In this document: piece by piece, positions 1 to 45,829 of the stretch
Position numbering within the stretch: position 1 is the stretch's first letter
How the letters are laid out: each line of letters begins with the position of its first letter
Origin: Candidatus Gottesmanbacteria bacterium RIFCSPHIGHO2_02_FULL_39_14
Lineage (GTDB): Bacteria; Patescibacteriota; Microgenomatia; 2-02-FULL-39-11
Assembly (NCBI GenBank): GCA_001779205.1
Contig: MFJM01000062.1
Span: 1 to 45,829 of the forward strand
Direction: 5' to 3'
Length of the DNA stretch: 45,829 nt
Translations under genes and position numbers: made by a program
The notes under the pieces: model-generated
Seen by the model: only the letters and a program-made list of their open reading frames with translations
The model's database searches: none
Told to the model about the DNA's origin: nothing

Positions 1-16
1 GAGAAATATTTTTCAT
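1..16 (-). CDS. 5' end of a leftward gene leaving the window (partial, 5 codons)
   Basis: The reverse complement of 1..30 reads GAAGGAGGCACTTATGAAAAATATTTCTC. An SD-like GGAGG sits 5 nt upstream of the ATG (14..16). Too short to name. Confidence 0.3.
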
Positions 17-108
17 AAGTGCCTCCTTCAAGAAGCACTTTAGAGGAAAGTTGAAAGTTCGCAAAATGCGGAAAATTCAAAGTTCGTATAACATACATTG
101 AATCATTC

Positions 109-144
109 TTGACAAAATGTATAAAAAGCATACAATAATTGTAT
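109..144 (+). promoter_or_regulatory. Sigma70-like promoter with overlapping palindromic operator for the RHH/PIN operon
   Basis: TTGACA (109..114), 16-nt spacer, TACAAT (131..136). A perfect 7-1-7 palindrome ATACAAT-A-ATTGTAT (130..144) overlaps the -10 and abuts the ATG at 145. Confidence 0.55.
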
Positions 145-408
145 ATGCAGACACAAACGTTAAATATTGCTTTACCTAAAGAGCTTGTTAAACAAGTTGA
201 TAAAGTGGCCGCCAAAGAATTCCGGAACCGCAGCGAACTTATCAGGGAAGTCTTAAGGATATATCTGGAAGACAAAAACGAATGGGAGGAAATATTCCGG
301 TTGGGTGAAATAACGATGAAAAGGATAGGAATTAAGAGCGAGAAAGATATCGATAAAATAGTATTAGAATATAGACATGGCCGTAGAAAGATTAAGAGTA
401 CTCCTTGA
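145..408 (+). CDS. Ribbon-helix-helix (CopG/MetJ-like) antitoxin
   Basis: The N-terminal 'LNIALPKELVKQVDKVAAKEFRNRSELIREVLRIYL' fits a beta-strand/helix/helix RHH pattern. The gene overlaps the downstream PIN gene by 32 nt. First ATG is at 145; the track ORF starts at TTG 139. Confidence 0.8.
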   Translation: MQTQTLNIALPKELVKQVDKVAAKEFRNRSELIREVLRIYLEDKNEWEEIFRLGEITMKRIGIKSEKDIDKIVLEYRHGRRKIKSTP

Positions 409-799
409 TACCAATATTTTAATATCGGCAATTGGATTTGGAGGTAAACCGAGAAAAATATTACAACATGTTTTAAAAAAGAAAATTATAGGAGTAACTT
501 CTTCTATTTTATTGGCAGAACTTGAAGATGTCTTAAATAAAAAATTTACCTTATTGTCACCTCATTTTGAACGGATAAATAAGTTGATCAGGAAGAGATT
601 TTATTTAGTGAAACCCACAGAAGAAATTCGTATCTTAAAGGATGATGATGATAATCGGGTATTGGAAGCAGCAAAGAAAGCTTCGTGCAGTTTTATTGTA
701 ACTGGAGACAAAGAATTATTAGATTTAAAAAACTTTAAAAATATTAAAATAGTTACTGCTGATCAATTTTATAAGTTCTTAACAGAAGAAGAGGTCTAG
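377..799 (+). CDS. PIN-domain toxin (VapC-like ribonuclease)
   Basis: 'VLLDTNILISA' near the N-terminus, 'LAELEDV', 'DDDDNRVLEAA' and 'IVTGDKELL' give the four acidic PIN positions. Size is about 140 aa and it is paired with an upstream RHH gene. Confidence 0.85.
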   Translation: MAVERLRVLLDTNILISAIGFGGKPRKILQHVLKKKIIGVTSSILLAELEDVLNKKFTLLSPHFERINKLIRKRFYLVKPTEEIRILKDDDDNRVLEAAKKASCSFIVTGDKELLDLKNFKNIKIVTADQFYKFLTEEEV

Positions 800-982
800 C
801 CTAAGAATACACTGACATTAACAGACATTATCCTTAACTTTTTTATTGTTGGTATTAATTTGCTTTTTATTGACACTCTTTGAAAAGGTATGGCAAATTG
901 AAATTATGTTAAAAATCATATACAAATGAAATATGAATATATTTTTGCAGAAGAAGAGAGCAACAGAATCATTAATTGAAGA

Positions 983-1171
983 ATGCATTATACGGGGCGG
1001 ACCTTAAAATCCGTGAAAATAATAAGAGAAGATCAAAATTCCCTGGTTTTAAAAGACAATAATTTAATCGCTTTTTTTGCCGGAATAGTTTTTGCTTTAA
1101 GCGGAATTCAGATTATTTTCAATCCTTCTAAATCTATCAATTCAATACCGATCTGGTCTGGAATAGATTGA
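983..1171 (+). CDS. Small hypothetical protein with one hydrophobic segment
   Basis: 62-aa ORF with the hydrophobic stretch 'LIAFFAGIVFALSGIQIIF'. No recognisable family. Same strand as the downstream ORFs. Confidence 0.3.
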   Translation: MHYTGRTLKSVKIIREDQNSLVLKDNNLIAFFAGIVFALSGIQIIFNPSKSINSIPIWSGID

Positions 1172-1203
1172 TAATATAATCATTTGACATTATATTTATT
1201 ATT

Positions 1204-1695
1204 ATGGCAGATATTGGTCGTGATAGACTACCGCTACCACACCCGCCGGAAATAAATGCAAAAGAAGCAGGTGTAACTCCTTTGACTTCTGACGAACTCA
1301 GAAGAAGAGCTGAGGCCAGATCAGAAAAGCTTGCCCGAATCAAATTGAAAGTACATAATGCCTTGGAAAATTTCCGAAACGGTAAAATAAGCGAGAATAA
1401 TATAGAATCACTCAATCCTTCAAGAATTGTAAATACCGATACAGAACAGACAGAATCATCAAAGGCACAAGAATTGTTAAAAGCCATATTTCAAAAAAAA
1501 CAGGGAATTGGAGAATTTGTTAACCAGGCAGTAATGACTAACATGCAAAGAATAAGAAGATCTCAATTATCTGCAACACAAAAATGGCATAATTTAAAGA
1601 CTCAAATAAAACGAGGGGTAGTTTCTCCCAACTTAGAAAATGGGCTTAAAACTTTATTTTGTCAGAACCTGAAGCGCATTCCGGCAAGAGTATAA
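1204..1695 (+). CDS. Hypothetical protein (charged, helical-looking)
   Basis: 163-aa ORF, K/E/R-rich, with no motif I recognise. An extended -10-like TGATAATAT lies about 25 nt upstream (1170..1178). Confidence 0.5.
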   Translation: MADIGRDRLPLPHPPEINAKEAGVTPLTSDELRRRAEARSEKLARIKLKVHNALENFRNGKISENNIESLNPSRIVNTDTEQTESSKAQELLKAIFQKKQGIGEFVNQAVMTNMQRIRRSQLSATQKWHNLKTQIKRGVVSPNLENGLKTLFCQNLKRIPARV

Positions 1696-1713
1696 AATAA
1701 GCCTAATTTTTTT

Positions 1714-2040
1714 ATGGATGATCTCTTTGAAAAATATAAACAAAGAATAAATTCTCTTCCTATTTCTGAAGAGGAAAAAGATAAGCTTTTTAATAATTTT
1801 GCAACCGAACTTCAATTCAATTTAACCAATGCTTTCGCAGATACTTTAACTGACGAACAATTGAAAAAAATTGATGAGGCAGTCAATGATGAAGAAACTC
1901 TCAGAATATATTTTTCAATTTTAAACGAATCATTAGAACTTCCTGAATTTCTGGATTTTATTGAACAGACTTATACGGATATCATGACTAAAACTTTAAG
2001 CTCACTACCTGAATTTACCAATCAACCATCCCTAAAATAA
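1714..2040 (+). CDS. Small acidic hypothetical protein
   Basis: 108-aa ORF rich in D/E/L ('EEEKDKLFNNFATELQFNL...'). No enzyme motifs. It lies 18 nt after the previous ORF. Confidence 0.55.
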   Translation: MDDLFEKYKQRINSLPISEEEKDKLFNNFATELQFNLTNAFADTLTDEQLKKIDEAVNDEETLRIYFSILNESLELPEFLDFIEQTYTDIMTKTLSSLPEFTNQPSLK

Positions 2041-2091
2041 CACTTCTCTCCCCATGAAAAATAGAATTATATACTCTATACTGTAGTTGTG

Positions 2092-2805
2092 ATGAAGAAA
2101 AGTATCGGGCTTTGGCTAATTATTTTTGTATTCATTCTCTTCTTTTCAAGCTATAAAATGGCTTTTGCACAAACAGATCCGCCAACTCCCAACCCGACTG
2201 ATTATAAATTTGATATCAGCGGACCAACTATTACACCTCCCGATTATTCAAAGAATGAATGCCCTATATGCGGGGCGGGGCAATTCTGGTCAAGTGATCA
2301 CGGCTGCTGTAAATTTGATATAAATTTTTCTTCCGCATCATCCTTTAATATTGTCTGCGAGCAGCCGTCAATTGAAGTCTGCACGTATGATAAATTCTGT
2401 ATATCCGGAAAGGGTTGTTTATTAGGAGGTACAAAATTGAGCACCTTTAACCCTTCAGAATTATGCAACAAGCTGATTGTGCCTGAGGAGAATTCTCAAT
2501 GTTTAACCTGCATGCAGGATAATGAACACGTCTGGACGGCAATCGGATGCATACCGATCGGTTTGGCCAACCTTATTTCATCATATTTGGTTAAATTGGT
2601 GATGAGTATCGGCGGAGCCGCTGGATTTCTGGTTTTTCTTTACGGATCATATTTAATTCTGACTTCCGGTGACGATGTAGAAAGAGTAAAACTTGGCAGA
2701 AAATATATTACATCTTCACTTAAAGGTATAATCCTTATTATCTTCGGATTTCTTATATTCAGAATTATTACTGTAGATATACTAAAAATTCCCGGGTTTG
2801 AGTAG
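2092..2805 (+). CDS. Secreted Cys-rich protein with a C-terminal VirB2/TrbC-like (T4SS-pilin-like) two-helix membrane module
   Basis: Signal peptide 'KKSIGLWLIIFVFILFFSSYKMAFA/QT'. About 130-aa ectodomain with 12 Cys. The C-terminal 'GGAAGFLVFLYGSYLILTSGDDVERVKLGRKYITSSLKGIILIIFGFLIF' has the TM-loop-TM layout of VirB2/TrbC-type pilins. ATG at 2092 (GTG at 2089). Confidence 0.6.
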   Translation: MKKSIGLWLIIFVFILFFSSYKMAFAQTDPPTPNPTDYKFDISGPTITPPDYSKNECPICGAGQFWSSDHGCCKFDINFSSASSFNIVCEQPSIEVCTYDKFCISGKGCLLGGTKLSTFNPSELCNKLIVPEENSQCLTCMQDNEHVWTAIGCIPIGLANLISSYLVKLVMSIGGAAGFLVFLYGSYLILTSGDDVERVKLGRKYITSSLKGIILIIFGFLIFRIITVDILKIPGFE

Positions 2806-2810
2806 CAATA

Positions 2811-4469
2811 TTAAGTTTTTCCTTCTCCTTCTGATGGCATATGGGGAACTAATGGAGGTTCTTCAGGTTTCTTCGGATTTACAGTTCCAGGCTTATGGAA
2901 TATTTGACCGATTTTGGTCATTCCTCCTGAGGCTGCGCTACTATATGCATGAGCTATTGTCGGCAGGAACGGAATAATTGAAGCAACCACTCCTAAAATT
3001 GATGCAGGGGTTGTAGGAAAATTCACAAGCGTGTACTCAGGAATAATAGATTTTTTAATCCGGTCAATTATTGCCGGAATGGCCATTAAAACACCGATGG
3101 AGACAAATGAAGATAACACCGTCTGAGTGATGCCCGACAGAGGAGGAGGAAGAAAGGCATTTCCCGTTGAAGAGACTGCTTTTATTATATTAGCTCCGGC
3201 CAGAAAAAGAACCGCTAAAAGCGGAAAAGTAATAATATTAGCCAGCAACCTTTTTAACCATTTGGAAAACTGATTTTTTCCGGGGAAAATATCGGCCAGC
3301 AATAAAAAAGGGGCAAAAACAACGCCAAAGACTATTTCGATATACGAACCAATCAGAGTAAATAAAATCCTGAAATATAGAAATAAAAGAGCAAAATAAA
3401 TGGCAACGATTAAAACTAACTGTTCAAGTTTTTCGATTATTTGCGATGCAAGCCAACCGCTTAAGGGTATAGCCAAACCGCCTGCAGCCAGAGCTCCCGG
3501 GTCAAATTCCAAAGCAAAAAATCTGGTTTCAATGAAAGTAACTATATCGTGTAAGGCTGAAGCAACATTAGGATAAATCTGCATTCCAAGCATAAATGTT
3601 AAATTATCTTTGATCAGATTACGGACGGTATCGGGGATTATTTTTAAAAAGCTGTCGACAAAAGCATAGGGATTTGATTGAATAGTCAGAAAGTCAAAAA
3701 TTTCTCCCGGACTTGTATGACCGTATAAAGATTCAACCAGCTGGGCATCAACCAGATTATTGGTTCTGGCAATCTGAAATACAACCATTAAAGACAGGTA
3801 CATCAGATCGATAAAAAATCCGGCGATGGCAAAGGAAAAAGTTACTGTCAAAACAACCAAAACTGCTTTTAAAATAGTTTTTTCTATATCAATAGAAATA
3901 TTAGGATCGATTTTGAAACGGAATATATAAAGAAATCCGGTAATCAGAAGAGCTATAATGATCAAACTGTAAGCGATATTGCGGCTAATTGACCAGAAGG
4001 ACAGATAGGCTGAGAGTGAAGTCATTCCAAGTCCGGTTGCCTGGGCATAGACTTTGCCACCCATGGAAACATCCGACAGTTTATTCATCAGGGCAAAACT
4101 AAAGGAAGCCGGCGGATTGGCATAGGGAATAATAAAAAGATTGGAGGCAACTCCAAGCAAACCGTTTTTAAAATAATCATGGTTTTTATCTAATTTGAGT
4201 TCAACAGGTAATTTGGCTCCTTTTTTTAAAGATTCCTCCGAAAAACACTTCTCACCGACAATAATACAGGTCACCAGATGCAGATTTGTTACCCAACCGA
4301 TTAATTTTTCCGAATAATGACGGTTAAGATCCGTTGCCGACTGCGTTGCTATTTGAGCAGAGGGTGAGGTTTGGATGGATGTGGCAGATTGTGAATATAC
4401 AGGAGGGGCGGAAAAAATAATTAGGGGAAAAATCAGCAAAAAGATAAAGAGGTTTTTAATAAAGCTCAT
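2811..4469 (-). CDS. Polytopic membrane protein with signal peptide (tentatively VirB6/TrbL-like)
   Basis: 552 aa. N-terminal 'MSFIKNLFIFLLIFPLIIFSAPPVYSQ', at least 8 long hydrophobic segments and a Pro-rich C-terminal tail 'NPKKPEEPPLVPHMP'. The family assignment rests only on topology and on adjacency to the pilin-like gene. Confidence 0.6.
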   Translation of the reverse strand: MSFIKNLFIFLLIFPLIIFSAPPVYSQSATSIQTSPSAQIATQSATDLNRHYSEKLIGWVTNLHLVTCIIVGEKCFSEESLKKGAKLPVELKLDKNHDYFKNGLLGVASNLFIIPYANPPASFSFALMNKLSDVSMGGKVYAQATGLGMTSLSAYLSFWSISRNIAYSLIIIALLITGFLYIFRFKIDPNISIDIEKTILKAVLVVLTVTFSFAIAGFFIDLMYLSLMVVFQIARTNNLVDAQLVESLYGHTSPGEIFDFLTIQSNPYAFVDSFLKIIPDTVRNLIKDNLTFMLGMQIYPNVASALHDIVTFIETRFFALEFDPGALAAGGLAIPLSGWLASQIIEKLEQLVLIVAIYFALLFLYFRILFTLIGSYIEIVFGVVFAPFLLLADIFPGKNQFSKWLKRLLANIITFPLLAVLFLAGANIIKAVSSTGNAFLPPPLSGITQTVLSSFVSIGVLMAIPAIIDRIKKSIIPEYTLVNFPTTPASILGVVASIIPFLPTIAHAYSSAASGGMTKIGQIFHKPGTVNPKKPEEPPLVPHMPSEGEGKT

Positions 4470-4506
4470 TTATTTAACTATACTTAAGTTGCATAGTCAC
4501 ATCAAG

Positions 4507-6579
4507 ATGACTTATGCTAAATATATGCAAACAGTCAATCCGCAACTGCCGAATATGGAAATTCCCCAAAATCTGGAAAGATCAGTCGGCACTACTTTTT
4601 TCCAACAGCATCTGATTGCGAGTTTTGACAGCCAAAGCCGAACTTTGAGTGAAAGCAATTTTCTGAAGACTGAAGCACCGGCATTAACAAGAACGCAAAC
4701 ATTAGATTTATTAATTTCCCTGCAAAGGAACGAAGCCGACTATGCTACTTTTTTCGATAAACTGCCTAACATTACTCTTCATAATCCCGATGTAATACAA
4801 CCGGATATTCCGCTTCAACCGACAGACGAAAAATTAACCGGGATAATAAACATGCTGGCGGAACCAAAAGGAGAAACAAGCTGGATAGAAATATGCAAAA
4901 AATATTCAGGTAGCGGACGAGGAATAATTCAGCTAGCCGATGATTTAATAAAATCAAATCCCAATATCGGAGAAGCGGAATTTAGAGAAATCCTTCAACT
5001 ATTCCACGGGGATTTGAGAACTGAAGCTTACCTGGAAATGGCAAGACTGGACAGAATTTCAGGGCAGAATCCGGAGACTTGGGAATCTTTTTTGGGAGAA
5101 GTTTCCAGAAGCCAAATAAAACCGCAGGACTCGGAATTAAAATTACTGACAATAGGAAACGACGAAGTATTGAGAGCAAATACGGTAAAGTTTATTGAAA
5201 AGCAATCACAATTATTGAAACATTTAAAATTAAGAAGAAGTAGTGAAGATCCGTTTCTGATAATTGATAAACACGGTAAAAAATATGATCTGCAAAATCG
5301 TTCTGAAGCAAAGAGATTGTGGGAGGATTATCTGGTAATCAGGGGAGGAAGCGGTGTTACCTGGGTGGAGAAGGATTTATATAAAGTATTGGAACTTCCG
5401 CGAACTGCTATTCCTGACGAAATAAAAAGAGCATTCAGGAACCTGGCAGTAAAATTTCATCCTGACCACAACAAACAACAAGGAGCAGAAGAAAGATTCA
5501 AGGAAATTAACGAAGCTTATAGCATACTTTCGAATCCTGAAAAAAGGGCAAAATATGATAATTTGGGGAATAATGCAGTTGAATCAATATTAAAACCCGA
5601 CGAAAGGCTGGTTAATTTTTACTTCGATCATCTAAAAGGATACACTCCTCCGAAAGATTGGCATCTAGATGACTCGGGCTGGTGGACTAACAGAAGAACC
5701 GGAGAAAAAATCCATCCCCAAACGCCTCAGGGCGCTTACCGGATAATCCAGGAAATTTTGAGAGGGCTTCCTGATATTTGGGAAGACGGGAAAATCGGAC
5801 CGTTCCTAAACAAATACTATAAACAGCCTCGAGCCAAAAAAACACCACCACAAGGTAATCAAAATCGGAGTAAATCCAAATATGAACCGGAGTCAGTAAT
5901 TAATCCGGATAGTTCAGTAGCCGGACGCACGGACGTAGGTCAGAGGGAAAATAATGAGGACAATTATTTCATTTCGCCGGACGGAAAATATTTCGGGGTA
6001 TTCGACGGAGTGGGCGGAGCCAGCAAAGGGGAGGTAGCCAGTAAAATCGCTAAAGAGACTTTTGCTAACAGTTACCAGCGCAGTCTTGACTTTCTAATGC
6101 AGGAAGCAAACACAAATATTTACAGAACGGGAATAGAAAGAGATTTACAGATGGGTACTACAGGAACAGTTGCCAGAATTATAGGGAACAAACTTGAAAT
6201 AAACCATGTGGGAGACAGCCGGGCATATTTAATCAGGGATAAACAGATATACCAATTAACCACGGACCATGTTAATCCTTATAAAATTAACCAGTTGACC
6301 CGAGTGTTAGGCAGAGATCAAGAAGTGAACCCGGACAGACTGCAGTATAATCTGCAGGAGGGTGACCAGATTCTTCTTTGCACTGACGGTCTGACTAGAA
6401 AAGAGTACGGGCCTTCTGATGCCATAAGATACGGGCTTACTGATGCCGAAATATTAGAGGCGGTAGCAGCATCGGCTACACCTAAGGAAAAAGTAAGATG
6501 GCTAATTTACAGGGCAAACAGCAAGGGAGGCCGGGACAATATTACGGTAATTATCAAGAGTTTTACTCTTAAAAAATAG
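4507..6579 (+). CDS. J-domain (DnaJ-like) / PP2C Ser-Thr phosphatase fusion protein
   Basis: J-domain '[65 protein letters not shown]' with an intact HPD. C-terminal PP2C motifs 'RENNEDN', 'FGVFDGVGG', 'GTTGT', 'VGDSRAY', 'LLCTDGL' and 'GGRDNITV'. Start set at ATG 4507 because the track start (4375) overlaps the divergent gene. Confidence 0.85.
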   Translation: MTYAKYMQTVNPQLPNMEIPQNLERSVGTTFFQQHLIASFDSQSRTLSESNFLKTEAPALTRTQTLDLLISLQRNEADYATFFDKLPNITLHNPDVIQPDIPLQPTDEKLTGIINMLAEPKGETSWIEICKKYSGSGRGIIQLADDLIKSNPNIGEAEFREILQLFHGDLRTEAYLEMARLDRISGQNPETWESFLGEVSRSQIKPQDSELKLLTIGNDEVLRANTVKFIEKQSQLLKHLKLRRSSEDPFLIIDKHGKKYDLQNRSEAKRLWEDYLVIRGGSGVTWVEKDLYKVLELPRTAIPDEIKRAFRNLAVKFHPDHNKQQGAEERFKEINEAYSILSNPEKRAKYDNLGNNAVESILKPDERLVNFYFDHLKGYTPPKDWHLDDSGWWTNRRTGEKIHPQTPQGAYRIIQEILRGLPDIWEDGKIGPFLNKYYKQPRAKKTPPQGNQNRSKSKYEPESVINPDSSVAGRTDVGQRENNEDNYFISPDGKYFGVFDGVGGASKGEVASKIAKETFANSYQRSLDFLMQEANTNIYRTGIERDLQMGTTGTVARIIGNKLEINHVGDSRAYLIRDKQIYQLTTDHVNPYKINQLTRVLGRDQEVNPDRLQYNLQEGDQILLCTDGLTRKEYGPSDAIRYGLTDAEILEAVAASATPKEKVRWLIYRANSKGGRDNITVIIKSFTLKK

Positions 6580-6587
6580 GCATCTTT

Positions 6588-7427
6588 ATGAAAGTTAAAG
6601 CAGACAAAAATCCCAAATATATTCCGGACAGGAGAAAAACTTTACAGGCTTTTGCAGGTGGAATAATTCTGTCTGTAATCACCTTAATTCTCTTTTTTTA
6701 TATCATTTTAGTTCCAAGGTACGAAAAAAACTTGGAAAAGCAGGTGGAGGAAAGAACAAATTCTTTTTGGAGAAACCGGGAATACAGAATACCGGTATTG
6801 TCACCTACACCGATAATCAATAATTGCCCAAAATGCCAGGAACAAATATATAACTGGGACAATATCATGGAGTTTTATTCCATTAAAGTTGCTGATCCCG
6901 CCTGGGTAAAACTTGAAAGTAACAGGGTCGGAATAAGATTTGAATATCCGATTGAGGCAAATAAATTAGTCATGTTTGAATTTAATGAATGGGGGGAAAA
7001 CATATCCGATCCGAGCGGAACCGTATTTGTCTGGTCAACAAGAGGGTTAGGTGAAGAATTCGGAGAAGACTATTTTGCACAGGGAGCATCAAAAGATATA
7101 AAAGTCGGCCGCGAGGAGGTATTTTTATACAATTGGACCGAAAGCGAAGGAAAATATTATGTTAATGACACTAACGGCAATTCATATAAAGTAGAAAATA
7201 TTTTCACCAGAGAAATTCCAGCCGGCGGAAGGGCGTTATTGTTTAATACATTATGTTTTTGGGAGTATAAAGGGGGCTGCGAAGAAATAGAATATTCAAA
7301 AACGCTGATTGTCAATTTTCCCTTAAACCATCGAGAAAAAATTGAGAGCATACTATTTAACATACCCGCCGGTTTTACGGATGCCGACATTGAAAGACTG
7401 ATTGAGTCAATTGATTTTATTAAATAA
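6588..7427 (+). CDS. Membrane-anchored hypothetical protein (N-terminal TM, extracytoplasmic domain)
   Basis: 279 aa. TM segment 'AFAGGIILSVITLILFFYIILV' after a basic N-terminus. It starts 8 nt after the J-PP2C stop. No recognisable family. Confidence 0.6.
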   Translation: MKVKADKNPKYIPDRRKTLQAFAGGIILSVITLILFFYIILVPRYEKNLEKQVEERTNSFWRNREYRIPVLSPTPIINNCPKCQEQIYNWDNIMEFYSIKVADPAWVKLESNRVGIRFEYPIEANKLVMFEFNEWGENISDPSGTVFVWSTRGLGEEFGEDYFAQGASKDIKVGREEVFLYNWTESEGKYYVNDTNGNSYKVENIFTREIPAGGRALLFNTLCFWEYKGGCEEIEYSKTLIVNFPLNHREKIESILFNIPAGFTDADIERLIESIDFIK

Positions 7428-7438
7428 TGAAAAATCTT

Positions 7439-7460
7439 ATCTCTTCGGAGATTGTTTTTT
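7439..7460 (+). terminator. Rho-independent terminator of the 6588..7427 gene
   Basis: ATCTC-TTCG-GAGAT hairpin (UUCG tetraloop) followed by TGTTTTTT, starting 12 nt after the stop codon. Confidence 0.55.
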
Positions 7461-7467
7461 GGCGCTG

Positions 7468-7538
7468 GTCCCGCTGATCTTACCATTCGCCTTTTCAATT
7501 CTATTCGAATACGGCTCATGGTGCGATCTTAGCGGGAC
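7468..7538. other. 71-nt imperfect palindrome / structured element in the convergent spacer downstream of rpsI
   Basis: Nested complementary blocks: GTCCCGCT (7468..7475)/AGCGGGAC (7531..7538), GATC/GATC, ACCAT/ATGGT and GCC/GGC. The centre is the 10-nt palindrome TATTCGAATA. Confidence 0.45.
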
Positions 7539-7552
7539 TTCGGGCATTGATT

Positions 7553-8071
7553 TTATCTTTTTGGACTTTGTTTCTTTGCCCTCGCTTTTTGGGCTAAGCC
7601 GGCTTTTCTGCGTTCTTTGACTCGGGAGTCTCTAGTTAAAAAACCCTTTTTTCTTAAGATGGGACGAAATTTCTCCTCATCAACTTTGACCAAAGCACGG
7701 GAAATTCCATGAATTAGAGCGCCTAACTGGCCTTGTTTACCTCCTCCGGTAATTTTGGCGGTGACGGCAAAACGGCCGAGAGTATTGGTAGTTCTGAAAG
7801 GTTCAAGATAAATCTTCTGGTAAATTTCGCCAAAAAAATATTTCTCAATGGGAAGCGAATTGACTGATATTTCACCCGCTTTTATTTCCTGATTGCCAAT
7901 TTTAACCTTATCATCACCAGTGATATACAACTTTACCCGGGCACTTGATTCTTTGCGCCGGCCAACAGCGTAATAAAACTCGAGAGTTTTTGACTTTTTA
8001 TCAGCTTTTCCCGCCGCTTGCGGGATCCCGCTGAGGCGGGATTTTTCTTCTTTTTTTTCTTTTTTAGGCAT
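7553..8071 (-). CDS. rpsI: 30S ribosomal protein S9 (with Lys-rich N-terminal extension)
   Basis: 'GRRKESSARVKLY', 'GGGKQGQLGALIHGISRAL', 'LTRDSRVKERRK', C-terminal '...SPKR'. Confidence 0.95.
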   Translation of the reverse strand: MPKKEKKEEKSRLSGIPQAAGKADKKSKTLEFYYAVGRRKESSARVKLYITGDDKVKIGNQEIKAGEISVNSLPIEKYFFGEIYQKIYLEPFRTTNTLGRFAVTAKITGGGKQGQLGALIHGISRALVKVDEEKFRPILRKKGFLTRDSRVKERRKAGLAQKARAKKQSPKR

Positions 8072-8076
8072 ACTTT

Positions 8077-8505
8077 TTACGATGTCTGTGAAAACTTGCT
8101 CTGATATGGATGATTATCATCTGGGAAAATATAGAGTCTCCTTAACATGGAATCTCTGAGTTTATTTTTGGGAAGCATACCGGAAACGGCTTGTCTGATG
8201 ATTCTTTCCGGCTGATTTTTAATGACATCTTTATATAATTTTTCTTTTTGACCGCCAGGGAAGCCTGAGTAATGACGGTAAATCTTTTGCTCTTTCTTTT
8301 TGCCGGTAACAGCGATTTGGGAGGAATTGATGACAACGACATGATCACTGCAATCCAAATAAGGAACATAATAAGATTTAGATTTCCCGATCAGATGCCC
8401 GGCAATTTGAGTGGCTATTCTTCCTAATATTTTGCCTTTGACATCAATAAGATGCCACTGCCTGTTAATATCTTTTATACTGGTTGATTTAGTTGTTAAT
8501 TTCAT
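8077..8505 (-). CDS. rplM: 50S ribosomal protein L13
   Basis: 'WHLIDVKGKILGRIATQIA', 'DHVVVINSSQIAVTGKK', 'AVSGMLPKNKL'. Confidence 0.95.
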   Translation of the reverse strand: MKLTTKSTSIKDINRQWHLIDVKGKILGRIATQIAGHLIGKSKSYYVPYLDCSDHVVVINSSQIAVTGKKKEQKIYRHYSGFPGGQKEKLYKDVIKNQPERIIRQAVSGMLPKNKLRDSMLRRLYIFPDDNHPYQSKFSQTS

Positions 8506-8954
8506 TTTTTCTTTTCAGTTTTCACTTTTTTAGGCTTTTCTGCGTTTTTTTTATCAGTTGACTTGGCAGAAGCAGGTTTAAGGGGAGTTTGAGGAGCCGG
8601 AGGAGCAGTCCACTCCATCATTACTACTTCAGCGTTATCCCCTTGACGCTTGCCGATTCTCACCATCCTGATATAACCGCCGATTTTATCCTTAAATCGC
8701 GGTGCAATCTCATTAACCAGCTTTTTTACCGGTTCTTTTCTGGTAAGAAAAGAGGCTATCTGATTGACTTGTGAACGGGAACCATCCTTGGCTTTGGTAA
8801 CTAATTTCTCAATCAATGATTTAATAGCTTTGGCTTTAGCAAGGGTAGTTTTTATCCGGCCATAGATGATGAGGGAATTTATTAAATTCCTAAAGAGTGC
8901 TTTTCTCTCTTTAATATCGCGATTTAATTTTTTGCCGAAAACTCTATGTTTCAT
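8502..8954 (-). CDS. rplQ: 50S ribosomal protein L17 (Lys-rich C-terminal tail)
   Basis: 'MKHRVFGKKLNRDIKERKALFRNLINSLIIYGRIKTTLAKAK', 'GGYIRMVRIGKRQGDNAEV'. Confidence 0.95.
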   Translation of the reverse strand: MKHRVFGKKLNRDIKERKALFRNLINSLIIYGRIKTTLAKAKAIKSLIEKLVTKAKDGSRSQVNQIASFLTRKEPVKKLVNEIAPRFKDKIGGYIRMVRIGKRQGDNAEVVMMEWTAPPAPQTPLKPASAKSTDKKNAEKPKKVKTEKKK

Positions 8955-8962
8955 AAAATATG

Positions 8963-9880
8963 TCAGACTGTTAGGGCAATACCCTTCTTTCTCAAGACTT
9001 CTTCAATATAGGTAATTGATTTGGCCCCCAAATTTTTAATTTTATATAAATCTTTTTTAGGTGTTCCCAATAGTTGGCCTACCGTATCAATACCTCCATT
9101 ATGAAGGGCATTGACTATCCTTGTCTGTAAGTCTAATTCCTCCAAAGTCATCTTGAGAATTTCCTCAGAGATGGCGGGTGTTACCGCTACTGCTTCTGTG
9201 GATTTGGCTTTCGGTTCATAGATTTGAATAAAGAAGGAAACCAGAATTTTAGCTGCCTCTTTAATAGCAGAAAGTGCAGTGATTGTTCCATCTGTCCAAA
9301 CATCTAATATTAGTTTATCCAGATTAGTCATCCGGCCAACACGGGTTGCTTCAACCCGATAGTTTACCCTCGCAACAGGACTATAAAAAGCATCCAATAT
9401 AATAGTATTCAATTCTTTAGAACCTACGTATTCTTCAGAGGGAACATAACTGTAGCCCGGCTCAATTATTAATTCCATATTGAGTTTGACTTTACTGGAA
9501 GTAAGTTCTCCCAAATAAAGATCTTTATTAATAATTTCAGCTTCAGAAGAAACAATATCTTTAGCATAAATCTTAGCCGGACCTTTAATATTTAATTTGG
9601 CAGTAGTGAACTTATCAGATTGTAGTTTGACCCGAATTTTTTTAACGTTAAGAAGAAGTTGAATGACATCTTCTTTTAAACCGGAAATCGTGGAAAACTG
9701 GTGTTTTACTCCGTCAATCCGGACTTTAGTTATCGCGGCACCTTTGAGGGAAGTAAGCAGAACGCGTCTTAAACTAACTCCGAGAGTGTGACCATAGCCC
9801 TGCTCCAATGGTTCGAAAGAATACTCTCCATAGGTATCGGTATCGGATTCCTCTTTGATAGTAAATTTTGGTTCGACCAT
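8963..9880 (-). CDS. rpoA: DNA-directed RNA polymerase subunit alpha
   Basis: 'FEPLEQGYGHTLGVSLRRVLLTSL', 'YSPVARVNY'. The C-terminal domain shows 'LDLQTRIVNALHNGGIDTVGQL'. Canonical position between rpsD and rplQ. Confidence 0.95.
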   Translation of the reverse strand: MVEPKFTIKEESDTDTYGEYSFEPLEQGYGHTLGVSLRRVLLTSLKGAAITKVRIDGVKHQFSTISGLKEDVIQLLLNVKKIRVKLQSDKFTTAKLNIKGPAKIYAKDIVSSEAEIINKDLYLGELTSSKVKLNMELIIEPGYSYVPSEEYVGSKELNTIILDAFYSPVARVNYRVEATRVGRMTNLDKLILDVWTDGTITALSAIKEAAKILVSFFIQIYEPKAKSTEAVAVTPAISEEILKMTLEELDLQTRIVNALHNGGIDTVGQLLGTPKKDLYKIKNLGAKSITYIEEVLRKKGIALTV

Positions 9881-9904
9881 AAATAATTCCTCCTTTAAAT
9901 AATA

Positions 9905-10525
9905 TTAACGTGAATAGAATTCAATAATTAATTGTTCATTTATATTTTCTGCAATATCATCCCTTTTGGGAAGTTTAACAACTTTGCCGATAGGTCCACG
10001 TCTTGCTAACCAGGGGGAAATTTGAGGATCTTTTATTTCCAACATTTTTTTTACGTGAGGATTTTCCAGCATGTCCTGTTTAAAAGTGATTATCATACCC
10101 GGAATTACCAAAAATGAGGGGATATCTACTTTTCTGTTATCAACCATAATATGACCGTGAGTTATAAATTGACGGGCTGAGGATCTGGTAGGGGCAAGAT
10201 TTAAGCGGTAAATAACATTATCGAGACGTCTCTCTAAAAGAGCAAGAAGTGCCTCACCAGTATTTCTTTTATCGCTTGTGGCAGCTTGGAAATATTTTCT
10301 GAATTGTTTCTCAAGAACACCGTAGATTCTTTTGACTTTCTGCTTTTCCCGAAGCTGAATTCCATAATCCGATGGTTTTCTCTTTCTTTTCTGACCGTGT
10401 TGACCCGGAGTGATTTTTAATCTTTTTAAAAGCTGAGAATGTGATTTCCCGCCCGGTGTTTTTAAACCGAGATCCGCACCTTCACGTCTGGCTAATCTAT
10501 TTTTTGGTCCTGTATATCGCGCCAT
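9905..10525 (-). CDS. rpsD: 30S ribosomal protein S4
   Basis: '[16 protein letters not shown]', '[13 protein letters not shown]', S4 domain '[16 protein letters not shown]'. Start trimmed to ATG 10525, which has an upstream GGAG; the longer track ORF overlaps rpsK. Confidence 0.95.
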
Positions 10526-10526
10526 T

Positions 10527-10895
10527 TTATACTCTCCTTTTCTTTTTTGGCCGGACACCGTTATGAGGCATGGGAGTGACGTCGGCAATCATGGTAATTG
10601 AAAGACCGGCGCTTTTTAGCGCCCTTAAGGCCGCATCCCGACCGGCTCCAGGTCCCTTAATAAAAACATCAACACTTCTTAAATTATTTTTCATCATGAC
10701 TTTCTTGGCTACTTGATCTACTGCTGAAGTAGCTGCAAATGGCGTCGATTTGCGGGTGCCCTTAAAACCGACGCTGCCTGAAGTTCCCCAACCAAGGGTA
10801 TTACCAACCTCATCAGTGATAGTTACTATAGTGTTATTAAAAGTAGCAGTTATGTAAACTCTACCTTTTTCGGATACTTTAGCTCTACTTTTCAT
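10527..10895 (-). CDS. rpsK: 30S ribosomal protein S11
   Basis: '[11 protein letters not shown]', '[13 protein letters not shown]', '[18 protein letters not shown]'. Confidence 0.95.
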
Positions 10896-11308
10896 TTGGT
10901 TTCCTTCCGAGGAGCAGACTCTCCCAACTTGGCTCTGGTTTCCTTTCTTAAAGCGCCAACTGTTTGTCTTTTACCTCTTTTGGTACGGGCATTGGTACGG
11001 GTTCTTTGGCCTCGTACAGGCAGGCCTTTAATATGTCTTAAACCGCGGTAGCTGCCTATTTCCTTAAGCCTTTTAATATTTTCCATAACCTCGGCGCGAA
11101 GATTGCCCTCTGTTTTAAATCCTTTGTCGAGGGCCTTCTGGATACGGTTTATTTGTTCTTCGTTCAATTTTTCTACCCTTGTACTTGCTTCTATTTGAGC
11201 ATTTTTGAGAAGTCGATACACATTGCTGCGACCTATTCCATAAATATAAGTTAAAGCAATGTCCAGTCTTTTATTATTTGGTAAATCAATTCCAGAAATT
11301 CTAGCCAT
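10892..11308 (-). CDS. rpsM: 30S ribosomal protein S13
   Basis: '[14 protein letters not shown]', 'YIYGIGRS', '[26 protein letters not shown]'. Confidence 0.95.
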
Positions 11309-11310
11309 AA

Positions 11311-11424
11311 TTATCCCTGACGCTGTTTGTGTTTCGGGTTTTCACAAACAACATAAACTTTACCACGTCTGACGACAATCTTACATTTTTTACATCTTTT
11401 TTCGACTGATGAATGGACTTTCAT
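11311..11424 (-). CDS. rpmJ: 50S ribosomal protein L36 (zinc-binding form); not in the supplied ORF track
   Basis: Hand translation of the minus strand gives [37 protein letters not shown]. The motif is C-x2-C-x12-C-x4-H. The ATG overlaps the infA stop (ATGA). Confidence 0.9.
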
Positions 11425-11639
11425 TTTAATCTATAAGTAATCCTGCCTTTGGTTTGATCATAAGGTGTTAACTCGACTTTAACTGAATCTCCAGGCATAA
11501 TTTTAATATAATTTATTCTCATTTTACCGGACAGATGACAGAGAATCAGACGTCCGTCATTAAGCTTCACCCTAAATAATGTATTAGGTAAGGCTTCGAC
11601 TACCATGCCGACTGCTTCAGTTGTCCCCTGATGGGCCAT
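11421..11639 (-). CDS. infA: Translation initiation factor IF-1
   Basis: '[49 protein letters not shown]'. Ends in TGA. Confidence 0.95.
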
Positions 11640-12408
11640 ATTTTTTGGTCAAAAGAATAACCCCGCGGTCAGATAAGGCCACGGTTGTCTCAAAGAGTCC
11701 TGATATTTTACCATCCTTGGTTTGAATTGTCCATCCATCTCCCTTATAAATGACCTCAGGACTACCTAAATTATAAATTACTTCGATAGCCATAGTAAGA
11801 CCCGGAGTTATTATGAGTGTTTTTTCCCTGGAGTTTGATACAAAACCGGGAATTTCCGGATCTTCGTGTAAGTGTTTACCAATACCATGTCCGATCAGAC
11901 TTCTGACAACCGAAAAACCTGCGTCTTCAACTGTAGTTTGGATGGCTTCGGAAACATCGTAAATATAATTACCAGGAAGAACTTGTTCAATAGCTTTATC
12001 TAAAGCCAGTCTGCCAACGGTTAAAAATTTATCAACTGCATTATTTTTTTCAGATTTATCATCCTTGATTCTGACTGTCCAGGAACTATCTGTATGAAAT
12101 CCGCGGTAGTAAACTCCCAGATCAATTCCGATGACATCATTTCCCTTAGCTATATAATTGTCCGGAATACCGTGGACAACAATATTATTAACACAAGTAC
12201 AAATAGCCCACTTGTAACCCGAAACCATTTTAAAAGAAGGTTTAGCACCGTATTTTTCTATTTCTTTTTCAGCTAAAGCATTAAGCTCCAGCATGCTGAC
12301 ACCTATACCCAGCGTATGCAGCAGAGTTTCCATAACCCTATTTAAGATCTGACCACTTTCTTTCATAATTTCGATTTCTTTCTCGGTTTTTATATTTAAA
12401 CCTGGCAT
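11617..12408 (-). CDS. map: Methionine aminopeptidase, type I
   Basis: '[14 protein letters not shown]', 'VVHGIP', '[19 protein letters not shown]', '[15 protein letters not shown]', 'MAIEVI'. These give the metal-ligand pattern D, D, H, E, E. Confidence 0.95.
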
Positions 12409-12947
12409 TGTTTACAAATTATTGATAAATCATGAATAAAATTCTGGATATCTGTATTATTTATAACAACGAAATCAGCCAACTGTTTGAGACGGGGAAG
12501 GTTTAACTTTTCTATCTCGTATTTTTCCCTATGTTCAATTTCTGATAAAGTTAAAGTTCGAGGTAATCTATTCATAAGCCTCTTAATTCTTTTCTTTCTA
12601 TCGGATTGAAGATAGATAATCTTTACTTTTTTCAAATTTTTTTGGAAAAATTGCCATTCTTGACAGCTTCTCATCCCTTCAATGATTACCAAATCATGAG
12701 TTTTTAATAGATATTTGACCTTATCTATAATGCTCCGGGCATAAATATCCTGGCCCAAGTTTTGCCTTAATTTTTCTCTAACCTGGTGTTCGTTTTTCTC
12801 CGATGGCGACAGTTTATTTATTTTAAGATGTTTATGAGTTAAATCTCCCATTCTGACGACTGGAAATTTATTATTAATAAAAAATTGCGCTGCTCGCGTT
12901 TTACCTGTGCCTGGCAATCCAACCAGTACAGCCACACTTTTTACCAT
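12396..12947 (-). CDS. Extra P-loop nucleotide/nucleoside-monophosphate kinase-like protein
   Basis: Walker A 'GLPGTGKT' at residues 10-17, 'VVRMGDL', 'VIIEGMRS', and 'RIKRLMNR...REKYE' in a lid-like region. 183 aa. Translationally coupled to adk (TAATG overlap) and to map (13-nt overlap). Confidence 0.65.
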   Translation of the reverse strand: MVKSVAVLVGLPGTGKTRAAQFFINNKFPVVRMGDLTHKHLKINKLSPSEKNEHQVREKLRQNLGQDIYARSIIDKVKYLLKTHDLVIIEGMRSCQEWQFFQKNLKKVKIIYLQSDRKKRIKRLMNRLPRTLTLSEIEHREKYEIEKLNLPRLKQLADFVVINNTDIQNFIHDLSIICKQCQV

Positions 12948-13531
12948 TAAATATTAAGGTTTAATTTTGCCAATATATCCTGAAATACCATTTCGACTGA
13001 TTGTTCACCGTTAATTTCAGCCAAAAGACCCTTTTTTTGGAAAAATTCGACCAACTCATGTTCCATTTGATGATAAGTCCTTAATCGTTGATTTATTCGT
13101 TCCGGTGTGTCGTGAGAAATACTACTACCTTCATAAACTTTACGATTTCTTTTTAATAACCTAGACCTGGACTGGCGATCGGATAATTTAAGGTAAATAA
13201 ATTTATCCAAACAATAATTCAATTTAGATATTACACTCTCTAAAAATTGCGCCTGATGTATATTTCTGGGAAAGCCGTCGAGAATAAAACCTTTTTGACT
13301 CTCAGAGGATTCCAATTTCTCCCGCCAGAGCTTAAACATGACATAATCAGGAACGTATTGACCGGTTTCAAGAGCCTTCCGGCAAATCTTTCCTTCTACT
13401 GTGTGATTCTTTTTGGCTTTTGCCCTAACTAAATCACCTGATGTTATCACCGGCAGATTTAATTTGGCTTTGAGAAGATTGGCCTGGGTACCTTTACCGG
13501 AACCTTCGGGACCATAGATAATCAGATACAT
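12947..13531 (-). CDS. adk: Adenylate kinase
   Basis: 'MYLIIYGPEGSGKGTQANLL', 'ITSGDLVR', 'GFILDGFPRNIHQAQ'. Start trimmed to ATG 13531, just after the secY stop. Confidence 0.9.
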   Translation of the reverse strand: MYLIIYGPEGSGKGTQANLLKAKLNLPVITSGDLVRAKAKKNHTVEGKICRKALETGQYVPDYVMFKLWREKLESSESQKGFILDGFPRNIHQAQFLESVISKLNYCLDKFIYLKLSDRQSRSRLLKRNRKVYEGSSISHDTPERINQRLRTYHQMEHELVEFFQKKGLLAEINGEQSVEMVFQDILAKLNLNI

Positions 13532-13532
13532 T

Positions 13533-14819
13533 CTATTTAAGGAATCCTTCGTAATTGCGCATAACCAATTGAGCTTCGATCTGTTTGACCGTCTCAAGAA
13601 CAACCGAGACTACTATTAATATAGAAGTGCCGCCTATAGTCAGAGCGGAGATTCCGGTTGCAAGCCTAGCTAGGGCAGGAAGGATGGCCACTAATCCCAA
13701 GAACAGAGCACCGGCTAAGGTAATTCGAGTAAGAATATAATTCAGATAATTGGCTGTGGGAGTACCCGGTCTAATACCCGGGATAAAACCGCCATATTTT
13801 TGGATTTCTCCTGAAATTTTTTGCGGGTTAAAAGTTATGGCTGTATAAAAATAAGTAAAACCGATGACTAATAAGAAATAAGTAACATTATAAATAACTC
13901 CATTTGAAGAAAAAAGAGAAGCCATACCGTTGGCAAAACCGGCTAAAGCTTTATTAGGAATCTGGGCCAGAAACTGCCCGGCTAATTGGGGAATAAGAAC
14001 AATAGAAACAGCAAAGATTATGGGAATAACTCCGGCCTGATTTAATCTTAAAGGCAGATAGGTTGTGGATCCGCCATAGAGTTTATTGCCTCGGACTCTC
14101 TTGGCATAAGTTACCGGAACCTGGCGGACAGCTTCATTAATAAAGACAATTCCGGCGATAACCAGAAGACTGATGAGGATAAAAATGCCGATATTAGCTA
14201 TCAATTCCTGGGTAACTAAGGACAAAGTCTGACCGAAAAAGACCGGCAGGCGGCCAACTATTCCAGCGAAAATTAGTATGGATATACCGTTACCTATTCC
14301 GAACTCGGAAATAAGTTCACCAAGCCACATGAGAAAGACCGTCCCGGCAGCCATGGTAGTAATCAGGGAGATTAATACCATGGGTGAGAGAGTTTCAATA
14401 ATACCCTGGTTTCTTAAAAGGGCATACATACCAAGAGCCTGAAGAACGCTCAACGGTACTGTTAAAAAGCGGGTATACTGATTGATTTTTTCCCGACCGT
14501 ATTCCCCTTCTTTCTGTAATTCTTCAAGGCGCGGAAAAACGATAGTTAACAATTGAAGAATTATTGAGGCATTTATATAAGGATTAAGACCAATAGCCAT
14601 GACAGAAAAATTGGCCAAGGTTCCGCCTGAAAAAATATCCAACAAGCCTAAAAATTCACTTTGAGCAAAAAGAGTCTTTAATTTATCAATATTAACTCCG
14701 GGAACCGGAATATGGGCAAAAATCCTAAAGACGAGGAAGATAAATGCCGTAAAAAGAATTTTTTTTCGTAACTCCGGAGTTTTGAAAGCAAGCGTGATCG
14801 GACGTAAATATTTTTCCAT
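13533..14819 (-). CDS. secY: Preprotein translocase subunit SecY
   Basis: 428 aa and multi-TM. '[27 protein letters not shown]', '[23 protein letters not shown]', '[13 protein letters not shown]'. Canonical position after rplO. Confidence 0.95.
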
Positions 14820-14828
14820 AAATTTATT

Positions 14829-15290
14829 TTACCCCGAACGTTCGGGGTTTACTTCAACTTTACCTCCGGCTTTTTCTATTTTTTTAGAGGCGTTTTTGGA
14901 GGTTGGTAATTTAACTATCAAAGGTATTTTGAGAGAGCCTTCCCCCAATATTTTAATGCCGAAGGCTTGCGCTTGATCTTTTTTAACCAGACGTTTCTTA
15001 ACGAGAAAATCCAAATCAATAACAGTATTTTCAGTTAAATCCGCCAGATCTTTAATGTTAATCACTAAGGGTTTACTGCTTATTCTTTTATGGCGTCCTT
15101 TTCCTCGGAACAAGGGAAGTCTTTTGACGAAAGAGACTCCGGCTAATTTTATCGAGGTAGAAATTTTCTCCCTAGATTTCTGTCCTTTGGTACCCCGGCC
15201 TGCTGTTTTTCCCTTACCTGAACCATGACCCTGACCCAATCTTTTTTTCCTGTTCTCTTTTATTTTAGGTAATTTTGACAAGTCAGCCAT
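14829..15290 (-). CDS. rplO: 50S ribosomal protein L15
   Basis: 'RLGQGHGSGKGKTAGRGTKGQKSR'. Position between rpsE and secY. Confidence 0.9.
   Translation of the reverse strand: MADLSKLPKIKENRKKRLGQGHGSGKGKTAGRGTKGQKSREKISTSIKLAGVSFVKRLPLFRGKGRHKRISSKPLVINIKDLADLTENTVIDLDFLVKKRLVKKDQAQAFGIKILGEGSLKIPLIVKLPTSKNASKKIEKAGGKVEVNPERSG
14831..14848 (-). promoter_or_regulatory. GC-rich hairpin spanning the last rplO codons, 12 nt upstream of the secY start
   Basis: ACCCCGAACGTTCGGGGT is a perfect 18-nt palindrome (7-bp stem with a 4-nt loop). It encodes the L15 C-terminus '...NPERSG*'. The only purine-rich SD-like run before secY (GGGG) lies inside the stem. Confidence 0.45.
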
Positions 15291-15762
15291 GTTGTTTTAT
15301 TTTTTCAGCCAAAGGCTGATCGGTTTTTAACCGAAACTTTTGTAAAGCGGTAAAAGTCGCATAAACATTAGAGGCTCGGTTATCGGTACCTAAAATTTTG
15401 GAAACAATATTCCTGATACCGGCAGCTTCCACAACTGCCCTGACACTGCCTCCTGCCCTGATGCCTGTACCAGGGGGAGCTGGCTTAAGAAGCACTTGGG
15501 CAGCACCCTGTTTCATTCGTATTTCATGCGGAATGGTGGAGTTAACAATGGGTACATTAATCAGATGTTTTCTGGCGTAGGTGGAAGCTTTTCTGATAGC
15601 ACTAGTGACATCAGCAGCTTTCCCTAAACCAACACCGACTTTACCTTTTTTATCGCCGACAACGACCAAAATGGAAAAGCCTATTTTATTTCCTCCGGCC
15701 GTTTTTTTCGATACCCGGTTAACTTGAATTACCTTTTCGATAAATTCGCTATCCGTAATCAT
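15283..15762 (-). CDS. rpsE: 30S ribosomal protein S5
   Basis: 'VIQVNRVSKKTAGGNKIGFSILVVVGDKKGKVGVGLGKA', 'PAPPGTGIRAGGSVRAVVEAAGI'. Confidence 0.95.
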   Translation of the reverse strand: MITDSEFIEKVIQVNRVSKKTAGGNKIGFSILVVVGDKKGKVGVGLGKAADVTSAIRKASTYARKHLINVPIVNSTIPHEIRMKQGAAQVLLKPAPPGTGIRAGGSVRAVVEAAGIRNIVSKILGTDNRASNVYATFTALQKFRLKTDQPLAEKIKQHG

Positions 15763-16115
15763 ATTTTTAAACCAGACTCCCTGGCACCTTCGGCAAGTGT
15801 TTTTATCTGGCCGTGATATTTAAACTTACCGCGATCAAAAATGACAGTCTTAATTTTATCTTTAATGGCTCTTTCAGCCAATAATTGACCTACAATCTTG
15901 GCAATTTGGCACTTAGTAGATTTCAGCTTGTCCTTTGTTAATTTCTGTGAATTAACTGTAACAAGAGTTTTGCCTTTATCATCATCAATTAATTGTGCAT
16001 ATATAAACCGATTAGACCTAAAAACCGACAGGCGAGGACGGGTTAGGGATCCCCTGTTTCCCTTAACCAAAATGGTTTTTTTCTTATTTTTTTGTAAGAT
16101 ATGTTTAGGTATCAT
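15759..16115 (-). CDS. rplR: 50S ribosomal protein L18
   Basis: 'RPRLSVFRSNRFIYAQLIDD', 'VIFDRGKFKYHGQIKTLAEGARESGLKI'. Confidence 0.95.
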   Translation of the reverse strand: MIPKHILQKNKKKTILVKGNRGSLTRPRLSVFRSNRFIYAQLIDDDKGKTLVTVNSQKLTKDKLKSTKCQIAKIVGQLLAERAIKDKIKTVIFDRGKFKYHGQIKTLAEGARESGLKI

Positions 16116-16124
16116 AAGATATTT

Positions 16125-16679
16125 TTATTTTCCGACAGCACCGCCGACACCTTTGGCTGCTTTACCGGCTTTCTTTCTTATTTTTTCCCCAAGATATTTT
16201 ATGCCTTTGCCTTTATAGGGCTCAGGAGGCTTAACTCTTTTAATGGAAGCGGCTATCTCACCAACCAGATATTTATCTATACCCTGAACTAAAATTTTAT
16301 TTTCCGTTACTATGAACAAAATATCCTGAGGTGCGGTAAATTCTACGGGATGAGAAAAACCGACAAAAAGACTTAATTTTTTACCGTCTGTTTGCGCCCT
16401 AAATCCAACCCCGACCATCTCCAAAGTTTTTTGCCAGCCAGTTTTGACTCCTATAATAGCATTTTTAATTAATGAATAATAAAGACCTAAGAGAGAAATA
16501 TCAGAATCACCCTCTTTATTCTTTAAACTAATGAGATTGTCCTGATATTGGAATAGTACTTCCGGCGGCAGATTAAGGGTAAGTGTGCCTTTTGATCCGG
16601 AAACGGCTAATTTCCCAGCGTCAAAATCGACTTTGATATCGGATTCAACTTTAATCGGTTTTTTCTTCAGTGTTGACAT
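16125..16679 (-). CDS. rplF: 50S ribosomal protein L6
   Basis: 'MSTLKKKPIKV', 'GSKGTLTL', 'VGVGFRA', 'GFSHPVEF', 'PEPYKGKGIKY'. Start trimmed to ATG 16679 (the track start 16691 is TTG). Confidence 0.93.
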   Translation of the reverse strand: MSTLKKKPIKVESDIKVDFDAGKLAVSGSKGTLTLNLPPEVLFQYQDNLISLKNKEGDSDISLLGLYYSLIKNAIIGVKTGWQKTLEMVGVGFRAQTDGKKLSLFVGFSHPVEFTAPQDILFIVTENKILVQGIDKYLVGEIAASIKRVKPPEPYKGKGIKYLGEKIRKKAGKAAKGVGGAVGK

Positions 16680-16684
16680 ATTAG

Positions 16685-17074
16685 TTACCAAACTTTACAG
16701 ATTAATTCGCCGCCTATTTTCTTTTTCCGGGCATCCTGGCCTGACATAACACCATGTGAGGTAGATAGGACAGAAATTCCCAGACCACCCAAAACTTTAG
16801 GAATTTTGGTATAGGGTAAATAGACCCGCCGTCCCGGTTTACTGACAATTTCTACGTTGGTTATCTTGCCTATTTTTCCCTGATAAAGCAAATCAATTAC
16901 CAGGATTTTTCGGTTTTTATTTTCTTTAACATCTATTTTCCCCACATAACCATAACGCATGAGTACTTCAGCGATAGCGGATTTAACCCGTGAATATGGC
17001 AAGCTGACTTTACTATGATGGGCATAGTAAGCGTTTTTTATTCTAATAAGCAAATCAGATATCGGATCAGTCAT
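16685..17074 (-). CDS. rpsH: 30S ribosomal protein S8
   Basis: 'MTDPISDLLIRIKNA', 'VSKPGRRVY', 'GGLGISVLSTSHGVMSGQDARKKKIGGELICKVW'. Start trimmed to ATG 17074. Confidence 0.95.
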   Translation of the reverse strand: MTDPISDLLIRIKNAYYAHHSKVSLPYSRVKSAIAEVLMRYGYVGKIDVKENKNRKILVIDLLYQGKIGKITNVEIVSKPGRRVYLPYTKIPKVLGGLGISVLSTSHGVMSGQDARKKKIGGELICKVW

Positions 17075-17079
17075 AAATT

Positions 17080-17265
17080 TTACCAACTGGCTTTTGTAAC
17101 ACCGGGAAGTTGGCCTTTATGGGCTAATTCCCGGAAACATAAACGGCAGAGACCGAATTTACGCATATATCCACGGGACCTTCCGCATATTTGACACCGA
17201 TTTCGGAACTTTACCTGAAATTTCTGTTTTTTCTGAAATTTGATGATATCCGATTGTTTAGCCAT
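17080..17265 (-). CDS. rpsZ: 30S ribosomal protein S14, type Z (zinc-binding)
   Basis: 61 aa. '[38 protein letters not shown]' carries CxxC...CxxC. Confidence 0.95.
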
Positions 17266-17306
17266 ATATTTTATGGATTGGCAATTATAACATGCTTAAT
17301 CCTATT

Positions 17307-17852
17307 TCAGCCTTTTTCTTTTTGAAAAGGGAAACCCAAAAATTCCATTAGTTGTTTTGCTTCTTGGCTTGACGTATTAGTTACCAGAGTAATTTCCAAA
17401 CCTCTGACTTTGTCGACCATACCATAATCAATTTCCGGAAAGACAATCTGTTCTCTCAATCCCAGGGTATAATTACCTGTGTTATCGAAGCAATTGTTTG
17501 GTATCCCACGAAAATCTCTAATTCTGGGAAGGACAATTTTTACCAGTTTTTCGATAAAATCATACATTTTTTGAGACCTTAAGGTAACCTTAAGACCGAT
17601 AATATCACCTTTTCTCACTTTAAAAGTCGAGATATCCTTGCGGGCACGAGTAGCTATAGGTTTTTGTCCCGAAATTTGTTTTAACTGTTGGATTGCGGCT
17701 TCGATGGCTTTTTTATTGGATAGGGCTTCTCCCAATCCGATATTGATAACTACCTTTTCCAGTCTGGGGGCGGACATGATGTTATTAAGATGCAAATCTT
17801 TGATTAATTTTGGGCGACCTTCTTTTAGGTATTTTTGGTAAAGTTCAGACAT
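17307..17852 (-). CDS. rplE: 50S ribosomal protein L5
   Basis: 'LEKVVINIGLGEA', 'ISGQKPIATRARKDISTFKVRKGDIIGLKVTLR', 'RDFRG', 'GNYTLGLREQIVFPEIDY'. Start trimmed to ATG 17852. Confidence 0.95.
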   Translation of the reverse strand: MSELYQKYLKEGRPKLIKDLHLNNIMSAPRLEKVVINIGLGEALSNKKAIEAAIQQLKQISGQKPIATRARKDISTFKVRKGDIIGLKVTLRSQKMYDFIEKLVKIVLPRIRDFRGIPNNCFDNTGNYTLGLREQIVFPEIDYGMVDKVRGLEITLVTNTSSQEAKQLMEFLGFPFQKEKG

Positions 17853-17856
17853 AAAC

Positions 17857-18162
17857 TTAAATAGCCGAATGGCATTTTCGGCAGATACGGGATTTTTTAT
17901 TTTTATCAATTTTGTAACCGACCCTTGTTTGTTTACCACACTTGGGGCAAATAAGAGCAACATTGGCTACAGGCAAGGGTCGAGGTAAAGGAATGATACC
18001 GCCGGGATTTTTTTCATCTCTTCTTTTGAGATGTCTTTTGTAAATGTTTAGACCCGGTAATAAGACAGTTTCTTTTTTAGGATATGTTCTATCTATTTTG
18101 CCGCGCTTACCCTTATCTTTACCGGCAGTAATGATAACTTCGTCTCCTTTTTTAAGTTTCAT
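17857..18162 (-). CDS. rplX: 50S ribosomal protein L24 (KOW domain plus C-terminal CxxC...CxxC)
   Basis: 'MKLKKGDEVIITAGKDKGKRGKI'. The C-terminus is 'ICPKCGKQTRVGYKIDKNKKSRICRKCH'. Confidence 0.93.
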   Translation of the reverse strand: MKLKKGDEVIITAGKDKGKRGKIDRTYPKKETVLLPGLNIYKRHLKRRDEKNPGGIIPLPRPLPVANVALICPKCGKQTRVGYKIDKNKKSRICRKCHSAI

Positions 18163-18164
18163 AG

Positions 18165-18539
18165 CTAGTAGACCTCTTGGGCCATAGACACAATTTTATT
18201 AAATCCTAAATCTTTCAATTCGCGTCCAATGGGGCCGAAAATTCTGGTGCCTCTGGGATTTTTATCCTTAGGATTATCAATAATAACACCAGCGTTATCG
18301 TCAAAACGGATATAAGAGCCGTCTTTTCTTCTTTTTTCTTTTTTTATTCTGACGAGAACAGCTTTAACCAACTCATGTTTTTTTACCTGACCAGTGGGGA
18401 GGGCTTGTTTAACAACACAAGTGACAATATCACCGAGGGTGGCAATTTTTTTATTACCCCGGCCGTGAACCTGAATAACCGACAGCCTTTGGGCTCCAGA
18501 ATTATCGGCTACGTTAATAATTGATCTTAGTTGAATCAT
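18165..18539 (-). CDS. rplN: 50S ribosomal protein L14
   Basis: '[17 protein letters not shown]', '[15 protein letters not shown]', '[15 protein letters not shown]'. Confidence 0.96.
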
Positions 18540-18763
18540 AATTTTTTAATGACTTTAAAATGTTTGTCTTTAGAGATGGGAATAGTCTCCACAATTTTCA
18601 CCAAATCGCCTTCTTTTAAAGTCAGATTTTGGTTATGAACCTTATATTTTTTGCTCCGGCGAATTATTTTTTTATAAAGCGGGTGTTTTACCTGGCGTTC
18701 CACGGCCACAACCACGGTTTTATTCATCCTGATAGATAAAACTTTACCTGTTAATTCTTTCAT
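18536..18763 (-). CDS. rpsQ: 30S ribosomal protein S17
   Basis: '[29 protein letters not shown]', '[18 protein letters not shown]'. Confidence 0.93.
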
Positions 18764-18966
18764 AATTTAGTTTGTTCCTTTTGCCTTATAACAGTTTTTA
18801 TTCGGGCGATATCCTTTAAAACTTCCCCATAGAGATTGGTATTTTTCAATTTTCCGACTTTTTGGTCAATTTGAATTTTTTTAAGATTATTAATAAGATC
18901 TGACAATTGTTTTTTCAATTCAGAAACTTCCTTAGTTACTAATTCTTTAATATCTTTTTTTTTCAT
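18760..18966 (-). CDS. rpmC: 50S ribosomal protein L29
   Basis: 68 aa and helical. 'VSELKKQLSDL...LKDIARIKTVIRQKE'. Position between rplP and rpsQ. Confidence 0.88.
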   Translation of the reverse strand: MKKKDIKELVTKEVSELKKQLSDLINNLKKIQIDQKVGKLKNTNLYGEVLKDIARIKTVIRQKEQTKL

Positions 18967-18991
18967 AGTTCGACTTCGCTCACTACAAGCA

Positions 18992-19399
18992 TTATCGCTT
19001 AATGACGAATGTTGTTTTAACAGGCATTTTCCCTGCAGCTGTTTTCATGGCTATTTTAGCCTGATCCTCCGGTATTCCACTCATTTCATAAATAATACGA
19101 CCCGGTTTGGCTGTAAAAACATAATCAACAACGTCGCCTTTACCGACACCCATTCTGACTTCCGGCGGCTTATCAGTTATCGGTTTATCAGGAAATATCC
19201 TTATCCATACCCGGCCCCCTTTTTGGGTATACCGGGTTAAAACCCGACGTCCTGCTTCAAGCTGACGGGTAGTAATCCAGCCGGCAGAAAGTGCTTTCAA
19301 ACCATATTGACCAAAAACAACGTCATTACCCCGGGTGGAAATACCACGCATTTTTCCCCGGAATTGTTTTCTGAATTTAGCTCTTTTTGGTACAAACAT
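18992..19399 (-). CDS. rplP: 50S ribosomal protein L16
   Basis: '[19 protein letters not shown]', '[28 protein letters not shown]'. Start trimmed to ATG 19399. Confidence 0.95.
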
Positions 19400-19403
19400 A
19401 TTA

Positions 19404-20060
19404 TTATTTGCAGATCCAGACTTTAACACCGACATAACCTGATTTGGTTAAGGCGGCAACTTTGGCAAAATCAATATTTTCTCTTAAAGTCGATAAAGGA
19501 ATAGTACCTGTTTTATAAGTTTCCCTTCTGGCAATTTCGGCACCGGCAATCCTACCTGCCAGAATAATTTTGGCACCTCTAGCACCGCTATTGGTCATTT
19601 TTTCCAAAGCAAAATTAACCACTCTTTTATGAGGCAATCTTTTTTCCAATTGTTCAGCTATCTGTGTAGCTACAAAATGAGCATTAAGATTAGGTTCTTT
19701 TACCGGTTCAACCCTCAAATCAAGCTTAACTATATTTTTCTTATCCAAAAGATTCCTTTTTTTACGATGCTCGACTATTTTTTGCTGGATGAATTTTTTC
19801 AATTCTTCCAAACCCTGACCACCCCGGCCGATAACAACACCCGGCCTTACCACATGAAGGATAATATTGAGGGTATTTATGGACCTTTCAATTTCTATTT
19901 TGGTTAACCCTGCTATTTTTACTTTATTAAAGACAGCTTCCCGAATAAAAGCATCTTCCAAAACGAAATTCTTATACTGATTTTTATCAGCAAACCAACG
20001 TGAATCCCAAGTAAAAATGACACCTAAACGGAAACCTATGGGATTAACTTTATGTCCCAT
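19404..20060 (-). CDS. rpsC: 30S ribosomal protein S3
   Basis: '[14 protein letters not shown]', KH domain '[17 protein letters not shown]', '[12 protein letters not shown]', 'GYVGVKVWI'. Confidence 0.95.
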
Positions 20061-20491
20061 TATTTGGCCTCCTTTTTCCCCGAAAGCATTGGGGGTTTGC
20101 CTTTGGCCGATATTTTTTCAGGTTCTTTTTTTTCAGGTGCTTTGATTTCTTTTTCTCCTACTTTAATTGTGATATGAGCAGTCCGTTTCTTTATCGAATG
20201 AGCCATGCCCCGGGAAACGGGTTGCCATCTTTTGAAAAACGGACCCTTACCAATACTAACTTGTCTGATTACAAGATTTTGTAAATTAAGTTTAAGATTA
20301 TTGACAGCATTGGACTTGGCTGAACTTATCGCCTTTGACAAAAGCTTGGGAGCCTTACCACTAAGATGCTCCAGACGGTCAAGAGCATTTTGAGGTGAAA
20401 GACCCACAGTCAGCCGGCCTAATTGTTTAATTTTTTTAGGCGAGATCCTTAGATATTTTATTTGAGATACAGCTTCCATATTTATTGTCAT
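20060..20491 (-). CDS. rplV: 50S ribosomal protein L22 (Lys-rich C-terminal tail)
   Basis: 'IKYLRISPKKIKQLGRL', 'FFKRWQPVSRGMAHSIKKRTAHITIKV'. An alternative ATG at 20479 ('MEAVSQ...') is equally plausible. Confidence 0.92.
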   Translation of the reverse strand: MTINMEAVSQIKYLRISPKKIKQLGRLTVGLSPQNALDRLEHLSGKAPKLLSKAISSAKSNAVNNLKLNLQNLVIRQVSIGKGPFFKRWQPVSRGMAHSIKKRTAHITIKVGEKEIKAPEKKEPEKISAKGKPPMLSGKKEAK

Positions 20492-20566
20492 TCTGAGGCT
20501 CTGCCGAAGAATCTCTCAACTTGTTTGAGCTCGCATTCGCGAGAGATCCTTCGCTTACGCTCAGGA
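20492..20566. repeat. 75-nt imperfect inverted repeat filling the rpsS-rplV spacer
   Basis: Left arm TCTGAGGCTCTGCCGAAGAATCTCTC (20492..20517) pairs with right arm GAGAGATCCTTCGCTTACGCTCAGGA (20541..20566). The helices are ATCTCTC/GAGAGAT (7 bp), CGAAG/CTTCG (5 bp) and CTGAG/CTCAG (5 bp). A competing central hairpin CTCGC-ATTC-GCGAG is possible. The element is visibly more GC-rich than its surroundings. Confidence 0.6.
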
Positions 20567-20579
20567 TGACTGTATTAAT

Positions 20580-20864
20580 TTATGTTTTCTCTAAAATTCT
20601 CTTGGTGACTTGGCCGTGACCTTTAAAAGTTCTGGTAGGTGAGAACTCGCCAAGCCGGTGACCAACCATGCTTTCTGTTATAAAAACGTCGATAAATTTT
20701 CGTCCGTTATAGACACTGATGCTAGACCCAACAAAATCGGGTGAAATTTGACAACTTCTGGCCCAAGTTTTTATCGGAGTCCGATCGTCTGTCTCCTTTT
20801 GCTTTAAGACTTTTTTTAAGAGGTTAGCATCAATATACGGACCTTTTCTACTTGATCTTGTCAT
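20580..20864 (-). CDS. rpsS: 30S ribosomal protein S19
   Basis: '[17 protein letters not shown]', '[27 protein letters not shown]', '[18 protein letters not shown]'. Confidence 0.95.
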
Positions 20865-20866
20865 AT

Positions 20867-21637
20867 TTATTTTTTCCTTCTTTGAATTATATACTTATCA
20901 GAATATTTTCTCTTTTTCCTGGTTCTTAATCCCCGGGCAACTTTACCCCAGGGAGTTTTGGAGCTTTTTAAACCTACTCCTGAACGGCCTTCACCGCCCC
21001 CATGAGGATGGGAAGCAGGATGCATGGCTGTTCCTCTGACCTCTGGTCTTCTACCCATAAGACGTGAACGACCTGCTTTGCCAATGGGTGTATCTTTCCA
21101 ATCAATGTTACCTAATTGACCGACTGTGGCTAAACAAACATCTTGGACTTTTCTGACTTCACCCGATGGTAATTTCAGATGAACGGAACCGTGTTCTTTA
21201 GCTAAAATATGGGACGCGGTACCGGCACCCCTGACTATTTGTCCTCCGCGGCCGGGATGTAATTCTATATTATGAATTGATATACCAATTGGTATATTTT
21301 TCATGGGTAAAGTATTGCCGATTTTAACCTCTACATTTTCCCCTGAAACTACCTTTTCACCGAGAGTTAATCCTTGAGGCTTGAGAATGTATCTTTTATC
21401 ACCGTCAGCATAATGAATAAGGACTAAATCGACATTTCTGTTAGGATCATACTCAAAGGCAACCACCCGGCCTGGAACATCAAACTTATCTCGCCTAAAA
21501 TCAACAGATCGATAAAATCTTTTCTGGCGGCCACCCTGGTGCCTGACTGTTATTTTGCCGGTAGAATTTCTGCCGGAATTTTTCTTTAACAAATTAGTCA
21601 ATGATTTTTCAGGACGTTTAGACGTTAAGCTTCTCAT
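20867..21637 (-). CDS. rplB: 50S ribosomal protein L2 (short N-terminus)
   Basis: '[28 protein letters not shown]', '[12 protein letters not shown]', '[15 protein letters not shown]', '[24 protein letters not shown]'. Confidence 0.95.
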
Positions 21638-21639
21638 TT

Positions 21640-21936
21640 TTATTTACCTCCGACTTCAAAGAGCGGAATTGATTGTCCTTCTTTTACTTTAATCCTGGCT
21701 TTTTTCCTATCCGGAAGCCTGGTTTTTGTTCGCTTCCTTCCGACTGTTTTTTCTTTTCCCTTAACTACTTCCGTTTTAATTGAAGTTACATGTACCTTAA
21801 AAAGACTTTCTATCTCTCTCCCTATTTCGATTTTGTTGGCTCTTTTGTCTACTATAAATGTATAGATACCTATTTTGGCATCGAGCAATGATTTTTCTGA
21901 GATAAGCGGTTTTTTTACTATCGGTGTTGTCAACAT
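21640..21936 (-). CDS. rplW: 50S ribosomal protein L23
   Basis: 'PLISEKSLLDAKIGIYTFIVDKRANKIEIGREIESLFKVHVTSIKT'. Position between rplD and rplB. Confidence 0.92.
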   Translation of the reverse strand: MLTTPIVKKPLISEKSLLDAKIGIYTFIVDKRANKIEIGREIESLFKVHVTSIKTEVVKGKEKTVGRKRTKTRLPDRKKARIKVKEGQSIPLFEVGGK

Positions 21937-21938
21937 AA

Positions 21939-22757
21939 TTATTTTTTAGTTTTTCTTTTTGATTTATTTTCTTTTAAAGTTTTTGATTTTTTAGGAAGCT
22001 CTTTATTGACTGTTTTTGGTTTTTCGACAAGCGGGGTAGGTGAGGAAATTTTACCCTGTAAAATATCAACAGTATTTTTTTCCATTAACAGAACATTATT
22101 CCTTAATACCTCATAGGTATTTAACTGATTGACAGGGGTAATTGAAAGATACGGCAAATTGCGACCCGAAAGGACAACTTCATGTCTAATCTTATCAGTA
22201 ACTAAAAGTAGTGAACTTTTTTTCTTTTTATCCTCAAGAAGTTTGAGATTTTCTAAAAATTCAACCATTTTTTTTGTTTTGGAAGGGAACTCGTTTAGAT
22301 GATTAATAAATTTTATCGAATCAGTCTGATATTTATGAGTTAAGGCTCCGTATAAAGCGAGTCGGCGCATTTTTTTGGAAAGATTTAATTGATAATCCTT
22401 CAATTTCGGACCATGGGCAACACCACCGCCAATAAATATTGGTGCCTTGATGCTTCCATGTCTGGCCCGGCCGGTGCCCTTCTGGCGGTAGATTTTTCTG
22501 CCGGAATGATTTACTTCTGCCCTTGTCTTGGCTTTTCTGGTTCCGGATCTTTGATTAGTCAGATAAACCCTGACTGATTGGGCCAGTAAAACGGGGTTGA
22601 CTTTGGCGGAAAAAATATTTTCAGGAAGAGAAAATTTGCCTGTTTTTTCCCCTTTAATATTATAAATATCGGTCTTTAATTCTTTCGTTTTCCCGGTATT
22701 ACTTTTTTTGATTTTGGCCTGCCCGCCGGCAGGCAAGACGGATTTTGAACTTGGCAT
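21939..22757 (-). CDS. rplD: 50S ribosomal protein L4 (N- and C-terminal extensions)
   Basis: 'RSGTRKAKTRAEVNHSGRKIYRQKGTGRARHGSIKAPIFIGGGVAHGPK'. 272 aa with the Lys-rich tail '...KSKTLKENKSKRKTKK'. Confidence 0.93.
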   Translation of the reverse strand: MPSSKSVLPAGGQAKIKKSNTGKTKELKTDIYNIKGEKTGKFSLPENIFSAKVNPVLLAQSVRVYLTNQRSGTRKAKTRAEVNHSGRKIYRQKGTGRARHGSIKAPIFIGGGVAHGPKLKDYQLNLSKKMRRLALYGALTHKYQTDSIKFINHLNEFPSKTKKMVEFLENLKLLEDKKKKSSLLLVTDKIRHEVVLSGRNLPYLSITPVNQLNTYEVLRNNVLLMEKNTVDILQGKISSPTPLVEKPKTVNKELPKKSKTLKENKSKRKTKK

Positions 22758-22760
22758 TGT

Positions 22761-23408
22761 TTACTTTTCCATTTTTTTAATAACTAAAAGAGAATTTCTT
22801 TTGCCTGTTACCAAACCTTTGACTGTTAAGAGATTTTTTTCCGGGTCGATCTTAATAACTTTGAGATTTTTAACGGTAACCTGCTGATTACCCATGCGGC
22901 CGGCCATTCTTTTACCTTTATAAACGCGGCCGGGGGTGGTAGTCTGACCTATAGAACCCGGAGCCCTTTCTCTGTCTGACTGACCGTGGGTTCGGGGTCC
23001 GCCCTTAAAATGATGTCTTTTGACAACCCCGGCAAAACCGGCGCCTTTTGATGTTCCTGTCACTTGAACAATATCTCCTTCTTTTAAAACATCACCTACA
23101 GAGATGCTTTGGCCTAGCTTGATGACATCTTTTTCGTCTTTTGCACTAGTTATTCTCAGCTCTTTATAAAAGCGGGGTGGTTTTTCTATTATCCCCGCTT
23201 TTTTTAAGATACCCTGAATTGGTTTTTTAACGGTAATAAGTCTTCTTTGACCAAAGCCTACAATAACTGCGTTAAAACCGTCTTTTGCTTCTTCCTTAAT
23301 GCTGACCACCACACAGGGACCGGCTAAAATATTAGTTACCGCGATGCGCATTCCCTTCTCATCAAACATCTGACTTTGATTTATTTTGGTACCAATTAGA
23401 CTGTTCAT
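22761..23408 (-). CDS. rplC: 50S ribosomal protein L3
   Basis: 'GTKINQSQMFDEKG', 'VTGTSKGAGFAGVVKRHHFKGGPRTHGQSDRERAPGSIG', 'PGRVYKGKRMAGRMG'. Confidence 0.95.
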   Translation of the reverse strand: MNSLIGTKINQSQMFDEKGMRIAVTNILAGPCVVVSIKEEAKDGFNAVIVGFGQRRLITVKKPIQGILKKAGIIEKPPRFYKELRITSAKDEKDVIKLGQSISVGDVLKEGDIVQVTGTSKGAGFAGVVKRHHFKGGPRTHGQSDRERAPGSIGQTTTPGRVYKGKRMAGRMGNQQVTVKNLKVIKIDPEKNLLTVKGLVTGKRNSLLVIKKMEK

Positions 23409-23423
23409 TATTTTTTTCGTTAT

Positions 23424-23453
23424 AATAATAAAATTACCCCGCCTTTGGCGGGG
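23424..23453 (-). terminator. Terminator/attenuator-like hairpin between rpsJ and rplC
   Basis: The minus strand reads CCCCGCC-AAA-GGCGGGG (23437..23453) followed by TAATTTTATTATTAT. It sits in an unusually long 141-nt rpsJ-rplC spacer. Confidence 0.5.
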
Positions 23454-23549
23454 TTTCTACAACCTGCCAAATTCACTGATTTTTTAGGTGTCAAGACGCA
23501 TGGTAATTGACTTTATTTCAGATAACATCATTACTTTTATCCGTATTAC

Positions 23550-23858
23550 CTACATTTTGATAGTGATATCCACCCCGGCCGGCAATTCCAAATGCATCAG
23601 ACTATCAATTGTCTTATCGGTCGGTTCTATGATGTCAATTAGCCTTTTATGAATCTTAATGATAAAGTCTTCCCGACTGTCCTTGTCCGTAAAAGGAGAA
23701 CGGGGAACGGAATAATATTCCCTGTCCGTTGGTAACGGAATCGGACCAACGACACGAGCGCCGGTCCTGATGGCCGTATCCAAAATCTTCTGGCAAGAAT
23801 CGTCAATTATTCTGCCGTCGTAAGCTTTTAAACGTACTCTAATTCTCCCTTTCGGCAT
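23550..23858 (-). CDS. rpsJ: 30S ribosomal protein S10
   Basis: '[39 protein letters not shown]', 'HKRLIDI', '[12 protein letters not shown]'. Confidence 0.95.
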
Positions 23859-23878
23859 TACTTTTATCCTGACCTAAG

Positions 23879-25063
23879 TTACTTAAGAATTTTCGTGATC
23901 ACTCCGGCACCGACCGTATGACCACCTTCCCGAATAGCAAATCTTTGACCTTCTTCAAGAGCAACAGGGACTATCAATTTTACCGTCATTTTGGCATTGT
24001 CCCCTGGCATAACCATCTCCACGCCTTTTGGTAAAGCAACCTCAGCTGTAACGTCTGTCGTCCTGATATAAAATTGCGGACGGTAACCGGTGAAGAAAGG
24101 AGTATGTCTACCGCCTTCTTCTTTGGTTAAAATATAAGCCTCAGCTTCAAATTCGGTATGAGGGGTGATAGTACCGGGCTTAGCAACGACTTGTCCCCTT
24201 TCCACCTGATGTTTTTCAATACCGCGTAAAAGAATACCTGTATTGTCTCCGGCCATAGTTTCGGTGAGGGACTTTCTGAACATTTCAATGCCGGTGATAA
24301 CCGTTTTTTGAGTTGCTTTAATGCCGACAATTTCGACTTCTTCGTTTATTTTTAATTTGCCGCGTTCGACACGACCGGTGACGACGGTTCCTCTTCCTTT
24401 AATGGAGAAGACATCCTCAATAGGCATAAGGAACGGTTTCTCGGTATCCCTAACTGGGGTAGGAATATATTCATCTACGGCTTTCATCAGTTCTTCAACT
24501 GATTTAATAGCTTCTGCATCCCCCTGTAGAGCTTTGAGGGCACTGCCTTTGATTACCGGAATTTTGTCGCCGGGAAAACCGTATTTGGTAAGAAGTTCCC
24601 TGACTTCTATTTCTACCAGATCAAGTAATTCTTTATCCTGGACCATATCCGTTTTATTCATATAAACGACCATGGCAGGAACATTAACCTGACCTGCTAA
24701 AAGGATATGCTCTCTGGTTTGTGGCATAGGACCATCTGGAGAAGAGACAACTAAAATAGCGCCATCCATTTGAGCGGCGCCGGTGATCATATTCTTGATA
24801 TAGTCGGCATGACCCGGGGCATCAATATGAGCATAGTGACGTTTATCGGTTTCATATTCCGAATGATGGATATTAATAGTCACTCCGCGGGCTTTTTCTT
24901 CCGGAGCATTATCAATTTCTTCATATTTAAGAGCTTTAGCCAGTCCTTTGGCAGCTAAAACATGGGTAATGGCTGATGTTAAGGTTGTTTTACCATGATC
25001 AACATGTCCAATGGTACCAATATTAAGATGAGGTTTGGTTCTTTGAAAAACTGCCTGTGCCAT
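23879..25063 (-). CDS. tuf: Elongation factor Tu
   Basis: '[16 protein letters not shown]', '[26 protein letters not shown]', 'NKTDMV', '[14 protein letters not shown]'. Confidence 0.97.
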
Positions 25064-25125
25064 TATTAATCTCCTTTCTGATTTTTATAAATAAAAAACT
25101 ACCCCAAATAATTTAGGGTAAAGGG

Positions 25126-25154
25126 ATTATACAATATGGTTATAAGAGGCGCAA
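25126..25154 (-). promoter_or_regulatory. Sigma70-like promoter (extended -10) for tuf
   Basis: The minus strand reads TTGCGC (25149..25154), a 17-nt spacer ending in TG, then TATAAT (25126..25131). AAAGGAG lies 8 nt before the tuf ATG. Confidence 0.55.
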
Positions 25155-25218
25155 GAGGTCGAAAATTGATGGGAACTTTTCTTCTAAAAGAATTATTAAA
25201 AAATAGGGTTTTAAGCGC

Positions 25219-25812
25219 TTAATTCTGATAAATTTTCTTTAGGAAGTATTCATGAAATACAGTTGAGGTAAGTTCTGGATGGAAACACGAAGCCAAATAA
25301 TAACTGTTTCCTTTCTTTTGTTCACAGGCGATTATCTCACCCTCGTTTTCGGCAAGTATCTTTACATCTGTCCCGACACTTAATATTTTAGGAGCACGGA
25401 TAAATACCGCGTGAATCCTACCTAAACTTGTATCAATATCTTTTTCAAAAGAATTTATCTGCCTGCCATAAGCATTTCTGTCAATTTCTATATCCATCAA
25501 CTCCAGTGTCTTTTGATCAGGGATTTTATGAATTACACTCTTGGACAACATTATTGCTCCTGCACAGGTACCAAATATATTTTTGACTTTCCCCATATCT
25601 TCCCACATACCTTCACGTTGGCATAGCTTAAAAAGCGTAGTACTTTCACCACCAGGAATGATTAAGGCATCCAGATGGCGAATAATATTTTTTATGCGGA
25701 CAGGGATAACTTTAATATCTAATTGAAGATTTTTAGCGGCATGTTTTGAAGTTTCAATATGTTCTGATACATCGCCATGGAAAGCGAGAATTCCAACTTG
25801 TTTTGATTTCAT
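25219..25812 (-). CDS. pdxT: Pyridoxal 5'-phosphate synthase, glutaminase subunit PdxT
   Basis: 'VGILAFHGDVSEH', 'LIIPGGESTT', 'GTCAGAIML' (catalytic Cys), 'RNAYGRQ', 'FHPELT'. Confidence 0.93.
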   Translation of the reverse strand: MKSKQVGILAFHGDVSEHIETSKHAAKNLQLDIKVIPVRIKNIIRHLDALIIPGGESTTLFKLCQREGMWEDMGKVKNIFGTCAGAIMLSKSVIHKIPDQKTLELMDIEIDRNAYGRQINSFEKDIDTSLGRIHAVFIRAPKILSVGTDVKILAENEGEIIACEQKKGNSYYLASCFHPELTSTVFHEYFLKKIYQN

Positions 25813-25829
25813 AATGAATAATCAGGAAG

Positions 25830-26708
25830 TTAAATACCACGTAAAGCCATTTTTGTTTCCAGAGCAGAAATTTCTTGTCCTTTCATCGCCTCACCTAAAT
25901 CTTCACTGGCTTTAGCTATTTTGTCCGGTTCATAATAATGTGCAGTAGCGTCGACAATAGCTTTGGCTCTTTTTTCCGGATTACTGCTTTTAAAAATTCC
26001 CGAGCCTACAAATACTCCATCAACTCCCAATTGCATACATAAAGCTGCATCAGCTGGTGTAGCAATTCCTCCGGCGGCAAAATTTACAACTGGCAATCTG
26101 CCTAATTTGGCTGTTTTTATTAACAATTCATATGAAACTTTGTATTCTTTAGCTTTTTCTTTTAATTTTTTGATATTTTTTGACTTAATAAATTTCTTCA
26201 ATTCTTCAATACCGGAGTTCACTGCTCTTATATGCTTTACAGCTTCAACAATATTGCCGGTTCCAGCTTCACCTTTTGTCCTTATCATGGCTGCACCTTC
26301 ATCTATTCTGCGTAAAGCTTCTCCTAAATCACGACAACCACAGACAAAGGGCACTTTGAATTTTTTCTTGTCTATGTGAAATTGGGTATCTGCAGGAGTT
26401 AATACTTCGCTTTCATCAACAAAGTCAACCTCAAGAGTTTCTAATATTTGTGCTTCAACAAAATGCCCTATTCTACATTTAGCCATGACTGGTATCGTAA
26501 CTGCAGCTTGGATTTCTTTTATTTTAGTAGGATCCGACATTCTGACTACTCCACCGGTGGCCCGGATATCTGAAGGGACGCGTTCAAGAGCCATTACCGC
26601 TACCGCACCTGCTTTTTCGGCAATTATGGCGTGTTCAGCATTAACCACATCCATAATAACTCCACCTTTTAACATCTGGGCTAAATTTTTTCCAAGTCTA
26701 TTATTCAT
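25830..26708 (-). CDS. pdxS: Pyridoxal 5'-phosphate synthase, lyase subunit PdxS
   Basis: '[49 protein letters not shown]', '[16 protein letters not shown]', '[10 protein letters not shown]', '[11 protein letters not shown]', '[14 protein letters not shown]', '[10 protein letters not shown]'. Confidence 0.96.
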
Positions 26709-26781
26709 GAATAATTAGTTAATCGTACTAAATATTATAGTACATGTGATCAAGAAGAAATTTAGTAAGGCAAGAATACAG

Positions 26782-28902
26782 CTATCCGCGGACGACTTGG
26801 GGGTTGGTGGCGCCGACTATTTTTTCGGTGATATTTTTGGGTACTTCTTCGTAATGGGACGGTTCCATGTAATAAGTGGCTCTTCCTTGGGAAAGTGATC
26901 TTAAGATGGTAGCATACCCGGATAGTTCTGCCAGGGGGACCAGACAATTGATGATGGAAACTTTGCCTCTTTTTTCGGTTCCCAATATTTGAGCGCGTTT
27001 GCTGGAAAGGTCCCCTATGACTTTTCCCATAAATTCATCCGGAGTGGTAACTTCAACCTTCATAATCGGTTCCAGCAGAATTAGACCTGCCTGTTTGACA
27101 GCATTCTGCAGAGCCATACTGCCGGCAATTTTAAAGGCAATGTCGGATGAGTCAACATCATGATAAGTTCCATCATAAAGGGTAACTGTAATATCAACCA
27201 GAGGGTATCCTGCCAGGACTCCTTTTTCCAAAGCTTCTTTAACTCCTTTTGCCACAGAAGGAATAAATTCATTGGGAATAGCTCCGCCTTTGATGGCGTC
27301 AACAAATTCATAACCTTCACCCCTGTTTTTAGGTTCAACTCTGACCAAACAATGGCCGTACTGACCACGGCCACCGGTTTGTCTGATGTATTTGCCTTCA
27401 CCTTCAGCTGCCGATTTAATTGTTTCCTTATAGGCAACTTGAGGTGCGCCGACATTGGCCATGACATTAAATTCTCGCTTCATTCGATCAACTAAGACGT
27501 CAAGATGCAGCTCTCCCATACCCCAAATGATTGTTTGGCCTGTCTCAAGGTTTGATTTGATGATAAAAGTCGGATCTTCTTCAGCCAATTTCTGAAGAGC
27601 AGTTCCCATTTTTTCCTGATCAACCTTGGTTTTGGGTTCAATTGCCAGAGAAATAACCGGTTCGGGGAAAGTAATTTTTTCCAGAAGTATAGGATGTTGC
27701 GGATCAGATAAAGTATCTCCGGTACCTGTTTCTTTAAGACCGACAACAGCGACTATTTCTCCGGCAAGAGCTTCTGGTATTTCTTCCCTCTGATTGGCAT
27801 GCATAAGAAGAAGACGACCGACTCTTTCCTGTTTGTCTTTGGTAGAATTCCAGGCATAAGAACCGGAGGTTAATTTGCCGGAATAAATTCTAATATAGGT
27901 TAATTTACCGACGTGAGGATCAAGCTGTATTTTAAAAGCCAAAGCTGAAAACGGTTGATTAGTTTCCGTTTTACGAACCTCTTCCTGATTGTTTTTGGGG
28001 TTGATACCTTTTATTGAAGCTACATCCAAGGGGGAGGGTAAATAATCCACTATAGCATTAAGAAGCGGCTGGACACCTTTATTTCTTAAAGACGAGCCGC
28101 TAAAAATAAGAACAAATTTATAGGCGATGGTAGCCTGACGTAGGGCTTTTTTTAATTCTTCTAGGGAAGGTTCCTTACCGTCAAGGTATTTTTCCAACAA
28201 TTTATCATCAGTTTCGCAAATCTGTTCGATTAATTGATGGCGATATTCTCCGACATCTTTAACCATATCAGCGGGAATTTCATCTTTGACATCAAACTTT
28301 GCTCCCATTTCCATTTCTCCCCAAACCAGACTTTTTTTGGTCAAAAGATCAACTACACCCTTAAATTCATGTTCTTTACCAATGGGAAGATTCATAACAG
28401 CGGGATTAGCACCCAGACGATCTCTGATCATGCCGACTGTGCGATGAAAATCTGCACCAAGCTTATCCATTTTATTGATGAAACAGATACGAGGAACTTT
28501 ATATTTATCAGCCTGATGCCAGACCGTTTCCGATTGTGACTGAACACCTTCTTCAGCGTCAAGAACTGTGACTCCGCCATCCAGGACTCTTAATGACCTT
28601 TCCACTTCGGCTGTAAAATCGACATGTCCTGGAGTATCAATAATATTAATTCTGACGTCCCGCCAAAAAGTTGTAGTGGCAGCAGAGGTGATGGTAATAC
28701 CTCTTTCTTTTTCCTGAGGCATCCAATCCATTTGGGTAGTTCCCTCATCTATATCGCCGATCTTATATGTTCTGCCTGTATAATAAAGTATTCTTTCAGT
28801 AGTGGTTGTTTTACCGGCATCAATGTGAGCGATAATGCCGATATTACGGATTTTATCAAGAGGAACATTTCGGTTTTTAGTAACGGTTAATAATCCTGCC
28901 AT
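26782..28902 (-). CDS. fusA: Elongation factor G
   Basis: '[23 protein letters not shown]', '[13 protein letters not shown]', '[10 protein letters not shown]', '[16 protein letters not shown]'. Confidence 0.97.
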
Positions 28903-28958
28903 AATTAAAAAAATAAACCAGGAACTATACCCAGTTTTTAAATTTTGATGAATAAATA

Positions 28959-29435
28959 TTACCAGCGAAAATGGGCGAAGGCCTTATTGGCTTCAGCCAT
29001 ACGATGCATTAAATCTCTTTTTCTGATAGCCTCACCGGCATTGTGATAAGCATCCAAAAGTTCTGCAGACAATTTATCGGCGAATGTATGATATTCTTTA
29101 TTAGATCTTTTGCGGGCGGCTTCTATTAACCATCTTATGGAAAGGGAAATTTTTCTTTCGCCGCGAACTTCGGTCGGCACCTGATAGGAGGCGCCACCTA
29201 CCCGACGGGATTTGACTTCCATTCTGGGACTTATGTTTAAGAGGGCAGCTTGAAAGATTTCCAAAGGATCTTTATTTTGTTTCTTGATAATTTCCATCGC
29301 TTTATACACTTCATGTTGGGCCACACTTTTTTTCCCATCGCGCATTACCCGATTGATAAATCTAGCTAAAAGCCTGTTATTATAAATCGGGTCTACCTCA
29401 ATAGAGTGTTTTTTTATTTTACCTGAACGGGACAT
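28959..29435 (-). CDS. rpsG: 30S ribosomal protein S7
   Basis: '[25 protein letters not shown]', '[17 protein letters not shown]', 'KAFAHFRW'. Start trimmed to ATG 29435. Confidence 0.95.
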
Positions 29436-29439
29436 AGAT

Positions 29440-29904
29440 TTAAGCGACCGGAGCCACCGGGACAACCGGGGCAACCGAAGTAGCTATTCTTTCTACACCA
29501 CTTTTTTTGGTACCATATTTCGACCTGCCTTTTTGCCTATTCATGACCCCGGAGGTGTCAAATTTCCCCCTAACGATATGATATTTTACTCCCGGTAAAT
29601 CCTTGACTCTACCACTGCGAACTAAAACGATGGCATGTTCCGTTAACTCATGTCCAATACCGGGTATATAAGCTGTTATTTCCTGCTTATTAGATAGTCT
29701 GACTCTGGCCACTTTTCTTAAGGCGGAATTAGGTTTTTTGGGAGTCATGGTTTTAACCAAGGTAACTACTCCCCTTTTAAATGGGGCAGGGATTTGTTTC
29801 ATGCGTCTATCTTTGGCATTAAAATATTTTCTTAAGGCAGTTGCCTTGACTTTTTTGGCAATTCTTTTACGACCTTTTTTAATTAATTGATTGACCGTTG
29901 GCAT
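29440..29904 (-). CDS. rpsL: 30S ribosomal protein S12 (with about 17-aa C-terminal extension)
   Basis: '[12 protein letters not shown]', '[18 protein letters not shown]', '[35 protein letters not shown]'. The extra tail is '...[19 protein letters not shown]'. Confidence 0.95.
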
Positions 29905-29928
29905 AAAATTTATTTTAATTTAAATATT

Positions 29929-29958
29929 AAAAAAAACGGAAACGGATATGTCGTTCCC
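29929..29958 (-). terminator. Hairpin plus U8 between rpoC and rpsL (terminator or attenuator)
   Basis: The minus strand reads GGAACG-ACATATC-CGTTTCC (6 bp with one bulge) followed by G and TTTTTTTT (29929..29936). Confidence 0.5.
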
Positions 29959-29994
29959 TCTTATATACAAATTACAATAGCTTTTTTTTAAAAG

Positions 29995-32900
29995 CTAATT
30001 ATTATTAATTACTGCTCTATCTTTAGTAACTGGAATTAGTCTGCCGATTATAACATTTTCCTTTAAGCCCAGCAAACGATCTTCACGACCGGAAAGGGCA
30101 GCGTCGGTAAGAACACTAGTGGTTTCCTGGAAAGAAGCGCTGGACAACCAGGATTGAGTATAGAGTGAAGCCCGAGTGATACCTAAAATAACTACCTGGG
30201 CGGTGGCAGGTTCACCTCCTGAGGCAAGAATTCTGGCATTCTCTTCCTCGAAAGTCGATTTGTCAATCAGTTCGCCCTGCAGTAAATTAGTATCGCCCGA
30301 GGTTTCAATTCGGACTTTGTCACTCATTTTTCTGACGATGACTTCAAAGTGTTTATCGTGAATGGGTATTCCCTGGGATTCATAGACTTTCTGTATTTCT
30401 GACAGAAGGTAGCTTTGAGTTTCAAGTAAGCTTCTAATTTGTAAGACTTCTTTAATATCTAAAGGACCGGTGGTTAACGCTTCACCTGCTGAAATAAGAT
30501 CACCGGAAGTTACCCTCAATTCACTGGTTTTGGGAACAAAATAACTTTTTTCTTCAACCGGCTTGATACCCACGCTTTTAATAGTGATATCAAAACCGTC
30601 TTCTGACTCTTCAACTGTTACTTTTCCTGAAATTTCAGGAAGCGGTGAGGCGACTTTAGGGGTTCTGGCCTCAAATAATTCTTCAACACGCGGTAAACCT
30701 TGAGTGACGTCCAGGCCGACTATTCCTCCGGCATGCCTGACCCGCATAGTTAATTGTGTTCCCGGCTCACCAATAGATTGGGCGGCAATAATTCCAACCG
30801 GAGTGCCGATCTCGACAAATTTTTTGGTGGATAGATCCAAACCGTAACAATTAGCACAAAGACCGCTTTTTAATTCACAAGTTAAGGGAGAACGAACAGT
30901 TAGACTTTCAATATCTTTTAAAGAAGGGATTTTATCTTCGGTTAATAATTCTCCTTTTTTGAGAATGGCTTTTTTAGATTTAGGAAGAGTAACATCTTCT
31001 ACCAGAATCCTTCCCACAACACGAAGTTCCAATGAAGTTTGTCTTTTATCCGAACGGCTAATTTTATAACCTTTTTTAGTTGAACAATCATCGAGTCTAA
31101 TAATGGCATCATGAGCTACATCAATTAATCTCCTGGTTAAATAGCCGGCATCGGCGGTTTTTAAGGCAGAATCAGTCAATCCTTTTCTAGATCCACGGGT
31201 AGAAGTGACATATTCGAAAATGGATAAACCTTCCCGGTAATTGGATTTTGTAGGCAGTTCAACTATTTTTCCCAACGGATCAACGACTAATCCTTTGACG
31301 GCTGATAACTGTTTTAACTGATCTTTCGAGGCGCGAGCTCCTCCTGAGTTGATAATTATTTTCACAGGATTATCATTACTCATGGAAGCCCAGGTGGAAT
31401 CAGCTAACTTTTCAGTTACATCAATCCAAATTTCATTTTGCAATCTCTTTCTTTCTTCATTGGTTATTAACCCCTGTTGAAAATTCTGTTCGACTTGACT
31501 TACTTTTTCCTCTGCTTGACGAATCATTTTGTTTTTTTCAGGTATGATGATGTTATCAAAAAGAGACACGGAGACTCCTCCGGCAAGAGTGGCACCGAAA
31601 AAGCCGAAATCTTTAAATTTATCTATGATTGTGGCAACTTCTTCTTTAGAATATAGATCAAAAGCACGAGTTATCAAAGATTTTATGGTGGCTATTTTAA
31701 CACTATCATTAAAAAATCTTAATTCGGAAGGTAATATTTCATTGAATAAGACGCGGCCAGCGGATGTTTTTATCAATTTATTATTTATAAGAACTTTAAT
31801 TACTTGTCTTAATATGATTTTTCTAGTTTGATAAGCTACAATTGCTTCTTTTTCGTTAGAAAAAGCCGGCAATTTATCATCTGGGATAGATTCCGCTATA
31901 TCAGGCAGACTGGTTAAATAATAACAACCTAGGGCCATTTCTTTATTAGGAATGGTTATGGGAGTGCCATCGGCTGGCTTGAGTAAATTATTCGAAGGCA
32001 ACATTAAATCTTTAGCTTCAGTTTGGGAAAATTGTGATAAAGGTACATGAACAGCCATTTGGTCTCCATCAAAGTCAGCATTATATCCGGCGCAAACGCA
32101 GGGATGAATACGAATAGCTGAGCCTTCGATCAAGATAGGATAAAAAGCTTGGATACCTAATTTATGCAGTGTCGGGGCACGATTTAAGAGTATGGGGTGA
32201 TTCTTGGTAATTTCTTCCAAGATATCAAAAACTTGAGCTTCCCTACCTTCGAGAATATTTTTAGCACTTTTTACATTGGGGGCTAAACCTCTCATAATTA
32301 ATTCCCTTAAGACGAACGGTTTGAAAAGTTCCAAGGCCATTTCTTTGGGAAGTCCACACTGGGTTAGTTTTAATTCCGGTCCAACAACAATGACTGAACG
32401 ACCTGAATAATCCACCCTTTTCCCTAATAAATTTTGCCTGAACCGGCCTTGTTTTCCTCTGAGCATATCGGACAATGATCGCAATACCTGTCCACCGGCT
32501 GTTCTGCCACTAGGCCGTTGACTGGCATCAATTAGGGAATCGACCGCCTCCTGGAGCATTCTTTTTTCGTTACGCAAGATTATTTCCGGGGCACCTAACT
32601 CAATTAAATGTTTAAGCCGATTATTACGATTAATTACCCGACGGTAAAGATCATTGAGATCGCTTGTTGCAAATTTTCCTCCGGTTAACTGAACCATAGG
32701 CCGCAAATCGGGAGGTATTACCGGCAGTATGGAAATTACCATCCATGACGGATCAATTTCTGCTTTCTTGAGGCTTTCAATTACCCGTAATCTTTTAGTG
32801 GCTTTAATTTTCCTCTGACCGGCGGACTCTTGGGCTTCTTTTCTTAAATCTATAATGACCTTATTTAAATTCATTATTTTCATAATATCTAAAATACACT

Positions 32901-33720
32901 CTGCGCCCATGCCTATTTTAAAGAAAGATGACATGTTATATTCTCTTAGTTTTAAGTATTCATCTTCGGAGATAACCGTCAAAGGTTTTAGCCTATTAAC
33001 CAGTTCAGATATAGTTGAATAAATTTCCTTAGCAGTTGATTCTTCAGAAGCAAATTCTTCTGAATGAATTGTCAGTTGTTGTTTTTTCCGAAATTCCAGT
33101 TCCTGAACCGTTAAATCCCTGGTTTCTTTATTTTTAATTTTTTTCATCATATCTTTCTTTTGATTGGCGTATTGTTTTTCAACTTCCGTGACCTTATTTT
33201 GATAAATGTTAAGCCTTTCTTCTTTCCTTTTTTCAAAATAAACCTTTAGATGATCTTGAGCTTTTTTATAACCAGTTTTATCAATATCTGTGACCAGATA
33301 CGAAGCAAAATAGATAATATTTTCCAAGGCTTTTGGAGTAATATCCATGATTAGTGAAAGTTTGGAAGGTGAACCTTTGAAAAACCAAACGTGGGCAACC
33401 GGAGCGCTCAACTTGATATGGCCCATCCTTTCACGCCTGACTTTACTTTGAGTTACTTCAACACCACATTTATCACAAACTATGCCACGATAACGGATTC
33501 TTTTATATTTACCGCAATAACATTCCCAGTCTTTAGTCGGGCCAAAAATTCTTTCATCAAATAAGCCATCTTTTTCGGGTTTGAGTGTACGGTAATTAAT
33601 AGTTTCCGGTTTGGTTACTTCACCATATGACCAGGTTAAAATATCATGGGGGGAGGCCAGTTTTATCTGTAATCCTTCGAAATCAACGATATTACCGAAA
33701 TTACCTTTTTTATCCATCAT
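29995..33720 (-). CDS. rpoC: DNA-directed RNA polymerase subunit beta'
   Basis: 1241 aa. Zinc motif '[23 protein letters not shown]', catalytic '[12 protein letters not shown]', '[16 protein letters not shown]'. Confidence 0.97.
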
Positions 33721-33736
33721 TTTTCCTTCTTATTAA

Positions 33737-36700
33737 TTAATCAGGATTGGAATTTTCCTGTTTGATAGACTTTTCTTCTACCAGTTCCTCGCCTGATTCT
33801 TTGGCTAATTCTTGTGCTTGAACTTCTATTTTTTCTTCATCTTCGCTAATTGGAGGAGTTTTTTTAGCAAAAGTCACAGTACCCGTGGGTGCAACATTTA
33901 AACAAAGTGCTTGCAATTCTTTAACCAAAACTTTGAAAGACTCAGGAATAGTCGAGGCAGGTATATCGGTCCCTTTGACTATGGCTTCAAAAGCCCGGGC
34001 ACGACCAACAACATCATCTGATTTAATAGTTAACATTTCTTGAAGAGTATGAGCTGCCCGATGAGCTTCCAACGCCCAAACTTCCATCTCACCCAACCGT
34101 TGTCCACCCATTTGGGCTTTTCCTCCCAACGGTTGCTGAGTGACCAAAGAGTACGGGCCGGTTGAACGGGCATGTGTTTTATCTTCAACCATGTGGATCA
34201 ATTTCATAATATATCCGACACCCACAACTACAAGTTCCTGATATGGTTCTCCAGATCGACCATCAAAAAGCATTGTTTTACCTTCTACCGGAAGATGGTA
34301 TTTTTTCAATTCTTCGACTATTTTTTCTTCTCTTATCGGTTCAAAAACCGGTATAGCAAGTTTATATTGACCTTTTTGAGCAGCCCAGCCAAGATGAGCT
34401 TCCAAAAGTTGACCTAAATTCATCCGGCTTAAAACTGATAATGGAGAAATAATTATATCCACAGGGGTGCCATCAGAAAGATACGGCATATCAGATTGTG
34501 GAACTATTTTACTAATAACCCCTTTATTACCATGCCGGCCTGCTAATTTATCTCCTACTACGACTTTTCGTACTTGGGCTACTTTAACGATGATTTTTTT
34601 AATTGTTCCAGGGTGAAGTTCATCACCTTTTTCCCGATCCAGAATTTTAACATCGATAACTACACCCTTTTCACCGTGGGGCATTCTTAATGAGGTATCC
34701 CTAACTTCGCGGGCTTTTTCACCGAAGATGGCTCTTAATAATCTTTCTTCGGCAGTTAATTCAGTTTCACCTTTAGGAGCGATTTTACCTACGAGAATAT
34801 CGTTTGGACCTACCTCAGCGCCAATAATAACAATACCCTTTTCATCAAGATTAGCTAAAGCTTCTTCACCAACATTGGGAATATCGCGGGTAGTTTCTTC
34901 TGGGCCTAGCTTGGTATCAACAACTTCCGTTTCATATTCTTCAATAGTAATCGAGGTAAAAATGTCCTCCTTAACTAATCTATCGGAAATAACAATAGCA
35001 TCTTCATAACCCATCCCATCATAAGAGGCGTAAGCAATAATCAGGTTCTGTCCTAAGGCAAGTTCACCATTTTCACAGGCTGGACCGTCAATTATAGCTT
35101 GATTCTTTCCAACCCGATCACCAAGAGAAACTAACGGATTTTGAGAAAAACAAGTATTTTGACTTGTTCGCTTAAATTTTTCAATAGGAAAGGTATATAA
35201 TTTGCCACTATTGCCTTTTATCGTCAGTTTAACGGCATCAACATAGTTAACTTTGCCATCTTCAGGAGATCTGACTACTCTTCGTAAAGCTTGAGAGATG
35301 ATTTCCTCCATTCCCGTTCCGACGACCGGTGAACTTGGTTTTACCAATGGTACTGCCTGACATTGCATGTGCGTACCCATAAGAGCACGATTGGCTTCGT
35401 CATGAGCAATGAAAGGAATAAGAGAAGCGGCTGTTCCAACTACCTGTCTGGGAACAACATCAATATAACGAACATTCCTGGTATCTGTCTCTAAAAAATC
35501 GCCCCTAAATCTTGCCGGGACTCGTTCGGAAGTAATATATCCTTTATCATCAATCTCCACACCGGAATGAGTGATATAATAATCCTGTTCATCATCTGCA
35601 GCCAGATAAACAATTTTTTCTAAAATTTTCGGTTTTTTTACTTTTTCATCAAAGACTACTTCACGATAAGGAGCTTCGATAAAACCATAGTCGTTAATTT
35701 GAGCATATAATGCCATATAGGTAACTAAACCGATATTAGGTCCTTCAGGACTTCTAACCGGACAAATACGAGAATATTGGGAAGAATTGATATCCCGAAT
35801 TGAAAAGGAAGCACGTTCCCGTGAAATTCCGCCCACACCCATTACAGTTAATCTTCTTAAGTTGTCGACTTCTGACAAAGGATTTGTTTGATCTAGAATG
35901 GTTGATAACTGGCTGGTGCGGAAAAAATCATTGATGGTAGCTATTATCGGTCGGGCATTGACGATTTGACTTGGAGTGATATCCATTTGGGTTTGGGCTA
36001 AGCTCATTCTCTCCTTGATTGATCTTTCCAATCTCATTAACCCTATTTTGAAGGCATTATTGGCCACTAATTCACCTACCCGTCTTATGCGCCGATTGCC
36101 TAAATGGTCAATATCATCTATTATTCCTTTTCCTTTAGATAAATTGATCAAATAGCGTAGAATGCCAACAATATCTTCCAGAGTTAAAATCCAATTATTA
36201 GGAATATTTTCGATGTTCAATTTCAATTTTTTATTAATTTTATAGCGCCCCACAGAGCCTAAGTTATAACGACGGATATTAAAAAATAAATTACGGAATA
36301 ATTCCTGGGCATTATCAAGTACTGTCGGTTCTCCTGGCCGCATTTTACGATAAATTTCTATAGCCGCTTCTTCCTGTGTTTTTGAAGGATCCTTTAATAA
36401 TGTATTGCCTATAATATTATTTTCTTTATCAATATCCCTAAATAATTTGATAATTTCTTCGTCGGAAGAAATCCCCATGGCTCTCAAAAGGGTTGTAGCT
36501 GCGTATTTTCTTCTCCTATCTATACGAACAAGAAGAACATCGTTTCTGGAAATAGAAAAATCAAGCCAGGAGCCGAATAAAGGTCTTACCTCGGCAAAGT
36601 AAAGCATTTTACCAGTAGTAGGATCAGTATCGCTGGTAAAATAAACTCCCGGAGAGCGAACTATTTGATTAACAATACATCTTTCTACGCCATTTATGAT

Positions 36701-37081
36701 GAAAGTGCCGTTTTCAGTCATAGTGGGAATATCCCCTAAGAAGACATCTTGGCGTACTTCTTTGCCCGTCTGTTTATTGAGAAGGGTAGTTTCCGCTTTT
36801 AAAGGAGAATCAAAAGTTAAGCCCTTTTCCAGGCATTCATTAGGAGTGTAACGAGGCTTATCAAAATAATGTTTGCTAAAGATAAGACTCCAATTCTTTC
36901 CGGTAAAATCCTCGACTGGAGTAATTTCCTTAAGTAATTCCGCTATACCATTATTAATAAACCACTGGTATGATTCTGTCTGAACTTTGGTCAGATTTAA
37001 TTGTGGCAAAATATTTACCTTTTTACCCCAATACTGTCTATTAAGTTGATTTTTTTGGGATTCTGATTTTTGTTTTCGCAT
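33737..37081 (-). CDS. rpoB: DNA-directed RNA polymerase subunit beta
   Basis: 'QLSQ-like TSQLSTILDQTNPLSEV', 'GRHGNKGVISKI', 'MNLGQLLE', 'GGQRLGEMEVWALEA'. Start set at ATG 37081; the track start 37141 is a TTG whose extra 20 codons encode the leader hairpin. Confidence 0.95.
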   Translation of the reverse strand: MRKQKSESQKNQLNRQYWGKKVNILPQLNLTKVQTESYQWFINNGIAELLKEITPVEDFTGKNWSLIFSKHYFDKPRYTPNECLEKGLTFDSPLKAETTLLNKQTGKEVRQDVFLGDIPTMTENGTFIINGVERCIVNQIVRSPGVYFTSDTDPTTGKMLYFAEVRPLFGSWLDFSISRNDVLLVRIDRRRKYAATTLLRAMGISSDEEIIKLFRDIDKENNIIGNTLLKDPSKTQEEAAIEIYRKMRPGEPTVLDNAQELFRNLFFNIRRYNLGSVGRYKINKKLKLNIENIPNNWILTLEDIVGILRYLINLSKGKGIIDDIDHLGNRRIRRVGELVANNAFKIGLMRLERSIKERMSLAQTQMDITPSQIVNARPIIATINDFFRTSQLSTILDQTNPLSEVDNLRRLTVMGVGGISRERASFSIRDINSSQYSRICPVRSPEGPNIGLVTYMALYAQINDYGFIEAPYREVVFDEKVKKPKILEKIVYLAADDEQDYYITHSGVEIDDKGYITSERVPARFRGDFLETDTRNVRYIDVVPRQVVGTAASLIPFIAHDEANRALMGTHMQCQAVPLVKPSSPVVGTGMEEIISQALRRVVRSPEDGKVNYVDAVKLTIKGNSGKLYTFPIEKFKRTSQNTCFSQNPLVSLGDRVGKNQAIIDGPACENGELALGQNLIIAYASYDGMGYEDAIVISDRLVKEDIFTSITIEEYETEVVDTKLGPEETTRDIPNVGEEALANLDEKGIVIIGAEVGPNDILVGKIAPKGETELTAEERLLRAIFGEKAREVRDTSLRMPHGEKGVVIDVKILDREKGDELHPGTIKKIIVKVAQVRKVVVGDKLAGRHGNKGVISKIVPQSDMPYLSDGTPVDIIISPLSVLSRMNLGQLLEAHLGWAAQKGQYKLAIPVFEPIREEKIVEELKKYHLPVEGKTMLFDGRSGEPYQELVVVGVGYIMKLIHMVEDKTHARSTGPYSLVTQQPLGGKAQMGGQRLGEMEVWALEAHRAAHTLQEMLTIKSDDVVGRARAFEAIVKGTDIPASTIPESFKVLVKELQALCLNVAPTGTVTFAKKTPPISEDEEKIEVQAQELAKESGEELVEEKSIKQENSNPD

Positions 37082-37095
37082 CTGAAAGGGAGAAA

Positions 37096-37135
37096 GTAAA
37101 AACAACAAAATAAGCGTACACTGACAGACGTACGC
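37096..37135 (-). promoter_or_regulatory. Leader hairpin plus U-rich tract upstream of rpoB (attenuator-like)
   Basis: The minus strand reads GCGTAC-(10 nt)-GTACGC (37114..37135), followed by TTATTTTGTTGTTTTTAC. It ends 14 nt before the rpoB ATG. Confidence 0.4.
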
Positions 37136-37161
37136 CTTCAATCCTTAATGAAATTAATTTA

Positions 37162-37189
37162 ATTTTATCATGCTATTAACGAAAGTCAA
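37162..37189 (-). promoter_or_regulatory. Sigma70-like promoter (extended -10) for rpoB-rpoC
   Basis: The minus strand reads TTGACT (37184..37189), a 16-nt spacer ending TGA, then TAAAAT (37162..37167). Confidence 0.5.
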
Positions 37190-37206
37190 GAGGGTGAAGG
37201 GGAATG

Positions 37207-37235
37207 TTGCAAGAAGGGTGTTTCTGTGTTAATAT
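37207..37235 (+). promoter_or_regulatory. Sigma70-like promoter (extended -10) for nusA-infB
   Basis: TTGCAA (37207..37212), a 17-nt spacer ending TGT, then TAATAT (37230..37235). Confidence 0.55.
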
Positions 37236-37263
37236 TTAAGCTAAGTAATAGAGAAATACAGAT

Positions 37264-37293
37264 GGTGGGAATAACCCACCAATTTTTATATTT
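37264..37293 (+). promoter_or_regulatory. Terminator-like hairpin in the nusA 5' leader
   Basis: GGTGGG-AATAA-CCCACC (37264..37280) followed by AATTTTTATATTT. It ends 8 nt before the nusA ATG (37302). Confidence 0.5.
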
Positions 37294-37301
37294 AGTTTAT
37301 T

Positions 37302-38378
37302 ATGCCAGCAACAGTCAGAAGCGAATTTGCATTAGCCTTAAATCAGGTGGCTACTGAACGGGGAATTGATCCGAATGTGGTTTTAGAGACAATTAAGGCG
37401 GCAATTTTAGCAGCTTTTCGAAAGGATTTTAGCGGACAAGAAATTGAGGATCTGGAAATAACAATCGATCCAAATAGCGGAGAAGCAAGAGTATATAAAG
37501 ATAAAAAAGATATTACCCCAGCCGGATTTGGCCGGATAGCAGCACAAACAGCCAAACAGGTAATATTACAACGCATAAGAGAAGCAGAAAAAAAAGCGAT
37601 TATCGCTGATTATTCAACCAGAGTCGGAACAATCATCAACGGTATGGTTTTAAGATTTGACGGTCCAAACATTATATTTGATATCGGCCGGGCTGAAGGA
37701 GTAATGCCGCCTCAAGAACAAATCCCCATTGAAAAATATAGGTTAAACCAAAGACTAACGGTTTATATTGAATCCATCAGACAAACTATGCGGGGAAATG
37801 AAATTATAGTTTCGAGAGCTCATTCTAATTTAGTAGCTGCTTTATTCAAACGGGAAGTTCCAGAGGTTAATAATAATGCGGTTGAGATTAAGGAAATAGC
37901 CAGAGAACCCGGAAACAGAACTAAAATTGCCGTTTATTCAACACAATCAGGAGTTGATCCCGTGGGGAGTTGTGTCGGACAAAAGGGAGTAAGAGTACAA
38001 GCAGTGATCAATGAATTAGGCGGAATAGAAAAAATTGACATAATACAATGGCATGAAGATCTTAAAATTTTTATTCCGGCAGCTTTATCCCCGGCAAAAG
38101 AAATAGAGATTGTAATTAATGAGAAGAAAAAAACTGCCATAGCCTATGTGAGCGACGATCAATTGTCATTGGCAATCGGAAAAGACGGACAAAATGTCAG
38201 ACTGGCTGCCAAATTGACAGGTTATAAAATCGATATTAAATCAAAAGCTGGAATACTTCAAGAAAAAAAGGTACCACTCTTGGAAAAAACCTCAACCGTA
38301 TCAAAGAATAAACTCCAGAAAAAAGCAGATAAAAAAACACAAAAGAAAGCAGTAAAAAAAACAAAAGCAGAAAAGTAA
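37302..38378 (+). CDS. nusA: Transcription termination/antitermination factor NusA (Lys-rich tail)
   Basis: N-terminal domain 'LALNQVATERGIDPNVVLETIKAAILAAFRK'. S1-like 'GTIINGMVLRFDG'. KH 'DPVGSCVGQKGVRVQAVINELGGIEKIDIIQW' and 'SLAIGKDGQNVRLAAKLTGYKIDIK'. Confidence 0.95.
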   Translation: MPATVRSEFALALNQVATERGIDPNVVLETIKAAILAAFRKDFSGQEIEDLEITIDPNSGEARVYKDKKDITPAGFGRIAAQTAKQVILQRIREAEKKAIIADYSTRVGTIINGMVLRFDGPNIIFDIGRAEGVMPPQEQIPIEKYRLNQRLTVYIESIRQTMRGNEIIVSRAHSNLVAALFKREVPEVNNNAVEIKEIAREPGNRTKIAVYSTQSGVDPVGSCVGQKGVRVQAVINELGGIEKIDIIQWHEDLKIFIPAALSPAKEIEIVINEKKKTAIAYVSDDQLSLAIGKDGQNVRLAAKLTGYKIDIKSKAGILQEKKVPLLEKTSTVSKNKLQKKADKKTQKKAVKKTKAEK

Positions 38379-38407
38379 AGTGAATAGAGAAGAAGGTTAT
38401 TTTTTCT

Positions 38408-39904
38408 ATGACCAAAAAGACTGCGCAAAACCAAATAGAGGCACCTGTTCGACCACCAATAGTAGCTGTTCTAGGACACGTTGATCACGGAAAAACTTCA
38501 ATTTTAGACTATATCAGAAAAACTAAGATAGCTGACAAAGAAGAGGGTGGTATTACCCAACATATTGGATCTTATCAAATAGATGTTCCTGAAACGGTAA
38601 AAAAGAAATATCCTAACGCTCCCGATAAAATATCTTTTATTGATACTCCGGGACATGAAGCATTCGGAGCAATGCGCAGCCGGGGGGTAGAAGCTTGTGA
38701 TATCGCTATCCTGGTGGTGGCAGCGAATGACGGAGTCAAACCACAAACAATAGAATCTATTAACTATATCCATGATGCCAAAATTATCTCTCTTGTCTGT
38801 ATTAATAAAATCGATTTACCAAATATCAATTTGGAGTCTGTCAAAAAGCAGCTTAATAAAGCAGGGATTAAGCTTGAAGAATACGGAGGTGACATTCCGC
38901 TGGTCAAAGTATCGGCAAAAACAGGTGAAGGAATAGATAAACTTATAGAGACGATAATATTTTTAGCTGATTTTTATCAAATTAAATCAGATAAAATCAG
39001 TCCGTTTCAGGGAGTTGTCATTGAGTCAACTCTTTCTAAATTCAAAGGGATTACCGCCACTATATTTGTCAAACAAGGAAATTTAAAACTTGCTGATGAA
39101 GTTATATCCGAAAATCAGATTTTTAAAATTAGAGCGTTATATGACTGGCAAGGCAAATCTCTGTCAGGGGTCAATCCCGGAGATCCGGTAGAAATTTTAG
39201 GATGGAAAAATATACCTGCTGTGGGAAGTTTAATATATAAAAAAGACGAAAGCGAAATAATTAACAAACCACATCAGGATATTGAACCTATTAAACAAAA
39301 ACCTCTTATGGTGGAAAACCAGCCTGATCAGAGTGATATAAAAAAAATCAAAATTATTATTAAAGCAGATACAGTAGGTACGTTAGAGGCTGTAGTTAAC
39401 GGATTAAATATAGATGTAGATATAATCCAAAAAGGTGTTGGGCTGATAAGTGAATCGGATATTCTTCTTGCTAAAACAGCTAAAGCTATAGTAATTGGTT
39501 TTAATCAAAAACCCTTGCCTCAAGTTAGCAAACTGGCGCAATCAGAAAAAGTTCTGATTAAAATTTATAATATTATTTATCAACTTTTTGATGAAATTAG
39601 AGATGTCAGTGAAGCAATTAATAAGGGTGATTTAGTGACTATTTTAGGTGAAGCAAAAGTATTAAATTTATATAATTTTAAAAATGAAACTATCTTAGGA
39701 GCTAAAGTTGTTAGTGGTAGGATTGCCCGCGGAGATCAGGTTAAAATTAAACGTAATAATGAAGAAATCGGTAAAAACAGAATAAAATCCTTAAAGCATT
39801 TTAAAGACGAAATCACTAAGGCTGAGGCGGGCGCGGAAATAGGAATCGGGCTAGCTCAAAAAACCGAAATCTTGACAGGTGATAGTATAATATCTATAGG
39901 ATAA
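38408..39904 (+). CDS. infB: Translation initiation factor IF-2, minimal form (starts at the G domain)
   Basis: '[20 protein letters not shown]', 'DTPGHEAF', 'INKIDL', 'VSAKTGEGI'. Only 498 aa, with 15 residues preceding the G domain. Confidence 0.93.
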
Positions 39905-39907
39905 AAT

Positions 39908-39932
39908 AACCCCTATAAAGCGGGGTTTTTTT
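39908..39932 (+). terminator. Rho-independent terminator after infB
   Basis: AACCCC-TATAAAGC-GGGGTT followed by TTTTT, starting 4 nt after the infB stop. Confidence 0.65.
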
Positions 39933-39946
39933 AAAAGTCTCTTCGT

Positions 39947-41035
39947 ATGACAAATCTAAATCCGGAACAAGTCAATCAAGCAAGGAACTACCTGGAGAAT
40001 TCCAGAAATATCCTAGTGGCAATTGCCTCCAATCCGACTATCGATACTGTAGCAGCAGCATTATCACTTTATTTGTCATTATCGGTTTCCGGAAAACAGG
40101 TATCTATTATCAGTCCTATGGAGATGATTGTTGAATATAACAGGCTTATTGGGATTGATAAAATTACCAACAGTCTAAATGTGAATAGCGGCCGCAACTT
40201 AATTATTTCCTTTCCTTATCAGGAAGGTTCCATAGAAAAAGTCAGCTATAATATCGAAAATAATACATTTAATTTAGTAATTGAACCTCGGGAAGGATTT
40301 CCGACCATTACCTCTGATGTGATGCGTTACAGTTTCAGCGGGGGCAATATTGATGCAATTGTAACTGTCGGTTGCCGTAATCCCAATGAATTAGGTTATC
40401 TTTATTCCAATAATCAAAATTTATTTAATGAAAAAGAGGTTATCAATATAGATTATGATAATAATAATTCGTCATTCGGAAAGGTGAACTTAATTGACAC
40501 AACAGTATCTTGCCTGTCAGAACTTATTTTAGGATTAATGGAACAAATGAATTTACCTATTGAGCCTGATATGGCAACCAATTTATTAACAGGGATTACG
40601 GCAGAAACAAACAATTTTTCGTCCCCGACTACCACCGCCGGCACATTTGAAACAGCGGCTATATTATTAAAATACGGAGCCAGAAAAGTTCAAAATGAGG
40701 CAAAAAATATGGGGAAGGATCAAATCAGTAAGACCGGGATGGCAACAACATTTGATAAGACTGGACGAATGCCATTCGGAAGACAACCCGGTCAAACTCC
40801 GGCTCCATCAACTACTGGTTTTTCCCAACAGGCAGCTTTTCCATCCCAAGCCGGATATAAAAGTAAAAGCTTACCAGGTCAACAGCAACCTTCTCAATCA
40901 CCTCCCCCCCCACAACAATTCGGTAAACCTCACCAACAGCAACAACATCCATCAATCAGAGAAGCGGGTAAACCACCGGAAACTCCACCCGACTGGTTAA
41001 AACCGAAAATTTACAAAGGTTCAACTCTTCTATAA
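39947..41035 (+). CDS. NrnA-like DHH-domain protein with degenerate catalytic motifs and a Q/P-rich C-terminal tail
   Basis: Collinear with the NrnA-type DHH fold, but the key motifs are replaced. 'ILVAIASNPTIDTVAAALSL' stands for HxHxxPDxDAxGS. 'VTVGCRNPN' stands for the xxCDTA motif. 'INIDYDNNN' stands for IDHH. 'GITAETNNF' stands for GIxGDTGxF. There is no DHHA1/GGGH region; the tail is 'PGQQQPSQSPPPPQQFGKPHQQQQHP'. Confidence 0.65.
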   Translation: MTNLNPEQVNQARNYLENSRNILVAIASNPTIDTVAAALSLYLSLSVSGKQVSIISPMEMIVEYNRLIGIDKITNSLNVNSGRNLIISFPYQEGSIEKVSYNIENNTFNLVIEPREGFPTITSDVMRYSFSGGNIDAIVTVGCRNPNELGYLYSNNQNLFNEKEVINIDYDNNNSSFGKVNLIDTTVSCLSELILGLMEQMNLPIEPDMATNLLTGITAETNNFSSPTTTAGTFETAAILLKYGARKVQNEAKNMGKDQISKTGMATTFDKTGRMPFGRQPGQTPAPSTTGFSQQAAFPSQAGYKSKSLPGQQQPSQSPPPPQQFGKPHQQQQHPSIREAGKPPETPPDWLKPKIYKGSTLL

Positions 41036-41085
41036 CATCAGAGTAAACTCTACTGTAATCAAAATTATTACTTATATAATTCCTA

Positions 41086-41114
41086 TTGAGATTTTATACA
41101 CAGTAAGTTATAAT
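41086..41114 (+). promoter_or_regulatory. Sigma70-like promoter for rpsO-pnp
   Basis: TTGAGA (41086..41091), 17-nt spacer, TATAAT (41109..41114). Confidence 0.55.
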
Positions 41115-41144
41115 AAGCTACAAATTAAAAGATTAGCCGATTAT

Positions 41145-41167
41145 TCCGCCATCATACTGTGGGCGGA
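41145..41167 (+). promoter_or_regulatory. Hairpin in the rpsO 5' leader
   Basis: TCCGCC-(11 nt)-GGCGGA followed by TTGAATTTTATTT and then the rpsO ATG (41181). Confidence 0.4.
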
Positions 41168-41180
41168 TTGAATTTTATTT

Positions 41181-41450
41181 ATGGCACTAAATTCAAATAA
41201 TAAGAAGAAGATAATCAATGAATATGCCACTAATAAAGGTGATACCGGCAGTCCTGAAGTTCAAATAGCCCTCCTCTCTCATAAAATTGATAAACTAGTT
41301 AACCATCTTAAGGTCAATCCGAAAGATAATCACTCTAGAAAAGGTTTACTAGGAATGATTTCCAAAAGAAGGAGATTAATTACCTACCTATCAGGAAAAG
41401 ATGAGTCAAGATACAAAAATATCATCAAAAAGTTAAATTTACCAAAATAA
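41181..41450 (+). CDS. rpsO: 30S ribosomal protein S15
   Basis: 'GDTGSPEVQIALLSHKIDKLVNHLKVNPKDNHSRKGLLGMISKRRRLITYL'. Confidence 0.95.
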   Translation: MALNSNNKKKIINEYATNKGDTGSPEVQIALLSHKIDKLVNHLKVNPKDNHSRKGLLGMISKRRRLITYLSGKDESRYKNIIKKLNLPK

Positions 41451-41490
41451 TGAATTCTTCGGAAATACCCGAAATAATTTAAATTAATTA

Positions 41491-43650
41491 ATGAAGATTA
41501 TCAGTAAATCGATTGAAATAGGCGGAAGAACATTAACTCTTGAAGTTGGGAGATTTGCTCAACAGGCAACTTCAGCTGTACTGGCACGTTATGGAGATAC
41601 AATGGTTATCGCCACAGTCGTAGCAAGTAGTAAAGAATCAAAACTTGATTATTTTCCACTATCGGTTGAATATGTAGAACGGCTTTATGCAGGTGGCAGA
41701 ATTAAAGGCAGCCGCTGGGTAAAAAGAGAAGGCCGCCCCAGCGATGATGCAATACTTAGCGCCAGGTTAATTGACCGTTCAATTCGACCATTATTTGATC
41801 AAAATTACCACCATGATGTTCAGGTAATCATCACAGTTTTATCGGTGGACGGAGAAAATGAACCAGATATTTTGGGGATTGTCGCCACCAGTGCAGCACT
41901 ATCTATCTCCCCTATTCCCTGGTATGGACCGATAGGATCAGTCAGAGTAGGCTTCGTTCCCGCCGGAAACGGAGAATCAGGTCTATTTATAAATCCGGGA
42001 TTAAAAGAAGCTGAATTTTCTGAATTGGATATGGTAGTTTCAGCAACCGAGAAAAAAGTAGTGATGCTAGAGGCCGGAGCCAACCAAATAAATGAAGATA
42101 TTATTCTTTCAGGTATTTCTAAAGGAAGAGAAGGAATTAACAAAATTTTACAGTTAATTAATGAACTGGTAAAAGAAGTCGGAAAGAAGAAGATTCAAGT
42201 TGTTGAAGATGAAACTATTTTGGAATTAAAGAAAATATTAGCCCGAGATTTCAAAAAAGAAATCGGAAATCTAATTATTGCTAAAGTAAATAAAGAAGAA
42301 GGAGATGAACTGGCAGTACTTTCAGAAAGTATAGCTTCCCAATATACAGACAAGTATGACAAACGCGATATTGAAAAAGTAATTGATTATTTGTTTAAAC
42401 AACAAATAAGACGTGACATTTTGGAAAAAGGCAAGCGTGCAGATGGACGAAAACCTGACGAAATAAGGGAAATTGAATGTGAAGCCGGACTTTTACCAAG
42501 AACTCACGGATCGGCAATGTTTAGACGGGGACAAACTCAAGTATTAACAGTGACGACCCTGGGATCGCCTTCTTTGGAACAACTGATTGAAAGTCCGGAA
42601 GGAGAAACAGCCAAAAGATATATGCACCACTACAGCATGCCACCTTATAGTGTCGGTGAAACCGGCAGGATAGGGTTTCCTTCCCGACGCGAAATCGGTC
42701 ATGGAGCACTTGCTGAAAGATCATTATTGCCTGTTATTCCGCCACAGAATTCATTTCCATATACCATTAGACTAGTTTCCGAAGTGATGTCTTCTAACGG
42801 TTCTACTTCGATGGCATCAGTTTGCGGATCTACTTTGGGATTAATGGATGCAGGAGTGCCTATCAAAAATCCAGTATCAGGAATTGCCATGGGAATGATT
42901 TCGGAAAAAGACAAGGAAGTGATTTTATCTGATATTATGGGAATTGAAGATTTTTGCGGTGATATGGATTTTAAAGTAGCCGGAACGGTTGACGGAATCA
43001 CAGCCATACAAATGGATGTGAAAAATGAGGGATTAACAGACTCGCTTATTAAAAAAATAATAGATCAGGCTCGTGAAGGTAGGACGTTTATCCTGAAAAA
43101 AATGCTGTCGGTTATGCCCAAATACAGAGATACCTTATCCAGATTTGCCCCAAGAATATCGGTCATAAACATCCCCAAAGAAAAAATCGGTGAAATCATC
43201 GGTCCGGGAGGAAAAATCATCAGGCAAATCATTGCCGATACAGGTTGTGATATCAATGTGAATGATGACGGACAAGTGACCATTTCGGGAACGGAACCGG
43301 AAAAAGTGGAAATGGCCAACAAGTGGATTTCAGGAATTATCAAAGAGGTAACCCCCGGGGAAGTCTATGAAGGACTGGTAAAGAGAATTTTATCATTCGG
43401 GGCATTTGTGGAAATATTACCCGGTCGGGAAGGAATGGTTCATGTTTCGCAAATGACTACCGGATATGTGGCTAACCCGTCAGACGTAGTTACCATCGGC
43501 CAGAAAGTTACCGTCAGGGTCGCCGAAATTGATGACCAGGGCAGAATAAACTTATCAATGCTATTTGGTGAAGATGCCAACAAAAAAACAGTTTCAAGAC
43601 AGCCTTCAAGACCCAGACGTGGAGATTTCCCAAACAGGAGAAGATTTTAA
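41491..43650 (+). CDS. pnp: Polyribonucleotide nucleotidyltransferase (PNPase)
   Basis: Two RNase PH domains ('RADGRKPDEIREI', 'HGSAMFRRGQTQVL', 'SSNGSTSMASVCGSTLGLMDAGVPI', 'GDMDFKVAGT'). KH 'IGEIIGPGGKIIRQI'. S1 'GEVYEGLVKRILSFGAFVEILPGREGMVHVSQM'. Confidence 0.96.
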   Translation: MKIISKSIEIGGRTLTLEVGRFAQQATSAVLARYGDTMVIATVVASSKESKLDYFPLSVEYVERLYAGGRIKGSRWVKREGRPSDDAILSARLIDRSIRPLFDQNYHHDVQVIITVLSVDGENEPDILGIVATSAALSISPIPWYGPIGSVRVGFVPAGNGESGLFINPGLKEAEFSELDMVVSATEKKVVMLEAGANQINEDIILSGISKGREGINKILQLINELVKEVGKKKIQVVEDETILELKKILARDFKKEIGNLIIAKVNKEEGDELAVLSESIASQYTDKYDKRDIEKVIDYLFKQQIRRDILEKGKRADGRKPDEIREIECEAGLLPRTHGSAMFRRGQTQVLTVTTLGSPSLEQLIESPEGETAKRYMHHYSMPPYSVGETGRIGFPSRREIGHGALAERSLLPVIPPQNSFPYTIRLVSEVMSSNGSTSMASVCGSTLGLMDAGVPIKNPVSGIAMGMISEKDKEVILSDIMGIEDFCGDMDFKVAGTVDGITAIQMDVKNEGLTDSLIKKIIDQAREGRTFILKKMLSVMPKYRDTLSRFAPRISVINIPKEKIGEIIGPGGKIIRQIIADTGCDINVNDDGQVTISGTEPEKVEMANKWISGIIKEVTPGEVYEGLVKRILSFGAFVEILPGREGMVHVSQMTTGYVANPSDVVTIGQKVTVRVAEIDDQGRINLSMLFGEDANKKTVSRQPSRPRRGDFPNRRRF

Positions 43651-43675
43651 GATAGGAATAAGGTATTTCAATTAC

Positions 43676-43683
43676 TGTATAAT
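43676..43683 (+). promoter_or_regulatory. Extended -10 element (TGTATAAT) placed for a leaderless Lon-like transcript
   Basis: TG (43676..43677) plus TATAAT (43678..43683). Only 6 nt separate the -10 from the ATG at 43690. No good -35 and no SD. Confidence 0.4.
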
Positions 43684-43689
43684 TTACTT

Positions 43690-44778
43690 ATGGTAACTGC
43701 CTCTGATGTATCTTCGGGTGAATTTGCGGAATTAGCCCAACTGCAACAAAAGATCACTAATTCCTCAATTCCAGCCGATCTTCGGATAAAAGCACAAACG
43801 ATGATCGACCGGGCAGCCCTTTCATTCAAATATCACAGCCAATTTATGCAGTTTGACGTGGTGGCCAGTTATATTGACTGGATAACCTCCTTACCCTGGG
43901 AGTCACGAAGTACTGATATTCTGGATATAGAACAGGCTAAACAAGTTTTGGATAAAAATCATTACGGTTTATCTGAACTTAAAGACAGAATTCTGGAATA
44001 TCTGTCGGTAATGAAAATGAATCTTGATCAGGCAAAACTTGATCCAATCAGCAAAAACCATAATTTTGCCAGGGCACCGATTTTATTCTTCGTAGGGTTA
44101 GTCGGAACGGGTAAAACTACCATGGCTATTTCAATTGCTGAGGCTATGGGCAGAAAATTAATGAGAATACCTTTCGGCGGGATGGGGTCGGCACTGGACT
44201 TGAGAGGTGAATCACGGGTACATCCTGATGCCGAAGTCGGTCAGATAATGAAATCATTGAGACGAGCCGGAACAAAAAATCCGGTGATACTCTTAGATGA
44301 ACTGGACAGAGTGGCGGAACATGCCAGGGCTGATATTATGGGGGTTCTAATTGAACTTCTGGATCCGGAACAGAACGTGGCCTTTGTGGATCATTATATT
44401 GACTATCCGTTTGATTTAGCGGAAGTGCTTTTTATTGCCACAGCCAATAATACCAATAACATCTCTACAGCGGTGATGGACAGATTAGAACCGATTCAAA
44501 TGCCCAGTTACAGCGATGATGAAAAAATCATTATCGGCAAATCTTATGTTTATCCCAAAGTTCTAGCGGCTTCAGGACTCACATCTGACCAGTTAACTAT
44601 TGTTGATGGCGTTTGGCCGACAATTGTCCGTCCGCTCGGATTTGACTCAGGTATCAGAACTCTGGAAAGAACCATTGACGGGGTCTGCCGGAAAGTAGCC
44701 AGACAAATAATAGAAAAGAAAATCAATAAAATAATATTAAGTGAGGATAACGTTAAACAATTCCTGCCGACCTGGTAA
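43690..44778 (+). CDS. Stand-alone LonA-type AAA+ ATPase module (no N-terminal LON domain, no protease domain)
   Basis: Collinear with the central part of Lon. 'YIDWITSLPWESRS', 'LDKNHYGLSELKDRILEYL', Walker A 'GLVGTGKT', Walker B 'ILLDELDR', 'LLDPEQNVAFVDHY', 'FIATANN', 'MDRLE', 'GIRTLER'. The ORF stops at 362 aa and rnj starts 20 nt later. Confidence 0.8.
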   Translation: MVTASDVSSGEFAELAQLQQKITNSSIPADLRIKAQTMIDRAALSFKYHSQFMQFDVVASYIDWITSLPWESRSTDILDIEQAKQVLDKNHYGLSELKDRILEYLSVMKMNLDQAKLDPISKNHNFARAPILFFVGLVGTGKTTMAISIAEAMGRKLMRIPFGGMGSALDLRGESRVHPDAEVGQIMKSLRRAGTKNPVILLDELDRVAEHARADIMGVLIELLDPEQNVAFVDHYIDYPFDLAEVLFIATANNTNNISTAVMDRLEPIQMPSYSDDEKIIIGKSYVYPKVLAASGLTSDQLTIVDGVWPTIVRPLGFDSGIRTLERTIDGVCRKVARQIIEKKINKIILSEDNVKQFLPTW

Positions 44779-44798
44779 AAAAAATCGATAATTTTTTC

Positions 44799-45829
44799 AT
44801 GTTTAATAAATCAACTTTTCCCATTTACCCGCAAAAACAAGGCTTATTAAGACTGATTCCTCTGGGTGGAATCGGCAATGTCACTAAGAATATGTATGTT
44901 TATGAATACCGTTCAAATCCAGCAACGGTTTCCGATATATTAATCGTAGACTGCGGAGTGGGATTTCCCGAGGAGGGTATGTACGGCATTGATCTGGTCA
45001 TACCGGATATAAGTTATTTAAGAGATAAAAAAGATAAGGTGAGAGCCATTGTATTAACTCACGGACATGAAGATCATATCGGAGCCCTCCCCTATATTCT
45101 ACCTGAAATACCAGTTCCGGTATACGGGACTCTTTTAACAGCAAAACTGGCCGAGGTAAAACTTAAAGATTTCGGTTTACATCACAATATTCAGGTGGTT
45201 AATGAAAGGGATAAATTAAAAATCGGGCCATTTGATATTGAATTTATACATGTCACCCATTCAGTGCCGGATGCTGCCAATTTATTCATAAAAACTGCGG
45301 TGGGGAATTTTTATCACGGAAGTGACTTTAAATTTGACTGGACACCGATTGACGGTAAAAAAACAGAAGTAGCTAAAATTGCCAAAGCCAGCGAGGCCGG
45401 CATCACCTTATTGTTATCGGATTGTGTCAGAGTAGAATCGGAAGGATATACGCTTTCTGAGAGGAAGATTGAAGATAGCTTAGAAAAAGAAATAAGAAAT
45501 TGTGACGGCAGATTTATTTTTACTACCCAATCTTCAAATATCTCCAGAATACAACAGGCAATTGACGTCTCCATCAGAAACAACCGTAAAATTGCTTTTT
45601 TGGGCCGGTCGATATTAAAGAATGTTGAGGTTGCCAAGAAACTGAATTATATCCATATCAGCGATTTATACACAGTCGGAGAAAAAGAAATTCATAAAGT
45701 TAACTCCAGCGAATTAACATTGATAGTCACCGGCAGTCAAGCCCAGCCCAATTCGGTTTTGTCACGAATTGCCGAAGGAGCACACAAATATGTCAGAATA
45801 AAAAACGGCGATGTGGTGGTTTTCTCAGC
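44799..45829 (+). CDS. rnj: Ribonuclease J (metallo-beta-lactamase/beta-CASP), 3'-partial at the window edge; not in the ORF track
   Basis: Hand translation from ATG 44799 gives 'LRLIPLGGIGNVTKNMYVYEY', 'LIVDCGVGFPEE', 'GIDLVIPDISYL', 'VLTHGHEDHIGALPYI', 'HVTHSVPDA', 'YHGSDFKFD'. The frame is open to the end of the window. Confidence 0.9.
   Translation, partial: MFNKSTFPIYPQKQGLLRLIPLGGIGNVTKNMYVYEYRSNPATVSDILIVDCGVGFPEEGMYGIDLVIPDISYLRDKKDKVRAIVLTHGHEDHIGALPYILPEIPVPVYGTLLTAKLAEVKLKDFGLHHNIQVVNERDKLKIGPFDIEFIHVTHSVPDAANLFIKTAVGNFYHGSDFKFDWTPIDGKKTEVAKIAKASEAGITLLLSDCVRVESEGYTLSERKIEDSLEKEIRNCDGRFIFTTQSSNISRIQQAIDVSIRNNRKIAFLGRSILKNVEVAKKLNYIHISDLYTVGEKEIHKVNSSELTLIVTGSQAQPNSVLSRIAEGAHKYVRIKNGDVVVFS

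Follow-up and report, generated by a model that had tools for sequence, protein, structure and literature searches.

A conserved cassette with a Cys-rich pilin, a candidate VirB6-type membrane protein and a J-PP2C fusion in a Candidatus Gottesmanbacteria genome

A contig from a Candidatus Gottesmanbacteria MAG carries seven consecutive ORFs between a toxin-antitoxin (TA) pair and the end of the ribosomal superoperon, raising the question of whether they form an acquired island or belong to an envelope apparatus of the lineage. A first-pass annotation of the window (the whole stretch analysed, 45.8 kb) had proposed both an accessory island and a delivery or attachment module. All seven ORFs were found at 983-7427, and are listed here with their flanking genes.

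139..408, + strand: RHH (CopG-type) antitoxin, left flank (Pfam RHH_1, E 4.9e-9)
377..799, + strand: PIN-domain toxin, left flank (Pfam PIN_3, E 1.1e-19)
983..1171, + strand: 62-aa ORF with one weak hydrophobic segment
1204..1695, + strand: 163-aa basic soluble protein, first gene of the cassette
1714..2040, + strand: 108-aa acidic soluble protein, cassette member
2092..2805, + strand: Cys-rich VirB2-like pilin (238-aa ORF opening at GTG 2089)
2811..4469, - strand: 552-aa polytopic membrane protein, VirB6-type candidate from a TM scan and weak profile matches
4525..6579, + strand: J-PP2C, cytoplasmic (734-aa ORF opening at 4375; start set by homology)
6588..7427, + strand: 279-aa membrane-anchored protein with an N-terminal TM segment
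7553..8071, - strand: rpsI (ribosomal protein S9), 172 aa, right flank, at the ribosomal superoperon end

The gene block and its conserved core

The flanks named previously held up, with the Pfam RHH and PIN matches on one side and, on the other, an ORF that we assign to ribosomal protein S9 on the basis of its translation, which has the C-terminal sequence ...RDSRVKERRKAGLAQKARAKKQSPKR. Signal or TM features had likewise been ascribed to four ORFs, and Kyte-Doolittle scans, by which all membrane features were scored, gave segments in the 62-, 238-, 552- and 279-aa proteins and no TM segments in the 163-, 108- and 734-aa proteins. The TM-like segment of the 62-aa ORF (residues 21-39) was barely above threshold; this putative gene gave no family match in Pfam or NCBIfam and had no detectable relative among 88 loci. 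Other genomes conserve five of the seven ORFs, and among 1.84 billion proteins there are 34 representative relatives of the 279-aa protein; the block is thus far beyond chance ORFs.

The seven genes do not, however, form the single unit originally described, as only five of them (1204-6579: the 163-aa protein, the 108-aa protein, the 12-Cys pilin, the 552-aa protein and J-PP2C) are conserved together. Their order and orientation are kept in five lineages (the window and related loci L001, L005/L089, L085 and L086), so that the core is a cassette conserved within a single Microgenomates sub-clade. Its neighbours in the window, namely the 62-aa ORF, the 279-aa protein and the two TA genes, are genome-specific and lie outside it: the RHH antitoxin is not beside the cassette in L001 or L089, the PIN toxin has no relative in any fetched related locus, and the 279-aa protein has none in the related loci besides TM or low-complexity matches. 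The 279-aa gene begins 8 bp past the end of J-PP2C, with which it is probably co-transcribed; its product has an N-terminal anchor (TM 24-42) and a beta-rich ectodomain (AF2 pLDDT 83) with no significant fold match in the PDB. The left flank of the cassette differs between relatives: the window has the TA pair there, L001 has Pth/PRTase and L089 an ABC transporter.

Could 983-7427 nevertheless be a mobile or accessory island gained by horizontal transfer, for instance a degraded ICE or the remnant of a conjugative element, inserted at the ribosomal operon end and stabilised by the RHH/PIN addiction module? The TA pair directly adjoins the block, the five-gene cassette occurs in three different neighbourhoods, GC content over the first 2 kb (31-32%) is lower than elsewhere (37-42%), and parts of T4SS type are ancestrally conjugative (PMC12102498). 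Yet the GC content of the cassette proper (2-7 kb) equals that of the rest of the window. The window has no tRNA gene, no flanking direct or inverted repeat beyond chance, no integrase, relaxase or coupling protein and no plasmid, phage or defence signature, and in other genomes the cassette occurs without the TA pair. Moreover, the pilin/VirB6-like pair is found lineage-wide at a conserved chromosomal position, usually beside yidC-jag, in hundreds of species-level genomes: at least 592 stretches related to the 552-aa family were found among species-representative genomes, mostly from Roizmanbacteria/Microgenomates. An island origin is therefore very improbable, and the label of variable or accessory island, only partly right, is misleading for a pair so widespread in the lineage.

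The pilin and the 552-aa membrane protein

The description of the 238-aa ORF as a VirB2-like pilin was supported by a match of residues 167-219 to T4SS_pilin (PF18895; 26.7 bits, E 6e-6), which exceeds the Pfam cut-off of 26.6 by 0.1 bit in a protein twice the usual VirB2 size. In NCBIfam the window pilin matched the Mbov_0395 pilin-like family faintly (E 0.25). Translation most likely starts at ATG 2092, giving the 237-aa gene call present on an identical contig. The protein consists of an N-terminal Sec-type signal segment, an ectodomain of about 100 aa with 12 Cys and a C-terminal two-helix hydrophobic hairpin. Nine of the Cys are invariant in all 41 orthologous pilins that adjoin a VirB6-like gene; the other pilin paralogues measure about 110 aa and have close to zero Cys.

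The pilin and 552-aa genes lie tail-to-tail, 5 bp apart. A pilin gene is present in 81 of 84 loci of the 552-aa family, and in 59 of them a convergent Cys-rich pilin gene is directly downstream. In the commonest type of locus (45/85) the pair is located beside yidC-jag, ClpB and C39-like peptidase genes. The absence of VirB4 and VirD4 that had been noted for the window was confirmed over all 45.8 kb, and 79 of 84 related loci have neither within 10 kb. In five loci (L057, L059, L060, L064 and L083) a VirB4-like ATPase (P-loop_TraG, E 1e-26; AAA_10) is encoded less than 10 kb from the VirB6-like gene, with pilin arrays adjoining the latter in all of these except L059, whose fetched stretch has none; L079 has a VirD4-like coupling protein.

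The 552-aa protein has a signal-like segment and about eight TM segments by Kyte-Doolittle scan, an all-helical AF2 model (pLDDT >80 at roughly residues 150-480) and an N-terminal secreted region with conserved CxxxGExC and PYANPPAS motifs. When 79+25 family members were scanned against Pfam and NCBIfam only about 10% matched any profile, but the recurrent matches were all to polytopic proteins of conjugation or T4SS systems: ICE_Mbov_0396_TM (5 members, best E 5.7e-5), MMCAP2_0566_fam (5 members, best E 1.5e-5), TrbL/VirB6 (2 members, best E 5.5e-4; the sole Pfam family matched by two members) and, in one member, conj_pls20_p028. Other matches involved single members, and no transporter or biogenesis family recurred in either library. 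These scores are below the curated cut-offs (18.9 vs 25.9 bits for TrbL; 18 vs 70 for NCBIfam). Alignment by hhalign of a 112-sequence family profile with 116 Agrobacterium-type VirB6 proteins gave a probability of 0.2%, and a profile search of PDB sequences returned no VirB6. Foldseek gave no match at E <= 1e-3; its top-probability match was TrwI/VirB6 of R388 (7o3v_F, prob 0.75), with TM-scores to TrwI of 0.19-0.38, and several VirB6 chains recurred in the list.

The 552-aa protein had been put forward as a candidate VirB6-like channel. It is the best available candidate, given the recurrent weak matches to TrbL/VirB6 and to TM proteins of monoderm conjugation, but matches below cut-off, a negative hhalign result and non-significant folds stop short of demonstrating membership of that family. 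In Microgenomatia VirB6 homologues have been described as "scarce", "suggesting extreme sequence divergence" (PMC12102498), and the 552-aa protein is probably this "missing", strongly diverged VirB6. The same sub-threshold scores, together with the predominance of loci beside yidC-jag and without a VirB4-like gene within 10 kb, would also fit a protein that is no VirB6 homologue and that forms, with the pilin-like protein, a T4SS-independent Microgenomates envelope module lacking VirB4, for example a membrane-embedded surface anchor, an adhesin or a cell-envelope biogenesis factor. We consider this unlikely: weak matches from two independent libraries agree on polytopic proteins of monoderm conjugation, no biogenesis or transporter family recurs, five loci have a VirB4-like gene beside the family member, four of them with pilin arrays, and the partner has a bona fide T4SS_pilin domain.

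The J-PP2C fusion and the small proteins

The J-PP2C fusion recognised in the first-pass annotation, a large soluble protein, was substantiated by Pfam (DnaJ, E 3.5e-24; PP2C_2, E 1.1e-12) and by a Stp1-type PP2C match in NCBIfam (E 2e-42), where the second-best match was TopJ, over the J-domain region only. Its three parts are an N-terminal domain of about 275 aa that is specific to the clade and has an invariant GDLRT motif, a J domain in which the HPD motif is present, and a phosphatase domain of the PP2C Ser/Thr type. In an alignment of five orthologues the window protein has the PP2C motifs ED / DGxGG / GDSR / TDG / DN, with the metal-binding set complete. Alignment with four orthologues placed the start at Met51 (nt 4525), so that the gene does not overlap the 552-aa gene. 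It adjoins the VirB6-like gene divergently in all five lineages, with a gap of about 55 bp in the window.

The claim that two of the soluble proteins are small and without recognisable family also stood, since they have no TM segment and no above-threshold match. The 163-aa protein (pI 10.4) is fast-evolving, with no match in Pfam or NCBIfam; its positional counterparts in all five lineages have 137-159 aa and are merely 16-22% identical, yet pI at this position is 9.8-11.2 throughout. The 108-aa protein (pI 4.2; 4.2-4.4 across lineages) is the most uniform cassette member, with 55-58% identity to the four other lineages; its Pfam matches were all weak and sub-threshold (e.g. DUF5663, E 0.034).

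Are these genes functionally linked at all? J-PP2C might serve proteostasis or signalling in general, and the small orphans might lie beside the pilin/membrane-protein pair by chance, as J-PP2C is tied to the pair in one small clade only (3/85 clustered loci, five lineages), C39-like peptidase genes occupy its position in the larger family, and the 163-aa protein is poorly conserved. Against this, the order and orientation of the five genes are kept while the VirB6-like proteins have diverged to 46-67% identity and J-PP2C to about 27-57%, and the flanks have been reshuffled around an intact cassette. CPR genomes rearrange fast, and retention of the cassette in them argues that linkage is under selection; we regard chance association as quite improbable.

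From this conserved adjacency, which is their basis, we infer roles for the three soluble proteins. J-PP2C may be a clade-specific cytoplasmic accessory whose HPD J domain recruits DnaK and which controls assembly or activity by dephosphorylating a component that carries phosphate on Ser/Thr, and the acidic 108-aa and basic 163-aa proteins could be cytoplasmic partners, such as an adaptor or chaperone and its client. No cognate kinase, FHA protein or phospho-substrate for J-PP2C was identified. There are precedents for a PP2C or a J-domain co-chaperone serving the assembly of an envelope-spanning or surface organelle: PppA/PpkA-Fha1, in which a Ser/Thr phosphatase controls the Pseudomonas H1-T6SS, and PrpC/PrkC with the J-domain protein TopJ, at the attachment organelle of Mycoplasma pneumoniae. 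J-PP2C differs from both in fusing the two activities and adding a novel N-terminal domain, and in being linked to its machine through conserved gene adjacency only.

Relation to known secretion systems

The earlier proposal of a delivery or attachment module built from a pilin, a VirB6-like protein and a soluble protein was largely right. We favour, with some reserve, the reading that the core of the region encodes envelope parts of a Patescibacteria T4SS-like apparatus, with the 552-aa protein as its VirB6-type component and J-PP2C as an accessory. In such an apparatus the 552-aa protein would act as a strongly diverged VirB6-type membrane platform, on or through which VirB2-like pilins extracted from the membrane would be assembled into a filament or conduit at the cell surface for host-cell contact; a VirB4-like ATPase with its gene elsewhere in the genome would supply the energy. 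The Cys-rich pilin, whose ectodomain is rich in disulfides, may be specialised as a minor subunit or as one at the tip or base, comparable to the VirB5-VirB6 stalk.

The system is not new, as had been thought possible, because the literature already describes a Patescibacteria T4SS that has VirB2-like pilins (PMC10633639, PMC12102498). It is essential and of monoderm type (PMC10633639; PMC12857230), is represented by SEML1_0006-0019 of Southlakia epibionticum (Wang et al. 2023, PMC10633639) and has been surveyed by Quinonero-Coronel et al. 2025 (PMC12102498). The cassette is a variant of this system, neither a new kind of system nor a mobile island. Both comprise chromosomal genes of a monoderm CPR bacterium with no relaxase, and PF18895 VirB2-like pilins alongside a VirB6-type polytopic protein; some of the window's relatives also share pilin arrays and a VirB4-like ATPase in one cluster. 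The window differs in having one pilin and the VirB6-like gene with no VirB4, VirB3, VirB8 or VirD4 in 45.8 kb, a VirB6-like protein too divergent for standard profiles, an extra 12-Cys ectodomain on the pilin, and the J-domain-PP2C fusion with two small cytoplasmic proteins.

The best profile matches of the 552-aa family (E to 1.5e-5) were ICE_Mbov_0396_TM and MMCAP2_0566_fam, which we take to correspond to CDS15/CDS16 of the Mycoplasma ICE, although at 18 vs 70 bits they are far under the curated cut-offs. The 8-TM CDS16 is regarded as a VirB6-like component (PMC12857230). In both cases the host is genome-reduced and wall-less or monoderm, and a polytopic protein of about eight TM segments lies beside a small pilin-like two-helix protein, in Mycoplasma Mbov_0395/MMCAP2_0565. 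The Mycoplasma genes, unlike those of the window, belong to a mobile ICE that also encodes VirB4, VirD4 and a DDE transposase.

VirB6/TrbL of Gram-negative systems (PF04610; TrwI of R388, PDB 7O3V) is similarly a polytopic protein, of the inner membrane, encoded near a pilin gene, and TrwI was the highest-probability fold match at the low TM-scores given above. The 552-aa protein falls below the gathering score of that family, shows the negligible hhalign probability already noted for Agrobacterium-type VirB6, and is about twice as long (552 vs ~295 aa), with an added N-terminal secreted region. R388 VirB6 forms a stalk with the minor pilin-like VirB5, to which the pairing of the 552-aa protein with a special Cys-rich pilin is the parallel in the window.

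Gene content and limits of the cassette

All seven ORFs reported by the first-pass annotation were found in the sequence and its overall observation was confirmed, with a correction to the extent of the unit, which had been taken to comprise all seven genes (983-7427). The features concerned are as follows.

139-799: RHH/PIN toxin-antitoxin (TA) pair
983-1171: 62-aa ORF, a putative and as yet unverified gene
1204-6579: five-gene cassette, beginning with genes for a basic 163-aa protein, an acidic 108-aa protein and a Cys-rich pilin
2811-4469, reverse strand: 552-aa polytopic protein of the cassette
4525-6579, forward strand: J-PP2C, the DnaJ-PP2C fusion of the cassette
6588-7427: 279-aa protein
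7553-8071, reverse strand: rpsI

Hydropathy analysis bore out the membrane or signal features proposed for the 62-, 238-, 552- and 279-aa ORFs, with one weak hydrophobic segment in the first, a signal peptide and C-terminal hairpin in the 238-aa pilin and one anchor at the N-terminus of the 279-aa protein. Pfam searches agreed with the assignment of the flanking RHH/PIN pair and of the DnaJ-PP2C fusion, and rpsI could be read from the sequence as the right flank. The 552-aa protein matches, at 100% identity, a hypothetical protein encoded on a 49.3-kb contig of a Candidatus Gottesmanbacteria MAG (RIFCSPHIGHO2_02_FULL series), and the window therefore comes from a CPR/Microgenomates genome.

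The remainder of the window holds the ribosomal/RNA-polymerase superoperon and, beyond it, nusA, infB, the gene of a DHH protein, pnp and that of a Lon-like AAA protein. The large ORFs were identified as NusA, IF-2, PNPase, EF-G, EF-Tu, RpoB/C, SecY and similar proteins, and the reported absence of VirB4 and VirD4 thus held over the full 45.8 kb: neither a VirB4-family ATPase, the signature protein of type IV secretion systems (T4SS), nor relaxase or coupling protein domains were present in the window. The missing relaxase agrees with the published finding that most Patescibacteria T4SS clusters lack one (PMC12102498). Two further features of the window were noted in passing. A vitamin-B6 synthase pair, pdxT (SNO, E 3.5e-46) and pdxS (SOR_SNZ, E 5e-103), is inserted in the str/ribosomal superoperon at 25219-26708 (reverse strand), between tuf (23879-25063) and fusA (26782-28902); and a 362-aa protein encoded at 43690-44778 (forward strand) has AAA and Lon_lid domains with no visible Lon protease domain, and may represent a Lon-like ATPase that is truncated or split.

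On contigs with genes related to that of the 552-aa protein, the order and orientation of five genes were kept in five lineages, namely the window, L001, L005/L089, L085 and L086 (the L numbers denote loci of other genomes; L005 and L089 are one population, with 99.4% nucleotide identity). The conserved arrangement consists of genes for the basic protein (~140-163 aa), the acidic protein (~108 aa) and the Cys-rich pilin (~235 aa), a convergent gene of the 552-aa family and a divergent J-PP2C gene. Identity to the window proteins in the other cassette lineages was 46-67% for the 552-aa protein, 55-58% for the 108-aa protein, ~27-57% for J-PP2C and just 16-22% for the 163-aa protein; for the pilin it was 45% between L001 and the window. 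The 163-aa protein is nevertheless basic throughout (pI 9.8-11.2) and the 108-aa protein acidic throughout (pI 4.2-4.4). The left flank varied wherever it was visible: the window has the TA pair there, L001 has pth/phosphoribosyltransferase genes and L089 an ABC transporter. No counterparts of the 62-aa ORF, the 279-aa protein or the TA pair adjoined the cassette in the other lineages, and therefore the functional unit is 1204-6579, five genes that travel together, and not 983-7427. That these genes are merely fortuitous neighbours seems quite improbable given this shared order and orientation. A promoter/terminator scan gave nothing above shuffled expectation.

The 279-aa protein thus lies outside the conserved unit. 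It is the product of a real gene, with 34 representative relatives, that begins 8 bp beyond the end of J-PP2C, and the two genes may share a transcript. Its confident AF2 model (pLDDT 83) has a TM helix and a beta-rich ectodomain, and no match to the model was found among PDB folds. Candidate relatives among the neighbours of 552-aa family genes were rejected, as the matches were confined to the TM/low-complexity region. In L086 a 286-aa N-terminally anchored protein (140-1000, reverse strand) likewise follows J-PP2C in the same orientation, with no detectable sequence similarity to the 279-aa protein.

The pilin and its partner across related loci

With each GTDB species represented by one genome, a scan gave at least 592 stretches with relatives of the 552-aa protein, nearly all from Roizmanbacteria and other Microgenomates, and ORFs were called and clustered for 84 of the related loci together with the window. 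A T4SS_pilin-type gene was present in 81 of the 84 related loci, and in 59 it lay directly downstream and convergent, as in the window. In the commonest context, seen in 45/85 loci, the 552-aa family gene is preceded, in this order, by recF, a kinase-methyltransferase gene, genes for a short pilin and a long ClpB and two or three Peptidase_C39_2-like genes, and is followed by genes for the Cys-rich pilin and a 1100-1400-aa soluble protein and then by jag, yidC and leuS. In the clade of the window, J-PP2C stands where the C39-like genes are found elsewhere, and the two small proteins replace the giant soluble protein.

Several members of this context deserve mention in their own right. The Peptidase_C39_2-like genes immediately precede the 552-aa family gene in the same orientation (L018 8329-9372, with equivalents in ~50 loci) and could be analogues of VirB1-like cell-wall hydrolases. 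ClpB homologues of 950-1490 aa, compared with a usual ClpB length of ~860 aa, are encoded two to four genes upstream in 37/85 loci (L004 3066-7295, L066 3450-7166, L013 and other Roizmanbacteria-type loci). The 1100-1400-aa soluble family directly follows the Cys-rich pilin gene in 43 loci (L024 7161-10799, L006 3253-6873 and 41 others); these proteins, in Roizmanbacteria loci, were considered as a hidden VirB4 and rejected, having no Pfam match, no TM segment and a Walker A motif in only 3/43. Typical Roizmanbacteria-type loci with the 552-aa family gene, pilins and jag-yidC also occur in dozens of GTDB-representative MAGs under the title 'uncultured Gammaproteobacteria/Pseudomonadales (binchicken_...)' (L006, L010, L015, L017, L019 and many others); these record titles look taxonomically mislabelled.

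The recurrent locus context means that the pilin/552-aa pair is a conserved chromosomal feature of the lineage and not a sporadic accessory trait, and the description of the block as a variable accessory island had to be abandoned. That the block is a mobile island with the TA pair as its stabiliser is very unlikely: the window contains no tRNA gene, no relaxase, no recombinase domain (integrase or transposase, in Pfam and NCBIfam searches) and only short, chance-level repeats with no island borders, and PADLOC and PHROGs gave no defence or phage matches. The GC content of 2-7 kb equals the window mean, the AT-richer part being the TA/small-ORF end at 1-2 kb. Over 1-2000 as a whole, which takes in the TA pair, the 62-aa ORF and two small cassette genes, GC is 31-32%, compared with 37-42% in most of the window.

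The pilin itself matched PF18895 (T4SS_pilin) at 26.7 bits (E 6e-6), a borderline 0.1 bit over the gathering cut-off of 26.6; the alignment pairs residues 167-219 with positions 12-63 of the 71 in the profile. Precomputed T4SS_pilin matches were 'faint' for the identical protein and 'weak' for the L086 orthologue. Hydrophobic segments lie at 1-19, 154-192 and 214-232, the last two joined by the charged loop TSGDDVERVKLGRKY, so that the predicted layout, a cleavable signal followed by two hydrophobic helices with a short charged loop between them, is that of VirB2-like pilins. At 238 aa the protein is larger than expected of such a pilin (~100-130 aa, no extra domain), and it carries between signal and hairpin an ectodomain of ~100 aa with 12 Cys that is atypical. 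Long Cys-rich pilins next to the 552-aa family gene form a conserved sub-family, typically of ~245 aa and ~12 Cys, in which nine Cys were invariant in all 41 aligned adjacent pilins; other pilin paralogues are ~110 aa and mostly Cys-free. The window pilin also gave a faint match to a Mycoplasma ICE pilin-like family (NCBIfam), whose gene number places it beside the ICE TM proteins that are matched by the 552-aa family.

Relation of the 552-aa family to VirB6

The 552-aa protein has a signal-like segment and eight further hydrophobic segments by hydropathy, more than the five TM helices looked for in a VirB6-like protein. Its profile matches all fell below threshold, with 18.9 bits against a cut-off of 25.9 for TrbL (PF04610) and 18 bits against a cut-off of 70 for ICE_Mbov_0396_TM. 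When 104 family members were searched against Pfam and NCBIfam, ~10% gave matches, again all sub-threshold; the recurrent ones were without exception polytopic proteins of conjugation or T4SS (TrbL/VirB6, ICE_Mbov_0396_TM, MMCAP2_0566_fam and pLS20_p028), with E-values down to 1.5e-5, and the others were each confined to a single member. A 112-sequence family profile aligned to 116 Agrobacterium-type VirB6 proteins with hhalign gave a probability of 0.2% (E 0.31), a narrow comparison with Rhizobiales-type MPF_T VirB6 only (Neff 3.7), and a 25-sequence profile (A1) gave 0.1% with the single VirB6 of pTiC58. A search of PDB sequences with the family profile returned neither VirB6 nor any other meaningful match.

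The AF2 model of the 552-aa protein has long helices at pLDDT above 80 (mean 68.6). The Foldseek check that had been proposed gave no significant result, with no PDB match at E <= 1e-3; the match of highest probability was TrwI/VirB6 of R388 (7o3v_F, 0.75), but with E 0.33 and TM scores of 0.19/0.33.

A VirB4-like ATPase (P-loop_TraG, 1e-26; AAA_10) was encoded within 10 kb of the family gene in 5/84 relatives (L057, L059, L060, L064 and L083), four of which also had pilin arrays next to it, and a VirD4-like coupling protein was found near the family gene in L079. In the remaining 79 loci no VirB4-like gene was found within this distance, and the window has none. In the five VirB4-bearing loci the ATPase gene is always preceded by two conserved genes (clusters c19 and c22; ~300-400 and ~220-370 aa), which could be VirB8/VirB3-type components.

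Taken together, the earlier proposal of a VirB2-like pilin and a VirB6-like channel was substantially right: the pilin reaches the PF18895 cut-off and the 552-aa protein likely works like VirB6, while its membership of PF04610, with every match sub-threshold, is not shown. The alternative of an envelope module independent of T4SS, which the sub-threshold matches and the rarity of nearby VirB4 genes would allow and to which the recurrent conjugation-type matches and the VirB4-bearing loci run counter, appears unlikely. Should the VirB6 link fail, the pair would still rank with the most strongly conserved of the lineage-specific envelope modules in Microgenomates.

J-PP2C and comparison with known secretion systems

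The likely VirB6-like protein is encoded divergently from J-PP2C, whose start was moved by orthologue alignment to Met51 (nt 4525); with this start the gene no longer seems to overlap that of the 552-aa protein, and the two divergent genes are separated by 55 bp, at 4470-4524. The J domain scored 85.1 bits (cut-off 27.8; DnaJ, PF00226), with the HPD tripeptide conserved in 5/5 orthologues, and the PP2C domain 48.4 and 46.1 bits (PF13672/PF00481), both above cut-off. The metal-binding motifs in the window protein are NNED, FDGVGG, VGDSR, CTDG and RDNIT, corresponding to the expected ED, DGxGG, GDSR, TDG and DN; the L005 orthologue has SDD in place of ED as its first acidic motif and lacks the final DN motif. 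A word-index homologue search with the N-terminal domain (4507-5370) returned nothing, not even the parent protein, from a database in which the 552-aa protein of the same contig was present, and a metagenome scan for this domain returned just the L005 population again. Profiles of this domain and of the 108- and 163-aa families gave no credible matches in related loci, and kinship with the large neighbouring proteins was rejected.

Domain content, topology, the conserved pairing and occasional clustering with VirB4 are observed, and a scheme compatible with them can be outlined. The 552-aa protein would serve as a membrane platform or channel, on which VirB2-like pilins, after Sec-dependent insertion, would be assembled by an ATPase of VirB4 type whose gene lies elsewhere; the Cys-rich pilin may be a specialised subunit (tip, base or adhesin). 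J-PP2C, a cytoplasmic protein with a conserved HPD and complete PP2C metal motifs, might link the recruitment of DnaK and the dephosphorylation of Ser/Thr residues to assembly or gating, and the acidic 108-aa and basic 163-aa proteins could be an adaptor/client pair. The regulatory part of this scheme is drawn solely from gene adjacency. The joint reading is that, in one Microgenomates clade, J-PP2C with its novel N-terminal domain serves, together with the two small proteins, specifically to control a pilus module of T4SS origin from the cytoplasm, coupling Hsp70 recruitment and Ser/Thr dephosphorylation to assembly or gating of the Cys-rich pilin/VirB6-like platform, and that the 552-aa family is the long-sought Microgenomatia VirB6. 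This reading is tentative and, as a whole, rather unlikely. To our knowledge, control of the J-domain/PP2C type is undescribed for any T4SS, and this neighbour offers a concrete, testable lead on the regulation of assembly in an organism with very few regulators.

Published work provides the framework for this reading. Southlakia epibionticum has a monoderm-type T4SS with essential VirB2-like pilins (PMC10633639), and in a 2025 survey of 3,035 Patescibacteria genomes VirB2-like pilins and their arrays were widespread, especially abundant in Microgenomatia, with T4SS genes often near dnaA, rpmH and rnpA (PMC12102498). Patescibacteria are host-dependent, and no T4SS-like machine other than theirs is known to be essential to its own carrier (PMC10633639, PMC12857230). 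VirB6 homologues were found to be "scarce" in Microgenomatia, "suggesting extreme sequence divergence" (PMC12102498), and the 552-aa family, being abundant, pilin-linked, near yidC-jag and faintly TrbL-like, is a good candidate for the missing protein. If confirmed, the family, with more than 590 loci, would fill the VirB6 gap in Microgenomatia, among the largest classes, and a minimal conserved pilin-platform pair would be defined for structural work.

A 2025 review assigns to CDS16, an 8-TM protein of Mycoplasma ICEs, the VirB6-like role in a minimal apparatus (PMC12857230). This fits the best profile matches of the 552-aa family, those to Mycoplasma ICE TM proteins. The pairing of the Cys-rich pilin, as a proposed specialised subunit, with the VirB6-like protein resembles the VirB5-VirB6 stalk of the R388 T4SS. 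The cassette thus fits the published T4SS-like framework of Patescibacteria, to which it adds a candidate divergent VirB6, an obligate Cys-rich pilin partner and an unusual J-PP2C neighbour.

Follow-up and report, generated by a model that had tools for sequence, protein, structure and literature searches.

A J-domain/PP2C phosphatase fusion protein linked to a pilin and membrane-protein cassette in Microgenomates bacteria

A five-gene cassette (genes A to E) of Candidatus Gottesmanbacteria encodes a protein in which a J-domain is combined with a PP2C phosphatase domain (gene E). The window, the whole stretch of 45,829 nt that was analyzed here, consists mostly of the housekeeping core with the ribosomal protein operon, rpoA, EF-G, nusA, infB and pnp. 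An earlier note on this DNA had placed the fusion gene in a surface-apparatus island. This description is correct only in part: it does not apply to the window as such, but gene E belongs to a conserved cassette that also encodes a polytopic membrane protein and a pilin of the VirB2-like type (Table 1).

Table 1. Features of the cassette, of gene E and of the adjoining DNA (positions in the window; residues of the 684-aa protein).
Feature	Position	Strand	Basis and remarks
Gene A, basic soluble protein, 163 aa, net charge +6 to +12	1204..1695	+	position conserved, sequence weakly
Gene B, acidic soluble protein, 108 aa, net charge -10 to -13	1714..2040	+	no known family
Gene C, secreted Cys-rich protein, 238 aa, VirB2-like 'T4SS_pilin'	2089..2805	+	PF18895; two C-terminal TM helices
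Gene D, polytopic membrane protein with signal peptide, 552 aa	2811..4469	-	divergent from E; about 555 aa across loci
D/E divergent intergenic region, 55 nt	4470..4524	.	conserved block ACTATA-CTTAA-TTG
Gene E, J-domain/PP2C fusion protein, 684 aa + stop	4525..6579	+	ORF, orthologue alignment, GenBank model, domains
N-terminal all-helical domain, residues 1-233	4525..5223	+	AF2; core motif HGDLRTE at 5005..5025
Beta-hairpin + helix sub-domain, residues 234-282	5224..5370	+	directly precedes J-domain; secondary structure
J-domain, residues 283-352	5371..5580	+	HPD at 5458..5466; Pfam DnaJ, PDB J-domains
Family-specific small domain, residues 357-430	5593..5814	+	between J-domain and PP2C; GWWTN at 5677..5691
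Low-complexity spacer	5815..5910	+	after middle domain; pLDDT < 50
PP2C (PPM) Ser/Thr phosphatase domain, residues 463-684	5911..6576	+	Pfam, NCBIfam, Foldseek, tPphA alignment
Single-TM protein, 279 aa	6588..7427	+	9 nt after E; no family matches

The reading frame of gene E is open without interruption from 4375 to 6579 on the forward strand, which corresponds to a maximal ORF of 734 aa. The gene had been proposed to begin at an in-frame ATG at 4507, but judged by sequence position 4525 is most likely the start and gives the better model, because both the GenBank entry (OGG15957.1, 684 aa, 'hypothetical protein A3D78_03305', Candidatus Gottesmanbacteria) and the orthologue from Roizmanbacteria (P0002) start with MQTVNP, the residues encoded from there on. 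We also considered the possibility that a J-protein gene and a PP2C gene had been joined by mis-assembly or a frameshift, or that the domains are chance matches. The identical 734-aa maximal ORF is present on three independently assembled contigs, the ORF of P0002 was found on five, and intact orthologues exist in six further clusters at 50 % identity, so that a single ORF of 684-758 aa is kept in all seven diverged family members. Moreover, the domain matches have E-values of 1.3e-24 (DnaJ, PF00226) and 9e-13 (PP2C_2, PF13672), and all parts of the protein fold confidently in the AF2 model. With nothing found in its favor, the chance of such an artefact is practically nil, and the fusion is real. 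The protein contains neither TM segments nor a signal peptide (0 each; maximum 19-residue hydropathy 0.71) and is most likely soluble and cytoplasmic, as far as can be predicted from these features.

According to the earlier note, the protein consists of an N-terminal region, a J-domain and a PP2C domain. All three parts were recovered, but a fourth conserved piece (residues 357-430) had been missed. AF2 modelled residues 1-282 with a pLDDT of 82.7 and a pTM of 0.83. The same 282 residues had no match in Pfam and none in sequence and profile searches of the PDB, and Foldseek detected no fold neighbor of the N-domain (best E 3.4 against the PDB and 0.4 against BFVD, TM ≤ 0.23). According to the model, the helical N-terminal domain is thus new, confidently folded and without known relatives; it is conserved in all seven family members as well as in a paralogue that lacks the J-domain. 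The sub-domain formed by residues 234-282 corresponds to an alignment gap in the two shortest family members (P0119 and P0120). For the middle domain (357-430), AF2 predicted a helix, short strands and then further helices with a pLDDT of about 80, and an HMM of this domain, run against 269 fetched proteins and all ORFs of the loci, matched nothing but family members. The model of the full-length protein had a pTM of 0.41, for which reason the packing of the domains cannot be read from it.

The J-domain is canonical with an intact HPD tripeptide, in agreement with what had been noted before. Pfam placed DnaJ at residues 290-351 of the 690-aa version of the protein (start 4507) with 86.5 bits (cut-off 27.8), and J-domains in the PDB matched at an E-value of 1e-19. 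The AF2 model contains the four helices 285-288, 297-311, 321-335 and 338-349. The HPD residues H312-P313-D314 are invariant in 7/7 family members together with K340, R341 and Y344. With a mean pairwise identity of 44 % across the family, the J-domain is the best-conserved region of the protein, and it is nearest to the J-domains of housekeeping DnaJ proteins (55-65 % identity). A Pfam search confirmed the reported absence of a G/F region, a zinc-finger (PF00684) and a DnaJ C-terminal domain (PF01556). In addition, all NCBIfam equivalog scores were far below their cut-offs, with 93.7 against 377 for DnaJ (TIGR02349), 53.9 against 403 for CbpA, 23 against 47 for HscB, 19 against 162 for DjlA, and 99 against 300 and 83 against 512 bits for the TopJ models NF037946 and TIGR03835, to which only the J-domain aligns. 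Because PF00684 and PF01556 are lacking and DnaJ and CbpA remain below cut-off, we assign the protein to the class C (type III) J-domain proteins. Its J-domain is most likely an Hsp70-recruiting, HPD-type co-chaperone module, as predicted from the conserved residues. The cognate dnaK is absent from the window, a result limited by the window size of 45.8 kb.

The C-terminal domain matched PP2C_2 with 48.6 bits (cut-off 24), PP2C (PF00481) with 46.3 bits (cut-off 20.3; E 6e-12) and SpoIIE (PF07228) with an E-value of 3e-7. The NCBIfam model of Stp1/IreP (NF033484, Stp1_PP2C_phos) reached 145.4 bits, which is under the equivalog cut-off of 230. Foldseek comparisons with tPphA, PstP, Stp1 and PppA resulted in E-values of about 1e-15, target TM values of 0.75-0.82 (0.77-0.82 for tPphA and PstP) and 26-32 % identity. 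The PP2C motifs are RENNED (5944..5961), DGVGG (6004..6018), GDSR (6211..6222), TDGL (6382..6393) and RDN (6532..6540). In a residue-level alignment with tPphA, equivalents of R13, D18, D34/G35, D119, D193 and D231 are all present, and the flap is shorter by about 17 residues. The catalytic set, previously called intact, is therefore complete for metal- and phosphate-binding residues alike, and the domain can be classified as PstP/tPphA/Stp1-type and is apparently catalytically competent. The columns of DGxGG, GDSR, TDG and the final Asp (D671) are invariant in all seven family members. P0002 alone has a degenerate motif I, with ERKSDG in place of RENNED; the PP2C domain of this orthologue is just 29 % identical compared to 54 % for the N-domain, so that some members may not need the phosphatase activity. 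A scan for the catalytic-loop motif of Hanks kinases found none in the window and none in seven related loci, and none of the annotated neighbors of gene E in the window carries a kinase or FHA domain, which bears out the claim that such genes do not lie nearby.

When 1.84 billion representative proteins were scanned exhaustively by HMM, only seven clusters (50 % identity) had the J-PP2C architecture of gene E, and both named clusters among them are Microgenomates. Scanning the GTDB species genomes, a collection evidently without the window's own genome, returned the Roizmanbacteria locus only. By word index, the full protein had a single full-length relative, and the same type of search with the N-domain alignment had 0 matches and also missed the query's own cluster. 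This last outcome carries no information, and both word-index results were replaced by those of the exhaustive scan. In locus L011, a tandem paralogue combines the N-domain with PP2C and lacks the J-domain, suggesting that the former two are the functional core and that the J-domain, together with the middle domain, is an add-on. Two other proteins have the two Pfam domains in common with gene E, but in a different arrangement and without the N-terminal and middle domains: P0231 (PP2C-J-DUF5763, 409 aa) and P0125 (J followed by a truncated PP2C without motif I, 303 aa), both singletons on contigs of 2-3 kb. P0125 may be a chimera. Both are independent inventions outside the gene E family. J+PP2C arose independently at least once more, with the order PP2C-J in P0231, which suggests that the pairing of the two domains is useful. 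We found no description of a J-PP2C fusion in the searchable literature, and PP2C is unmentioned in the main text of a large survey of J-domain proteins (PMC10410713). The architecture as such is rare and undescribed, as had been suspected, but the combination of J and PP2C is not exclusive to it, given the two unrelated singletons.

The order A-B-C-D-E, with D in reverse orientation, is found in the window and in the related loci L001, L010, L012, L014 and L015, while L011 and L013 contain a partial D. The cassette is kept at gene E identities of 28-48 %, and E and D form a divergent gene pair wherever the flanks are long enough to tell. Different genes surround the cassette in different genomes (in the window, the ribosomal operon and a gene for a PIN toxin; in L010, pth and a Mur ligase gene), which indicates that the cassette moves as a unit. 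Candidate phyla widely carry the C-D module, and D is usually paired with C. Only one subclade of the module has A, B and E in addition; there, D carries a distinctive C-terminal region (FPTTP ... PFLP ... PHMP) with tail motifs confined to this J-PP2C subclade. Next to many of the other C-D loci lies a gene for an AAA+ unfoldase that is ClpB/ClpC-like and has an N-terminal extension of its own, a hint that the C-D module may generally work with a cytoplasmic chaperone motor.

Gene D is 45-65 % identical across loci and has at least 91 relatives in metagenomes. The match to TrbL/VirB6 (PF04610) was below threshold (18.9 bits, cut-off 25.9) and limited to 1/5 orthologues, and a PDB sequence search gave no relative; we keep D as VirB6-like, unproven. 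Gene C passes the cut-off of PF18895 marginally (26.7 against 26.6 bits), all five orthologues match this family at E ≤ 1 (best E 6e-6), and 12 Cys residues are invariant. Of the 80 loci with D, at least 44 have gene C beside it. Gene B, which is highly conserved and confined to the J-PP2C subclade, shares 55-58 % identity with the window copy across loci and has neither Pfam nor PDB matches; only its size and charge speak for a putative role as secretion chaperone. The position of gene A is occupied by a gene of 137-163 aa in five loci, and gene A has no Pfam match. A defence-system or phage origin of the cassette was likewise rejected, as PADLOC had no matches for A to E or the 279-aa protein and in PHROGs gene E matched solely through its J and PP2C domains.

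The block in the D/E intergenic region is conserved across five aligned loci, in which the region spans 44-55 nt. Two sites resemble sigma-70 promoters, one on the minus strand (TTGATG-17-TATAGT, 4505->4477) and one on the plus strand (4456-4484); sites of this kind are not enriched over shuffles. The TATAGT is located 7 nt before the start of D and a TATGCT 6 nt before that of E, a geometry possibly of the leaderless type. The 279-aa gene downstream of E is probably co-transcribed with it in this genome. It was found in contigs of the same species only and is absent or different 3' of other family members; for this reason it was left out of the cassette.

These data bear on the question of whether gene E is linked to the cassette by function. 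E might be a general-purpose phosphatase, equivalent to Stp1/PstP and serving Hanks kinases encoded elsewhere, with a cassette linkage that is synteny without function. Its J-domain would then serve the DnaK-dependent regulation or folding of E itself, or bring the phosphatase to DnaK-bound clients or to DnaK. The proximity of the PP2C domain to the Stp1/PstP/tPphA class and of the J-domain to housekeeping DnaJ is consistent with this explanation, and so is the housekeeping region in which the gene lies. However, a housekeeping enzyme would be far commoner in candidate phyla than seven clusters in 1.84 billion representatives, the Stp1 equivalog score remains below cut-off, and inertia alone poorly explains why the cassette persists down to a protein identity of 28 % although its outer flanks differ. 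We therefore consider a general-purpose phosphatase unlikely.

The reading that we prefer, with a probability of roughly 45 %, is tentative: gene E, a J-domain protein of class C, may act on the C-D envelope module and link both the recruitment of DnaK and the dephosphorylation of Ser/Thr to it. In favor of this reading are the cassette that is kept across strongly diverged E proteins, the conserved block between D and E, the restriction of A, B, E and the D tail to one subclade, the J-less paralogue in L011, the independent second J+PP2C pairing and PppA as a structural neighbor of the PP2C domain. The client would be specified by the helical N-terminal domain, the small middle domain and the PP2C phosphatase. 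In this model, the N-terminal domain would dock on a cassette partner, either the tail of D or the A/B pair, and the PP2C domain would strip regulatory phospho-Ser/Thr from the docked partner, which had been phosphorylated by a kinase encoded elsewhere. The HPD loop would then trigger the ATPase of DnaK, and the Hsp70 would clamp and remodel the same target, thereby holding, assembling or disassembling it. By analogy to PppA in type VI secretion and to the targeting of TopJ and auxilin, gene E would thus assemble or recycle a pilin/membrane-channel apparatus with the power of Hsp70 and under the control of phosphorylation. That phosphorylation switches the module is purely inferred, since none of the cassettes encodes a kinase, an FHA domain or another phospho-reader, and the neighborhood itself shows linkage rather than mechanism.

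The same neighborhood allows for an export scenario, in which E would be translocated through the pilin/membrane module into the host of a presumed episymbiont with B as secretion chaperone, the J-domain hijacking the host Hsp70 and the PP2C domain erasing host phospho-signals. E adjoins the VirB2-like pilin and the VirB6-like membrane protein, has a small, acidic and conserved neighbor in B, and diverges faster (28-48 %) than B, C and D (44-65 %) when L001, L010, L012 and L014 are compared to the window. Furthermore, T4SS-like systems of Patescibacteria are usually without relaxases and have been proposed to function in host interaction (PMC12102498). On the other hand, E lacks a signal peptide, no recognized translocation signal was identified, and neither experimental nor comparative evidence of secretion was found. 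The VirB6 status of D is unproven, and the best-conserved part of E is an ordinary bacterial DnaJ-like J-domain, which fits the bacterium's own DnaK equally well. The cassette, its immediate neighbors and the annotations of related loci contain no VirB4-type ATPase, and the other scanned ORFs of the window are housekeeping genes; VirB3, TrsD and a coupling protein are likewise missing from cassette and window. Type IV secretion is thus not established, because a VirB4-type ATPase is lacking in the window. The patescibacterial T4SS-like gene sets (VirB2/VirB6/VirB4) share the PF18895 pilin with gene C and differ from the cassette in these components. VirB2-like pilins are reported to be especially abundant in Microgenomatia and VirB6 to be scarce there, which is taken to suggest extreme sequence divergence, and partners with a J-domain or PP2C are mentioned nowhere in that study (PMC12102498). 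None of our findings speaks for the effector reading in particular, and taken together, we regard a translocated effector as quite improbable. Similarly doubtful is the far-reaching idea that the cassette is an unrecognized envelope machine of Microgenomates, with a VirB2-like pilin and a divergent VirB6-like channel, in which Hsp70, recruited by the J-PP2C protein, would take the place of a VirB4-type ATPase as driver or gatekeeper; in its strongest version, the J-PP2C protein would be delivered into a host bacterium, where it would seize DnaK and erase Ser/Thr phospho-signalling.

The impact of these findings is limited by the small family (seven clusters at 50 % identity) and the lack of cultured hosts. 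J-domain proteins choose the targets of Hsp70, and PP2C phosphatases reset Ser/Thr signalling. If one polypeptide does both, it would be a compact bacterial example of phosphorylation-coupled chaperone targeting, none of which we found in the searchable literature. The host dependence of candidate-phyla bacteria is commonly ascribed to T4SS-like surface machines, and gene E, which defines a new helical domain without known relatives, offers a biochemically tractable handle on the assembly or regulation of the pilin/membrane-protein module.

Among known systems, the class C J-proteins DjlA, HscB, CbpA and TopJ resemble gene E in that the J-domain with its HPD is the sole DnaJ-derived part and the rest is devoted to specialized targeting. 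The J-domain of gene E, however, is internal and not N-terminal; the homology stops at the J-domain, and only gene E carries an enzymatic PP2C domain. TopJ of Mycoplasma is a J-protein for the assembly of the terminal organelle, a cell-surface structure in a bacterium with a reduced genome. Gene E is alike in both the reduced genome and the apparent tie to a cell-surface structure, and the TopJ models are its second-best NCBIfam match, although through the J-domain only. Auxilin/GAK (DNAJC6/DNAJC26) uses a targeting/phosphatase-type module to place a J-domain on one specific assembly for remodelling by Hsp70. This logic is shared with gene E by analogy only, with no sequence or structural relationship detected: auxilin is eukaryotic, its J-domain is C-terminal, and its PTEN-like domain is not a PP2C and is non-catalytic towards protein. 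The phosphatases PstP, Stp1/IreP, tPphA and PppA have the fold and all catalytic residues of the gene E PP2C domain. They are stand-alone or membrane-anchored and lie beside a Hanks kinase or FHA gene, whereas gene E has no such neighbor and its PP2C, with a shortened flap, is the C-terminal domain in a multidomain J-protein of 684 aa. PppA gates the assembly of the type VI secretion apparatus, and this structural neighbor of the gene E PP2C domain is a precedent for the control of a secretion machine by a PP2C phosphatase.

The reading frame of gene E, which encodes the J-domain/PP2C fusion protein (J-PP2C), runs uninterrupted over 4375..6579 (+) in an ORF scan of the window. The earlier note had described one ORF fusing a J-domain to a PP2C phosphatase and starting at the ATG at 4507; the ORF is real, but its start had to be moved. 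The alignment to the Roizmanbacteria orthologue P0002 begins only at the next ATG (MQTVNP, 4525) and the GenBank model (OGG15957.1/OGG31103.1, 684 aa, Candidatus Gottesmanbacteria) starts there as well, and we therefore take the gene as 4525..6579. The names on record are 'hypothetical protein A3D78_03305' and, in UniRef, 'J domain-containing protein'. An artefact of mis-joined genes has practically no chance of being correct and is refuted by three independently assembled contigs with an identical ORF and by five contigs carrying P0002.

Pfam (positions in 690-aa numbering) detected DnaJ at residues 290-351 (E-value 1.3e-24, 86.5 bits versus a cut-off of 27.8) and, over residues 473-683, PP2C_2 (9e-13), PP2C (6e-12) and SpoIIE (3e-7). 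It found no G/F region, zinc finger or DnaJ C-terminal domain, bearing out what had been read from the sequence. The PDB sequence relatives form two sets, J-domains (E-value 1e-19) and the bacterial PP2Cs tPphA, PstP, Stp1 and MspP (1e-17 to 1e-12). Alignment to tPphA showed that the phosphate-binding Arg and all metal ligands are retained; the reported intact HPD and full metal-binding set thus stand, and all that looks unusual is the flap region, which lacks about 17 residues relative to tPphA. The protein scored well below every NCBIfam equivalog cut-off (score/cut-off: DnaJ 94/377, CbpA 54/403, TopJ 99/300, DjlA 19/162, HscB 23/47, Stp1 145/230).

An AlphaFold2 model built on the seven-sequence family alignment (mean pLDDT 77) divides the protein into the segments listed in the table. 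The N-terminal 282 residues modelled alone reached a pLDDT of 82.7 and a pTM of 0.83. For this region, Foldseek returned no neighbour in the PDB (best E-value 3.4, TM < 0.2) or BFVD (best E-value 0.4), and Pfam and PDB sequence searches gave no match, in agreement with the earlier description of about 290 unrecognisable residues; as modelled, it is a well-defined domain without known relative. No hydrophobic segment is present (maximum 19-residue Kyte-Doolittle value 0.71), and the protein is therefore considered soluble. In locus L011, a tandem paralogue of 533 aa directly upstream of the J-PP2C gene keeps the N-domain (HMM E-value 5e-15) and the PP2C domain (39% identity), whereas J-domain and middle domain are missing. 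N-domain plus PP2C therefore looks like the functional core, and the J-domain and middle domain appear to behave as an insertable module. The beta-hairpin/helix unit weakly matches the HMM of the post-J domain (independent E-value ~2.5, not significant), a hint that a duplicated motif lies on both sides of the J-domain; the copy ahead of the J-domain is missing in P0119 and P0120.

Coordinates of features in the window (nucleotides), in protein E (residues) and in related loci
Feature	Location	Strand	Remarks
Gene A	1204..1695	+	basic, 137-163 aa
Gene B	1714..2040	+	acidic, 106-110 aa; 55-58% identity to the window's copy
Gene C	2089..2805	+	~235 aa; signal peptide, 12 invariant cysteines, two C-terminal TM helices
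Gene D	2811..4469	-	~555-578 aa; polytopic, strand opposite to the other cassette genes
Gene E	4525..6579	+	J-PP2C; divergent from D
Disordered N-terminus	E residues 1-21		AlphaFold2
All-helical domain	E residues 25-233		AlphaFold2
Small beta-hairpin plus helix unit	E residues 236-270; 5224..5370		AlphaFold2
J-domain	E residues 285-349		AlphaFold2
HPD of J-domain	5458..5466	+
Small family-specific (middle) domain	E residues 361-429; 5593..5814		AlphaFold2; conserved GWW/GWY motif
Disordered spacer	E residues 435-461		AlphaFold2
PP2C sandwich	E residues 465-679		AlphaFold2
RENNED	5944..5961	+	PP2C motif, tPphA alignment
DGVGG	6004..6018	+	PP2C motif, tPphA alignment
GDSR	6211..6222	+	PP2C motif, tPphA alignment
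TDGL	6382..6393	+	PP2C motif, tPphA alignment
RDN	6532..6540	+	PP2C motif, tPphA alignment
Paralogue of E	L011:1326-2927	+	533 aa
VapBC-like pair	139..408 and 377..799	+
pdxT/pdxS	25219..26708	-
EF-G gene	26782..28902	-
AAA/Lon-lid protein	43690..44778	+	362 aa
AAA+ unfoldase beside D	L021:1-3537; L051:2-3925; L065:3-4178; L040:3-3920	-
AAA+ unfoldase beside D	L022, L037, L038, L041, L061, L062, L067
1100-1350-aa protein	L016, L025, L026, L028, L031, L036, L038, L041, L051, L065		~8.3-12.5 kb in each; e.g. L026:8756-12493, L051:8274-12323

A profile of two sequences was run exhaustively with HMMER against 1.84 billion representatives (~15 billion proteins clustered at 50%), and eight proteins came out below an E-value of 1e-30. 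Seven have the whole architecture at 684-758 aa (the window's E, P0002, P0115, P0116, P0118, P0119 and P0120), and the eighth consists of six repeated J-domains. Both members that carry a name fall within the Microgenomates group of Patescibacteria. HPD, K340/R341/Y344 of helix IV, DGxGG, GDSR, TDG and the final Asp are invariant among the seven; PP2C motif I is degenerate in P0002 only, whose PP2C domain has drifted to 29% identity compared to 54% for the N-domain. Mean pairwise identity within the family is 44% for the J-domain, 33% for PP2C, 31% for the N-domain and 23% for the middle domain. The 269 proteins gathered contain two further combinations, both metagenome singletons on short contigs and without the family's other domains: P0231 (PP2C-J-DUF5763, 409 aa) and P0125 (signal peptide-J-PP2C without motif I, 303 aa; possibly chimeric). 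The J+PP2C pairing was therefore invented more than once, yet its rarity is extreme. No account of a J-PP2C fusion came up in searches of 8 million full texts, in line with the suspicion that the architecture is rare and undescribed; the fusion itself is both confirmed and more sharply defined.

The earlier note had placed the gene in a surface-apparatus island. The window is instead a housekeeping core (S9, L13, L17, RpoA, ribosomal operon, EF-G, nusA, infB, pnp); what holds is that E lies in a recurrent cassette with the pilin-like C and the membrane protein D. This five-gene cassette (1204..6579) recurs wherever the flank suffices: it is present in the window, L001, L010, L012, L014 and L015, and a contig end truncates D in L011 and L013. 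It is kept at E identities down to 28% while the outer flanks vary by genome (in L010 it sits between pth and a Mur ligase), from which we conclude that the five genes move together. The window's C reaches the gathering score of Pfam T4SS_pilin (PF18895), and each of the five orthologues is a match to this family with an E-value <= 1; D shows only a sub-threshold match to TrbL/VirB6. PADLOC gave no match for any cassette protein, and the PHROG matches are confined to the J and PP2C domains of E. That E might be a general Stp1-like or a DnaK-directed phosphatase, linked to the cassette by accident, appears rather unlikely given the conservation of the cassette and the extreme rarity of J-PP2C.

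The divergent D/E intergenic region measures 55 nt (4470..4524) and holds a block conserved across loci; of the other four aligned loci, three have 44-55 nt here and L014 has 146 nt. Each of the two start codons has a hexamer resembling a -10 element 6-7 nt away. With this spacing the divergent promoters would overlap and the mRNAs would be leaderless or nearly so; a promoter consensus scan of this region showed no enrichment over shuffles.

Elsewhere in the window, an overlapping gene pair has the look of a VapBC-type toxin-antitoxin system, with a 140-aa PIN_3/PIN domain protein (E-value 1e-19) preceded by an 89-aa ORF that looks like a ribbon-helix-helix antitoxin. The PLP synthase genes pdxT (SNO, 3.5e-46) and pdxS (SOR_SNZ, 5e-103) follow just downstream of the EF-G gene, a biosynthetic pair within a stretch of this reduced genome that translation genes otherwise dominate. 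A further protein combines an AAA module with a Lon lid domain, has no Lon protease domain within its ORF; it may be a Lon that is truncated or split, or else an AAA+ protein that stands alone.

The comparisons show that selection maintains a predicted Hsp70-activating J-domain together with a complete PP2C active site within one soluble protein, whose gene is tightly linked to a pilin/membrane-protein module. E may help to assemble or recycle the envelope module, as a factor gated by phosphorylation and powered by Hsp70, a reading to which we assign a probability of about 45%. Docking on a cassette partner would fall to the N-terminal domain, possibly together with the middle domain; the PP2C domain would remove a regulatory phosphate from this partner, and the J-domain would cause DnaK to bind this same target and remodel it. 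Weak points are the putative identity of D, the drift of the PP2C domain in P0002, an unseen DnaK and the missing kinase: in line with the earlier note, which had observed no kinase gene near E, neither the window nor any J-PP2C locus contains a catalytic motif of Hanks kinases. The broader interpretation of the earlier note, which ranged from DnaK tethering to an exported effector, is partly supported. A translocated effector hijacking host Hsp70 would be compatible with the neighbours of E and the acidic B protein, and E diverges faster (28-48% identity to the window's copy versus 44-65% for B, C and D in four complete diverged loci). This option has no direct support, the J-domain is the best-conserved part of E and resembles an ordinary bacterial J-domain, and we regard it as improbable.

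Scanning metagenomes with the D alignment gave at least 91 relatives, and 80 of them were retained. C adjoins D in at least 44 of these 80 loci, whereas B and E were found only in L015, a single close relative; a word search with B gave three clusters only. By these counts, C-D is therefore a widespread candidate-phyla module, with A, B and E as accessories of one narrow subclade. D of this subclade has a private C-terminal region (FPTTP ... PFLP ... PHMP), in place of which other relatives carry a Gly-rich tail. In a survey of patescibacterial T4SS genes, PF18895 pilins were particularly numerous among Microgenomatia, and VirB6 was 'scarce', which the authors ascribed to its sequences having diverged to an extreme degree; the survey mentioned neither J-domain nor PP2C partners (PMC12102498). 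In 11 of the 80 loci, a ClpB/ClpC-like AAA+ unfoldase (Clp_N, two AAA modules, ClpB_D2-small; ~1180-1390 aa, including a ~240-aa N-terminal extension conserved among these copies) is divergent from a [Peptidase_C39-like/CHAP][~150 aa][D] operon. It may parallel the Hsp70-recruiting J-domain partner of the window's subclade, or may reflect lineage synteny of a housekeeping clp gene. Many D loci also encode, downstream of C, a 1100-1350-aa protein without Pfam match that is absent from the J-PP2C cassette.

Taken together, E belongs to the class-C J-domain proteins; its J-domain is joined to an unprecedented enzymatic partner and to a novel, putative targeting domain, and its gene is part of a five-gene cassette that is newly delineated. 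Diverse domain combinations are a known trait of J-domain proteins, which, with the tiny size of the family, lessens the weight of the fusion; on the other hand, its close tie to a pilin/channel module of ultrasmall, host-dependent bacteria provides a specific, testable hypothesis. Precedents for the assembly-factor reading are by analogy only: PppA, a structural neighbour of the PP2C domain of E, gates type VI secretion, TopJ serves a Mycoplasma surface organelle as its dedicated J-protein, and auxilin/GAK carries a phosphatase-like domain plus a J-domain.
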